NCBI GenBank assembly: GCA_024679065.1
Contig: JAGIQG010000018.1
Span: 25,358,001-25,422,000 of the forward strand
Origin: Sphyrna mokarran
Taxonomy: Eukaryota
Length of the DNA stretch: 64,000 bases
Reading direction: 5' to 3'
Each line of letters starts with the position of its first letter. Position 1 is the stretch's first letter. The position numbers were made by a program, and so were the translations under genes. This document shows, in pieces, positions 1-64,000 of the stretch. Below the pieces are notes generated by a model, which worked only from the letters and a program-made list of their open reading frames with translations, was not told where the DNA came from and searched no databases.

Positions 1-1373
1 TATGTTGATATTGAGAGAGATTACTGTCATCACAGCTGTTCATCATATTCTCTGGGGCAATTCTCCCATTGCTAATTTTCTAGAGCAGCAAGTTGGGAGA
101 ATTGCGTGGTGGGCAATTTTCAGTATTGCTGTGGGAGTTTGTGCTTTGTTAGGATCTCTAGGCGCTGGATTTCTAGCGCAGTCTGATGCTGTAGGAAATT
201 GGCCGGGAGTCAGCACTAACACTTAAATGATATTTTACATATCATTTAAATGCTATTAGTGGGCCACAACTGAATTCTCCAGGTCAGCTAGGCTTTCCAC
301 CCCACCAGAGTGTTTCGCTTCAGCAGGGATTACATTAGCTCCCCATTTTTGGGGAGATAGTGGCCTAACCCCATTCGGGTGAAGAGGGGTAATTGGCACT
401 ACCAAGGGGCAATGTGCCCATGCCCAGGAGGCACCTAGCAACTGGGCAGAGCATTTGGGAGGAGGTGCCTAGAGGCAATCAGTTGGGGTGGGAGTTCCTG
501 CTCCACTTTGCACTGGGATTGAGGGGATCGGCCCCCAGGGCTGGGGGTAGGGTATTTTCTCTGGGTGAGAACCTGCCATGGGTGGGGTTCTGCCAGGGGT
601 GTTTCAGAAGGGAGACTTGGCACTGCAGGGAGCAGAAGGGCTAGAGATCTGGGTGGGCCGTCTGGGACAGTGGAGCTGGAAATGGTCAGGGGGGCCACAA
701 TTGGTCTGTGGAGATTTTGGAAGGCAGCACTGTGGGGATCTTGGGCTGACCAGCGATCGAGCTGGCCAGCAAACGGAATGTTGATAGTTCAGGGCAACTG
801 CACCTGCGCAGAGTCTTGCCAGTTCTGACTTCTCCAGCCGATTTAGGCCCTAGTCCCCAAATCTAATGATATTCATGCTGATGGCCACTGCAGTGCACAT
901 GGAAGATTTTAGTGTGAACTCCCACTGAAAAAGCCAGCGTAAATTACTCCAGTTTTCCCATGAATTCAACACTTGGAATTTTTTTTGGGAGAATTCTGCC
1001 CTTCATCTCTTTCCTGTACTCCACTTCAACATTGTTTGAGATCCGACCCACTATGGTGGTGTCATTGGCAAACTTTGAAAATTGAATTAGAGGAAGATTT
1101 GGCATAGGTGATATAAGGAGTATAGTAAAGGGCTGAGAACACAGTCTTGTGAAGCATCAGTGTTGAGGATGACTATGGAGGAGGTGTTGTTGCCTATCCT
1201 TACTAATTGCGGTCTCTGAGTTAGGAAGTCTAGGATCCATGCCAGGGGGAGGAGCCAAACCTCAGGCCATGGAGTTTGGAGATGAATTTTGTCAGAATAA
1301 TGGTGTAGAAGGCTAAGCAGTAGACAATAAATAGGAATCTGACATAGGCGTCTTTGTTGTCTAGATGCTCCAG
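1..1373 (-). mobile_element. Rex1/Babar-clade LINE reverse transcriptase fragment (1-53 and 1002-1373), split by a MITE
   Basis: Minus strand reads LEHLDNKDAYVRFLFIVYCLAFYTIILTKFISKLHGL, resembling the Rex1 LEHLDNKxxYVRMLFIDYSSAFNTI motif. A decayed KFADDTT-like motif lies at ~1050-1075. Confidence 0.75.
54..1001. mobile_element. Non-autonomous DNA transposon (MITE), probably PIF/Harbinger-type
   Basis: Imperfect terminal inverted repeats ggggcaattctccc (54-67) and gggagaattctgccc (987-1001). GC-rich noncoding interior. The Rex1 fragment resumes on both sides. Confidence 0.55.
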
Positions 1374-1531
1374 TTTGAATCCTCGTATCATAGTTTTTAC
1401 TTTTACTACTTTAAATCTCCAGCCCAAAAATCATCCATCAACTACAAACTATTCTGTTTCCTATCGCTCAGCAACTCTGTATCCATATGTGTATATCATA
1501 TTTACATCATATGTTAGATCCTACAATTCTG

Positions 1532-1668
1532 TGGGGTAAGTTATCCAGTCCCAACCATCGCAGGAATCATCACCAGTGGGACGAACAACTTAATGGACCA
1601 TTTTAAAGGTCCATTGATCTCAGGTGGGAATTTCCAAGCTCGTGGCATTCATATCTGGAAAATCGCTT
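1532..1668. mobile_element. Small degenerate palindromic MITE-like element
   Basis: GGGG start, ends loosely complementary (ttatccag / ctggaaaa), central 8-bp hairpin aatggacc...ggtccatt. Confidence 0.3.
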
Positions 1669-1744
1669 TCTACGTCTCACTAGCTGTTTGTTGAGGACTC
1701 CAATCTCAGTCAAAGACTTCCTTGAGGTAGCTGATACCCAGATA

Positions 1745-2080
1745 TTCATTATTTTCAGCACATGAGTTCAATTCCAATCATAAATTTAAATTTTCTTTAA
1801 AAAATTGGGAAGCTAGTGGATTGTCATAAAAATCCAACCGAAGGTTCAGGTTCTATTCTTTCTCCACAGATGGTGTCGGACCTGCTGAGATTTGCCAGCG
1901 TTTTCTGTTTTTTTTTTGTTAAGGCTTAGTAATGTCCTTACCTGATCTGACCTTACATAACTTCAGTGCCACACCAATGTGCTCCAGCAAGGCACTGAGT
2001 TGCACCATCACTTACTCAAGGACAATTAGGAATATGCAGTAAATGCCAGTCTGCCATGCCCATATCCTGAAAATAAATAA
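1745..2080 (+). mobile_element. tRNA-headed SINE (family B), interrupted by a Penelope-type terminal repeat at ~1845-1920
   Basis: Box-B-like gagttcaattcc and 3' tail ctcaaggacaattaggaatatgcagtaaatgc shared with LINE family B. The insert tctccacagatggtgtcggacctgctgagatttgccagcgttttctgttttt matches the repeat at 23370-23430. Confidence 0.6.
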
Positions 2081-3654
2081 AAGCAAAGAGAAATTCTGAT
2101 GGTTAAGGTGGGGAGTAATACCCAAGTGTCAGCATGCAGCCCACAGTGATGAGATAACATGGACATCAACATCCAGATGTACGAAATGGGAATTCTTTAC
2201 TCAGCTGATGATGTGAGTGAAGCTGCAGTCCCAGGTCAGGACATGAGTTCTATGTGATCCCTTCTGTGTAAAAGGTTTCCATGATAAAGCTTGATAGTAT
2301 TCTAAGACCATATGGAGAGGACTGTCAGTGTCATAACTGCTTCGTCCACTGAGGTAATGTGACTTCTCCTATCTTAGCTGATCAGGTAAGATCATTAAAT
2401 TTCTTACCTGTGTGCTTTATGGTCGAGGTGTTGTTCACACCTGTAGCCAACTCCTCCGATTATCCCAAGGCTGTTGTTTAAAGTGGTGTTTATCACACAG
2501 TGACCAGCATCCAGTCAAAATCACAAGACAGTAAGTGCTCTTGTATCAGAACAGCATACCTCCTTCCATCTATGACAAGGAGACAATCTGTTCCAGTGAT
2601 CTCCAAATTTCCATTTCTGTTGAGCTGTGTTAGTGGACATGTGTCAGCCCACATCCTTCTATGAATGTCTGTAGGTTGCCATTTTGAGGGTAAACTAATA
2701 GTTAAAAACAGTTAAAAATTATACAATTGTAATTTATTCACTGTCAGTCCACGAACAATCGCTCATCGTGTGCAAAGGTCCAACATCTCTAACTGCGACG
2801 CTGCATGGTTTAGCTTCCACCAATGTTATCATGAAGAATAATGACTCCGTTTTACTCCCCTTCAGAGTTATCGTTACACCAGTACTTGTTTAGTATCTGA
2901 TAAATTGCAATAAATTGGAACTAATTGGAGTCTGCTTTTTGCAGTGTGAATACTGTGGAGTTGCTCTTGTGGTCACAGTGCACCCTCTTGCAATGGGCAT
3001 TGAATGCAATTTCTTGGGTCCCACTGTACATTGCTCCTACATTATGCAGTGGGGGCTTGGGATAAGGGAGCCTGTTAGATATTCTGTTCCCTAATTGGCA
3101 TCACATATCACACATGGGTTAATACGTTCATTGAGAAACAGCTGGGAGAATTGATCAGCCAAACTATTCATGGTAAGTTGGAGTGTTTTATTAGAATTCA
3201 CATCCATGCTTCCTGCAACCTAAGAGTGCACTGATGCTAAACCTCTCGACAGGTTCAGCAGAGCATTCATGGTAAGCTTCTAAAGCAAAAATGAATATCT
3301 TTCTCCATCTTACTCCCTCTGAAAGATGATCTTTACAAAAAACTATTCACTGATTCCTGTGTGAGAATTAATTGGATTTTATTCTACTCTGCTCCATCTC
3401 CTGTTGTCAAAAGTTGCTAGCAACAAGCAGCACATAGAATTTGAATTCTGAAGGGGGCTGTGCTGCCCATATATTCAGATAATCCCCTTACTTCTGATCT
3501 GCAGGTTTGCTTGCATGTCTGGGATTTAACCTGTTACAGATGAATTCAGATCATGATTTGTCCAGGCCTTTTTAAAAACAGTTGTGAATTTTGTTGCATT
3601 TCAAGTGAACAATGTCACTAGAATGGAAAACTTTCCATGCAAGGTCTCTATATC

Positions 3655-3840
3655 AGCCAGCCCTCAGGCAGGTACAGCACAGGTTAGGTACAGACTAGAG
3701 CTCCTTTTACCCTGTCCCAAACACTCCCATAGCAAACACAGGACAGATTAAATGCAGAGTAAATCTTCCCTTACACAGTTACATTAAACATTTTCAGGGC
3801 AATTACAGCACAGGTTAGATACAGAGCAAAACTATCCTCT
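3655..3840 (+). repeat. ~65-bp tandem satellite-like repeat (about 3 degenerate units)
   Basis: Unit ggtacagcacaggttagatacagagtaaa-ctccct-tacac-gtccc-tcaaacactccc; related arrays at ~43965-44062 and ~62950-63180. Confidence 0.7.
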
Positions 3841-4741
3841 GATGGAGGAGGAGAAAGCAAAACAGTTGAGAGAGGGGAATACATATGCAGAAGAAGGAAA
3901 TGGGTCAAATTGTGTCAGTAATTTGGGGAAATCTATGCTAGCAGCTATGTGAGATTTTCAAATTCACACACATCTGACATTTAAGAATGAAATAAAAGGA
4001 AAATCACTTAAGTATCTTATTCCCGACAACTGAGAAATTCTCTCAGTTGCTTACATAGTACTGATTGTGGATGTATTAAAATACAAATAAATATTGAGAA
4101 GCTATTTCACTGGATGTAAGAATTTTATATTCTTCATTAAAAGAAGGGAATTAAGATGGTTAGTATTAGGTATGATGTGCACCATACCCAAATAATGCAG
4201 AACTTGGGTTGGCAACAGACGGGCTTCAACTGAACAATAGCACCCCCTCACTCCAAAAGCAGCACCTGCAGTCACTGAATATCATTCTCCTAGTGCACAG
4301 TTTGCCATACACCCTGCTTGAGTTCATAAAGCCATGGAGTCACCAGTGGCACAGAAGAAGGTCATTTGGCCCATCAAGTCCATGTTGGCTCCTCATGAAG
4401 CAAATCATTTGTGTCCTAATGCAGCTTTTGACTGCTTTACACATTGCTGACCAAATTCTTTTGGAGAGGAGTGGAAATCATCTTTATACATATGTATATA
4501 TACACAAATATATATATAATAAATATTGCATCACTATGTATAAATTGCAATGCTATTTATAGTGCATCACAATATATTGCAGCACTTTTTAAACTGCATC
4601 ATTGCTATATATACAGCAGAGCTATATGTTTGCTTAATACTGCAAGCCACAACACTAAGTATTATATATTTTATACATACTTCATCACTGCAGATACAGC
4701 ATCACTACATATATTATATCTTTATATCTATTTGTCTATAC

Positions 4742-5180
4742 ATTTTTTCCAAAAATATACTTTATTCATAAAAAATCTCAATTAAAACATTGCATGTTTA
4801 CATGTCAATAAATTGCAAACAGGTCAGAATAAACCATTTTACAGTTGTATACAGATTACAGTTATTTTATTTCAATAAGAAAAGATCCACAAAAATCTCA
4901 ATTATAACGTTGCAAATGTACATGTCTCCAAATTGCACAGAGTGCAGACTAAGGCATTTTTACAGTTCTATACAATCTACAGTTTTTCCATTTCAATACT
5001 TAAAGCTAAAACATGCCCCAAAAATTACTGTGTGCCGTTGTTGCTCAGATTGGCACACAGTTATGCAGATCGAGGGTATTCTGCAGTTCCCGGGCCCTCA
5101 GTCTGCCTCTGTTAAAAGGCCTTATGGTGTGGCCTTTCCCCATTGTGTCTTTGCAGCGGCTGCCCCAAGCTTCAGCTATT
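4742..5180 (-). mobile_element. Tx1-clade (L1 group) non-LTR retrotransposon 3' end
   Basis: Minus strand LKLGAAAAKTQWGKATP* (Tx1-like ORF2 C-terminus). The 3'UTR ends tatgaataaagtatatttttggaaaaaa and contains a ~120-bp tandem duplication. Confidence 0.7.
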
Positions 5181-5312
5181 TGTCTATAAATCGATATATA
5201 ACTATGTTTCTGAACCTTAAATCTGTTTTTATCCGTGTATCTTTTTGTAAGTGTATCTATTCATTAGATACCTTTCTCTGTCAATCTATCTTGATAATTG
5301 TTTAATTTCTAG

Positions 5313-5585
5313 TAAGAACATAGAACATTATAGCACATTACAGGCCTTTCGGCCCTCAGTGTTGCGCCGACTGTGAAACCAATCTAATGCCTATCTAACA
5401 TTATTCTAAAATCATCCATATGTTTATCCAATAACCATTTAAATGTCCTTAATGTTGGCAAGTTCACTACTATTGCAGGCAGGGCATTCCACATCTTTAC
5501 TACTCTCTGAATAAAGAACTACGTCTGACATCTGTCGTACATCTATAATTCCTCAATTTCAAGCTATGTCCCCACATGCTAGCCA
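5313..5585 (-). mobile_element. CR1 LINE 3' end
   Basis: agaacatagaaca tail; minus strand encodes a decayed FFxQRVVxxWNALP motif. Confidence 0.8.
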
Positions 5586-6198
5586 CATTCTGATGAAGGA
5601 TCTCATACAGAGTGTTAACCTATTGATTCTGTTCACTAATGCTGACTAACCTGTCTTACCTGTGTCTCCAGATGTACTGATCCATCTAAACCTGGGTGTA
5701 TATTAGCATCAGTCTGGGCTGGGGGATTGGCAACCAAAGTGCTTTTGGGAAATGAGTTGCTCATTTCAATATTTTGGTGAGGTTTTGTCTCTCAGATTTT
5801 ACCTATCTTAAAGCTTCAGCATTTGACATGTGGGCTACCCCACCTTAAGGAGAACCAGCAGCTAAAGGGAAGTGAGGATGCTGTGTGAAATAGGTAAGTA
5901 CTTTTCCAGAATGGTCCAGAAGAGATTGTAGTCCAGGAACAAGACAACATCCTACTACACAATGAAGAAATTGAATTGGGGGGTGGAGGAGCGGCTATAC
6001 CATAGTTGGAAGGTTAGGTGGGTTGGCAGCAAACGTTGAAAAGACATTGGGAGCAGAGATGGGGCTGTCAGTGATAATGGAGAAGCAACTCTGCTCCTCT
6101 AGGCCCACAAGCAGTACTGGAGAAATACTTACCTCCTTTGCACAGTACAACTCACTTCCAAACCAAACAGGCTGGCTTCCAGATGGGAATCTATTAAA

Positions 6199-6225
6199 AC
6201 ACACACACACACACACACACACACA
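6199..6225. repeat. (AC)13 microsatellite
   Basis: Directly visible. Confidence 0.95.
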
Positions 6226-7299
6226 TTGTATAGTTAAACCTTCACAGCATCTTCGGGAAATCCTGGACTTCTTTGACCAAATAAGAACAAAGAATTCTTT
6301 TCCCATTCAGTATTGGGACCTTTAAATCAATCTGGAATCTGGAGCTCAGCAATGGCTCAATGTGTGATGGTATCAGCTTGAGCGGAGTGAGTTCTAGACA
6401 TCAGGCTTGGCCTGGTGTGAGATGAGCTTGAGCTACTCTATGATATTCTTTCACAGTTGAATAACCTGTGAGTTCTCACTGTCTGGTTTTGTATGTGACC
6501 AGTGGTGACTTTGGTGAGATTTGAGGAGTAGCCAGGATGCATGGTACATGGTACATGACTGGGGAGACTTGAACCTCTGGTTCTCAAAGTTCTTTAATCA
6601 CTTCAAGCCTGGGTCTGTTGCGAACAAATTGATGGAAATTGATGGAAATTTAACCAACAACTCCATGATTGTTATAAAAATGATGGTAGAAGGTGGAACA
6701 TTAAGGACCCTGTGTTTTACATCTAGCAATTTCTTGCTAGCAGTAAGGAACAGAGAAAAATCTGGCAGAGAGGGAGGATGAATATCAATTGTCAGAAAGA
6801 AGCTAACAAAGAAATAAAGTTTGCAATATTTCAGGGTTTGGTATATTAGTTTTAAAAAGCTCTGGATTGTTACACTTCTTGGTGCATCTGCTTTTTACAG
6901 CTAGATTACAATTTTTTTTATTCATGCTCCTCATGTGCTTGTAGCTGAGATGGAAGCAGGATGCTAATTGTGTCACCCTTGTGATAACCTTGACAAATGT
7001 CTTTTGGCTGCCTGAGGTCTTTAGGCCCCGGAAACCTCTCACTGCAGCTATTCAAAACACTGGTGTCACTGGCAGAGGGACTGAGGAGTTGCTGTCCACA
7101 TGAGCAATGCTCTGAGAGGAACCTTCAGAAGCAGAACTCAGTTTTCCTTTTATCCTGCTGACCTGCTAAGCACAAGGAGCTGGCAAAGACACCAGGTGCC
7201 TCATTTTCCCCTCCCACTTTGCAATTGTTGCATTGAAATCATAGACATTGCACCTTTTGGTACTAGAACTGGGTTCTCTGCATGACCTCATGGCAGTTA

Positions 7300-10200
7300 A
7301 CTGTAGAGCAAAGGATTAACATCGAGAACCTGATGATTACTGATGGAACTATAATGTAATGTCACATGACCAAGACTACAATAACCATGTGGAAAGCATT
7401 GAGCTTTATTTGATGTGTAGATAAACAAGAATTTTCCTTACAATTAACAGTCTATGGCAGCATATCTATGGTAACTGGCAAACCCTAAAGAAATCCAATC
7501 TTGATCTCCAAACCTGAGATAAAACATGGTAGCAGTAGGTGGTGACAATGAATAGCAGATAAGGGCACACGAAAAAAATTCCAAGATTCACTACAGATCT
7601 AAAAGTTCTATAAGTCCTTGTAAAAAGGACAAGAAGAAAAAGATTAAAGAAATTGGAGAATGAGACTGTTAGGTGATGCAAATACAAGCAGATACACAGA
7701 CCTGGAATCCAGAAGGCAGTGAGTCCAGATAATAGGCTAAAAGCTAAACTATTGAAGCAGCAACAGATGCAGAGATGAGACAAAGCATGAAGTCTACATT
7801 GCCATTCCCAAACCTGTTCCAAAGTGCTGAAGATTCACAACAGGCTCAATACTGGGACAACTGAAGAAAGAGATTCTCCAGATAAAGAATAGCTTTAGCT
7901 TTGCATGAGAAGGACCGGAAGGATCAGTTCAGTACTTTACTCAATGCAGAATGGGGCCATGGCAGATGATGTTATTGCAAGATATATTTAGGAAGCTAAA
8001 CAGAGCAGTTGTTTATGGAGAAAGTCCTGTGGGAAAAAAATGAGTGAAATCATTCAAATAGGATCACAGTGAAGCAAAAACTCATGAAATTGGGAAAAAC
8101 TATGCCAACGCACCATCTTGAGATACTCTCAGTGTAGCAGGAGAACATTGCACAAGGGGCAACAGACTGCCACAACTGTGAGAAGCCAGGAGATTTTAAG
8201 GCAGTTTACAGATCCAAAGTTAATATAGCTTATAGAAAGAAAGAGAATAAACGACAACAAAACTATATAAAATCCAAAAAGTAGAAGAGCCACAGAAAAA
8301 ACAAACAAACTAGCCTTTTTCCTAGGATGGAAAAAGCTAGCACAAGGGGACACAGCTTTAAATTAAGGGGTGATAGTTATAGGATGGATATCAGAGGCAG
8401 GTTCTTTACCCAAAGGGGGGTTCGGGAGTGGAATGCCCTGCCTGCAGCAGTTGTAGATGCGCCAAGTTTGGTGGGGTTTAAGAGGTTAGTTGATAAGTAT
8501 ATGGAAGAGAAGGGAATGGTTTAGTTTGGAGGGGCATTGCTTTTTATATTGGTCGGCGCAACATCGAAGGCCAAAGGGCCTGTTCTGTGCTGTAATGTTC
8601 TATGTTCTATGTTCTATAAATAATCTTAGGAAAATAATTACTGGAGCATCAAATTAGGCATGATGGCATCTCACCAAATTCAAGCTAGATACTAGCACAT
8701 AATATTCAGAATTATCTGATGAAATTAAATGGCTTAAAATATCACAGCCATCCACCATCCAGCTGCAAGGGTCAGGAGGGACTGCACTAAAAGTAATATT
8801 TGGTAAATTAAGATTCAAGGATAAGGAACTTATTGAACACCTGTACCTTTTACAGAACCAGGAATCATCATTGCTGAGCAGAAAAGCATGTTTGCAATTG
8901 AGGCTAATGAAATTGCTGATGAGCAATGCAGTAATTGTTCAGAAATTAAAAACTATCCCTATTTTCTGACTTAGGAAAGCTGAAAGCAGAATGTCAGATA
9001 AGCCTAATGGCAGATACAAAGCCTTTATGCCTTCCCGCATTGCAGAAGGTTCCTTACCAATCTTCAGACAAAGTCAAGAGCAAGACTGAATGCATGTTAC
9101 AAGGAGTCATTTTTCCAGCATCCATACCAACAAAGTGATATTTTAGAATAGTCATAATACCAAATTCTAATAGTTCAGTTAGAATCTGCATAGATTTAAC
9201 TCAGTTAAACAAATCAGTAGAGCGTGGCATCAGTGGACAAAATGGCAGCAGTAGACGAAAATTCACCAAATTAGCAAAAAGCACTGTCTTCACAAAATTT
9301 GGCTTTTGGTAGTTGCCTCTGGATAAAGAATTCAGGTTGTTAATTATTTTTATCAGCCCACTTGGTTTTACCATTTGGAATTCCTTCTCCACCCAAAATA
9401 ATCCAAAGAATGATATTTCAGAGCCTGAAAGGAATGGAAGGAATAAAATGCCATATGGATGACATTTATGGTTCATTAAGGGAGAACATGACTGCTAAAT
9501 GAGAGCAGTCTCCAAAAATCTTACAAGAAGCAAATTTGACTTTAAACAACAAATATAATTGTGCAAAATCTATGATAACTTTCTTAGGGCACATTGCGCC
9601 AACTTTGCAAATTACAGCGAACCCACAGAAAGCCGAGATCATTAGAGAGTTCCCGCTGCCTTAAAACATCACAGATTTACAAAGGTTCCAGAGAATGGTC
9701 TGTCAAATAAGCAAGTTCCTATCGAACTTGACGGAAATCAATGAGCCATTACGACAGCTGTTAAGACAAGGTCAACAGCAGTGCTGGAATATGGATTTGC
9801 AAAATGCTTTTGACAGGATCCAAATTCCCCTAATTTCACCAGAAATTCTAGTACTTTAGAACCCAGAATGCCAACAACTGTAGCAGTCGATCATCATCTA
9901 CAGACTTGGACACAGTCCTGTTTCAGGTTCAAAATTCTGGACAAAGAAGACCAGTTTATTATGCCTCAGAATCTCTCACAGACACAGAGAAGAAGTATGC
10001 AACCATTGAAAAAGAAGCATTAGCAGCCACCTGAGCCTGTGAGAGGCTTTCTGATTATGTCATGGAACTAAGCTTTAAAATTCAAACTGAACATAAATTT
10101 TTTGTCTCTCTTTGTTAACCTAAAGAAAAATGCAAAAATGCCACCTAGAATTCAGTATTTTACACTGACACTCATGAGATATGATTCAGTTACTGAGTAC

Positions 10201-10800
10201 ATTCATGGGAGGTACAAGATGACAATGGATGCATTATCAAGAATACCAAAGGAAGGACACAATCTGGAAGATTTAAGTTTTATTGATGAAGTGGAAACAT
10301 ATATGTTACTCATTACCAAACATTGAGGAGAGTTACAAGAAATTAATCAAGAACTGAGATGATGAGTAAAAGAGAATTGCCAGAATGGATGGTCTGATTA
10401 TATTCCTAACAACCCAAAACTTCACCAGCATTTTGAACAGAGGAAACACCTCACAATCATTGATAATTTCTTAGGTTTTTAACAGCAGACTAGTTATCCT
10501 CAAAATACCTTTGACTCCAATATTCTCCAAAAGATTCATTAAGTTCACTTGGAAATAGCAAAATACTGAGTAATAGCCCAGCTGTCAGTTTGGTGGCCAA
10601 AAACCATTCGCTCCACTGAAGAGTTAATCATGAATTGCCTAAATGTGCGCTGAATAGCCAATAACAGATCGAACCACTGCACCTCCATTTTTCCTTTGAG
10701 TCAATGGCAATGCCTAGGATCTTCAGGACACATGGCACCTTGGACATTGTAGTGTCAAACAATGGAGCATAATTTGTCAATGAGCTGCTCTACACTCTGC
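7300..10800 (+). mobile_element. Decayed Ty3/Gypsy LTR retrotransposon (5' LTR, PBS, gag, pol); integrase remnant resumes at ~11765-11865
   Basis: LTR end ...AAACA (7526) followed by PBS-like TGGTAGCAG. RT motifs GFWxLPLDKE and HMDDI (~9300-9470). RNase H RRPVYYASESLTDTEKKYATIEKEALAATxACERLSDYV (~9945-10065). Integrase AQLSVWWP and HGTLDIVVSNNG. Many stops and frameshifts. Confidence 0.85.
8316..8616 (+). mobile_element. Young 5'-truncated CR1 LINE 3' end nested in the Gypsy element
   Basis: ORF 8327-8524 TRGHSFKLRGDSYRMDIRGRFFTQRGVREWNALP is the CR1 ORF2 C-terminus; (ttctatg)n tail. Confidence 0.92.
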
Positions 10801-10936
10801 GCAGGAATATGGGTGCAATTGTTCCAAAAAATGGAAAAGTGTCATGTTCAATCAGAAAACTGGCAGATCTTCCAATGAGATCTCCCCACACTTTGCAATT
10901 TTTTTGAAGGAAGTGTATTTTACACCATAATTATGA

Positions 10937-11726
10937 GGGGTGGAGTCTAAACATGCTGGCAAGCCTGGCTTCCCAGAGTTGGAGGCATCTTTTTTAAAGG
11001 ACGCCCAGAATCCCGATTAGATTTAACGACATGCCCCCCACCTCCATGTTTTTTTTTAATTCATTTGTGGGATATGGTCATTGCTGGCTAGCCAGCTTTT
11101 AATGCCCATCTCTACTTGCCCTTGGAGACCAGGTAAGGACAGCAGATTTCCTTCCCTTCAGGGATATTAATGAAACATACATTTTTCCAACAATCGACAA
11201 TGGTTTCATGGTTGTCAGTAGATTCTTAATACCAGATTTTTTTTGAATTCAAATTCCATCATCTGCAGTGGCGGGATTTGAACCCAGCCCCCAAAACATT
11301 AGCTGTGCTTCTGGATTAATAGTCTAGTGATAATACCACTCGGTCATCATTTGCCAGCATTGGAACCTTGCCAATGGGTCCTCCTTCAGGTTTGCCCCCT
11401 TGCCAAGATGCTGGGGGAGTGCCCTGTCATGCTTCCAATCACCTGGGGATTGTGATGGCTTCTGAGCTCCTGGCATGGTCATCAAATCTGATCTCTGTTT
11501 GTAGAGGCTAGTAGTGATTCCCGCTGGCTTTATGTCACACCAGCAGGTGAGAACATATGATATTCCCGGGAGGTTTGGCGTTAGCTAGTTTTGAGTATTA
11601 AAATATATTTAAATGAATAGTAATCAGGTTCATGCCTGGCACAAATCATGTTTCAAGCTTCTCCCAGAATCTTCCTGACATTGTGGAATTTGTGTCAGGT
11701 GAAATTTGACTGTAAAATTGCCCCCA
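10937..11726. mobile_element. Degenerate GGG...CCC-terminated MITE-like element with a nested SINE
   Basis: Starts ggggtggag and ends gtaaaattgccccc; interrupts the Gypsy integrase. Confidence 0.4.
11050..11348 (-). mobile_element. tRNA-headed SINE (family B)
   Basis: Minus strand has box B GGTTCAAATCC, the body gaaggaaatctgctgtccttacctggtc, the tail caagggcaagtagatgggcattaaaagctggctagccagc and an A-rich end. Confidence 0.75.
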
Positions 11727-11879
11727 TTGTTTCAGGTATGTGACAATCAGGAATTGCCTAAATCAGGACCTAATGAAAAAGAACAAAGGTATTAACTTAG
11801 CCCTACTTAACTATAGAACCTCAGTGCTAATTGCCATCAGAACTATCGATGGGAAAAACACACTATCAACTCGATGTGT

Positions 11880-12990
11880 TGAAGGCATTCTTCTTTAAAT
11901 AATTTGTGAATTCTTGCAAAATGAGCTGCAGCCCATTGTCCCTCACAGTTGTTCCAAATCTTTCAAAAATCTTATCCAGTTTTTCTACTGTTCTTCCTGA
12001 GACCATTGGTCCTCAGACTATTTTGAGTGCATGTCAACAATAATGAGAATATATGCCTTTTGAATAGTCCAGCATAATCTACGTGATCTCTTTGTGATGG
12101 CCCTTCTGACCATTCCCATAAAAGTAATGGCGGCAAGTTCTGAAATTTAATGGGTGTGAACTTGATTATGTTGCCGGTGTGGGAGAGTGAATTGGAAATT
12201 GCATACTTGCCAGTACAATTACAATTTCAGGCTTCACCAGGTCTTGAGTCCCTGCCAATGATCTCATGAATGGGGAGTGCAAGCTCAAGATCATGCCCAA
12301 TAAATTGCGTAATGGCTTAAATATCATTGCTTGATTACAGACAAACTTCCCCTAATAGTTCAATAAGCCAAAAAAACACAAAGTTAATTGACATTTTGAG
12401 GTACAAAATGTCTGTAGTGACTTTGACTTTTGAAGGTGATTTGTACAATCCCTTTGCACCTATGACATGACCCAAATAATGAATAGAACTTTGGAAAAAT
12501 TCACATTTATCTTTCTGTATTCTTAATCCATAATCTTCTAGACTCTACAGTGTGGCATCTACATTGTGGAAATGTTCTTCCTCATTCTTTCAAATAACTC
12601 AAATATTATGTAAATAACAATGGATTTCTTCCAACTTAAAATTTGATCCATGTCATGTTGGAACCAAATGGGTACGGATGTGATGCCAATTGGAAGTCTT
12701 TTATCTTGAATAGCTCTTTATGTGTCACGATTGTCAAATGTTGTTGTGAATCTGGATCCACATTCATCTGGAGATAATCTTGACTAAGGTCAGTTTTACT
12801 GAAGTATTGGTCTCCAGCCAACCCAGCAAATAAAATAAGATACTGTTCTGTACACAGTACCAGATTGATAGTGACTTTGAAATCGCCACAAATGTATACC
12901 AATCTGATATTCTCATTATGAATACTACCGTCCTGGTCCAGTCACTCACATTAACAGGTGTTCAAGGACTCCCATCTTGACCAGCTGCTC
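11880..12990 (-). mobile_element. Second decayed Ty3/Gypsy pol fragment (RT and integrase)
   Basis: ORF 12636-12902 ICGDFKVTIN...LFAGLAGDQYFSKTDLSQDYLQM is Gypsy RT; integrase WEW...HVDYAG motif at ~12070-12118. Confidence 0.8.
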
Positions 12991-13009
12991 CTGTTTTTTG
13001 TGCTCATGA

Positions 13010-15212
13010 TATACCTAGGCAATTGCCACATTGTTGTGCAGCTACCAGTGTTGTAGCTGTACTAGGACAGCTTGACTAGTTTCATTGGACGTTCTAAAGC
13101 ACAAGTTCTTCATTACTATTGTTGGAATATTTCTTTTTATTCATTTATGGAATTTGGCAGCGCTAGCTAGACCAGCATTTATTGTTCATTCCTAGTTGCC
13201 CTCGAGAAGATGGTAATGTAGCTGCCTTCTTGAATCGCTGCAGTTCCTAAGGTGCAGGTACACGCACAGTGCTGTTAGGGAGCGAGTTCTGGAATTTTGA
13301 CCCAGCGACAGTGAAGAAATAGTGATATATTTCCAAGTCAGGATAGTGAGTGACTTGGAGAGAAACCTGCAGCTTTCTGCTGCTCTTGTCCTTCTAGATG
13401 GCAGTGGTTATGGGTTCAGAAGATGATGCCTAAGGAACCTGGGTGAGTTAGAAACATAGAAAAACTACAGCACAAGCAGGCCCTTCAGCCCACAAGTTGT
13501 GCCGAACATGTTCCTACCTACTAGGCATACCTATAAACCTGTATCTTACTAAGTTCCATGTACTTATCCGGAAGTCTCTTAAAAGACCCTATCGAATTCG
13601 CTTCCACCACCACTGCCGGCAGCCGATTCCATACATCTACCATCCTCTGAGTGAAAAACTTACCCCTAATATCTCCTCTGTACCTACTCCACAGCACGTT
13701 AAACTTGTGTCCTCTTATGGCAATCATTTCAGCCCTGGGGAAAAGCCTCTAAGAATCCCTTCAATGAATACTTCTCATCTTCTTATATACATCTCTATCA
13801 GGTCACCCCTCATCCTTAAGGTATGCCACTCAATCCACGCAACATCCTTGTAAATCTCTTCTGCACCCTTTCTTTGGCTTCCACATCCTTTCTGTAATGA
13901 GGCAACCAGAACTGAGCATAGCACTCCAAATGGGATCTGACCAGAGTCTTTTACAGCTGCAGCATTATCTCCCGACTCCTAAACTCAATTCCTCGATTGA
14001 TGAGTGCCAGTACACCATATGCCTTCTTAACCACAGCCTCTACCTGTGAAGCTGCATTGAGCATCCTATGGACCCCAAGATCCTTCTGATCTTCCACACT
14101 GCCAAGAGTTTTATCCTTAATATTATAATCTGTCATCCTATCTGACCTGCCAAAATGAATCACCACACACTTATCTGGATGGAGGTCCATCTGCCACTTC
14201 TCTGCCCAGTGTTGCATCCTATCAATGTCTTGCTGCAACTTCTGACATCCCTCCACAGCATCCACCACACCTCCAACCTTTGTTCCTGCAGTGTATCTTG
14301 TAGATGGTACACATAGCTGCCACTGTTTGTCTGTGCTGGAGGGATTGAACACTTGTGGAAGAGGTAGCAATCAAGTGCTATGTCTTAGATGGTGTCAAGC
14401 TTCTTGAATGTTGTTGGAACTGTAACCATTCAGGCAAGTGGAGAGTATTCCAGTACACTCCTGTACCTTGTAAACAGGCTTTGGGTAGTTAGAAGGTGAG
14501 CTACTCACTACTGGATTCCTAGCCTTTGACTAGCTATGATAGCAGCAATATTTATATGGCTAATCAGTTCAGTTTCTAGTCAGTGGTATCCCCCAGAATG
14601 TTAATAGTGGGGAATTTAGCGATGGTAATGACATTGAATGTCAAGGACAATGTTAGATCCTCTCTCATTGGAGATGGTCATTCCCTGGCACTTCTGTGGC
14701 ACACATGTTATTGCCACTTGTCAGACCAAACCTGGTATTGTCCAGGTTTTGTTGCATTTAGATATGTACTGCATCAGTATTTGAGGAGTTGAAAATGATA
14801 TTGAACATTTCTACAATCATCAGCAAACATCCCCGCTTCTGACTTTATGATGGAAGGAAAGTCATTGATAAAGCAGTTGAAGATGGTTAGGCCTAGGACA
14901 CTATGACCTACAGCATTTGCAATACCCAATGCCTTCAGCTATTTCTTGACATTATGTGGAGTGAGTCAAATTGGATGAAGACTGATATTTGTGATGCTTG
15001 GGACCAATGGCAGAGGCCGAGATGGTACTCTGGCTGAAGATTGTTGCAAGTTCTTCAGCCTTATCTTTTGCATTGATAGTCTGGACTAAGTAATCATTAA
15101 GGATGGGATATTTTTGGAATCTCCTTCTCCAGTGAATTGTTTAATTCTCCACCACCATTCACAATTGAATGCGGTAGGACTGTAGAGTTTAGATCTGACC
15201 CATTGAATGTGG
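13010..15212 (-). mobile_element. LINE family B (APE-RT non-LTR element, CR1/L2/Jockey group, clade unassigned), fragmented
   Basis: Characteristic 3' tail at ~13135-13205 and the RT GMFADD region at ~14810-14835; homologous to the copies at 28956, 44800, 50530 and 52750. Confidence 0.75.
13450..14283 (-). mobile_element. CR1 LINE 3' part nested in LINE family B
   Basis: ORFs 13951-14370 (TKVGGVVD...WAEKWQM...DKCVVIHFG...DLGV) and 13521-13727 (RGHKF...KFFTQRMVDVWNRLP); agaaacatagaaa tail. Confidence 0.9.
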
Positions 15213-15829
15213 AATGCTGAGAAGGTACATTCTGAAGCCAGCCCCTCAAGGCCCAGAGCAGCTAACAGATGTCTTGGAAGACCGTTAAATCAGTAGCATT
15301 TAATCACTATCTAGGTGCACTAGAACAGCCAATTGTATCTTCATTAATTTTTCTATATTGTCAACGTGTTGCTTCTGATGGTTTTTGTTATCAGTCTGTA
15401 TTGAATGATATTGGCTCAGGGGACTTTGTGATAGGAAATCTGAAATGGTTGCATTATTAAGGAATGGTGGAAAGTTCATTTCAACTGAATCAAAGCTTTA
15501 CAAAACCATCCCCCTCACTCCATGACGCATGTGGTAGATGTGGTCTCCTTCCTTCTATTCTTCTACCTCTTTACCTTTTCCTTCTCCTGAAATGGCTAAG
15601 TGACTGAGTGCTCAGTATTGCAAAGTTGTGGAGGATTCGACGTTAACATAGAGAACTTCTAAGGATGTAGTCCAGAAATATCTCCTCCCTCAAGCAATCC
15701 TGTCAAAATGTAATGATTTAAAATTAAAATCAAAACCCTGAACATAGTTCCTTACTGTTGTTGACTATTCCTTGATTCAAGGATGACATCCGTCCTAAGT
15801 ATCTGGTCTTAAGTATCTGCCATGGATCT

Positions 15830-16005
15830 TTGCTTCTGATTTCCTCTCACAGTCCAAAGATGTATGGTTTGGTAGAGTAGCTATGGTAAATATGCAGAGT
15901 TAAGGGATAGCATGAAGGGTGGGCTAAGGTATGATGCTCTTTTGGAGAATCAGTGCAGATTTGAAGGGCCGAATGGCCTTCTCCTGCACCGTAGGGATTC
16001 TATTC
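15830..16005 (+). mobile_element. V-domain (HE1-like) SINE 3' half
   Basis: tttcctctcacagtccaaagatgt core and CR1-type tail gggccgaatggccttctcctgcaccgtagggattcta. Confidence 0.65.
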
Positions 16006-16249
16006 CTTTCTATAAAAGAAACCCATGGCCTGCTCCATGTAGGTGGCTCTATGGAAATCAAAATCTTCTGACCTCATTCACTGGGGTGGCAGAAGTGGGT
16101 AATGAGCCTTGTGTGTAGTAGGTGACTCCTTTTACCAAGTAACCCCCATTCTTTGCTGCATCATAGAGACTCGAAGAGGGACTGTTGCAGCAGAAACAGC
16201 ATCGTGAATGCTGTTAGGTTAGCAGCAAACTGAAATTAACTTCTTGGTG

Positions 16250-16720
16250 TGGTTATGCACCAAATTCAAACTGAGAGAATGATAGCCATTGTGGTTGCAG
16301 TGTTGCTACCCATTGTCTGCAGGACTGCAGAGCCACATGTCATTGAGTTGATGATGCCTTGCATCATTGGAAACCCCATTATCCTGGCAAATCCATGTGC
16401 TGTTCCATCCTGATCTTCCCACCTTAGGGAGAACAGGATGAATTTCCCTCTCTTAGTACTATGTCTATATTGCCTTGACATGTATATACAAGGTAAACAA
16501 TGAAATGTGGTTGATGGAAGAATCCTGGTGAAAGAAGAACAACCGTGACCTTGATAGCCACTGGGAGGATCATCTTCAGCCTGATTTGAGCTCCAGGTTA
16601 TCAGGAAGGCTATGGCAAAACTCTGATTACCTCCTTTGTGAATCATATCCTTCTTAGGCATCATTCATGAGTCATTTGGACTGGTGCTCAAGGAAGCCCC
16701 TTCATGGGTAGGGCCTTCCA
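16250..16720 (-). pseudogene. Decayed PIF/Harbinger transposase fragment
   Basis: Minus strand, in order: CLRRIxFTKEVI, LPVAIKVTV, GFARIMGFPMMQGIIN. These resemble Harbinger transposase motifs (CLRRLRF..., LPVAVKVT..., GFPxVxGAIDCTH). Confidence 0.65.
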
Positions 16721-17306
16721 TTGTGAATCCTCATTCACACTTTCTTCACAGAGCTTTTCTCTCTGCCTTCTTCTTTGTATATTCATATAACAGAGCTAAT
16801 GGCACGGCAACCACCCCTCACATACCTATGCAAGAGAATGTTTGTTTCTGTCATTCTGTGGTCAGCAAAAACCTCCAAATTACTCCAGCAATTCACTAAT
16901 CTGCTTCCAAAAACTTTGTCTCAGCTAGCTAAGTCAAAAGCACTTCAGCTGCAAATTTTTGAGTGGCCCTTTAAATAGCCACAGTGCAGGGCCCATCTAG
17001 ATTCATAATGCATGTTGTTTCAGAAGTGAATAAGGAAAACACAGTCAACATGTGTTGGTCAATTTTAGTATCCTGGTGTTACATCAGCCCATTCACTTAA
17101 ATGACTGCATGATACCGCACTTTCAATAACTTCAAGTGCTTGCAGGCAATGCAGCTGTACAAGGCATTCAATTTCACTAAAGCCACATAGACAACAGCCC
17201 CACGCATGCTTGGAAAACCTCATGTTGACCTCTGCGCAACTGAATATATGCAATAAAGTACTGGTAATGCTCAGCAAGCCAGCTGGTGCTTGCAACCAGT
17301 GTGAAC

Positions 17307-18013
17307 TGTTGTAGATAAAGATGCCTCTGAGACAAATTGTGAGTCAAAGTACAGCAAGTTTATTCAAAAGCTTTTGGGAGATACGCCTGGCACCTAACAG
17401 CGGTTCCCCAGGCATCTCTCCGAACACAAGTTAAGAGCATATATTTGGCACCCCCCCCCCCCCCCCCGCCCCGTTCATGTACGCATCTTCTCATTCTCAG
17501 CAGGTTCCCAGGCTGTGGGTTGTCCTTTATCATGGGAACATGACTGCCTCGGCATTTCTTCATGGTTATCTCAAGGCCGCAATTGACATGTGTGATTAGC
17601 CCTTAGCTAACGTACAGACTGACAAGACAAGTTAAAATTAGCGGGCCGGTATAACAATCTATGCTTATAAGTTGTATAACATATGTATATGTATAATTTG
17701 TTGGTCCATGACACATAAGCAGTATATAATGAATATGTATATGTATATATTTAGAACATGCAAGCTTCACTCTATTAAGCGAAAGTCCACGAAATTAAAG
17801 ACACAACTTAACTACAAGCTGGGTCAGCTACATTTCTGAGCGGGCTTATCATAAACTTGTGTATAATAGCAAGAGCAGCGGCTGTCTTCCTGTAGTCTTG
17901 GTACATGAAAGCAAAGTTACATTTATTTGAAATATATGAAAACTAGCTGCATGTAGGATATTTTTCTCATTCTCTCAAGTATTACAAAGTTCATTAACTC
18001 ATTCACTACTGCA
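17307..18013 (-). mobile_element. Candidate solo LTR
   Basis: TG...CA ends (tgttgtag / ctactgca), 4-bp direct repeat GAAC at 17303-17306 and 18014-18017, minus-strand AATAAA near the left end, CpG-richer than flanks, poly-C run at ~17450-17467. Confidence 0.5.
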
Positions 18014-18789
18014 GAACCCTGTATAGAATTCCTGGCAATATAAATAGGTACATTCTCTCCACAAAGGTTTGCTCTTCTCTTTGAGTGTTTCCAGATCTTT
18101 CTGGTTTTGTTTGAACTGGAAACTGTTGAATTCTGATCATTGCTGAATATTAATTGGGTAGACTGTAGAAAAGGAGGGTGAGGAATTTAATTTGCAGTCC
18201 AGAGCTAAAATTGCAAAGGAATGAATTTGATATATTTTATATTGGATTAGGAGCCATCAGGAAATCCATGATTTTCATATCTTCAAAAAATAGACTTGTT
18301 TACCACGCAATTATAGATGGTCCCTTAGATCACTGTAGCTGTCCCCTTCCTATTGGCCTATTCCTATTCACAGAACACAGTGAAACAGAAGGTGGAAGCT
18401 CTGAAGATATGGACTGTATCAGGCAGAGTCAAGCTGAATAGATAGAGAATGACATAAGCATAAGGGAACAGATGACTGGAAAAACCTTCAAGCATTTAAG
18501 GGAACTTGACTTTGGATGATTACATTACTTACTGAAGGTCTTATTCAAATATTTTAAACTTGCTTCATTCACCTAGACACATCATTTTTTTGCACAGTAT
18601 GCATCCAGTTTTATGTTCAGATTAAAAGATTAATTCCTCAATACTGTCGAATTTGCAGGAATTGTAGGAACAGATCATGTAACATTCAGAGCAGATGTTG
18701 ATTATGTTTATTAATTAGGCAGAGTAACCTGTTTCCTAATAGCTGTTTAGCCAGCCCAGACTTTTACAGAAACTGGAAAGAGCCTACTA

Positions 18790-19100
18790 ACCAAACTTGT
18801 TTGATCTATGTGGGGAGCTGCTGTCTCAACATTCTGGACCTCAGCATCTGCTGCCATAGCGTACTCCACAGCTGAGTACAATGCATCTGTCTGTCACACA
18901 CACCTCTCGTTGAACTCAATTGAATGCAGCAATATGCATCATAATTGGAATTCCCTACTCCACATCCCTCCTGGTTTCTTCTCCCTGCAAGCGTCATTCA
19001 CTTACAAACTGTTTGAAACCATCCATGCTGTCTCTCATTCACCCACTTCATGTTGACCTGTCCAACCTACCTACTGTCCACCTTCCATCTCAATGCCGCA
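18790..19100 (+). mobile_element. Ingi/Vingi-like non-LTR retrotransposon fragment
   Basis: ORF 18808-19056 begins WGAAVSTFWTSASAAIAYSTAEYNASV, resembling the Ingi/Vingi WGA..TLRT.ALAL.YS.AEYC.PVW motif. Confidence 0.6.
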
Positions 19101-19139
19101 TATAGAACACCCTTCGTGATCAAGATTACCTGCTGCATC

Positions 19140-22100
19140 TATGTGCTAGCTTTGTGCACAAATACCTCTGAGTATTGCAGTTTTCTTCAGTTTTTCTCCA
19201 TTTAAATAGCCCAGTTCTTTTGTTCTCCCTTCCAAAATGAACAACTTCACGTTTTCCCACATTTGCCAACTTTTTGCCCACTTACTTAATCTTTCAATAT
19301 CTCTTTATTAGCTGCTTGTATCTCTCTCACACTTGCCTTTCCACCTGTTTTTCCATCATCTGCAAATTTGGCTACAGTACAATCACTTCCTTACGCCAAG
19401 TCATTGATATATTGGCTAGTTGGTTAACAATGAGGTAGAATGTCTTGGGCTACAAGAAAATGTGGTTGGAATGGTCAAATGGGCAAATAAGTGGCAGAAA
19501 GAATTTAACCCTGTAAAGTGTAAATTGATACACTTTGGAAGGAGTAATTTGACAAGGAAGTACTCAATGAATGGTAAGACACTAGGAAGTTCTGTGGAAC
19601 AAAGGGACCTTGGCATGTTTGTCCACAGATCTCTGAAGGCAGAAGGGCATATTAGTAGGGTGGTGAAAAAAACATATAGGATACTTGCTTTTATTATTCG
19701 AGGCATAGAATTCAAAAGCAGGGAAGCCATATTGGAGTTGTATAGAACTTTGATGAGGCCACAGCTAGAACACAATATGCAGTCGCCACATATAGGAAAG
19801 ATGTAATTGCACTGGAGGGGTGAAGAGAAGATTCACCTGGGTGCTGCCTGGGATGAAACATTTAAGTTATGAAGAGAGATTGGGTAGGCTTGGGTTATTT
19901 TTGTTGGGGCAGAGAAGGCTGAAGGGTAACCTGATTGAAGTGTACAAGATTATGACAGAGTGGAAAAGGAACAACTGTTCTGCTTGATTAAAGGGTCAGC
20001 CACAAAGGGACATAGGTTCAAGATGAGGAGCAGGAGGTTAGGGGGAGACATAAGGAAAAATTTTTTTACCCAGAGGGTATTGACTGTCTGAAATGTGCTG
20101 CCTGGGAAGGTGGCAGAGGCAGTGCCTCTGGGTCAAGTGCTGGCACATGGGATCAGATGGGAGTTCGGGTGTTTCTAATGTGTCAGTGTGGACTTGATGG
20201 GCTGAAGGGCCCCTTTTGCATGATATGATTCTTGTGTCTTAGCACTGCTGCAGTCTTAGCACTGGTCCCTGTGGAACCCCACTGGTTACAGATCACCAAC
20301 CTGAAAAAAATCCCTTATCCCCACTCATGTTTCCTGCCCATCAGCCAATTCTCTATCCATACCAATAAACTACCTCCAACGTAATGGGCTCAAATCTTAT
20401 GACTTAACGTTTTGTGAGGTATCTTGTCAAATGCCTTCTAGAAGTCCAAAATACAACACATCTACTGGTTCCCCTCTATTCATTCTGATTAAGCCTTCCT
20501 CAAAAAACTCTGATAAATTAATCAGACATGAGTTCTCTTTTATGAAATTGTGCTGACTCTGCTTGATTAGATTATGATTTTCCAAATGTGCTGCTATTAT
20601 TTCCTAATAATTGATACCAACATTTTTCCAACAACACTTGTTAGACTAATCAGCTTATAGTTATCTATGCTTTTTGCCACCTTCTCTTCCTTTTTGAATA
20701 GGAATGTTATAATGGCAGTTTTCCAGTCCTCTGGTATTTCTTGAGAATCCAAGGATTTGTGGAAAATTACAAGCAATGCTACTTCTTTTAGGATCCTGGA
20801 ATGCAATCAATCAGGGTCAAGGGAATTATCTGCCTTTGGCCCCATTAATTTGTCGAATATTACTTTTCTAGTGTGGTGATGGTACTTCATTCCTCCCCTG
20901 TATTTTTTAGTATTAATGGAATGTTTGAAGTGTCTTCCACTGCAAAGACTGATGCAAAATATCTTTAATTCCTCTGCCATCTCCTTGTTTCTAATAACTA
21001 TCTCTCCAGATTCATTTTATGAGGGGCTTATGTTCACATTTACTTCTCCCTTTTTGTATTTAAAGAAGCTCTTATTGCCAGTCTTTATACTCCTCACTAG
21101 TTTGCCCTTGTGGTTTATTTTCTCTCTCTTTATTAACTTATTAGTCCTCCTTTGCTGGACTCTGAATTCATCCCAGTCTTCAGGGCGATCATTGATCATG
21201 CCTTCTGATGTGCATTTTCTTTCAATTTAATACTCGCTTTAACTTCCTTGGTTAGCCATGGTTGGTTTATCCCTCTCTTAGAATCTTTCCTCCTAACTGG
21301 GATATATTTTTGCTGAGAGTCATGACTTACCTCCTTAAATGCCTGCCACTGCTTGCTGACTCTTTCCTGCTGGTCTATCTGCCCTGTCCACTTTTGCTAA
21401 TTCTATTCTCTATATGAGAATAGTAATTCTCTTTCTTTAAGTTAAACACAATTGTTCTCAACCGAAGTTTCTCACTCTCAAACCGATTATTACATTCTAT
21501 CACCATTTTCAAGGGGATCTTTTATTCTGAGGTCATTTATTAAACGTGCCTCATTACCTATTACCAGATCCAAGATAACCTGTTCCCTCCATGACATACT
21601 GTTCTACGAAACTATCCCTAATGCACTCTATGAATTTGTTGTCAGAGCTACCCTTTCCAACTTGATTAACCCAATAAACATGAAGATTAAAGTCACCCAT
21701 AATTATTGCTCTATTCTTTTCACATGTCCCTATTATTTGATGATTTATACTTTTTTCTATTTGGAGTCTATCCACTACCTAAATGGACTGTACATTATCT
21801 GAGCCTAGATCCTCTCTCACAACCAACTTCTTTACATGTCTTACTGATAGGGTTGCCCTACCACCTTTTCCTTCCTTCTGTTTTCCAAAAGATCAAATTT
21901 CCTTGAATATTAAGTTCCCAGTTTTAATCTCCTTGTAATGGCTACAAGATCATATCCATTTACTTCAATTTGCGCCATCAGTTCCTCTATCTTATTCCAA
22001 ATGTTTCATGCATGACTCTAGCACCAGGGAGGCTACATATCATCCTGCGTTTGAGGCTGCAGGAATGCCTATCTACCCCTTTACAATTGAACCGTTATAA

Positions 22101-22780
22101 CTATTGCATTCTCACACTTCTTAATTCTCTCCCATGTAGCAGAATCAATCATGGTGCAATGAATTGGGCTGTTACCACTTTTCCTGAGAGGCCATTTCCC
22201 CCAGCAGTACCCAAAGTAGTATACCTGTTTTGTACAGGAATAGGTACAGGGACTTCTTGTGCTGCTTGCCTACTTTTCTTATTCTGTCTAGTTGTCATAC
22301 ATTCCTTTTCTGCTTGTGGAGTCTTAGCCTGAGGTGTGACCTCTCTGTGCATGCTATCCACGATACTCTCAGCTTCAAGGATACTTTACAGTGTCCCCAG
22401 CCATCTGCTCCAGCTCTGAAGCTGCAGCTGGAGTCACTTCCTGCATGCATATTGGCCCCAGGTACTGGAAATGTTCCTGGCTTCCCACAAAGAGCATGAG
22501 AACACCACAGTTTTGAGCTCACCTGCCATGACTTATCCCTTTAAATTAAACATTTGGAACATGCTTAATATCAAATAATATCAATTACTCTCAGACCTTT
22601 CTTTCCTGATCGTTGTTACTACAGAATATAGTCTTTGAATGATAAACCACAATAAAACTTTACAGATCTCAGTTTCTGACAAATCCAAATTTGGCTGGCA
22701 AGGGGAAGGTGAGTTGGAGTGGTTCATACAGGTGGGAAAACCAATCTCAGCAAGGCCGTTTGAACTTACTGCTGAGTTCA
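19140..22780 (-). mobile_element. Long decayed CR1 LINE (5'UTR, ORF1, APE endonuclease, RT), interrupted by a plus-strand CR1
   Basis: ORF1-like QEVPVPIPVQNRYTTL (22149-22361); APE IIMGDFNLH (21554-21775); RT IPEDWKTAII...[15 protein letters not shown] (20597-20806). Confidence 0.85.
19416..20232 (+). mobile_element. CR1 LINE 3' portion
   Basis: ORF 19420-19806 WANKWQKEFNPVKCKLIHFGRSN...QRDLG...LYRTLMRPQLE; CR1 3' tail follows. Confidence 0.9.
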
Positions 22781-23259
22781 AACAGACCTTGTTTTGGTTT
22801 TTACAATGACCTTAACCCACATTGTGGGAGTCACAAATTGATGGAGTGAATATAAATATTCTTGATGAGTGGATAAGGTCAAGAGTCATGATTTGAATAT
22901 TTTTAAACATGGAACACAAAACAGGCTTAAGTTATCAGTGAATACTAAATCCTCTGGTGGATTCCTTTCATTGATAGACCATCTGTAGTCAGTTAAAAAA
23001 AATTATCGCATGGTCATTCAGTTTTAAAAGGGGTCTTTCATGACATTTCCCCAAGAGCTATTATTATGAATGATTGGCTGAGTTTTGAAAGATGCATTCT
23101 CTTCAACAAGATGTTCTGAGTTCACAGTGTGATTGTCAGTTTAAAGATGTTATTAAAGGATTTGATGTCTTTGATGTGGAGTTGGAATAGAAGTTTGTTT
23201 TTATAAAGATTAACTCGTGGTGAGTTTTAAAAGCTTTGAAAGGATTTCCTGAATAGAAA

Positions 23260-23435
23260 TTAAAAAGCAGAAAATGTTCAAAAGTCTCAGCAGATATAGC
23301 AGCCTTTACGGCAAGAGGAACTCTTCTGAAGAAGAATCATATTGAACTCAAACATTAACTCTGTTTCTCTCTCCATAGGTTTTGTCAGATCTGCTGGGTT
23401 TTTCCAGCATTTTCTGTTTTTTATTTTAGATTTCC
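23260..23435. mobile_element. Inverted dimer of Penelope-type terminal repeat with a degenerate hammerhead-like core
   Basis: aaaaagcagaaaatg...ctcagcaga is complementary to tctgctggg...cattttctgttttt. Between them lies ctgaaga-agaatc-atattg-aactc-aaac (CUGANGA...GAAAC-like). Confidence 0.65.
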
Positions 23436-26269
23436 AACATCCATTTTTCTCTTTTTTTAATGGAAGTTTTTTGCACTATCAAGTGAACATAAGCAACATT
23501 AGATTATTAGAACTCTTTTTCATCTCTAATGACTTCTGAGGTCTGTACAACATGGGGGATACTTGAAGACTGGTTATGGAGGTGGCATACGGGTATGAGG
23601 GGGCATGGGGATGGAGGACATGAGTTGGCATGTAGGTATTGTGAGACTATGCAAGTTGAGCTGTGAGGACTAGACAGTTCAACAGCTTCTTAAACAACAG
23701 GGATCAAGTTCCAGAGGACTAAGGTGGGCCTTCTAACCAGCCCACCTTTGCATCTGTCAGCACCTGTAGCTACCTGGGATCTGATTCTGGGTCAGTGGGA
23801 CTAACTGGATCCCAACCCTGTATCCCTGGAGTAAAAATTAGGTCTAACAGTACCTCAAAACCAAGGCAGGTCTGCTGAATCAGTGCACAGCACAGGGATA
23901 TAGAAATATGTCAATCACTTTGTACAAGTAATCTGTGATAATATCATTCAAAACTCTATTACGTTGAACAAGTTAAAATTGTGTTTGTTTTAACTGCGAA
24001 AGAAAGTTATTGCACTATTTGTGACAGTTGAATTTCCTGAATCGCTCATTAACAATACAACCAATCTTTATCCTGTTCAGTTGTTGATATTGTTAGCAGT
24101 TAATGTCATTCCTTCCATGCTTCATAATCTACAATTTAAATGTTCATGAGATGCTTTGTAGTGTTGTGTATAGATCAGACTTGATTAATGATCGGTTTGA
24201 GTGGTCAACTCAAGTTCTCTCTGTTGAGTCCTCTGAGGAATTATTGAAAATCTTTTTACAGCACATTATATCCACATTAAAGGTATACAGCATAGGTAAA
24301 ACCTCATGATGTAACTAATCCCAAATCCTTTGAAGACAGTCAATTCATGTCAACAGTTGTAATTCTTTATTGAAAACCTATGTCCCTGAAACTACTGTTT
24401 CTGATGCAACTGTTCTTAAATCTTTTGAGGAATAAGCTTTATCATCTGTTATCTTTCCATACCTCTACCATGTTTATTACCTTAGCACTTAAAGTTACAC
24501 TGCAATTTACTCACTGCTGATGTCATTACTGTCACATATTTCTTTATATAAGCACTTTGCAGAACACAGGATAAGGCCATGCTTTTCCCCAATGACATTT
24601 CACACCCATTCTGTTGACATCAGAAAGTATGTTGCTGCAAGATACAAAGTTCAGTTATTAATCTTTTAGCTTTCTTCTGCTATTAAACTGATATCTGCAA
24701 AGTAGGTTAATTCATACTTCAGCCAATAATCTATTGATGATCATTAAGTTGTTGCTGAATTTCTTTAATTGAATTGGTTTATGGAGGATAACTCAAGAGC
24801 AAAGCTATTTACCATAATTAAAGGCTGGACACATATAATTTCTGACCTGCTTTCCCATATAAGATTGGAAATACATCTCATTTCTAGTCACTTGAGAACT
24901 GCTTGCAATCAATGATATAATAAACTTGGGGCTGTGAATGCATGTGGGTTAACTAATGTTTTTAGGGCAACAAGCTCTCCCAGGATAGTTATAAAAAGTT
25001 ATATAACAAGTGATGTTTGCTGATGATCAAATGGCAATTTAGATTTAATGTCAATATCAAGTATCATAAGATCAGGTGCAGTGGTGCATTTAACGTACAG
25101 TAAAATTCCACTATCCTGACACAACGTAATAGCTGCCTGCCAATCTTGTTGGCAATCTTGTTGAGTAAATTGACTCAAATTAATAAGGGGATAAATTAAA
25201 AAGGGTAGTTCTCCAAAGGAGGGGAACCACCCAAAACAAAAGACAAAATGAAAAAGAAACTTAAAACATCAAATCGAAGTGTGATTAAAGGGGTCAGTAA
25301 TGCACCCTAATTCCTGTAGTGGCCAACGAGCACACCTGCCTGCCTGAGTCAGAAAGTTGCATATTGGAGCCTCCTTCCAAGATGTAAGTGATATTTACTT
25401 CCTGCCAATTGAGAGAGGGAGTGTCCCCTTTAAGGGTGCCTATTAAAGATGGAGTCACATCATCAAGACCCCCACTTAAAGAGGGACCTCTTTTAAAGAC
25501 AATCTGACCCTTAGAGATTTATTTTGAAAAGGGACTCAGTCTATTGAGGACCCCTTTTAAATAGGAAGTCTCTCCATCAGGTTCGCTAGAGATAGTCTCA
25601 CCATCAGGACCAAATTTAAAAAGGTGTAACAAATAATTTGTAACTTTGCTCCAAGATGTTGGATTAAATGATTTTTAATATATTTAATCATTGCAGTTGA
25701 GATCATCAACAATCTTGTTCTGAGAGAATTGCATGTCAGTTTATTATCCCCACACAAGTATAATGCCAGATAGTATAAAGCTCCTGGGTTTTTTACAATA
25801 TCCAATGACATTAATTCACTTCATACCTTTGTATAAATGTTTTGCAAACCTTTGTCAGAAATGAGGGTGTGGTGACTCAATTGTGTTTGAAATGCCATTA
25901 CATCATTTACGGCTGGTGTCATCACATTAAAAGATACCTGACGTACTCCCCCAGAGTAACACTGATAATCCTGCTTTCAAAAAGCATAGCTCAGCAAAAT
26001 CACTGGCCCACTTAGTTTTTGAAAGCATAATTCATCAGATTTTTATTAAAAAGACTTTGTCATGGTTTCACAGAGCTCAGGTAGTCTTATTTCCTTTGCT
26101 CTAGACCTTTTCTCGGCTATTGATTTTGGTTGGAATGTGCCTCAAAAACTACAATAGCAACCAACCCGGAATAATATTATTGCTAAACATTATTGTTTTC
26201 CAATCATTGTTCCTTGAAGAAGAGGTCTAATAATGCAAAGAAAGATTTGATAAATAGAACAAAACTTCA

Positions 26270-26435
26270 AAGAACTTGTGTCCTTCCAGTCAGGTTTGCA
26301 CTCCTGCCGCTGTACTAAAACAGCTCTTGTCAAAATTACAGATGGCATCATGTGTGAATGTGACAAAGGTGAACTATCCCTCCTGTCCATCATGACCTGT
26401 AGGTGGTCTTTAACAAATTGAACACACTGTTCTCG
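26270..26435 (+). mobile_element. L2 LINE RT fragment
   Basis: FQSGLHSCRCTKTALVKITDGIMCECDKGELSLL resembles the L2 QSGFR..HSTETAL.KV.ND motif. Confidence 0.6.
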
Positions 26436-26439
26436 TCTA

Positions 26440-28955
26440 AGGCTTCTCCACTGCCTCTCCACACAGAAAGGGCCACTTGGATACATGACTACTTCCGGGT
26501 GAGATTGGATAAGGAATTAGGTTCCTGTGGGGAATTTGATGCACCAGGGCAAAGAAATACTTTTTTTTAACCTTCAGTATTTGGTGAGTTTCCTTTCTTG
26601 TCTCCAAGCCAGGCAATTGCAACTTTCTACTACTTTGTGTAAATTATTAACTAATTGACTAATAATTAAAGAAGGTTGGTATGAAATGGCAGGGCTGGTG
26701 ATATGGGGCACACAGTGATATGGGGAAATCTGTGGAATCCATTGCAATTCCAGACAAATATATCTGCAGAAAGTGTTTGTAGCTTATGCAGCTTTGGCTC
26801 CAAATGCTGAGTTGGAATCTGAATTCTGAATATTGGTGGGTATTAAGGAGAAGGAGAATTACCTGGACACTTTGTTTCAGAATGAAGTCATTCCCCTTAG
26901 GTTAGACAAAACCTTAGAGGTGGTCAATGGTCAGAAACAGAAAGGTTTTACTGTAAGTCAGGAAGATAGGGAGAACCAGCACATAAACCCCTGACTTAGT
27001 CCAACATGAAGAAAAGGATTGCAAGGTGAATGAGCGGACTGACCATAACACCATTGTGAAGGATGCTATTAGTGTTGGGGGAGCGAAGAGGAATATGGTA
27101 ATAATAGGAGACAACATAGTAAGGAGGATAGATAATGTTCACTGCAGTTTAGAGCATGAGTCCAGGCAGCTGTGTTACCTGCCTGGTATCAGGATTATGG
27201 ACATCTGCTCTGGGCTGGAGAGGAACTTGAAGTGGTAGGGGGAGGATCCAATGGTCATGATCCATGTAGATATTAATGAACAGGTAAGAGTAGAAAACAT
27301 TCTTTATTAAGAGTATGAGCAACTAGGGGTTAAATTGAAAAGCAGAACCTCAAAAGGTAATAACCTCTGCATTATTACCTGACCCATGAGCAAACTGGCC
27401 GAGGGAAATTAAGATTAGGGACATAAATGTGTGGCTCAAAGATTGATGAATTTCGATTCATGGGGCTCTGGCAGCAAAACTGAAAAAAAAAGAGATCTGT
27501 ACTGATGGGGCAGTTGATGTTTAAAGCATGTTGGGGCCAGTGTTCTGTCAATTCATATAACTAGATGGTAGAGAGAGCTTTAAATTAATTAGTGGGGTCA
27601 AAGGAGAGACAATATATAGTAAAGTAATTGAGCAGGGCAGCAATTTGAATAATGTGTTCCAGAGTGTGACAGGAAGGAACATAACCTATAATCGAAAGAG
27701 TGCACTAGCAAATGAAGCCAAAAATGGTAAAACAAAGGAATTTAAGATCCAGTATCTGAATGTACATAGCATTTGTACCTAAAGAGTTAAATTATTAGCA
27801 GGGATAGAGATAAATGTGTATGATCTGATAGTCATAACAGTGACATAGTTGTAAGATGACCAAGTCTGGGACCAGAATGTTTAAGGGTTTTTGACATCTT
27901 GGAATGACAAAAGCTAGGAAAAGCTGGTGGGGCAGCTCAATTAATTAAGGGTGGCATTAGTTCAGTACTTGAGAAGATTTTATCTTGGAAGAATAGTTTG
28001 GGTGGAGGTAAGAAATAGTAGAGGTAAGAGATCACTTGTGGGAGTAGTTTTTATGTCCCTAACAATAGTTAAACTATAGGATAGAGCATTGAGGAAGAAA
28101 TAAATGGGGTATGTAAGAAAGGTTCCATGATAATCATGGATGTCTTTAATCTGTCTTTAGATTGTGAAAATCAAATTAGCAAACAGAGCCTGGAAATGAG
28201 TTCAAAGAGTATTTTCAGGACAAATTCTTAGAGCATTACTTTCTAGAGTCAACCAGGGACCAAACTATTCTAGGCCTGGCAATGTGCAATGAGACAGAAT
28301 TAATCAATAGCTTCATGATAAAGAAGTCTTGAGGTGACAGCAATCACAACATCTCAGAATGTTATGTTTAATTTGAATGGAGAAGTGTGGACCATTATTA
28401 TAGTTCTAAACCTAAATAAAGGATAGCTATGAGAGTATGAAGGCAGATTTGGTTAAGGTGAACTTGGAAACTCGGTTGAAAGGTTGCACAGTAGAGTTAT
28501 AGTGGCAGAAATTTAATAACTTTCAGAAGATTTATCTCAGTGAGAAAGAAAGGCTGTTTGAGAAGGATGTATTACGAGCGGTGAAATAACGTTAAAGATA
28601 GTATTAAATTGAAAGACTGCACAAATCTACAACGAAAAGTGGTAGGTCAGAAGTTCGGACAGATTTTAAGAAGAGCAAAGAATGTCTAAAAAGATAATAG
28701 AGGCAAAAAGTATGAGAGATAGCTAGCTAGTAATATAAATCAAATATATTAAGAGCTTTTGCAAGTATTTAAATAGGAAAAGTATAAATAAAGTTAATGT
28801 TTGTCCTCTAAAGAGTGAGCCTGAGGAATGAATAATGGAAAACAAAGAAATGACAGAGGTGTTGAGCAGGTATTTTGTGTATGTTTCCACAGAAGCAGGC
28901 ATGGAAAACTTTGCAAAGATTCTTGAAAATCAAGATATGATAGAGAGGAATGAAC
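26440..28955 (+). mobile_element. Decayed CR1 LINE 5' half (ORF1 esterase, APE endonuclease)
   Basis: ORF 27026-27238 VIIGDNIVRRID...LCYLPGIRIMDI is the SGNH esterase-like CR1 ORF1; YLNVHSI APE start at ~27753. Confidence 0.8.
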
Positions 28956-29916
28956 TTTTTTTCATTCATTCATAGGACATAGGCATTACTGGCTGGCCAG
29001 CATTTATTGCCCATCCCTAGTTGCCCTTGAGAAGGTGGTGGTGACCTGCTTCTTGCAATGCTGTAGTCCATGTGCTGTGGGCTGACCCACAATGCCATAG
29101 GGGAAGGGATTCCAGGATTTTGACCCAGGAACTGTGAAGGAACAGCAATGAAGGAACCAAGTCAGGATGGTGAGTGGCTAAGAGGGAAATTGGTGGTATT
29201 CCCATGTATCTACTGCCCTTGTCCTTCTAGATGGAAGTGGACATAAGTTGAAAAATGCTGTCTAAGGATCTTTGATGAATTGCTGCAGTGCATCTTGTAG
29301 ATAGTACACACTGCTACTACTGAGTGTTGGTGGTGGAGGGAGTGGATATTGTGCTAATTAAGCAGACTACTTTGTTCTGGATGGTGTCAAGCTTCTTGAA
29401 CGTTGTTGGAGCTGAATCCATCCAGGCAAGTGGGTGCCCAGGTGCTGAGTGACGTAGGCAAAACCTAAACTGTCATCTCTGACCAGGTTATTGCTGAGCA
29501 GATGCTGCTTGATAGCACTGTTAATCACCCTTTCCATTGCTTTACCGATGATCAAGAGTTTGCTGGCTGGTAATTGGCTGGGTTGGATTTGTCTTGCTTT
29601 TTGTGAACATACCTGGGCAATTTTCCACATTATCAGATAGATGCCAGTGTTATAACTGTACTGGAAGAGCTTGGCAAGGGGAGCAGCAAGTTCTGGAACA
29701 CAAGTCTTCATACTATTGTCAGAATGTTGTCAGGGCCCATTGCCTTTGTAATATCCAATGACTTAAACTGTTTCTTATTATCATGTGAAGTGAATAGAAT
29801 TGACTTGGAAGAGGCCAAGATGGATCACCAACGAGGCATTTCTGGCTGAAGATTGCTGTGAATACTTCAGCCTTATCTTTTGCACTGATGGACTGGGCTT
29901 CTCCATCACTGAGGAA
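28956..29916 (-). mobile_element. LINE family B 3' part with internal deletion
   Basis: ORF 29367-29711 KTCVPELAAPLAKLFQYSYNTGIY..WKIAQVC; 3' tail ggctggccagcatttattgcccatccctagttgcccttgag. Confidence 0.85.
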
Positions 29917-30749
29917 GGCCCACTCCTGCTTCTATTTTCTATGAGTGTTTCTCTGTAAATAAATGTTGAGATGTTAACAAAAGAGACTACAATAAATCAC
30001 AAAAAAATAATTTATTATGGCCACATCAAGTTGCTAATCAGGCAAAGTCAACAGTTCTTTTTAGCTGTGTAAACAGGATTCATGCACCTCATTACGCAAG
30101 TTTGCCCAAGAGCCCAATCTCAAAAGATTTAACTTTTGGGAGTGGTGTAACTTTAGTGAAAGGAGATGCAATTGAAGAGAGATGGGAGGCAAATTTGGTA
30201 ACTGGCTTTGGAATGGAGAAAATCTAAGAATGCTCTTCTAACAAGCCTGACTCCATGATACCTCAGAACTTCTCTGGAAACAACAGGCTGGACTCAACCA
30301 ACTGGAGAAAATATTGTGCATGCAGTGGTCATTTCCATGGAGACTGGTCTACCACATCAGGAGGTTTCCCAATTCAAGCTTCCTGCCTTCAAAGTGAAAC
30401 CATCTCTTTCTTTAGATAAGGCTACTTTGAGTGTGATGAGATAAAGACAGTCCTCAGTAAACTGATTAAAAAGGCAGAGGTTCAATAGGAGTGGTTCAAA
30501 AACTAATTTAATGTGACATAGAACTGAGGGGCAAAGAGAGTTATTTGCCAAACAAAAACCATGTACAACTAATGAAGCAAATGATAACAGATAGTTAACA
30601 GATAGCAAGAGTTATGGAAGGAGTGTAAAAAATGTACAAGTGATATCAAAATCTACACAATTTCTTACAGTTACACACGGGGTAATGGTGGTCAGAAGCA
30701 ATGTGAAAACTGATACCAGTGATAGTCAATGAAAATGATTAGATAGCAG

Positions 30750-32315
30750 AGAGGTTAAATAATTGCATTGCATTAGTCTTTAGAGAAAGAGGTCCTGAGG
30801 AGCTAATATTGAATCAAGGATGGAGATTCAACAAAATTAATGTAAAAGAAATAATAGTGTTAAAGAAAGTAATTGCATTGAAGAGCAATTGTAGCCTGAG
30901 GATGGCTTCCATCCCAGGATTTTAAAAGAAGTAGTTGAGAACATTGCAGATGAACTAACTGTAATCTTCTAAAGTCCTCTCTTTTGGGAATTGTTTCTTT
31001 AGGTTGCAAAATTGGCAATGTCACTCTGCTATTTAGGGAAGGTGAGAGAGGGAAAGAAAGAAATTAAAGACCAGTTGCCCTAATATCTGTTGTTGGGAAA
31101 TTACTACAGTCAGTAATTAAGAATAGAACAACTGAACACCTTGAAATGTTTCGGCTAATCAGAGAAAGTCATGATAGATTGTGCAGAGGAGGTTTATCTG
31201 ACAAATCTGGTTGAATTTTTTGAAGAGGTGATTAAAATAGTGGATAGATACGTCTATGGATATTATTTACAGGGACTTACAAGATGCATTTGATAAAGTC
31301 TCTCACCAGAGACTGCTAGCTGAAATTGAAGCTCATGAAACTGAAAGTAACTTTTTGACCTCAATAGGAAATTGGCTGAGTGAAAGGGGACAAAGCAGAG
31401 ATAATTGACAGGATGTGACATGCGATATCCCACAAGAATTTGTGTTGGGGCCTTTACTATTCATAATGTTTATAAATAACTTGGATGATGGGATAGAAAA
31501 CTACATATCCCAGCTTTGTCAGACAGGTGATGTTATGATGGTGACAGGGGATCATCAATCGATCTCTCCAAGGGCCTCTTAGAATATGAGCTCCCCTTTT
31601 ATGTGTTTAAAACCAGCTGGCTGCTCTCAGGCCAGTGGTCAAAAGATTCAGGGCAAGCCCGCACTATTTCGAACACACTATAAATAAAGGGTGATTGGTG
31701 ACAGAAGACTGGCCTCGATAAGATTATTACATTAGTGATGAGGAGTAAAGCAAGCTTTTTCTTCCTTCTGACTATCTTTACCTTGAGACAGGTAATCCTC
31801 TGGTAAGAAAAATTCCTCTTTTTGGTAAACTTAAAGGTTGCAATGTAAAGTAAAAGACTGGGCCCAATACACAGAGCAAATGCATTTCTTTTGTTTGGGC
31901 CAACAATGTCGAGGGGGACGAGAAGCAGTAGTTGCTCAACAGCATTCCAGATACTCTGTAAATAAAAGATGATTGGTGACAGAAGACTGGCCTGGGAAAG
32001 ATTATTACAGGTGACATTATAAGGAATGGAGATGGAAGTATTAAATTAGAAAGAGGTGTTGATAGATTACATCAATGGGCAAAACTATGGTAAATAGATT
32101 CAATGTTGGCAACTGTGAAGTCACCCACTTTGATTCTACAAATGTAGAACACAGTATTTTTTTATTTTTAATTTTTTTTATTTTTAAATATAATATATAA
32201 TATATAAATATTTGAAAAGCTGGAGACAGTGGAGGTTGGAAGAGACCTACTCGGGACATGGGGGTGGGGTTCTAGGTACATAGATCAAAAACATTTCATG
32301 AACACATGCAAAAAA
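30750..32315 (+). mobile_element. Decayed CR1 RT region with a nested LTR element
   Basis: HPRILKEV, RPVALISVVGK, LTNLVEFFEEV, QDAFDKVSH and LGPLLFIMFINNLD motifs. Confidence 0.8.
31531..32009 (+). mobile_element. Internally deleted Gypsy provirus (5' LTR, PBS, gag start, end of 3' LTR) with 5-bp TSD
   Basis: GGTGA direct repeats at 31526-31530 and 32010-32014; TG...CA termini; 51-bp LTR end repeated at 31681-31731 and 31959-32009; PBS-like ttagtgatgagg; gag-like PLFGKL...DWAQYTEQMHFF...ANNVEGDEKQ. Confidence 0.85.
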
Positions 32316-32979
32316 AATCCCTATTATTTGCTGAAGAACCCACTCTGAGAAGCAGTACTAATCATTTGGCACTTTTACTATGTATTTTCTTTACAATCAT
32401 TTAAAAATGCAATAATAGCAACTATAAAAATATTATTTTGATGCTCTGAATCCATTTGTCCTATCTTCATGTTTAACTTCTGGTTCTCAATTAACCTCCT
32501 AATAGCCTTTCACCTTCTCTGAGTGTTGTTGGATACTTAACTATTGACTGCACAATTAACAATTATGCAAAATCCTCTAATCACTGCACTAAAATTCTGA
32601 TTACCACACATTCATCTTTGACTGGTATGTTAGTCAGTTAATTAATGATAATTCCTTTGCAATCCTGCAGGAAACAATCCCTTTGAGGCTGCTCTATTTC
32701 ATGTGAATTTCATTCACACAACCCCATCAATCTTGAATGTGGCATTTTATGAATTGTGCAATATATTATATATATAAGTTTACTTAATGAATGAGTGGTA
32801 TCCTGGGGAAAAGAAGAACAACCCTGGCATTTCAATTAAGATAGATCAATTCCTCTATCTTTCCTCATAGGCTGGAATTCTCGAGTTTTGATATAATACT
32901 GTGACCTTGAATGGTACCATTCAGCCCTCTAGTGCCTTCTCTACCTAGTGGTGCCACTTGTTGAATCCTGAGCCCTATC

Positions 32980-33612
32980 CCAGTGGGTTGCACTTTAATT
33001 TCTGAGACCAAACATTTTAGTTTCTACCCCCATTCCAGAGACTTGAGAATGTAATCTAAGTTGACACTCCTATATTGTACTGAGGCACTGCTGCACAGTT
33101 GAAGGTGTGTCTTTTGGATGAACTGCTAACCTGAGGGCTGTGTCTATACATTCAGATGGATGTAAAACTTTCATTATACTATTCAAAGACAAGCAGGGAA
33201 GTTATCCCCAATATGCTGGCCAATATTTAATCCTTCAACCAGCATCACAGTGCCATCTCCAAGATGCACTGCAGCAACTCACCAAGGTTTCTTTGACAGC
33301 ACTTTCCTAACCCATGACGACCACCATGTCAAAGGACCATGGTAGCAGACGCATGGGAAAACTAGTATTGTAACAGCCACATACTATCTGTCTTGGAACT
33401 ATATCATCAATCATTCACTGTTGCTGGGTCAAAATCCTGGAGCTCCTCTTCTAATAGCCTTTTGGGTGTACCACAGTTGTTTGGGAAAGCAGCTACCACC
33501 ACACTTTCAAGGACAATTAGGAATGGGCAATAAATATTAGCCTTGCCAGTGACATCCCCATGCTTTGAAAGTATACATTAAAAAAAACAGATTATCTAGT
33601 CATTATCTCATT
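32980..33612 (+). mobile_element. Deu-domain tRNA-SINE (SacSINE1/AmnSINE1-like) interrupted by a LINE family B 3' end (~33250-33585)
   Basis: Deu-like core gtactgaggcactgctgcacagttgaaggtg...cttttggatg...agcagggaagttatcccc...ctggccaatatt; nested tail caaggacaattaggaatgggcaataaat. Confidence 0.7.
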
Positions 33613-33769
33613 GAAACACCTTGGTTCCCTGGGAATTCATCACAGTGGTTTCTTTAAATATCCTTCCCTCTAGAACCCTCTAGCTGTATAACCTTCAGAT
33701 CACATCCCACCCACTTCCCATGCACATCAAGCCAATCCATGCCCCCTGCTCCATGGCCCTATATAGCCC

Positions 33770-34150
33770 CATGCTAAAGTTGGTCTTATCACAAAAAGTT
33801 AGTTTGTATGTACAGTAAATGATCGGAAGGCAAATGGAATGTTGGCATTTTTTATAATGGAAATCGAGTATAAAAGTAGGGATGTTTGCCACAACTGTAC
33901 AGGGCCTTAGCTAGACTGCATTTAGAATATTGTGTACAGTTTTGTCTTCTTACTGAAGAAAGGAAATAATTGCATTAGAAGCAGTTCAGAGAAAGATCAC
34001 TTGATTGATCCCTGCGATATAGAGGGTTACCTAATGAGGAAAGGTTTAGCTTGTCAATCCTATGCCCATTGGAATTTAGAAAAAAAAGTGATCTAATTGA
34101 AAAATATAAGATCCTGAAGGGACTTGACAACTATTGAGAAGATGTTTCCC
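33770..34150 (+). mobile_element. CR1 LINE fragment
   Basis: KANGMLAF, LYRALARLHLEYCVQF and LEAVQR-like motifs. Confidence 0.75.
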
Positions 34151-35529
34151 CTTAAAGAAATCCCTTATAAAAACAAACAGACTTTTATTCATAACCCCAC
34201 ATCAAAAACAGCTAATCCTTTAATAACCTCTTTGGGTTGTAAATCAAATCGTAAACTTAGGACTTTCCACTAGGATAATTATTAATGCTTCGCTACTTTC
34301 CACAATGTGTAATAGCATAAAGATAGCCCTTATGGTAATGTTAACAAACAGCTATTATAACTGTTAGACCAAAATTATTTTAACTCTCATAGGAACAGGC
34401 AGCCTGTTTTACTTAATTTTGGAGATATAAATAATTTCACAGCTGAAGTCCAAGACCTGAATATCTGATACCAGCCAACAGTATTGAGTAACTGGAGGAT
34501 GGATTGTTCGGCTCTGATCTAAAGTTACTGGAGCCTATAGTTCAGTCTACTGAGCAGAGCTGAAATGTCTCTGCATTGAAATAAAATTAGATTTTCAGGA
34601 CTCATTTCTTTCTTTTGAGGGCCATTAATGTTCACCTTAATTACCATTTCAATTTGTGTAGAAGATGTCAGCCATTAATTCCCTGGTGATTACTGCAAGT
34701 CAGTAGCTGGAGGACTGTTTGCTGTCAAAAAGATCAGTGATCAAACTATATCAGTGGCAAATGCAATAGGAATGAGTTATTTGATCATATAAGTTTATTC
34801 TTACAGTCAAAAGTGGGGCTGGATTTATATCCCGAAAGGAGCTTAATTCACCAAAAAGATGATATTGAACAGGACAGAAATTGGAATTCACCTTTGAGGT
34901 TTGGGACTGAACTCTCTTCGGATTGAAATTCTCTTTGGCAGATTGGTGGAACCATTAGCTAATTGTCTATTCATCCTATCCAGATTGCTGGGGTGTAAGC
35001 CGCAAAGTATCTCCAATAACAAACAAATAGACACGATGACCCTAATGTCCCCCTGGAGAACTTTACAGGATGATCAGGAGAGGAACTTCTGCTTGGTTCA
35101 TTGGATTGCCCCTTGATCCTGTCCACTTTCTGAGATAGAAACATAGAAACTAAAAGCAGGAATAGGCCATTTCGCCCTTCACAATCCTGAACGTAGATTC
35201 AGCTGGAACCTGCACCATTGATTAAGCAATCTGGGAACAGCACATCACAAAGAGGGACTGGAATGTCTCCATGACACTTTGTGTCCCAACTCTAAGGTGA
35301 AAGAAGTGTGGAGTACACTGCTTTTCAATAAGCCTCTTTTTGTGTCAATCATTGTACATTAGAAGGTTGAAGAAAATTAACAGGCCATTAAAATTTTAAA
35401 TCCTCTCTCCCAGGCCGTTAGCTGTACGTACACCAGGGACAAACACCAGGCATGTGTATAGTATGGACAATCATTTGTGGGCAGGCACCATGTACCAGCA
35501 CCCTGGCTATCCCTTAAACAGCACCAAAT

Positions 35530-35690
35530 ATAGATAATCTAATCATTTATCTTATTGTCGTTTGCGGGAGCTTGCTGTGTGCCAATTTGCTGTTGTATTA
35601 AAACAGTGGCTATATTTCAATAGTAGTTCATTAGTTGTAAAGCACTTTGGGACATCCTGAATTTTGAAAGGCCTTGTAAGTTTCTTTTAT
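35530..35690 (+). mobile_element. Deu-SINE / L2-type 3' tail
   Basis: gtttgcgggagcttgctgtgtg...ttgtaaagcactttgggacatcctg; reverse complement of the 55425-55590 tail. Confidence 0.55.
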
Positions 35691-36489
35691 TTTCTGGGGA
35701 AGCAGCTACCCTCAAACTAACAATGGGAAGCTTGTGCAATCAGCAACATAAGAACTTGCAAGCAGTAATGAATCCACACATTTTAATGCTTTGTTACTGC
35801 ACTCTGGTGAACATTTGAATGACTATGTTGATTTAAAGCCAATCCTGCTCTCCTGATTGCTTGGGGTTTCAGAGTGTCTGTTTTATTAGTGACTGTAGGG
35901 GACCAAATCCCAAGCAAACAGTGTACTCTGCAACTAACTTGCTCAATAGCTAGGATCATTGATCGAGGAGCTCTTTAAGATCAATTGTAGATCAGTAAAT
36001 TAGTTTGTAATGTGGACTGTTACCACACAGCTTGAAGTGGGAAGGGATGCAAACAGAATGTTCTAATAAGTGGGACAGGTCAACATCAAGTCATTTGAAC
36101 TTCATACATATTTGAGAAAATCTGTTACTCTTATATTTTTGTCAAGCCATTAATGTAATGAAGTATCCCAAGCCTCTTCTCAGGAAGACATCAAGCCCCG
36201 AAGGGACCAAAACTTCTGCCACTCCATTCCTATTTTCTTACTCAAATCCTGACCTCCACATTTTATGCCCAGATATCCAAACCAGATCTCTTCAGAAATT
36301 CAGGCCGTACTTTTTCTCAGAATTCTCCATTGGGTAGGATTGTCAGGGGAAGCTAGCTCACATCCTATTTTTAGGGCATCAGTTGCTGTATTTTGCTAAA
36401 TCTCCATTCACTAACACAGTGAAAAGCTTTGGGACTGTTAAATAACTTTTTACCACGATACTGAATGTGTGTATGTGAAATAAGTGGGT

Positions 36490-36750
36490 CAGATGGTAGG
36501 ATGGATAGAATGACACTTGGCTAGAGTGGCAGGGTGGATATGTGGCAGAGAGGTGGCAGGATTGGTAGGATTGCAGAGGACAGGGTAGTAGGCAGGAACA
36601 TGGGTAGGATGGCAAGCTTGCAGAGTGGTAAATAGCAATGAACAGAGTGAGTAGGGTGCCATATGGGTAGGATGCCATGGTGGGTAGGGTAGCTGGTGGC
36701 AGTGTGAAAGGTGGTAAGTTGGGGTGATTACCAACTGAGTATACTGGTGA
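36490..36750 (+). repeat. Degenerate G-rich minisatellite (gggtaggatggca-like units)
   Basis: Repeated gggtagg(atg)gca motifs; explains the Pro/His-rich minus-strand ORFs. Confidence 0.55.
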
Positions 36751-37054
36751 TGTCAAGTCATAGGAAGCTGGAGCTCTGAGTGAGAGTTGGGAATGAGTCA
36801 GTGAGATAGTATAGAGTCGGGCAGAATGTCAGGGGCAATCAGATGTATAGGCAGGTCAAATTAGAGGCGTTGAATTGTTGGGAGGGAATTGGAGAGTTGA
36901 GGCGTGGGACGTGTCGGGGTTGAAGGGTCAGGAGGTGGAGTTAGTATAGTTTTTTTCCCTAACATTTCCTGGGTAACAACTCAGGTGAGTAAGTTGGAAC
37001 CATTCAAAGAAACGGGGAGCCTGTGGGTGGTGCTTACATCATTGGCTAGTAACT

Positions 37055-38180
37055 GAGAAGAAATTGGCCCTTCAACCCAACTTGCCTAGTTTTTACCACT
37101 AAGCTAATCCCAATTGTCTGCATTTACCCCACATCCCTCTAATACCCATCTAATCCACGTAACTATCTAAATGTTTTTTTAAAAGACAAAATTATACCAG
37201 CCTCTACAACTGCCTCTAGAAGCTTGTTCCAGGTATTCACCACCCTCTGATTGAAAAAATTGCCCCTCTGGACCTTTTGTATCTCTCCCTTCTCACCTTA
37301 AGTCTATGCCCTCTAGTTTTAGACTCCCCTATGTTTGGAAAAAATGTTGACTATCTATCTTATCAATGCCCCTCAATATTTTATAGAACTTGATAAGATC
37401 ACCCCTAAGCCTCTTATGTTCCAGGAAAAAGAGTTGCAGTTTATTGAGCCTCTCCTTATAACTCAAACCATCAAGTCCCTGATAGCATTCTAGTAAATCT
37501 TTTCTGCATTCTTTCTAGTTTAATACAATAGGATGACCTTTCTACAATAGGGTGACCAGACCAGTACATAGTATTGCAAGTGTGACCTTACCAATGTCTT
37601 GTGCAACTTCAACAAGACGTCCCAACTCCTGTATTCATTGTTCTTACCAATGAAACCAAGCATGTTAAATGCCTTCTTCACCACTCTGTCCACCTATGAC
37701 TCCACTTCCAAGGAGCAATGAACCTGTACTTCTAGATCTCCTTGTTCTATAACTCTCCCCAACGCTCTACCATGAACTGAGTAGGTTCTGCCCCAATTCA
37801 GTCTACCAAAATGCATCACTTGCAGTATCTAAATTGAACTCCACCTGCCATTCATTGACCCACTGACCCAATTGAGCAAGATCCCTTTGCAATCCTAGAC
37901 AACCTTCTTTATTGTTCACTATGCCAACATTTTTGGTGTCATCTGCAAATTTATGAACAATGCCTCCTCAATTCTCATCCAAATCATTAATATAAATAAA
38001 AAATAACAGTGGACCTCGCACTAATCTCTGAGACACACCGCTGGTCTCAGGTCTCCAGTTTGAAAAACAAGCTTCTACAACCATGCTGTGTCTTCTGTCA
38101 TCAGGCCAATTTTGTATCCAATTGGCTACCGCACCTTGAATCCTGTGATATTTAAAGATATGTTACAACCTACCATGTGG
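37055..38180 (-). mobile_element. CR1 LINE 3' ~1.1 kb
   Basis: Minus-strand KFADDTK (~37935-37955), WQVEFN, LLKLHKTLVRSHLQYYV and FFQ..RVVNTWNKL motifs. Confidence 0.85.
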
Positions 38181-38189
38181 TAGAAGCCC

Positions 38190-38450
38190 ACCTTAATGCT
38201 CTGAGGATTTGGATTCAAATTCTACAATGGCAGTTGGTGGAGTTCGAATTAAATTAATAAAATCTAGAATTGAATCATTGTCAATTATTGTAAAAATCCA
38301 TCTGGTTGGCTATCTGGTGCCATCTGCCATCCTCACCTGGTCCAGCCTACATGTGACTCCAGACCCACAACAATGTGATTGACCCTTACCTGCTCTCTGA
38401 AATGGCTACTCATTTTAAGGGCAATTAATAATGGACAATAAAGGAAAATA
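38190..38450 (+). mobile_element. tRNA-headed SINE (family B)
   Basis: Box-B-like ggattcaaattc; body gtaaaaatccatctggtt...ctacatgtgactccagacccacaacaatgtgattgac; tail aagggcaatta...ggacaataaa. Confidence 0.75.
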
Positions 38451-40082
38451 AAGTTTCAAAGACCTTTTTGGAGTGTTTGGAATTACTCATCAGGACATAA
38501 TCTTAAAATCCAGCCCAATGTTGTAATCTCCTGTGCCATGCAGTGCCCCAGGAGAGAAAGCAACCCTCAATGTTTTGTCTCAACATTGAATTGCACAGCA
38601 CCAGACTATGTGCTAACACATTAAAGGTTTGATTTTGACTTTTGGGTGACTAAAATGCAGAAAAAAAAATATAACCTTTTAATCCCAAGGGTTATTCTGA
38701 TTAATATGGAAATCTGTAGTCGTCAACTCTCTCAGAGCATAGTATCTGAAGACAGTATTCTGGTGAATCTATTTTTCACTTCTGTCAAAGCCAGTATTTA
38801 CCTCCTGAGGTGCAGTGCCCAGAACTGAGTGCAATGGTCCAGATGAGGAGTGAGCAGAGTTTAACCAATGCCTCTTCTTAGTATTTCAGCCTCCTTAAGA
38901 CAATAGTTAACATTCTGTCTTCCTATATATGATCCTGATTACATCTGGCATTTGTCCTAAATTGAATAACGAGTCTGTGTCCTGCTTCTGTTTTCAAAAA
39001 AAGACCTGGAGGACATAAACTGCAATAATGGCATCTGTTGCAAAATGCATTGCAAGAAGAAAGTGGTTTCCATGTTACCTAGCCAAATGAAATTCAACCA
39101 GTTTGTTTTCTGCTGAGAAGAGCAGCAGTAAAGAAGCTATTAAAAATGTTGCTTCAGGGAGATCAAATATCCCTTTAAACAAGGTGGTTTTGATCTGTTG
39201 ATCTTTCGTGATGTGATTCAGAGAACTCCTGAATAAAATAATAACCATCCACCATCTGCTGTTCATAGGCTGAACTAAAACCCTTTTTCAAACACAATTA
39301 AACATGGTTGGACAATTCTAGCAGGTCAGGCAAATTATTTTCCAATTAGTACGGTACAGTACATGAGGTGATGTTTAGAAAACAGATGGTTAGTCTACTG
39401 ATCTGTGCCCTTCACTGAGATTATACAATGATTACTCTTGCATTGTATGGATTTTAAACCTATTGATATAAAACTGGTAAATGTAGCCAAATTACTTGAG
39501 AACTTCCTCAGAGCCTCTGCTTAAGCAAAAGGGGGATGACAAGTTAAGAGAGTAAAAGTGATCAGCAGCTGTCTCACCTTACTGTCTAGTGCTATGACAC
39601 GCAGTTCATAGCAATATTTTTATTACACCCATACATTATAATAAACATTGAATCACCATCTATGCCAAAAGGCAGCACGACATAGCACCAAACAGAAGAG
39701 AACCCACAGCATCTCTGATCCAGATCTCCAGACTGCACAAAAGGAGATTAAAAGCAGGCAAAGATTACTGTATGTGAAGGTCAGCATGTCCCAGCTGTTG
39801 TTCATAATCACTCTGTTGTTGTTGTTTCTTTTCCTGTCCCAAGTGGTGCACAAGGCAGACTTTCATCAATTTGCATAGCAAGTTTTTACCTCAATAGGTC
39901 TCTAGCTAGCCTGTCACCAGAGGCTTATAGCTTGAGGAGAACCACTCCACACCAAGCGTGGCTGACCAGGGTCTCTCCCATCCTTATTGCATGCCTTTGG
40001 CACATGGGAAAGATTTTGCAGATTGATAGTCAATCTGTTCAATCACTAAGATAAGAGCAAATTACTGCGAGCACTGGAAGCT

Positions 40083-40227
40083 GAAACAAAAACAAAAAAT
40101 GCTGGAAAATCTCAGCAGGTATGACAGCATCTGTGGAGAGAGAACAGAACTAACATTACAGAGTAGATGACCCTTTGTCAGGCTGTTGAATGGGCTTCTA
40201 GACTTGAAACATTCAGTCTGTTCTCCT
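40083..40227. mobile_element. Inverted dimer of Penelope-type terminal repeat, each arm with a degenerate hammerhead-like core
   Basis: Left arm (minus) ctgacaa-agggtc-atct-actc; right arm (plus) ctgttga-atgggc-ttcta-gactt-gaaac; left flank aaaatgctggaaaatctcagcagg. Confidence 0.6.
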
Positions 40228-41009
40228 GAGTCATCTTTATTAGTTTTTCCTGAATTCTTACACTTGAGATAGCTCATCCATTGGAATTGCTTTAATAATT
40301 ATTGACAGAAAATCAATACAACAACAACAACTTGCATTTAATACAGTAAGAGGTTCCTAATAGACACTGATTAGGAAAAGATATAATCAAATTCTTGGTC
40401 AAACAGCTTGGTTTTAAAGGAACAGAAAGAGAGGTGGAGAGACCTGGGAAGAAAGAGAAAAACTTGACTATAAGGACTGAGTTTCAGGCTAGAGTTTTAC
40501 AGGTCATCATTTTCAGATTTGCTTCAGAATTCTTTTCCTCATTAACATAAAGGTGACATTATTAATTTTGTTTTTCAAATTGATATTCAAATAGTGTGAA
40601 GCCAGAGGGAAGTGAGGTAATGAGAAGCTAATGTCATTTCGCAAACACTGATAAAAGCTAATAAAAACGTCAAGCATATAAAGCATTCATTATATCTTTT
40701 ATCATTATTTAAATTCTCTCCTTAATACAGATACACTCTTTTTCTTGTCAATTTTCATTTTAGTTGTTGTTTCATAAATGAGCCCAGCCTTTCCCATTTA
40801 AACAGAGAATCGCTTCCCAAACAATCGTTTCCCATATTGCCATTCTGAGCTAAATGAACAGTGCTCTTTATGTTCTATAAATGGGGCTTTGGGGATTTGT
40901 GATAGCAAGGAGATGATCTGACACAACGGAAAGCATATTTACTCTTAAGTGATTAGTGAATCTCATCTAATTGCTTTGCTCCCAAAATTTGTGAGGTTAC
41001 TTAGGTGTC

Positions 41010-41705
41010 AACTGCACCTTGGTTTGTGGCAATTCTAACCTCTAAATCAGAAGGTTATGAGTGCAATCTTCAATCCAGTGATTTTGGCCTATTTACAGGC
41101 TGACATCCCCAAGTGCAATAATGAAGTATACTGCACAGCCAGAAGATCAATATCAATGAGGGAGTGCTGCACTGTTGGCAGGTCAGTGCGGAGGATGTGC
41201 CGCACAGTCTGCGGGTCAGTGCTGAAGAAGTGTCGTACTGTCGACAGACCAATGCTGAGGGAGAGCTGCATTGTCCGAGGATTAGTGCTGAGGGAGTGCT
41301 GCAATGTCAGCGGGTCAGTACAGAGGGAGTGCTGCACACTGTCGGTGGATTAGTGCTGAGGGAGTGCCACACTGTCAGCGGGTTAGTGCTGAGGGAGTGC
41401 CGCACTGTCAGCGAGTCAGTGCTGAGGGAATGCTGCACTGTCACCGAGTCAGTGCAGGGACAGTGCCACACTGTTGGTGGATCAGTGCTGAGGGAGTACT
41501 GACTGTCGGTGGGTCAGTGCAGAGGATGTGCCGCACTGTTGGCAGGTCCATGCAGAGGTGTGCTATATTGTTGGCGGGTCCGTGCAGAGGGAGTGCTGCA
41601 CTGTTGGAGAGTCAGTACTGATGGAGTGCTGCACTGTCAGAGGGCAGTGCTGAAGGAGTGATGGAATGGCAAAAAATTGCTCTTCTAATGAGATATTAAG
41701 CTTTA
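41010..41705 (+). repeat. Deu-domain SINE whose core has expanded into a 33-bp minisatellite (~15 units, ~41150-41660)
   Basis: SINE head (aacctctaaatcagaaggttatgagt...aggctgacat), then tandem cagtgctgagggagtgctgcactgtcagcgggt units, then resumption tcttctaatgagatattaa. Confidence 0.85.
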
Positions 41706-43964
41706 AAAGCAATACTCTATTTTGTGTGGCAGGGATGTTTTGCAAAAGTGGTGTTAGTGTTAAATGAAACATTCGAGAAGCATGGACAATAAATCTTCCA
41801 TGTTCAGAGACTATGAACTCTGCTAGAATCCTTTGTTTATAACCTGCACCCCATCGGAAATTGAAAAAACAAGAACTATTCAGCCTTTCTTCCTTTCCTC
41901 TGCTCTGGGATTACTGCGAAAGAGACTGAATTCAAGGAGTCCGTTTCACTCTAACATATTTTCAAAAAATGGGGCCTTTTGTTAGGAGGAGGCTGACCAG
42001 AGTGAGAATGAAAGAGAGTGTCCTTTGACCCAGTGCTGTGTAAATGGCCAGACCTTCAGGCTGAATGTAATCAAGCAATTCCAAAACATCTGCAGGATGA
42101 GAAGGCAGCATTCTGTGAGGATTAACCTTCGCTCGGCTGTGTTCCTTTTCCTCCAATGAGGAAGAGCTGCTGGACTAACACATTCAGTCAGTTTGAGTTC
42201 TGCCTCTTTGGAATTGACAATTCAAAACCTGCACCTTTTTTTTAAATCCAATTTGAACATTTGGTTATTATTTCTGAGCTGCCAGCAGAAAACCCAATCT
42301 GTTTCTTGGGAAGATATTGATTTTATTTTAAATTATCATCTCCCTTCCCTGGCAGACTTAGGAAGAATGATGTGTGAGAGTTGCTTGTGTTTAAAACAGA
42401 ATATATCAAAGGAGTTGTGCTGAGTGATGACTTCATGGATTAATCGCAGTCAGTCAGTCACGCCCTGCCTGCCAGTAGCACTGATCAGTACCAAGATGCT
42501 CTCCTACTATTTTTGGAACTGGTTAGGGTCATAGGACCAATTTTAACTCACTCCCCATTTATTCACTTGCAGAGTTAAAATCAAATCTAGAGCTTTTTAC
42601 TGTTTTGTAACAAAGAGCTGGAGCTAAAACTCAACATTATGTGGGCTGTAGTTGGAGCAGACATTAAAGTTTTAAAAAGCTCAAACCTGACCTCTACCTG
42701 CCCACTTTTCTATTTAACAGAGACAAGACCAGAAAGTGAACCCATCAGTAGTTTGTCTGCGTGGCAATTTAAATATTTGAGGGAGGCTCGCAGCCTATTT
42801 TCTAACCTGTTTTATAGGCTTAATCCTGGCTAGCCGAAACTTGAAGCTAGAAAAGCAAAGTGCCTTTACAATATTATTCTGGGGCCCAACAGGACCAGGA
42901 ATGTCCCTCCCCAGATTCCATGTTCCCTCCATTAGATCCTGCCACCAATCTCCCCCCACCCCCCACACCCCACCTTCCCCAAACCTTCAGACCCAGGATT
43001 GGATCTATCTTGGGCCCCAAGTCATGTATCAAATTTAACAGGTCTTCCAGCCAGTTGAGTGTTCCCAATCCAATTGGAAGATAAGTTTCTTAATCAGACT
43101 GACCTCCAGATGAAGAACCTGGCAGTAACAAAAATTATAATGCCACTGTGTGTGAGGAGAACAGACTTTAAATCCAAAACTCCACCCTGCTGCCTATGAA
43201 ACCCACCCTTATTAATATCCAGGCTGCTATGTGTACATTTAAGTCAATATTTCTTGTTGAACATAGGTTCTGAACAGTAATTTTGAATATTATCTCTTTA
43301 ATGAAAAGGCTTTGGGATTATTGAACATCCATCACTCAATGCAAACGTACAGTTCAGTGCTCAAGTAAAATTATTCTGCCCACCTTTACCTTATTACAAT
43401 AACTAATCCTTGGCTTTTCTGGGTTAGAGGCAACTCTTGATCAATGGAAATGAGTAACAGATGCTGCAGTCCTGCTGGGGAGATCTAAAATTTGACCTTT
43501 GAAACCAGAATGTTTAAAATCAGATTTAAAGTGCTAAATGTTGTGGTCTGAATTGCCACACTATACTCTGGGTTAGGGAAGGTGACTATCTTTGCACCAC
43601 TCTGTGTGAGCTATATGAACAGTTACATTATGGCACTCTGTGTGTGTGGACTAGTTTTAACGTGGCTTGAATCTTGTGGCCTTTGGTGCATTCAAAGCTG
43701 AGGTGTAACAGGTTTGCAATTTATGTTCAGCTGGTGACTTTGTGGTTAGATGATTCTCCCTATTGTCATCAGTAGGTAGTTGAAGGCAAAACCATTAACA
43801 CTTCAAGGGCAATGTAAATATCTACACATTAGGTGCAATCACCCCAAGACTGTAAAAACCCACCCAAGGTCAATGGATTTTTCCATACTTGCTACAATTT
43901 CCATGGCAGGCAGGATGGGAAAATTCCACCTGTTGTGTTGTAGCAGGCATAATATATATTGGAA

Positions 43965-44062
43965 TGGAGTTAGGTACAGAGTAAATTTCCCTCTATACTG
44001 TTACATCAAACACTACTGAGACAGTTAAAGCATGGATTAGATACAGAGTAAAACTCCTTCTG
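43965..44062 (+). repeat. ~65-bp satellite-like repeat (1.5 units)
   Basis: gttaggtacagagtaaatttccctctatactg and gattagatacagagtaaaactccttct. Confidence 0.6.
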
Positions 44063-44310
44063 GAGGTCTTGTGGCACAGTGGGTCGCACCCCTACCTCTG
44101 AGCCAGAAGCTCCGAGTCCAAATCCCACCCCAGGACTTGATGGCCAAGAAAGGTTTGTTCAAAACAAAGCCAACAAGTTCAGTATCGACCTGCAAAATCC
44201 TTCCAACATGCCAACGGCAGGCAGTACGAGTGAGAGAGACTGCTGGTCAGCCATGCTTGATGCAGGCTACTACCCTTCAATCTAGAATCCTCTGGTAACA
44301 GGCTAGCATC
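44063..44310 (+). mobile_element. tRNA-headed SINE-like element (third family)
   Basis: Box A tggcacagtgg and box B gagtccaaatcc, followed by a distinct body. Confidence 0.55.
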
Positions 44311-44394
44311 TTTTAGGTAAAACGCGTCATTGGAGCAGATAAAAGTTTGCTTTGCGTACCACTAGTGTGGGAAAAGAAACAGCAATAAACAAGA

Positions 44395-44600
44395 GTGGCA
44401 CAGTGGTTAGCACGGTTGCTTCACGGCGTCAGGGATCCAGATTCAATTCCACTTTGGATTACTGTCTGTGTGAATGGCATGTTCTCTCCAAGTCTGCATG
44501 GGTTTCTTCTGAGTGCTCTGATTTCTTCCTACAGTCCAAAGATGTGCAAGTTAAATGGAGTAGCCATGGTAAATGGGCGGAAGAGAAGGGTTCTATGATT
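44395..44600 (+). mobile_element. V-domain (HE1-like) tRNA-SINE
   Basis: gtggcacagtggttagcac...gattcaattcc head; V-domain gtctgtgtgaa...tctgcatgggtttc...tttcttcctacagtccaaagatgtgc. Confidence 0.85.
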
Positions 44601-45425
44601 CTAAAGTTTCCTTCTAACCAACTAGTATTGTCATCCAAGTGAGTGCATCCCTCAGTATCTGCCTTTGAGTCTGTGGCTTACATGAGATGTAACAGTTTCA
44701 ATGGGCTAGCTTTTTCCTTTCCTGTTGCCATGCTCTTTTGCCACTTTTGTATTAGGATTTGACAGCTCTTGGAATGACCCCATCTCTAACTGCCCAATTA
44801 TTTCCGGACCTAGGAGCAGTCACCTTCAGCCAAATGTGCCGTGTGAATGATATACCTTGGCCCTCTGAGGTCCCCACTTTACAAATGTCAGTCTTCAGCC
44901 AAATCATTTCTCTCCACCTGATATTAGAAACAGTTCAAGGTCTTGGAAACAGCAAAGGTACCCAGCAACACTCCAGCTGTAGTGGTGAAGATTTGGGCTT
45001 CAGAATTAGCATCATTTCTAACTAAGCTGTTCCAGTAGAGCATAAAACTGGCAATGTGGAAAATTACCCTGTTATGTGCTACCCACAAAAAGACAGATAA
45101 ATCTAATTCATCCAATTACTTTCCAGCAGTCTACTCTCAGTCATCAGCAAAGTGATGCGTTTTCATCAACAGTGCCATCAAGTGCCATTTACTCACCAAA
45201 AATCTGTTGATCATCCTCAGTTTGGGTTCCAACAGGTTCACTCTGCTCCGGACTTCATTACGGCTTTAGTCCAAACATGGACAAAGAGTTAGATTCCATA
45301 GATGAGAATCACTGCCCTTGACATCATGGCAACATTTAATCAAGTGTGAATTAAGGAGTCTGTATAAAAATTTAAATCAGTAGGAATTGGAGGGAAGAAC
45401 TCTCCATTGGTTGGAGTCATACCAT

Positions 45426-46350
45426 AAGAAGTCTCACAACGCCAGGTTAAAGTCCAATAGGCTTATTTGGTAGCAGAAGCCACTAGTTTTCAAAGCGCTT
45501 CTCCTTCGTCAGGTAAGTGGGAGTTGTGTTCACAAACAGGACATATAAAGACACAAACTCAATTTACAAAAGTATCATTGGAATGCAAGCTTAAAAGGTA
45601 ATCAAGTCTTAAATGTACAGACAAAGTGAGTGGAGAGAGGCTTAAGCATAGGTTACACAGATATATAGTCTCCAGCCAAAATAGTTAGTGAGATTTTGTA
45701 AGCCCAGGTAAGTCATGGGGGTTACAGATAGTGTGACATGGACCTCCTCATGTGTGCAGAACTTGGCTATCAGTCTCTGCTCAGTGACTCTGTGTTGTTG
45801 TGTGTCATGAAGGCCACCTTGGAGAATGTTTACCCGAAGATCAGAGGCCTAATGCCAGCAACTGCTGAAGTGTTCCCCAACAGGAAGAGAACACTCTTGC
45901 CTGGTGATTGTCAAATAGTATTCATTCATTCATTGTCATAGCATCTGCATGGTCTCCTAATGTACCATGCCTCGGGACTTTGTTTCCTACAGCGTATCAG
46001 GTAGACAATGTTGGTCGAGTTGCAAGAGTATGTACTATGTACTAGATGGATGGTGTTCTCATGTGAGATGATGGCATCTGTGTCGATGATCCAGTATGTT
46101 TTGCAGAGGTTGCTGTGGCAGGGTCATGTGGTGTCATGGTCACTGTTCTCCTGAAGGCTCGATAGTTTGCTGCGGGCAATGGTCTGAGGTTGCGCGGTTG
46201 TTTGAAGGCAAGAAGTGGAGTTGTGGGGATGGCCTTGGCAAGATGTTTGTCTTCATCACTGACGTGTTGAAGGCTCCAGAGAAGATGTCATAGCTTCTGT
46301 GCTTCGGGGAAGTACTGGACAATGAAGGGTGTTCTGTCTGCCATTTCCCA
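45426..46350 (-). mobile_element. Penelope-like retroelement 3' part: GIY-YIG endonuclease plus terminal repeat with hammerhead motif
   Basis: Minus strand TYSCNSTNIVYLIRCR...EAWYIxETMQML...ECSLPVGEHF...ASDLRVNILQGGLHDTQQHRVTEQRLIAKF. 3'UTR has ctgacga-aggag-aagcg-cttt-gaaa-actagtg (45481-45512) followed by aataa. Confidence 0.88.
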
Positions 46351-46377
46351 TGTTTGTCTTCCATGTTTGTGTTTGGA

Positions 46378-46475
46378 TGAAAACAAAAACAGAAAATGCT
46401 GGAAAAACTCAACAGGTGTGATAGCATTTGTGGACAGAGAATAGAGCTAATGTTTTGAATCTGGATGATCCTTTA
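46378..46475 (-). mobile_element. Penelope-type terminal repeat fragment
   Basis: aaaacagaaaatgctggaaaaactcaacagg...; same family as ~1850, 23260, 40083, 46975-47040, 50430-50525 and 59150-59255. Confidence 0.7.
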
Positions 46476-47477
46476 AAATCTTGGAATTCTCTTTGGTGGA
46501 TACACAAACTTCAGCAGTTTAGGAAGATGGCTGAGTACCACCTTCTGAAGGGTATTTAGGGATGGGCAACAAATGCTTGATTTGTCAGTGATGCTCACAC
46601 CCCATGAAGGAGTAAAGAAAATAATCACAGAGTCTCAGTGACAGAATATGAACTGTTTGATACAGTCAGATCTTGTAATTCAAGCCTGGCCTCCTCAGTG
46701 GATGGCTTGCTGCTGTATTGATTAGCCGCTCACAAACAGAGCTTCGTGTGATTTACCTTCGTCCATATCTGAATATTTGTAATCCTCTGAGAAAATTAAA
46801 TCAAGGAGCATTTCACACTGACAAGCTATCCATTTCCAAGCTTGGAATTTGTCTCAAATCTGCATATATATAAAAAATATGATGCAGCTGGAGACTGGGA
46901 GAATAATGCTTAAATCTCCTGATATACTGCAGTTATTAATCTTCCTACAGTCCAGTTCAAACATCGATCTGAAGTGCTAACTCTTTCTTTCTTCACAGCT
47001 GCTGTCTGTCCTGCTGAATATTTTCAGCATTCTCTGTTGCATTGCTTTATAAAGAACTAAACCATTTTTGTAAAACTGGCCTTTGTTTGTTTCAATTCTC
47101 TGCTTAATCATTAGCACTGACATTTATTCCATTGGGAATGTTTGTTCAGGGTGGACACTTGCCCCTTGAGTGATGTTTGTCCCGTGGGAAGTGTTTATCC
47201 TGGGAAAATATTTGTCGTGGGAGAATGTTTGCTGCTACTGCCTGCACTAAAGTCTTTCCAACCACTGCAAATTCCACTGTACCTGAGTGTTATTCATGGC
47301 ACGCTTTCTGCTCAGATCCACAGAGCAGCCATGCAATTTCCAGGACATATCTTCCCACCACATCCCTGAGAAAAGAAGGCTTTGCCACTGCACAGGTGGA
47401 AGGGATTCCTGAATCTCCATGATAATAAAAACATAATCTTCTGTGTCTTGAGGGAATTAATCAAATAGAGTAGCTTG

Positions 47478-48290
47478 TTTGATTTGATTTATTGTTGTCA
47501 GATGTATTTGTACAGTGAAAAGATCAAGTTTAGTATCGACGTGCTGTAGTTGGTTGAAGTCATTAGGTTACATTTTAGCTTCATTTGAAGCAATTTTTAA
47601 AAGCAGCATCTCGGCCTTTTGGCTAAGATGCAAAAGAGATCAAACCTTGGAGGAGATGTAATGCCTACTCCAATCAGTTTGGATCATGTAGATCAAGCCC
47701 AAGACAGGAGATGAGAGTTTTGTCTTGTCAGTTTGGATCAGGAATGTCTCATTTGATGAGACTTTGAATTGGACTTGATTTGATTGAATTGAATAAATAA
47801 ATCTAAAAAAAAATTGTTTCTTGTGCGCTATACAGACAAAACATTCATAAAGAAGGAAAGGAGAGAATGCAGAATGTAGTATTACAGTCATAGCTCGAGA
47901 AATATCAACTTAATTATAAGGTAGGTCCATTCAAAAGTTTGATGGCAGCAGGGATGAAGCTGTTCTTGAATCGGTTGGTACATGAGCTCTGACTTTTGTA
48001 TCTTTTTTCTAATGGAAGACGGTGGAAGAGAGAAAGTCTGGGTTGCGTGACATTCTTGATTATACTGGCTGCTTTTCCAAGACAGCGGGAAGTGAAGACA
48101 GAGTCTTTGGATGGGCGGCTGGTTTGCGTGCTGGACTGGGCTTCATTCATGACCTTTTGAAGTTTCTTGGGGTCTTGGCCAGAGCAGGGGTCATATAAGC
48201 TATGATATATCCAGAATGGTGCATCTGTAAAACTTTGTGAGAGTTGTAGTGGACATGCTGAATTTCCTTAGCTTCCTGAGAAAGTAGGAG
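47478..48290 (-). mobile_element. Rex1/Babar LINE 3' end, interrupted by the U2-containing element
   Basis: ORF 47914-48150 SRCLGKAASIIK...HRLPLEKRYKS...TNRFKNSFIPAAIKLLN is the Rex1 C-terminus; (tttga)n tail at 47478-47490. Confidence 0.85.
47520..47812 (+). mobile_element. U2 snRNA-derived short retroposed element (candidate SINEU-like)
   Basis: 47520-47537 matches U2 nt 23-40 at 17/18; 47606-47629 matches U2 nt 4-27 at 23/24; tandem hairpin body; aataaataaatctaaaaaaaa tail. Confidence 0.7.
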
Positions 48291-48735
48291 TGACCAGAAT
48301 GCTACCAGAAATGAAGGATGCCAGTATGCAGAGAGGCTGGAGAAGTTGGGATTGTTCTCCCATGAGCAGGGAAGATTAAGGAAAGATTTAATGGAGGAAC
48401 TAAAATCATGAAAGGTTTTGATCAAGTGAATAAAGGAAAACAATCTGTACTGACAGGAGAACCAGAAATTAGAGGACTGAGATTCAAAATAATCAGCGGA
48501 AGAACCAAGGGGGAGCTGAGCAGAAGTTTTATTCTGCAGAGTGTTTTTATAAGCTTGACAATTCTACCTGCAGTTGATTCAAAAGCGACTTTCAGTAGGG
48601 AATTGGATAAAATACTTAAAGGGAAAGAAATGCACAGCTATGGGGAATGAGCAATTGAGCAGGATTAATTCAAAAGCTCTTTCAAAAATTGGCATAGGCT
48701 CAATAGGCCAAATGGCCTCCTTCTGTGCTGGATTA
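48290..48735 (+). mobile_element. CR1 LINE 3' end
   Basis: ERLEKLGLFS, KIMKGFD and RGLRFKI motifs; tail aggccaaatggcctccttctgtgctg. Confidence 0.8.
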
Positions 48736-49597
48736 CTCAATGAAATCCATGACACAGTCCCTATGTCTAAGGCTGCCTAATTAGAAATCCTTTTCCCTTT
48801 TTTGTTGCTGACTCACCTTGGCTGTCTGAGTACATTTTCATTGCTATTAAATTTGGTCAAGCTCAAAATAAACAAAGGTCCATCTCTCTCGATTCAACCT
48901 TGCCTGCAGTGAAATAGATGGCACAGCAGGCTGCAGTGTTGAACATACTCATACTGACTTTTGATATATGATCTCTGAGAGGGTAGTGAAGGAATTTGAG
49001 CCAATAAACTTGCTATATGACAGAGTATGGAACAATCCTGGAGTTCCTACTCAACAGTAATCACCTTCCCTCAGAAACCTGAGAAGCAGTTAGGTTAAAT
49101 AGTTTTCGTTGCTGATGATTTATAGCTGAGAAATGGCAATATGATTGATCTGCAGGCAAGTGCTTACCATAGTCCTGTAACATTTGTCTAAACACTGATC
49201 TAGTAGATGTGCTAACCCCTTTAAAATAAATGGCCAAAAGAATGGATAGAGTAGTAGTAAGTAGATGTTAAGTGCTTGGCAAATCATCAGTGATTTCAAG
49301 GTTTATAATTTTATTGCCATTCTCCAATATGCTATCTTAAGAAAGAACAGCAGATCATAGGAAGAAGTCATTCAGCCCCTTGAGCTTGTTCAGCTTTTCA
49401 GTTTGCTCATGGTTGATCTGTACTTCAACCCCATTTATCCACCTTTGCTCCATATTCCCTTATACTCTTCGCCAACAAAAATCTTTTGATTCTTCAATTT
49501 GAACCTGTATTATTTTACTATAATCAATTTGGCTTCGCGATGATTACAAATTATCACAGTTTTCAAATTCCTCCACCTCTCTTCCACTTTACGTCAC

Positions 49598-49984
49598 AAC
49601 TACTGATCAATCAGATTGGTTGGCAACTCTCTAGGGTAGGATTTCAATTGAATGTAAAGAGGCAATGGTTAGATTCTCTTTTCTTGGTGATGGTCATTGT
49701 CTGAGATTTTGTGGTATGAATGTTACTTGCCACTTGTCAGTCCAATCCTAGATATTGTCCAGGTCTTGCTGTATTTAAATATGGACTGCTTCAGTATCTA
49801 ATGAGTCATAAATGATACTAAACATTGTACAATCATCAGTGAACATCCCCACTTCCAAACTCATGATGAAAGGAAGGTCATTGATGAAACAGTCAAAGGT
49901 GGTTGGATGTAGGCATTGCCCTAAGGAACTCCTGAAGTGATGTCCTGGAACTGAGCTACCGATCTCCACCAAACACAACCATCC
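49598..49984 (-). repeat. Patchwork inverted duplication of 50346-50393 and 50909-51252
   Basis: Direct reverse-complement comparison: 45/48 for the first segment. The near-identical ORF texts 49775-50032(-) and 50915-51316(+) share the same frameshifted reading. Confidence 0.9.
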
Positions 49985-50529
49985 AATCCACACCCTGCAA
50001 ACCGGCTGCCTCAGAAGCACGCTTCTCCGCATCCTACCTTCTATTGGCTACTAGTACTTTGTTGGGAGAAACTCCCCGCAACTACCTTGCTATCTTTCAT
50101 TTTTTGATCCTTTCCTGTTTAAGTAATCCCCGCTGTTGGCTTCGTCCTTCTTTATCCTCTCCAACATCTTATTACATAGACTTTTAGAGATGATTTTAGA
50201 GGGAAATGTGTTCCCAACCACCATGCTGCCCTTCCCTCCATCCCTCGACTGAAATGTCAATCATCAGCCTGGCTACCCAGTAGTGATATTACACTTGGAG
50301 CAGACTTTCTTGATTCAGAGTGACACTTCTGCCCTCATCTGAGAGGAAGTCCTGCCCTAGAGAGTTGCCAACCAATCTGATTGGTCAGTAGTTCTGCAGT
50401 CTCAGCAGTGTCAGGATCAAGTAGTGCGTAAAAGAGAAAATGCTGGAAAATCTTAGCAGGTCTGGCAGCATCTGTAAGGAGATAAAAGAGCTGAAATTTC
50501 GAGTCTAGACAACCCTTTATTGACTCTTT

Positions 50530-51610
50530 TCCAGTATAGATACAACGTTGGCATTCACCCAGCAATGTACGGAAAAAGCAGGACAAATCCAACCCATCAA
50601 TTACCATGCGACAGTCTGCTCTCGATCATCAGTGAAGTGTTTTAGGGGTCAACAGTAGCACTATCAATAGGCACATACTCTGCAATAACCTGCTCACTGA
50701 TGCTCACTTTCCATTCTGCCAGGACCATCCAGCTTCTAATCTCACTGCAGCCTATGTTTAAAAATGGACAAAAGAGCTAAATGCCAGAGACAAGGTGAGA
50801 ATGACTGCCTTTGACATCAAGGCAGTATTTAATTGTGTGGGCATCAATGAGTCCCAGCAAAACCAAAGTCAATCCTCCTCTGGTTGGAGTCATACCTAAC
50901 AAAAAAGAGGATGGTTGTGTTTGTTGGAGATCGGTAGCTCAGTTCCAGGACATCACTTCAGGAGTTCCTTAGGGCAATGCCTACATCCAACCACCTTTGA
51001 CTGTTTCATCAATGACCTTCCTTTCATCACAAGGTCAGAAGTGGGGATGTTCACTGATGATTGCACAATGTTTAGTATCATTCATGACTCCTCAGATATT
51101 GAAGCAGTCCATATTCAAATACAACAAGACCTGGACAATATCGAGAATAGGACTGACAAGTGGCAAGTAACATTCATACCACACAAATGTCAGACAATGA
51201 CCATCACCAAGAAAAGAGAATCTAACCATTGCCCCTTGACATTTAATGGAATTACTATCACTGAATCCCTCACCATCAACATTCTGGGGATTAGCATTGA
51301 CCAGAAACTGAACTAGCCAGCCATATAAATATTGTGATTATAAGAGCAGGTCAGAGCCTAGGAATTCTATCGCAAGTAACTTACCTCCTGACTCCCCAAA
51401 GCCTGTATACCATTTACTAGGTGTAAGTCAGGGGTGTGACTGGACATTCTTCACTTGCTTGGATGACTGCAATTCCAACAACACTCAAGAAACCTGACAC
51501 TATCCAGATCAAAGCAGCCCACTTGATCGGCACTCTATCCACAAGCATTCACTCCCTCCACACAGAAAAACAGTGGTAGCAGCATGTATCATCTACAAGA
51601 TGCACTGTGG
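50530..51610 (+). mobile_element. LINE family B RT region
   Basis: ORF 50915-51316 FINDLPFITRSEVGMFTDDCTMF...IQQDLDNI...KWQVTFIPHKCQ; AFDIKAVF motif at ~50810. Confidence 0.85.
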
Positions 51611-51689
51611 GGTAGAGTTGTCCGCTGCTATAGGGAGGTGAAAATGAACAATCTTAGTGCTAACACGGATACGTGGTCATAAGCTCATC

Positions 51690-52110
51690 ATGGGGTGAAA
51701 TGTAGTACCAAGGTTATGGTTCAGCCTCAGACAGTTGCAAGTGTGAAGGGTGGAGTCAGTGATGAAGAATTGATTTTGTAGTACTAACCAAGGACAATAG
51801 GCCAGGACAATGTTCAACAGAAGAAAAACTCTGCTAATCCAGTACTGGATGTTGATCAGACAGTCTGATAATTTAGTGACAGTGAAGGAGTCAAGAGAGC
51901 TGGCCGTGAGGAAGAGCTGGGTTTTATCAGTAGACGTTTAAAAACTGACTGTGTTTTTGAATACTGCTGATAAGGTGAAAGATATAGATGAGAAATAGGA
52001 GCTGGAAAAGGACAGATCCTTGGGGGACATCAGAACTAATAGTATAGGAGTGAGAAATGAGGCTATAATTACATATATGAGATGGAACTAGGCAATTGTA
52101 GTTCCACCTT
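51690..52110 (-). mobile_element. L2 LINE RT fragment
   Basis: Minus strand DVPQGSVL..LLFLIY followed by a decayed ADDTQL.LT..SLD region. Confidence 0.6.
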
Positions 52111-52749
52111 TTCTCTCTCTCTTAATTCAATCTTCTTTCTTTCTCTATTTTTCTTTCTGCACCTAATTCATCTGCTTTAATTTCATGTCATTTCTCTGTT
52201 TCTGTCTCAATCCTTATATGTCAGTGGTTAAGTGGACAGTCTGTTAATCCTGTCGATTTCCAACAGCTGCATTTTATGGCTTCCCAGTGATGTATTTGAA
52301 GGTGTGGGATTTGTGAAATGAAGCAGGTGACCTTCTCACCATCTTTCTGGCCATCCTCAACCTGTCTCCCATGTTATTGCAGGCATGGAAGACATCGAGC
52401 AGCTCACCTATCCTTAGGCCTACTGCGCTTAACTAATGGCCATTTAAGGGTCTCATTTCACCTTCACTGCTGTGTTAAATGCAGCAGGAGAAGACAGAGG
52501 CAGAGTGAGTAGCCCTCTCTTGGCTGACCACTGTCGAACACAACAGTTGGGGTACTTTCATTAGGAACTCCACAGTTCCCATCAGAGCCACATCTCCCAA
52601 GATCAAACGCCTCTCCATTAACCCTTCCCTCAGACTCTCTAATTCACCCCCTCACTCTGAAACCCCAGCCAGATCCATCCAAAATTCTGGACTTACTTGG
52701 AGTCTGAGCTTCATGACTATTGACTGAGTGTAGTCCCAGCATTAGCCAC

Positions 52750-54862
52750 TACTTAAATATAAGCAAATTGTTGACCAGGGACATGGAACATTCTGGAGCA
52801 CAAGACTTCAGGACTACTGCTGGAATATTGTTAGGGTCCACAGACAAAGAACAAAGAACAACATAACACAGGAAATAGGCCCAACAAGCCAGCGCATCAT
52901 TCCAATCCTTCTTCTACCTATAACTTTTGCCTACGCCGCTTGGACTCCACAATAAAGGTGTGCAAATTTAGAGAATTTTATGTGTGCCAGATTGAGGAAG
53001 GTCTAATTTAAGGACAATTTGTTAACACCAAAATTAACACTTTGCGATATGTTGTGCCTTCAGTGTTTCTTAATATTATGTGAAGTAAATTAACTGAAGA
53101 CTGACATCTGTGATGCTGCGACCTTAGAGGAGGCTGAGATGGATCATCCATTTAGCACTTCTGGCTGAAGATTCTTGCAAATACAATTTTGCACTGATGT
53201 ACTGGGCTCCTCCATCATTGAGGATGAATGGTGATGAACAATGAACAACTCAGCCTTCTCTAAAAGTCCCAGCATCACAGATATCAGTCTTCAGTCAATT
53301 TACTCCACATAATATTAAGAAACACTGAAGGCACATCAAAGCGCAAAGTCTATGGACCCTGACAATATTCCAGCAATAGTCCTGAAGTCTTGTGCTCCAG
53401 AGTGTTCCATGCTGCCCCAGAGTTGTTCGTTATTCACCACCATTCACAACTGGATGTGACAAGACTACAGAACTTAGATCTGATCCGTTGGCTGTGGGAT
53501 CGATTAGCTCTGTCTATCATATGTAGCTTTTTGCTGTTTGACATGCATGTAGTCCATATTGTAGCTTCCCCAGGTTAACACCTCATTTTTAGATATGCCT
53601 AATGTTGCTCCTGGCATGTCCTCCTGAACTCTTCATTGAAGCAAGGCTGATTCCCTAGCTTGCTGGTACTGGTAGAGTGAAGGATTTATTAGACTATGAG
53701 GTTACAGAATGTGTTGATCCTGCTGTTGCTGATGGCTTTCAGCATGTCATGCATGAGTAATGTTTGAGTTGCTAGATCAGTTCAAAATATATCTCATTAG
53801 TTTGGCAATTGTTCCACATAACATAAGAGACTTTATCCTCAACGTAAAGACAGGACTTTGTTTCGGCAAAGATTGTGCAGTAGTCCCTGCTATTGATACT
53901 GTCCTTCTGGTATAGGGGTGGCAAGGTGGCATTGTGATTAGCACTGCTGCCTCACAGTGCCAGGGACACAGGTTCGATTCTGGCCTTGAGCGACTGTCTG
54001 TGTGGAGTTTGTGTGGGTTTTCTCCAGGTGCTCTGATTTTCTCCCATGCTCCAAAAATGGGGAGGTTAGGTGGATTAGCTATCATAAATTTTCCCATAGT
54101 GTCCAAATACGTAGGTTAGGGGGATTAGTGAGTAAATATGTGGAGTTAAAGGGATAGGACTTGGGTGGGAATTTTATCAATGCAGGTTCGATGGGCTGAA
54201 TTGTCTCCTTCTACACTGTGAGGATTCAATTGTGGTGATAATCTAAGCCTACTTGTCACATGAATAAATAAACTTTAGCAATTTTAGGACCTGGTAATTA
54301 TCTGGGAGGTTTCCTCAACTACGTTTGATCTGATGATATGGGGTCCAGAATCACTGTTGAGTACTCCCAGTGCAATTCCCTCCCAAGAAATACCTCTGTG
54401 CTAGTACCTCTGCTGGGTCTGTCCTGCCAGTGAGCGAAGACATACCTGGGGTTAGTAAAGGTGATGTCTGGGACATGATCTCTAAGGTATGATTATGTGA
54501 GTATAACTATACCAGGCTGTTGCTTGACTCAATGGGACAGCTCTGCCAATTTTGGTACAAGCCCAGATATTGTAAAGGATTGACAGGGTTTGGTTTGCCA
54601 TTATCATTACTGTGAAGAAGAGGATGCTGAGTGGTCCATCCAGTTTCAGTCCTTAGAGGCTTCGCAGCATAGCTGAGCAGCTTGCTACACGTCAACCACA
54701 TTGGCGTGGGACTAGATTCATATATAAAAAACAATGGTAAACCAGATGGGTTTTTAACAACAATCATCAATGATTTTATGGCCATCATTTGAGTTTTAAT
54801 TCCATATTTTTATTGCATATAAATTCCACCATGGGTCCCCAGAGCATTATGCCACCACTTCC
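52750..54862 (-). mobile_element. LINE family B 5' part: tRNA-like head, 5' leader and APE endonuclease start; contains inverted duplications and a nested V-SINE
   Basis: Minus strand head ggggaagtggtggcataatgctctgggg, then the family-B SINE-like body, then PKLAELSH*VKQQPGIVILT (APE N-terminus, ~54490-54560). Confidence 0.7.
53915..54230 (+). mobile_element. V-domain (HE1-like) tRNA-SINE, near full length
   Basis: ggtggcattgtgattagcactgctgcctcacagtgccagggacacaggttcgattc head, V-domain and CR1-type tail. Confidence 0.85.
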
Positions 54863-55424
54863 CCATTGTATGTCAAGTATTCTGAAATACTGTACTGCAC
54901 AAGTAACATGTTAAAGGGCATGTTGACATCGTTGTGAGGTTTTACTAAATGTCACTTACACAACTTCTTGCAATTTCTCTGCAAAACTTACAAAACTTCA
55001 GTGCTTCTTGAGGTCACTCTGCATTGCAAGGTAATCTTGGTGTGGAGCAGCTTCCAATGAGGTTGGAAGAGAGTGTTTTATGAAGCATTATGCTTAATTC
55101 TGTACTTAACCTGTAATGGATCTGCCTTAGGAGTGTTTGATAGGACATTGTTGAGGGAGGCTTACTCTGTCTCAATGATGTACCTGCCCAGGGAATGATT
55201 AAACTATGCAAACTCAATTGGATATTCCTCTCAGCACTGTTCTCTCCTTGATAAGGATATCCTGTTCTTATAATGGCTTGCAGAGAATGAATATTCCAAG
55301 GTTGAAAGTAAAATTTTCCATTACAAATTGAACCCATGTAAGAATTAAAATTAAATTAGAATCTAATTTAAATAAAATTATTTCAGTTTTGCCTAGACTG
55401 TCCATCAGGACTCTGTGTAAAGAA

Positions 55425-55888
55425 AGAAAGAACTTGCATTTTTACACCTTTCATGACCTCAGTGGCCCAAAGCACTTTACAGCTCATGCATTACTTTTTG
55501 AAGTGTGGTCACTGTTATAGCAGAGAAAACATGGCAGTCAATTTACACATAGCAACGTCCCATAAGCTGTGGTGTGATAATGATTAATTAATCTGTTTCA
55601 ATGTTAAATATTGGCCTGAACAATAGGGTAAAGTCCTCTGCTCTTCTAGAAAGTGGTGCCATGGGATTTTTTTTTTTATGTCCACTTGAGAGAGCAAATG
55701 GAGACTCTGTTTAATACTGCATGAAAAACATTTCCAACAGAGCTACACTCGCCTAATACTGCGCTTGCCCGGTACTGCACTGTACTGTTGGCCTGGATTA
55801 CAGACTCAAATCTCTGACATTGAGCTTGAAATCATGAGTTTGCAATTCAAGGTGAGAGTGCTGCCTTCTGAGCTATAGATGACACCAT
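55425..55888 (-). mobile_element. Deu-domain tRNA-SINE, near full length
   Basis: Minus strand tRNA-like head, aatccaggccaaca...gtgcagtac core, aaatcccatggcacc...gaagagcag and L2-type tail gtaaagtgctttgggc...tgcaagttctttc. Confidence 0.75.
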
Positions 55889-55912
55889 CAGGATCTTTTT
55901 GGAAAGAGATTG

Positions 55913-57060
55913 TGTTTTTCCAAAAATATACAATACTCATAGAATTTTTAAAAGTGCATAATTTAATAGATCATATTTGACATTATGTAAAATACAATAT
56001 AGAAACCCTACAATGCAGAAGGAGGCCATTCGACCCATCAAGTCTGCACCAATCACAATTCTACTTAGGCCCCACCTCCACATCCTCACATATTTACTCA
56101 CTAATCTATGCACCTCAAAACTCGTAAGGGGCAGTTTTTTTTAGCACAGCCAATCAACCTAACCTGCACATCTTTGGACTGTGGGAGGAAACCAGAGTAC
56201 CCAGAGGAAACCCACACAGACACGAAGAGAATATGCAAACTCCACACAGACAGTGACCCAAGCCAGAAACTGAACCCAGGTCCCTGGAGCTGTGAAGCAA
56301 CAGTGCTAACTACTATGCTATCGTGATGTCCTAGCCACCCTAATTTAATATAGATTAGTTTATTTCAATTTAGTACAGAAGGTGCCTTACTACACCTGCC
56401 ATTACAAGTTGTATTTACATAGTGCATTTAGATTTCACATCAAACACTCTGTGGGTTTGAACACTGTTTGCAATCTCTTGATAAACTATGGGAGGAGGAT
56501 CTTACATAGTGGCCTTCCTCTATTAAGCCTTTGTGTTGGCTTCCCCAAACTTTAGTACATTACTTAACACATAACCGTGGACCCTGGAATGTGCTGGTCA
56601 GCAGCACTCAGCTGTTGATAGCTCTTTGCAATGGAAAACCAACAAGTTTTGAGCAGACCAAAGAATACTTTTCACTGGGTTGATTGTCTTCCAACAGTGG
56701 TTAATTTTTACCTTTATGTACCTCTCTGAAAACAGCCTGTAGAGCAAAATCCTGCATTATGCAGTTGTAGGGATGAACTTGACAAAAATCCTGCATCAAT
56801 TTCCAGACCTGCTTTGCAAAGACACATTCCAGAAGCAGTTATGTCAAGGCCATGCAGGAAGGATCTGATGGGGAGGATCCTTCTCACCACCAGCTAAGTG
56901 ATGTCTTGGTGGTCATCTGTTCAAGGAGCCATCTGACAGAATCCACCATCTCCTTTCTCCACAGGACTTCAGGATATTTTGTGTGGACTACTGCCTAATT
57001 GATTTATGGTGAGTTTGAGAGAACAAATGTCAGCATAAGGACCTCCAATGAATGAGAAAT
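55913..57060 (-). mobile_element. Tx1-clade non-LTR retrotransposon 3' part with nested V-SINE (~55998-56342, minus)
   Basis: Minus strand LLLECVFAKQVWKL, INHCWKTINPVK, LWSAQNLLVFHCKELSTAECC and VLKFGEANTK motifs; same terminal tatatttttggaaaaa as the 4742 copy. Confidence 0.75.
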
Positions 57061-57419
57061 CCTTCTGTATATTACAACCTCACCCCTCTTTAAGGAACAT
57101 CTCACTCATATAGCTCAGAAACTGGACAGAGAATGTCAACATTTAATACAACTCCAGCAGAAAAATGCTTTTGTTAGCCATTGGATGGAGGAGCTGTGAC
57201 AAATTCAATTAAACCCTTATCCTAATGTGGCAATTGAAGATAATGTCTGCTCAAACCAGCCCTCATTAATTCACCTAATTATTTTTGTGACACACAATTA
57301 AAAGGTAAATTGCCGGGTTGCAATAAAACTGCTTCGGCACCATTAAATTTTGGAATTAAATTCAACTTGAATCTTTGAAAATCCTATGAGCCTTACTTTT
57401 CTTAAAAAAAATGACTTAA

Positions 57420-57935
57420 TGAAGCAACAGGAGGAGGCCATTCAGCCTCTTGAATCTGTTTTGCCTTTCAGTCAAATCCGTGCATTAGCTTTGTTTACCT
57501 GGCTTTTCTCCATGTCCCTTTTAACACTTACCTAAAAGATGTTTACCAATCTCAGTCTTTAACTTTAAATATCCACAGACTTTAGGGATTATAGTCCCAT
57601 ATTTCCATTAGTTGCGTAATAAATTCCTATGTGGCTTTACTCTTGAACTATAAGGTTATGTCCTTTGATCTGGATTCACCCACTAGAAGAAGTCATTTCT
57701 CTCTGTCCACCATATCAAATAATTTTATCGTTTTCTAAACTCAATTAGATCACTACTGACCGTTCTAAGCTCAAATGAATACAAACCTAATTCATACAGC
57801 CTATTATTTAACCCTTTAAACCTCAGTATCATTCTGGTGAGTTTGGATGATATTTACACATGTTCTCCCAGGTCGAAATATTTTTCCTGGATTGCAATGC
57901 TGAGAACTGAATGCAATTACTCCTCCAGATGTGAG
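57420..57935 (-). mobile_element. Old CR1 LINE 3' end
   Basis: Tail aggaggaggccattcagcctcttga; decayed ORF2 C-terminal motifs. Confidence 0.6.
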
Positions 57936-58423
57936 CTGGAATGAGAAATTTGAATTATTGATAGGGAATGAGGCCATACTATACCTGGTGTTTTCAGAGT
58001 CAGCCTCATGGACTCATTGATACAGAAAGAGGCATTGTTATCGATAAACGTTAAAAAATACACATGCATTTATATAGAGTTTTTCATGACTACTACATAT
58101 TTCAAACAGCCTTGAAGCCAATTAAGTACTTTTGGAAGTATAATCATGGCTGTACTGTAGGAAATCTGAATAGTCGATACAGCATGTATGCACGGTAAAC
58201 ACCCACAAACCGCAATGTTATAATGACCAGGTCATTAATTTTTGTAATATTTTATAACTGCTAGAGCCTGTAGCCTGGAACTCCATGTGGCAGAAGGAGC
58301 AAAAATGAGAAGAGGCAATGTTGTTTAATGCTTGGACCAATGTACAATCCACTTACATTATTGGGATAGTGAGGTAGAGTTTAGAAACATTTCGAAACAG
58401 TTATATCTGACTGCTATAAAATA

Positions 58424-58759
58424 TCTCACAAAGGAAAGACTTTACTTCCCATCTGCAAATCCTTCTCTTTCACCCCAGTGTAAAATTTGCAGATGACACA
58501 AAAGTAGTGGGATGGTAAGTTGTAATGAGAAAATAACTTTCTAAATAGAGAAAAAGACTTCTGAAAGTAAGTTGCCTTTCCATTTTTCTGATCAAAATGG
58601 ATAACCTCACACTTATCCACATTAACCTCCACCATTTATAAATTTCTTACTTTCTCATTACAACTTACCATCCCACTATTTTTGTGTCATCTGCAAATTT
58701 TACACTGGGGTGAAAGAGAAGGATTTGCAGATGGGAAGTAAAGTCTTTCCTTTGCGAGA
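58424..58759. repeat. 109-bp inverted repeat (58424-58532 / 58651-58759) with a 118-bp spacer inside a CR1 RT remnant
   Basis: Arms match at 107/109 by reverse complement. The arm contains KFADDTK. The spacer encodes EVNVDKCEVIHF on the minus strand, while the CR1 continues on the plus strand after 58759. Confidence 0.95.
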
Positions 58760-59140
58760 GGGATCTGGGTGTTCTTCTGCATGAATTGTAGAAAACTGGC
58801 AATCAGGTACAACAGTTAAATAAGAAAAGTGAATTGAATTTTGACATTTATGGCTAAAGGAACAGAATATAAAAGTAAGGAAATATTGCTGCAACTATAT
58901 AAGGCATTGATGACACTGCACCCAGAATACTGTGTATAGTTTTAGTCCCCTTATTTGAGAAAGGATAAAGTGCATTAGAGGTAGCTCAGAGGAGGTCCAC
59001 TAGATTGATTCCAGAGATGAGGGGCTTTTCTTATGAAGGAAGAGTGAACAGTTTAGGCCTAAACTCTCTAAAATTTAGAAGGATGAGAGAAGATTTAATT
59101 GAGGTATATAAGATGATAAAAGGTATTGACAAAGTAAACA
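58760..59140 (+). mobile_element. CR1 LINE fragment
   Basis: RDLGV, LQLYKALMTLHPEYCV and IPEMRGFSYEGRVNSLGL...DLIEVYKMIKGID motifs. Confidence 0.85.
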
Positions 59141-59149
59141 TATTTTGCT

Positions 59150-59255
59150 ACAACAAAAACAGAAAATGCTGGAAAATCTCAGGAGACCTGACAGCATTTG
59201 TGGAGGGAGAAGAGAGCCAATGCTTCAACTCTGGATGACCCTTCATTAGCTCTGA
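59150..59255 (-). mobile_element. Penelope-type terminal repeat with degenerate hammerhead-like core
   Basis: Minus strand ctaatga-agggtc-atcca-gagtt-gaagc, then ctccacaaatgctgtcaggtctcctgagattttccagcattttctgttttt. Confidence 0.65.
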
Positions 59256-62239
59256 ACAATCTGATAAGTCAGCAGCTCTAGCAGTCAAGGCAGCACCAAA
59301 GCTCAGTAGTGCACTGCTGAGATAGTAGGAAGGAGCACAATGGAAAGCAATGGTTGCTGCAGAAAGATAAGTCCCAGATCTTTAAGATGGGGAGAGATCC
59401 AAGAGTCTGGAGCAAAGAAGGGTGTAGAGGGAGAGGTAAGTTAGGAGTGGGTTTTGGAGGGCAGGAAGCGAGAAAGCAAATGGGCATGTGATGACATCTT
59501 GAAGGAAGAGGCCTAGATGCACACAGGACACCCCCTTACATGAGGTGGCCCAATCCCAACCCCAACCCCCAATCCTCCAATGGCTTCCTTGCACAGACTT
59601 TCATCCAGGCCTCAGAAAATATCCTGACCCTTTCTGCCTGGCTATCCATATGGAGTGGGGGGGAGTGTATTATCCCAGTCAGTAGGTTTGGTAGCAAGTC
59701 TAATTGACCTTTTATTATTAATTTAAATATGGAAGATGGCTGCCAATTTCAGTAGCTGCCCACTGGGCAAATTATATGGTTCAGCTCAGGATGAGCAGGA
59801 AGGTGGTGAGCTAGCAATCCAACATACATAATTTTTATGCCCCTCTTCCCCCTTTCCATAAACTGGGGACTAAAAAATTTAGGCCTCTGTTTTTCTATGT
59901 CTCTCTATTTATCTCTCTCTGCTCCTTCCTTGTCTTCCTTGCTCTTTGTTTCTCACACTTACTCTTTCTGACTCTATTGCTTTTTATCTCTCTTTCTCAC
60001 ACACGTCTTTAATATGTTCCCCTCAGTCTTTTGCCTGGTTACACTCGGACCTCCCTTTATCTGCAGACTTGCCAAAGTCCTGTGATTGCGCTACTGTTGT
60101 CTGTGTAGGAACCTGGTAAAGCCATAAGTAAAAGATGAAGAGCTCCATTATCAGTTTCGCACTGGTAAAAGCTGAGAATAATGAATGAGAAACCAATACT
60201 TCAATATATTTCAGCCGTCACCCTGTCATTTCTTCAAGTGCCTGATGTATAGCAACTATATATGCTTGGAAAATGAGCCCCAAAAGGGAACCTTCATAAA
60301 GAGGAAGTCTCAAAGTCAAAGTCCCCTTTAAATGAGAAAGTCCCAGGGCAGATGCAGAGAGTTGCCTTGAGATTTTAAGAATTGGGAGTTGTAGAGTCCA
60401 CGATAGAAGATTTACAAGAGGTACAGAAGGAGTTTCAATGGATGCAGAGGGCAGGAGTTTGCTTTCTGTGGCAGAGCCCTAACATCAGAGTCAAATGGAA
60501 GTCATAATCCCATATAGTGAGAAACAGACACTGGGTAGTCGATTTTTCCTAAATTGGCCAATTAGTAGCCAGAGGATGGACTCACCACCCAGTTAAGAAT
60601 GATGAGTGTGGTCTTGAAGCTGGAGGACTAAATGAAAGGTTCTCCAGCTCAAAAAGAGGTGAAGCCTACATTTCAGATAAGAGATACAGAGAGTGCCTTT
60701 ATTTTGAGGCACTCTTCCTAACTTATTACACTTTTAATTTAAGAATGTCTTCAGCATCCACTCCACAAGGTAGTCTGCAGCTATAGCTTTAGCCACAGAG
60801 GCAGGAGGGTTTTCAAAGCCTGCCAGAAGTACTGAATGACACCAGGATGCCACGTCCAGGCAACTGGCCTACTCCATGGTGCCTCAGGGGCCTGCAGGTC
60901 AACTGGAAAATTCTAATCAGCCTCTGACAATAGATATTAAATGACTTTTATATACCTTTTATTGACTGCCTGTGTGCAGGTAGACCTGCTGCCCACCTCC
61001 AGCAGAAGTGGACTTATAATGAAACATACAGCATGGCAGCGTGGGGCCCCAGCCAACTGGGAGGCCCCATATTAAGAGGTGGCTGTCTGAGCTGCAAACG
61101 AAGTCTGATAACTCTGAATTTGCTGAGAGACGCACTTGAGCCTATCAGCAGTCAGTGCAAAACAAAATTGGGTTCTGATTGATGAAGACCCTGAAAGGGG
61201 GAACACACTGTCCCAGACACTGAGAAGCAAAGGTGACTTGAGAACATTTTAGACAAATCTCCTGATTGGTCTGAAGTTTCCATTACTAAAGCAGCAGCCA
61301 GGTTTCTGACATTTGGGCCCAGCAGCCTGAGGCAACAGTGAGGTTGCTGACCTTGCATCTGGTTCTATGCCTGCAAGGCTTTCAGTGAGGACTGAGGGAG
61401 GAGACACTGGAAATGGCTGTCATGGGAACCAGTGAGGCAACTCTTGATCTCCAGCCCCAGGGCTGAGAAGGGCAGGTGGACAACCAACCAAACAAAGAAG
61501 AGAGACTATGTCAGGGCAGGCCAGATAAAGCCAGCAGCAGCAAGGTAGTACACATGGTTAATGAAGCTCAACACTCAGCTTCTCGGGCGAGAAGTGAGTC
61601 GCCAGGAAGCATAAGGGCCCGAGCCTGCAGTGAGGTGACTTTAGTAAATCAGCACGGGGAAGCTGACCCCCTGTGCACTGGAGGGCAAAGAAACCTGTTC
61701 CTTCTGAAAATTCATACTCTTTGAAATCAAGACAGGTCATTCAATATGAAGTGAATCTGACAGTCAGAAATACAGAAAGGTGAGGTAAGAGAATAAAGCT
61801 AAGCAAAAAGACAGTTTGGCACTTCACTTTAAAAGGTGGATGGGGTGTGGGCTGTAGGGGAAGGAGAGTGTGTGGGTGGGAGTTGTGGAGGTGGGGTAGT
61901 GTGGGGAGTGTGGGTAGGAGTGTGCAGGAGGGGAAGGGTGAGAGGCAGTTATGGAGGAGAGCATGGAGCCCTGAAAAATGTAAGTCCACTTCTGCCTCCA
62001 GTGAAATAGCCTGGGGGTGGAATGATGCCAGTAAAGCAGCAGGTCAGCCAGCAACTGTCCATAGGGTCCATGGGGGGAAGGAGAATGTGGACCTGGCATT
62101 TGGCCCAGAAATATATTTTGTTTTGAGCTGGTAGAACTCATTCAGCTGCCTTTAAGTAGTGTTGTGGATGTGTGAATAACTTCTCCACCCCATTGTCTTC
62201 AGTTTCTGCCCAAAACTGTTTACCACACAACAGACAGGA

Positions 62240-62700
62240 TGAGATTGCCGTAGAGTGTGTACAAAGGACATTTACAAGGATGTCGACTGAACTAGATAAC
62301 TTTAGTTAAGAAGAAAGACTGGATAAGCTGAGGTTGTTTTATTTGATACAGCAAAGCTGAGGAGAAATTTAACTGAATTGTATAACATTGTGAGGGGTCT
62401 AGATGAACAGATAGTAAGGCTCCATTATTCTTGGGCCATAAGCAGAAGGTATTGAGTTAGGGTCAGAGGTACAAGGATTAAAGATAATTCAAGAGGAAAT
62501 TTGATGGAGATGTGGATTTGGAATAGACTGCCTGAGAATGTGTTAGAGGCAAAACCTGTGGCATTTGAAAAATATGTGGATAATCACTTGAAATGCCATA
62601 ACAAAGAGATGGAAAGTAGGATTAGGCTGAATGGTTACTTGTCAGCCAGTATGGACATGATAGGCTGAATGGCCTCCTTTCAGACTGTAAATATCTGTGA
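62240..62700 (+). mobile_element. Old CR1 LINE 3' end
   Basis: VQRTFTRM, ERLDKLRL and WNRLP motifs; tail taggctgaatggcctcctttc. Confidence 0.7.
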
Positions 62701-62949
62701 TTTTATAAATAAAATCTATCATATCTGTTGTGTAAGAGCTATTATAAGGCAGCCCTAAGGAGGATACCATAATGAGATGGCTATATTGAGTGCTGTTACT
62801 AAATATTCTTCCACTTGCACAGCAATTCTATTAATTGCTTCACAATTGGATCAGCACTTTTATGTTTTTTGCTCAAAATATTCCCTATCCTAGATGCTCA
62901 TTATGTCACAGAATGCTTTATAATATCCACTGTCAGCAACAAGCACTGT

Positions 62950-63182
62950 CAGTACAGGGTCAGTACAGATTAAATGCATCCCTACATTGTCCCATTAAAC
63001 ACTTACAGAGCTGGTGCAGTAATGTTTAGATACAATGTGAAATTCCCTTTACACTATCCCATCAAACATTCCCAAGGTGGATGCAACACAGATTAGATAT
63101 GGAGTAAAGCTGTCTTTATATTGCCCCATCAAACATACCTGGACTAAAAGAGAATGGGTTAGACAGAATAAAGCTCCATTAC
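62950..63182 (+). repeat. ~65-bp satellite-like repeat (about 4 units), cut by a CR1 insertion
   Basis: Units ...ttagatac..g..aaa..ccct.tacact.tcccatcaaacat...; same family as 3655-3840. Confidence 0.65.
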
Positions 63183-63185
63183 TCT

Positions 63186-64000
63186 GGGATTCTCTGGGAG
63201 GCAAGAGAGGAGATTGCAGAGCCTCTGGCTCTGATCTTCAGGGCCTCGTTGGTTACAGGTGTGGTTCCGGAGGACTGGAGGATGGCGAATGTGGTCCCAT
63301 TGTTTAAGAAGGGGAAGAGAGACCTTCCTGGGAATTATAGGCCAGTGAGTCTTACTTCTGTGGTGGGCAAGGTATTGGAGAGAATTATTAGGGATAGGAT
63401 TTATAGTTATTTAGAGAGAAATGAATTGATTGGGGATAGTCAGCATGGTTTCGTGAAGGGTAGGTCATGCCTTACTAACCTCATTGAGTTTTTTGAGAAA
63501 GTGACCAGAGAGGTGGATGGGGGTAAGGCGGTTGATGTAGTATATATGGACTTTAGTAAGGCGTTTGATAAGGTGGCCCATGGAAGACTTCTACAGAAAA
63601 TGCAGATGTGTGGAATAGAGGGTGATTTAGCTAATTGGATTAGGAATTGGCTGGCAGATAGAAGACAGAGGGTGGTGGTTGATGGGAGATATTCATCGTG
63701 GAGTTCGGTGACGAGTGGTGTGCCTCAGGGGTCTGTTTTGGGGCCCCTGCTGTTTGTAATTTTTATAAATGATCTGGATGAGGGTATTGAGGGATGGATC
63801 AGTAAATTTGCAGATGATACTAAAGTTGGTGGTGTGGTAGATAGTGAAGAGGGGTGTTTTAGTTTACAGAGTGACTTGGACAAGTTGCAGAGCTGGGCCG
63901 AGAGGTGGCAAATGGAGTTTAATGTGGAAAAGTGTGAGGTAATGCACTTTGGCAGGAACAATAAATGTGTAGAGTATAGGGCTAATGGTAGGGCTCTTAA
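63186..64000 (+). CDS. CR1 LINE ORF2 reverse transcriptase: uninterrupted frame, 5'-truncated, runs off the window end
   Basis: 271 stop-free codons (63186-63998): [17 protein letters not shown]...[16 protein letters not shown]...[13 protein letters not shown]...[14 protein letters not shown]...[11 protein letters not shown]...[14 protein letters not shown]...KFADDTK...[10 protein letters not shown]. Probably absent from the ORF track because no stop falls within the window. Confidence 0.95.

Follow-up and report, generated by a model that had tools for sequence, protein, structure and literature searches.

Short retroposons headed by small nuclear RNA (snRNA) sequence have been described in crocodilians as SINEU-1, -2 and -3, and in the sections of that description cited here they are non-coding, shorter than 500 bp, poly(A)-tailed and derived from U1 or U2 in their 5′ region, with U2 pieces that were added repeatedly, internal oligo-T, variable or absent target duplications, and a proposed Keno-related mobiliser of the Tx1 group (Kojima 2015, PMC4494074). 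The insert reported here, found in a window of 64,000 nucleotides of Sphyrna mokarran (the whole stretch of DNA that was analysed), resembles them in these respects, the mobiliser being in both cases a proposed one. It differs in that its U2 pieces also build hairpins in its body, its host is not a crocodilian, its single copy lies in a Rex1-type untranslated region (UTR) with a U2-like site whereas SINEU targets Mariner-N4_AMi, and it carries A- and B-box-like motifs whereas SINEU is described, in those sections, as lacking anything like a Pol I, II or III promoter (PMC4494074). As it departs from SINEU in the Mariner target and in its promoter-like motifs, and as the comparison is one of descriptions, we do not file it as SINEU.

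Three other systems bear on the locus. Keno (Tx1 clade) and Utopia insertions have, in the published portions cited, a 3′ flank that begins at U2 nt 39, that is, a junction at U2 38/39 (PMC4640811, PMC6136364), and reptile Utopia shows relaxed, off-target insertion (PMC4640811). The insert may have its 3′ junction at the corresponding position of a U2-like site, and would then, like reptile Utopia, lie off target; Keno and Utopia encode a reverse transcriptase (RT) and an endonuclease, while the insert has no open reading frame, measures 290 nt and sits in a U2-like stretch rather than in a U2 gene, and it has an A-tail where the reptile Utopia ends drawn in S1 Fig of PMC4640811 are without a long A-run. 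The R2 SIDEs of Drosophila are, in the part of the source cited, short non-autonomous users of a site-specific LINE, co-transcribed with the target RNA gene, and are in this our model for the master locus that we infer; they have a 5′ self-cleaving ribozyme, whereas in the insert neither a ribozyme match nor LINE 5′ or 3′ ends were identified (PMC3414825). Finally, the T+ SINEs B2, Dip, Ves and C share with the insert AATAAA repeats and a short A-tail, and its TCT and its two B-box-like motifs resemble their terminator rudiment (described in B2 copies) and the duplicated B box known in Dip and C (PMC8466645, PMC12984919, in the extracts cited). T+ SINEs are there described as tRNA-derived and as known only from mammals, and the insert is neither, has boxes 7 and 59-60 nt apart and internal T4 runs, and has a TCT shorter than the strict rudiment, TVT with at least two final T (PMC8466645).

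An insertion splitting a LINE 3′ UTR

The insert is a real and unusual U2-built retroposed element of about 290 nt, poly(A)-tailed, on the plus strand at 47520-47813, as read directly and by comparison of its flanks with an uninterrupted relative. Its features and those of its host are as follows, with the basis of each in brackets.

47477-47522, minus strand: left piece of the host Rex1-type LINE, the end of its 3′ UTR and a short microsatellite tail (flank comparison)
47520-47537, plus strand: head, U2 nt 23-40, 17/18, with the mismatch at U2 nt 33 (U2 comparison)
47538-47605, plus strand: unstructured spacer containing a T4 run (47573) and a T5 run (47594), fold z 0.26 (fold, motif positions)
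47606-47631, plus strand: second U2 piece, U2 nt 4-27, 23/24, the match itself being 47606-47629 (U2 comparison, Rfam, fold)
47620-47630, plus strand: Pol III A-box-like 11-mer, made of U2 nt 18-27 and a G of the element's own (pattern scan)
47637-47686, plus strand: hairpin module 1, running from U2 24-30 to U2 48-55; its first 11 nt (47637-47647) are B-box-like (fold, motif scan)
47690-47740, plus strand: hairpin module 2, running from U2 24-31 to U2 44-55 (11/12); its first 11 nt (47690-47700) are B-box-like (fold, motif scan)
47743-47765, plus strand: small hairpin of 7 bp (fold)
47768-47781, plus strand: arm antisense to the U2 24-37-like motif (pairing energies)
47792-47813, plus strand: tail, with two overlapping AATAAA (47792, 47796), TCT and A9 (47805-47813) (read directly)
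47814-48288, minus strand: right piece of the host Rex1-type LINE, 3′ UTR and broken RT C-terminus (PF09004, P0002, P0001)

Rex1 is the label that we assume for the flanking LINE and its PF09004-bearing domain. In the right flank PF09004 scores above its cut-off and the RT C-terminus is 73% identical to P0002. The uninterrupted relative is P0001, the translation of such a LINE UTR and the sole phmmer match, which reads KKQ-Y-FSLY; in the window KKQ lies in the right flank and FSLY in the left, and since P0001 has one Tyr between them, about 1 base would have been lost and nothing duplicated, an empty site that is deduced from one protein-level record. Judged from the flanks, this is a true insertion that splits the LINE 3′ UTR with the apparent loss of about 1 nt and no target duplication. 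The last 3 nt of the left LINE piece are common to the U2 head and form a 5′ microhomology; the final A of the A9 may likewise derive from the target. At the DNA level, no second empty site lies within the 64-kb window.

The initial annotation had described an insert of about 290 bp splitting a Rex1 3′ UTR, and its coordinates and spacing hold, the uninterrupted P0001 supporting the split. It had also proposed looking for target duplications, and this copy has none.

U2-derived pieces

The U2 reference was the line of nt 1-75 in S1 Fig of PMC4640811, aligned by eye. Against it, the matches to nt 23-40 and nt 4-27 first reported with one mismatch each were found again at 17/18 and 23/24, separated by 68 nt. 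By chance, the 24-mer match would arise within the insert with a probability of 1e-8, which becomes 4e-6 when the whole window is counted. For the 18-mer of the head the probability is 1.4e-4 at any position of the insert and 5e-7 when it has to stand at the 5′ end; the first 3 head bases could be those of the flank, and the 15-mer that is then left gives 6e-3 (any position) or 2e-5 (5′ end). The U2 matches of the insert far exceed chance. The head ends at U2 nt 40, 2 nt beyond the Keno/Utopia cut position. The initial annotation spoke of a doubled U2 head, which is right as to these two pieces and understates the rest: U2-like pieces occur at four places in the insert, together with an antisense arm.

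With Rfam, only U2 model positions 7-26 are recognised in the insert, at 19.5 bits against a gathering score of 46 (E 0.25 and 0.029 in two runs), and at the gathering level there is no match anywhere in the window. The head is invisible to Rfam, and by the same search the Sm site and the U2 3′ stems are absent from the insert, which agrees with the first view that this is no ordinary U2 pseudogene. Open frames and Pfam reveal in the insert no coding remnant and no RT or endonuclease (APE or RLE) frame.

Several other identities were rejected. A U2 pseudogene, whether full-length or tailless, does not agree with pieces out of order, no target duplication and an Rfam score below the cut-off, and a U2 gene or ordinary pseudogene is ruled out by fragmentary, sub-threshold matches. 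No tRNA was detected, nor any ribozyme family in Rfam at E up to 10, a search that a divergent ribozyme could escape. The reading as a DNA transposon was dropped: the inverted arms do not lie at the ends of the insert, there is a tail beyond them, and all 4 non-Watson-Crick positions between head and arm are G-U on the plus strand.

At 47592-47600, 5 nt 5′ of the stem I hairpin, there is an unpaired Sm-site-like U-run, one base off the consensus. The end of the spacer (47570-47602) looks by eye like the AT-rich 3′ ends of turtle Utopia families as drawn in S1 Fig of PMC4640811, yet it is followed by U2 4-27 and not by U2 39 onward.

The target site

The end of the A-tail falls at the position of U2 38/39, the register of Keno and Utopia insertion, although the locus is a U2-like stretch and not a U2 gene. 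The first 9 nt of the right flank (plus strand, after the A-tail) agree with U2 39-47 at 6/9 (p 0.013). When the four bases before the cut are included, one of them deduced from P0001, the empty site agrees with U2 35-47, in the same orientation, at 10/13, or at 9/13 if the Tyr codon of P0001 is TAT; the computed per-position chances are 2e-4 for 10/13 and 1.6e-3 for 9/13, and the window contains 39 sites of 10/13 or better in 128,000 positions. The flank 3′ of the tail is T-rich, unlike the L1 target site, given as TT/AAAA in the part of PMC5322556 cited. This likeness lay outside the initial annotation. Because the site match was spotted post hoc, it is good but not decisive evidence that a U2-preferring endonuclease would have acted off target at a U2-like site.

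Elsewhere in the window, 15798-15810 agrees with the U2 35-47 target motif at 12/13 and is empty.

RNA fold and hairpin modules

The insert is predicted to fold with a z of -3.5, none of 200 shuffles being equally stable, and among 480 window tiles a single one exceeds it in stability once GC is allowed for. A stable fold is likewise predicted for the minus strand (z -3.0); it contains 4 G-U pairs, and the plus-strand fold 13. U2 stem I has been lengthened by two changes from U2 that make new pairs, and its loop is a T4 run.

Modules 1 and 2 have a near-identical lower stem, an identical 1-by-3 internal loop and upper stems that differ by four double changes, so that all 14 of 14 pairs are preserved between them: 9 identical, 4 changed on both sides and 1 changed on one side. 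These compensatory changes point to a selected RNA structure, a conclusion that is suggestive because a shuffle control with two sequences reached the same result in 29 of 500 cases and the structure was chosen from those same two sequences. The occurrence of U2 pieces in order within both hairpins has a joint chance of about 0.002, estimated post hoc. Between these pieces the middle of U2 has been replaced, and it is this middle that contains the cut site; presumably, it also contains the branch-point pairing bases.

The arm pairs with the head at -14.5 kcal/mol (14 consecutive pairs) and with the 5′ strand of module 2 at -14.4; of 1000 random stretches, 17 bind the head no less strongly than the arm does. 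Given that the arm binds module 2 equally well, the head-arm helix was set aside as a proof that the head is a fixed part of the element.

Further copies and the surrounding window

Within the window, blastn and a two-sequence covariance model recovered only modules 1 and 2 themselves, the next hit having E 0.43. An exact 26-mer of the insert had no match in GTDB; among protein sets its translated frames gave none in two word searches and one with phmmer, to the LINE UTR part only; plasmids and phages gave chance-level short matches. These searches have little power, being confined to microbial or protein collections; the LINE itself yielded a single match each time, its RT-end query included. 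The GTDB search gave one Rex1-type locus and no DNA match to the window; that locus, at 1952-2818 of what we call L001 (GTDB contig JARHYK010000036.1), encodes a Rex1-type RT end on a bacterial MAG contig and is most likely eukaryotic contamination.

Searches of the open-access literature listed no U2-derived SINE of cartilaginous fish, although Repbase, Dfam or a repeat library in the supplement of a shark genome paper may already name the element. Term searches returned no shark entry in the text of the 10 supplements of PMC4640811 and, in the searchable text of PMC5499810, no match for snRNA, SINEU or Tx1.

What had been annotated as a SINE-like element stands as retroposed, U2-derived, non-coding, A-tailed and, by the new junction evidence, tied to U2-targeting machinery; as for the family, it is with this one copy a candidate, putatively dispersed and putatively new. 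The Tx1 remnants that the initial annotation placed in the window could not be recovered: two non-exhaustive scans, one for motifs in all six frames and one with Pfam over 147 open frames, the longest among 353 that reach at least 55 aa, gave no Tx1, Keno or Utopia remnant, and for this reason the mobiliser is one that we infer.

The window contains other features of its own. At 52782-53411 a long nested inverted repeat forms its most stable fold, and at 41157-41660 there is a 33-bp minisatellite of about 15 copies. An open RT frame of 297 aa (63108-63998; RVT_1, E 9e-38) reaches the window end and probably belongs to a young CR1-type LINE. On the minus strand, 45700-46120 is a broken frame with a GIY-YIG-like motif and no Pfam match, which we take to be Penelope-like; 24700-25600 is a degraded frame with a FADD motif and neither a Pfam nor an atlas assignment. 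A tRNA-type SINE copy lies at 53908-54230, with related sequence near 39816-40039, 44172-44553 and 55999-56318, and these copies are presumably HE1/V-SINE-like, a likeness by which the host would probably be a cartilaginous fish.

Origin of the element

The origin that we favour, with moderate confidence, is that the insert would be a non-autonomous, SINEU-like retroposon, present as a 5′-truncated copy and mobilised by Keno-like machinery. Its source would have been a short, folded, non-autonomous RNA, a mosaic of pieces of the U2 5′ end. The master would most likely sit inside a U2 gene and be read from the upstream promoter of that gene, its head being the first 40 nt or so of the target; a head that ends at the cut site is best explained by such a position, for which the R2 SIDEs are the model. 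A non-LTR element with an endonuclease preferring U2 38/39 (Keno-like Tx1, with Utopia less likely) would have reverse-transcribed the A-tailed RNA on landing at an off-target U2-like site in the Rex1 3′ UTR, and synthesis of the cDNA would have ended within the U2 head, the 3-nt microhomology serving to join it to the flank. The SINEU elements introduced above are a precedent as regards repeated U2 pieces, poly(A), duplications that vary or are absent, and a Keno-related mobiliser. Against this origin stand the searches described above, of little power, that gave no second copy, and the two scans of the window that gave no Keno, Tx1 or Utopia sequence. In addition, the downstream 200 nt or so may perhaps act as a Pol III unit through U2-derived A and B boxes.

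It is also possible, if less readily accepted, that the insert is a true Pol III SINE with a unit of about 47603-47813, starting where U2 nt 1 would fall. This would alter the transcription step of the favoured explanation and be compatible with its insertion step. The duplication would have spaced out overlapping near-boxes of U2, which single changes completed; the RNA would end at a TCTTT-type terminator and be polyadenylated as in T+ SINEs, and the upstream 83 nt, which contain T4 and T5 runs, would come from a template jump or from read-through. In U2 itself an A-box-like stretch (nt 18-28) and a B-box-like stretch (nt 24-34) overlap, each one base short, and in the insert the two are separated and both missing bases supplied, although the G that completes the A box also lengthens stem I. 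Such motifs lay outside the initial annotation, which had expected an upstream snRNA promoter.

The B-box-like 11-mers start at 47637 and 47690, 7 and 59-60 nt after the A box, and account for 2 of the 7 that the window holds. With the usual box consensus patterns and an A-B range of 25-65 nt that was fixed after the gap of 59-60 nt had been seen, a pair such as that of 47620 and 47690 occurs in 2 of 868 window tiles, the other being a tRNA-type SINE whose A box is probably a chance match, and in 3 of 20,000 shuffles of the insert (15 of 20,000 with a looser 9-base box). The shuffles overstate the case because U2 supplies most box letters for free, and given a U2 origin our own rough estimate of the chance is 0.004-0.02. 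The published A-B spacing is 30-40 bp (PMC8466645, PMC12984919, in the extracts cited). The presumed unit folds without the head (z -2.4), and the TCT before its A-run resembles the B2-type rudiment, TCT1-3 preceding 3 of the 69 A-runs of the window, that of the insert included. On the other side stand the internal T4 runs at 47617 (about +15 of the presumed unit) and 47718, as TTTT stops from 65% (B2) to about 95% (tRNA gene) of Pol III transcripts in the figures cited from PMC8466645, the gaps of 7 and 59-60 nt, which fall outside the published spacing, the T4 and T5 runs in the 83 nt upstream of the presumed start, and also the mammalian and tRNA-derived character of the known T+ SINEs.

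Rather unlikely, in our judgement, is that the insert represents the 3′-terminal 290 nt of a Keno-like LINE that is itself autonomous and has U2 pieces and hairpins in its 3′ UTR. Most LINE copies are short, 5′-truncated ends, and the A-tail, the lack of duplication, the U2-like target and the structured RNA would all fit, as would the lack of a demonstrated natural 5′ end; moreover, a U2 amplicon from fish agreed over much of its length with a Keno entry of Repbase (PMC6136364, in the passage cited). However, the copy would have to stop exactly within the U2 piece that ends at the cut site, a coding remnant is absent, and the A and B boxes would be left unexplained.

Still less probable is a one-off chimeric retrocopy, without any family, for which the reverse transcriptase would have switched templates between U2 RNA and an A-tailed RNA of other origin. 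Jumps of this kind to snRNAs are on record for R2, L1 and SINEU-2 in the sections cited of PMC4494074 and PMC3414825, and the searches gave no further copy. Yet U2-like sequence at four places, two stem-lengthening changes and compensated duplicate hairpins need a longer history, even if the head alone could nonetheless be a fresh jump.

Very improbable is a source among the non-coding RNAs of the host that bind U2, for example a modification guide that was retrocopied. Compared by eye, the arm could pair with U2 24-37 at all but one of 14 positions, and it is flanked by TGATGA at 47754 and TTGA at 47780 like C′ and D boxes (47754-47783), for which the +5 position would fall on U2 A30, a residue that we take to be 2′-O-methylated; but no Rfam guide family appears at E up to 10 save a chance-level U8 (13.9 bits against a cut-off of 41), the insert has no CTGA, the C′-like motif lies inside a stem, and guide RNAs are not expected to carry sense U2 pieces.

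To return to the favoured origin and the Pol III unit that may accompany it, their union in a single family of cartilaginous fish, a SINE with a working internal Pol III promoter made from U2, T+-like polyadenylation and insertion by Keno machinery, is a proposal that we think doubtful.

Significance

If the insert were a mere LINE end, or were already in Repbase or Dfam, its significance would shrink to that of a curated detail. If the proposal joining Pol III and Keno is true, it would explain the repeated addition of U2 heads in snRNA-derived SINEs, and the element would be the first known T+-type SINE in a non-mammal and also the first of other than tRNA origin.

The part of the SINEU paper cited here leaves open by what means SINEs with an snRNA head are transcribed (PMC4494074), since U1 and U2 are without an internal promoter. 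To this the insert offers two testable answers: (i) co-transcription from a parasitised U2 gene, or (ii) an internal Pol III promoter made from spaced-out U2 near-boxes. It would also extend snRNA-derived SINEs beyond crocodilians, and would give a retrotransposon specific to U2 a short, non-autonomous substrate of the kind that R2 has in the SIDEs.

Follow-up and report, generated by a model that had tools for sequence, protein, structure and literature searches.

What is the element that carries, in the tail of a LINE, two tandem hairpins whose inner stems differ in sequence and pair in both, and do those stems reflect selection on RNA? We examined this question in a 64,000-nt stretch of DNA (hereafter the window, taken at its whole length), where an earlier note, made from the letters alone, had described the two units and a third hairpin within a U2-derived element.

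The element inside a LINE tail

The window is LINE-rich eukaryotic DNA with reverse transcriptase fragments and one ORF of at least 150 aa; its repeats are of types usual in sharks and rays, and the host is probably a cartilaginous fish. The window also holds a tandem array at 41157-41660 (33-bp unit, ~15 copies, 74% matches) and an inverted pair of LINE fragments at 49637-49984 and 50909-51257 (93% identical over 349 nt, ~900 nt apart). The element and its surroundings comprise the following features.

47476 to 47522, minus strand: left flank, the extreme 3' tail of the host LINE, with very high summed depth at 47478-47509
47521 to 47813, plus strand: whole element, a ~293-nt U2-derived, non-coding, poly(A)-tailed retroposon copy
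47792 to 47813, plus strand: tail signals, with overlapping AATAAA at 47792-47797 and 47796-47801 and a poly(A) of 9 at 47805-47813
47814 to 48267, minus strand: right flank, the host LINE 3' UTR and a decayed C-terminal ORF piece (47914-48267)

The ORF remnant of the host LINE is 70% identical over 92 aa to P0002, a PF09004-bearing protein. The locus was compared with contigs aligned at 80% likeness from 4 of 24 runs (15 studies and 12 organism labels overall). The four runs carry the labels of four organisms and contributed 22,054, 23,059, 10,012 and 703 contigs, counts in which the flanking LINE is included. Empty-site joints leading from 47498-47512 to 47807-47814 were present in all four runs, and loose contig ends passed from the left flank (47512) directly into the flank at 47814. 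These joints and flank-to-flank reads indicate that 47521-47813 was inserted into a LINE tail that lies on the minus strand. Its 5' edge lies at 47520-47523, blurred by 2-3 letters common with the host; target duplication is absent, and one host letter is lost relative to the empty-site contigs.

Other contigs began to match at 47521-47523, one of them at its own first letter, and one X19 contig matched 47523-47790 with different flanks. Run X19, possibly of RNA, covers the host LINE as well and was not taken as evidence of expression. As many as 128 counted contigs in a run covered a single element position and contigs bridged the module junctions, while summed depth, which is not copy number, was highest at the junction of units 1 and 2. 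The element belongs to a high-copy family and is a multi-copy unit with shared structure, as opposed to a collection of chimeras formed independently. Further groups of contigs began matching at 47550 or at 47577-47578, with other letters before these points that differed by run; these starts may mark modular subfamilies with different 5' modules.

No ORF of at least 90 aa overlaps the insert, and the 64-kb window contains no second copy of the element. Pattern scans for family copies returned none in viral contigs, where the U2 motif was likewise absent, and none in genome contigs. The six pattern matches in metagenome contigs, none extending past 36 nt, were judged to be chance, and plasmids gave six weak chance matches.

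Paralogous hairpins in one register

The coordinates and letters of the two units and of the third hairpin agreed with those first described.

47637 to 47685, plus strand: unit 1, U2 nt 24-31, a 12-nt insert and diverged U2 nt 32-61
47637 to 47685, plus strand: unit 1 architecture, an outer stem, an internal loop, a middle helix and a small apical loop
47690 to 47739, plus strand: unit 2, paralogous to unit 1, its insert 14 nt long and its middle helix re-lettered
47746 to 47762, plus strand: third hairpin, a 6-bp stem with a variable 5-nt loop, pair probability 0.77-0.80

Folded alone, each unit formed an outer stem, an internal loop and a middle stem (unit 1: -12.2 kcal/mol, z -1.23, 28/200 shuffles; unit 2: -15.9 kcal/mol, z -2.78, 5/200 shuffles). 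Because the flanks common to the two units set the register, the chance of the inner stems could be tested. At fixed register, at least six Watson-Crick pairs arose for unit 1 in 327 of 1,000,000 shuffles and seven for unit 2 in 26 of 1,000,000. With one base of slack the counts were 248 and 25 of 200,000, and for a stem anywhere in the inner segment they were 426 and 34 of 20,000. The pairing of the inner stems in both units, which the earlier note had pointed out, is thus beyond chance by shuffling at fixed register. The middle helix of unit 2 has pair probabilities of 0.97-0.99, and its apical loop (47713-47716), worked out by hand with the majority letters of the relatives, is a GNRA-type tetraloop.

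Counted inward from the internal loop, six of the eight middle-helix pairs have both letters changed from one unit to the other, five of these six being Watson-Crick in each unit (binomial 0.005, post hoc). The other two pairs are unchanged, both carrying U2 letters. RNAalifold, run on the two units only, returned 16 pairs, with four changed on both sides and none broken. These data show that the two units are hairpins in one register whose changes mirror each other, the covariation being seen between the two paralogous units.

No Rfam family matched the 64-kb window at gathering score, and none was found for the units. Hammerhead, SECIS, iron-responsive element, histone stem-loop and kink-turn were rejected, none of them having an Rfam match.

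Pairing in the majority letters of relatives

Variant columns in the aligned contigs are unphased, and the statements that follow cover the 40 of 74 variant rows that were listed, 34 of them inside the element. This copy differs from the majority of all four runs at 47656 and 47711, where G makes up 75-97% and 93-99% of depth, and at 47678 and 47732, where C makes up 96-100% and 89-94%. At 47644, which pairs with 47678, the majority has G (90-99% of depth), so that an A-U pair in this copy is G-C in the family. Counted by hand, all nine majority differences at modelled paired positions among the listed rows (47549, 47644, 47656, 47678, 47711, 47718, 47719, 47720 and 47732, with 47711 pairing with 47718) improve pairing.

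Fifteen of the 34 listed element rows fall on modelled pairs and 14 of the 15 keep pairing, in a hand tally that is unphased and partly circular, since the apical pairs were modelled from majority letters, and in which C-to-T decay always scores as a G-U pair kept. The exception is 47657 T>A, which reaches a share of 35% and breaks a wobble. No listed row lies in the Watson-Crick middle stems or in the third stem; among the rows listed (40 of 74), the third hairpin varies at loop positions 47752 and 47756. As the majority letters pair better than this copy, the stems are a property of the family and this copy has decayed.

The stems are therefore present in the majority letters of the relatives, and stronger there. 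The outer stem that had been drawn from the common flanks does fold, with the correction that G-C pairs in the majority letters take the place of the A-U or G-U pairs of this copy. The GAGATG loop start, described as shared by the units, did not hold up in that form: its letters are partly private to this copy, and in majority letters most of it belongs to a further short stem. The dips in depth over both apical regions were put down to clustered private changes of this copy. Variants at 47657 and 47660 occur at near-equal shares in each run (34/28, 21/16, 2/1 and 35/30%), and they probably represent one linked subfamily change in the apical loop of unit 1.

Inserted copies decay neutrally, as the CpG-type changes at 47612/47613 illustrate, so selection could act on master copies only. 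The mirrored double changes between paralogous units and the stems in majority letters speak for the view, put forward in the earlier note, that compensatory change here implies selection on RNA structure; that note had overlooked template switching, which is a live rival and is weighed below. On balance, RNA-level selection on the stems is likely.

U2 ancestry of the pieces

As U2 references we used L009 (183.5 bits) and L045 (173.1 bits; both Rfam U2), which come from eukaryotic contaminant contigs. Eukaryotic U2, in some cases in tandem, occurs at 49 loci (L007-L055) in bacterial MAG assemblies, which points to host contamination of those genomes. The following parts lie upstream of unit 1.

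47520 to 47537, plus strand: head, U2 nt 23-40 at 17/18 identical, with the branch-point recognition stretch (1 and 0 of 2000 shuffles)
47578 to 47591, plus strand: small hairpin of 5 bp, followed by a T/A-rich linker, pair probability 0.73
47606 to 47631, plus strand: exact match to nt 7-27 of U2 stem-loop I, with a stem lengthened by 3 new pairs, z -3.64

The Rfam U2 model matched exactly over its positions 7-26 at 19.5 bits, under the gathering score of 46, and this was the sole meaningful one among six E-value matches near the element. Aligned directly, 47606-47633 corresponds to U2 nt 4-30 (0/2000 shuffles). Within unit 1, 47657-47680 matches U2 nt 32-55 at 17 of 24 ungapped positions, a result reached in 97 of 2000 shuffles against all of U2 and in 196 of 20,000 when U2 nt 32-65 was targeted. 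For unit 2, 47723-47734 matches U2 nt 44-55 at 11 of 12 (115/2000 against all of U2, 142/20,000 against nt 32-65). Each unit aligns to U2 nt 24-61, and its 12-14-nt insert pairs with the part matching U2 nt 38-48. The segment U2 nt 24-31 is present three times, starting at 47521, 47637 and 47690. The likeness of the agatcaa unit start to U2 nt 24-30 had been noticed before and was seen again; it has to be extended through the 3' half of each unit. Minor variants at 47663 (A), 47664 (T) and 47667 (G) carry the U2 letters, and majority letters lower the match of unit 1 to L009 from 17 to 15 of 24 (background 52/127,952).

These alignments moderately support a history in which the units would derive from U2 nt 24-61 plus a fold-back insert, with subsequent duplication. 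The inner segments alone showed no local similarity to U2 (19,682 and 14,276 of 20,000 shuffles), and the inserts showed no likeness to reverse-complemented U2 (12,717 and 9,073 of 20,000). No match to U2 beyond ~nt 61, to the Sm site or to the 3' stem-loops was found in the element. Two other origins were rejected: U2 stem-loop III as the source of the unit 1 helix (851-1609 of 2000 shuffles) and U1 as the source of any part of the element (at least 557 of 2000 shuffles; 121 nt of U1 tested). Positions 47581-47600, around the small hairpin, and 47749-47768, around the third hairpin, are 75% alike over 20 nt, less so with majority letters, which offers a hint that the element might be a dimer of two U2-headed monomers.

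A head with two antisense partners

Two segments of the element are complementary to the U2 head.

47522 to 47555, plus strand: unit 0, a local hairpin, its 3' arm (47541-47555) complementary to U2 nt 25-39
47768 to 47781, plus strand: distal arm, which pairs with 47521-47534 and closes the element end to end, within a degenerate 5-nt repeat tail

Unit 0 was predicted when 47521-47636 was folded alone. Its arm forms 13 of 15 pairs with the window letters and 14 of 15 against U2 letters (254/500,000 shuffles), and C at 47549, found in 93-100% of depth, restores a unit-0 pair. The distal arm forms 14 of 14 pairs (36/500,000 shuffles), equalled at 2 of 127,972 window positions. In the whole-element fold of this copy, the distal helix has a probability of 0.80-1.00 and the unit-0 helix 0.00; the fold reaches -82.4 kcal/mol (z -3.47, 0/200 shuffles), with z -3.03 for the minus strand. 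Every copy of U2 nt 24-31, and the U2 nt 33-48 segment, is either predicted to be paired or mutated.

Compared with a perfect U2 complement, the unit-0 arm is changed at six of nine wobble-tolerant positions and at none of six intolerant ones (Fisher 0.017, using the majority C at 47549). This wobble bias is a sense-strand, RNA-type signal; four of the six changes are A-to-G, and adenosine editing instead of selection could account for them.

The landing site and a probable partner LINE

The insertion site matches U2 nt 35-48 at 10 of 14 letters, with the break at the nt-39 point (background 89/127,972 window positions); one of the ten matching letters comes from the host contigs, and the likeness concerns one site. 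The first 10 letters of the right flank resemble U2 nt 39-48. In Utopia/Keno insertions the 3' flank starts at U2 nt 39 (PMC4640811, in part). The U2 head of the element ends at nt 40, near the end of U2 identity in L011 and L039, and behind its U2 head L039 encodes a Tx1-type ORF1 domain (PF23057, 63 bits).

In L039 itself (1-557, minus strand, a MAG contaminant), U2 nt 1-42, shortened by a 5-nt deletion, precede a 5' UTR and an ORF that encodes a ZCCHC3 RNA-binding domain; this is the start of a U2-headed LINE of Tx1/Keno type. Four loci of one MAG (L010, L032, L035 and L046) hold repeats headed by variant U2, and in some of these the heads are in tandem and an ACC-repeat tail is present; they are a candidate U2-headed SINE family of another eukaryote. 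In L011, L016, L023 and L031, U2 5' fragments end near nt 41, 48, 33 and 36 and are followed by unrelated DNA, possibly as Keno/Utopia junctions or tailless retrocopies. Tx1 elements are reported from whale shark and elephant shark (PMC8455134, in part). The U2-like insertion site is a lead to Keno-type target choice, one site being no preference, and we regard a Keno/Tx1 partner of the element as fairly likely. No such partner LINE was found.

Comparison with known systems

SINEU-1, -2 and -3 occur in crocodilians and were reported to have been found in no other group, and they are described as elements with recurrent U1/U2 addition, partial duplication, poly(A), TSD, TST or neither, and oligo-T (PMC4494074, in part). 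The element agrees with these short (<500 bp) non-coding retroposons in its ~293 nt and in its poly(A) at 47805-47813 after two AATAAA signals. Where SINEU takes its 5' piece from U1 or U2, the element has U2 nt 23-40 at its 5' end and U2 nt 4-30 inside. Its snRNA pieces have likewise been added or duplicated repeatedly, as the three U2 nt 24-31 copies and the paralogous units attest. It shares internal oligo-T and the lack of a tRNA-type Pol III head. SINEU targets are duplicated, truncated or unchanged, and here there is no duplication and one letter is lost. The probable partner of SINEU is the Tx1 clade (PMC4494074, in part), and the single site of the element is 10/14 like the Keno target. 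Likened by description and not by consensus sequence, the element works like SINEU and shares seven of the nine SINEU features considered, its being a multi-copy unit among them. The other two are a target preference in common with a Tx1-clade partner and sequence kinship with the SINEU consensus in a crocodilian host.

The differences are as follows. No U1 piece was detected in the element (121 nt of U1 tested), and its landing site resembles U2 itself and not Mariner-N4. SINEU-3 deletes ~50 bp after nt 32, whereas the element keeps a duplicated U2 nt 24-61 with antisense inserts. The accessible part of PMC4494074 describes no RNA structure.

With Keno/Utopia the element has in common a 3' flank like U2 from nt 39 onward, a U2 head ending near nt 40 and a poly(A). 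Unlike Keno, it lacks the two ORFs (AP endonuclease and RT), although a truncated 3' end is possible, and it sits in a LINE tail and not in a U2 gene before nt 39, with 10/14 target letters. From U2 snRNA (RF00004) it has nt 7-27 exactly, nt 23-40 at 17/18 and, more weakly, a colinear nt 32-61 twice; but the order is rearranged, stem-loop I is extended and the branch-point segment is paired or mutated. Compared with a U2 gene or full pseudogene, it scores 19.5 bits, over model positions 7-26 only, against the 46 needed. The element is neither Keno nor a U2 gene.

No U2-derived SINE from sharks or rays turned up in the open-access literature searched, including the accessible parts of PMC4758252, PMC5786205, PMC5381603, PMC10468316, PMC8455134, PMC3747384, PMC11979771 and 10.64898/2026.10.27.761883. 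Judged by this open-access literature, the family would be undescribed; Repbase or Dfam may hold it.

Proposed origin and selection of the stems

It is highly likely that the element represents a U2-derived, SINE-like family. The fuller account that we favour, with somewhat better than even confidence, is a SINEU-like retroposon mobilised by a Keno-type Tx1 element, whose master RNA would be selected for its fold and for masking U2 splicing motifs. On this account, a U2 nt 24-61 piece would have acquired a fold-back insert after nt 31 and then been duplicated to give the two units; another U2 head, reaching to nt 40, would have been placed in front. Transcription would be by Pol II from an outside promoter, in a U2 locus or in flanking DNA. 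T runs inside the element (47573-76, 47594-98 and 47617-20), as in SINEU, disfavour Pol III, and no tRNA was found in the 64-kb window. A Keno-type Tx1 LINE protein would nick U2-like sites and prime on the poly(A).

Master copies would be selected on RNA fold and not on helix sequence, the helix serving as a spacer with free letters between retained flanks, a retained internal loop and a retained apical stem. The U2 segments hidden here are those of branch-point recognition and U6 pairing. Their pairing or mutation would yield a compact, stable template and prevent the RNA from working as a defective U2 in the spliceosome. That masking of U2 motifs is the selected benefit is a tentative proposal, possible but somewhat short of even. 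A wider version is unlikely in its entirety: a 'disarmed U2 mimic' SINE family, widespread in cartilaginous fishes, in which compensated self-antisense clamps would hide branch-point and U6-pairing sequences, the head would switch between local hairpin and tail pairing, and a Keno-type LINE would deliver the element to U2-like sites genome-wide.

Hairpins can arise and be repaired in a single step through template switching (10.1101/2021.04.15.439925, in part), and the stems might be a mutational by-product of this process, with fold-back events during reverse transcription or replication making and re-perfecting the arms under little or no selection. Each insert adjoins sequence complementary to it, four arms antisense to U2 nt 24-31 lie within 293 nt, and the minus strand is nearly as far from its shuffles as the plus strand, all of which fits such a process. 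It would, however, yield perfect Watson-Crick arms, whereas the unit-0 arm departs from perfection only by wobble-keeping changes. Both units also retain their internal-loop geometry and apical stem despite a re-lettered helix, majority letters are common to four runs labelled as four organisms, and structure-breaking changes rarely fix (10.1101/2021.04.15.439925, in part). We consider this origin, the main rival, unlikely. If instead the two units were sites for one protein (a LINE ORF2p or a host RNP protein) that recognises the internal and apical loops, a narrower idea in line with the protein-binding or RT-recognition module suggested in the earlier note, U2 masking would be incidental. 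This proposal draws on the conserved flanks and loop geometry with free helix letters, on the summed depth peak at the unit 1/unit 2 junction, and on analogy with stringent SINE/LINE pairs, in which 3' stem-loops with variable stems are recognition signals (PMC3747384, in part). But the units have different apical loops, which also vary among relatives (47657-47664), and it is the third hairpin, not the units, that sits at the 3' end. We rate it as rather unlikely; it is compatible with the favoured account and differs from it in the selected benefit only.

The two remaining alternatives concern the nature of the insert. A 5'-truncated 3' UTR of an autonomous Keno/Tx1 LINE with U2 relics, its hairpins being a cis signal for its own ORF2 protein, would explain the AATAAA and poly(A), the U2-like target site, the 5' junction microhomology of 2-3 letters, which truncated insertions also show, and the absence of U2 nt 1-22 before the head. 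Other contigs nevertheless start matching at 47521-47523 too, the U2 piece stops at nt 40 like the 5' heads of U2-associated elements (L011, L039), the first base is predicted to pair with the tail, and no ORF of at least 90 aa overlaps the insert; such a remnant is very unlikely. A host non-coding RNA gene or plain U2 pseudogene at the locus could claim the strong predicted fold and the exact U2 stem-loop I, but the lack of an Rfam match at gathering score, a U2 match ending at ~nt 61 and the absence of U1 (121 nt tested) tell against it. The sequence also interrupts a LINE tail, has many relatives and pairs worse than their majority, which leaves this last reading with hardly any credibility.

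Implications

The paper defining snRNA-headed SINEs leaves their transcription and recognition open (PMC4494074, in part). To the crocodilian description the present family adds a testable RNA structure with internal covariation, together with high copy number across several species and a landing site suggestive of a Keno-type Tx1 partner. If the host is a shark or ray, SINEU-like elements are extended to another vertebrate lineage. The family also makes testable whether a retroposon built from a spliceosomal RNA must neutralise the functional motifs of that RNA in order to spread. If the wider 'disarmed U2 mimic' version is true, then, with SINEU-3 deleting the same segment, it would describe in general how retroposons derived from snRNA evade the spliceosome.
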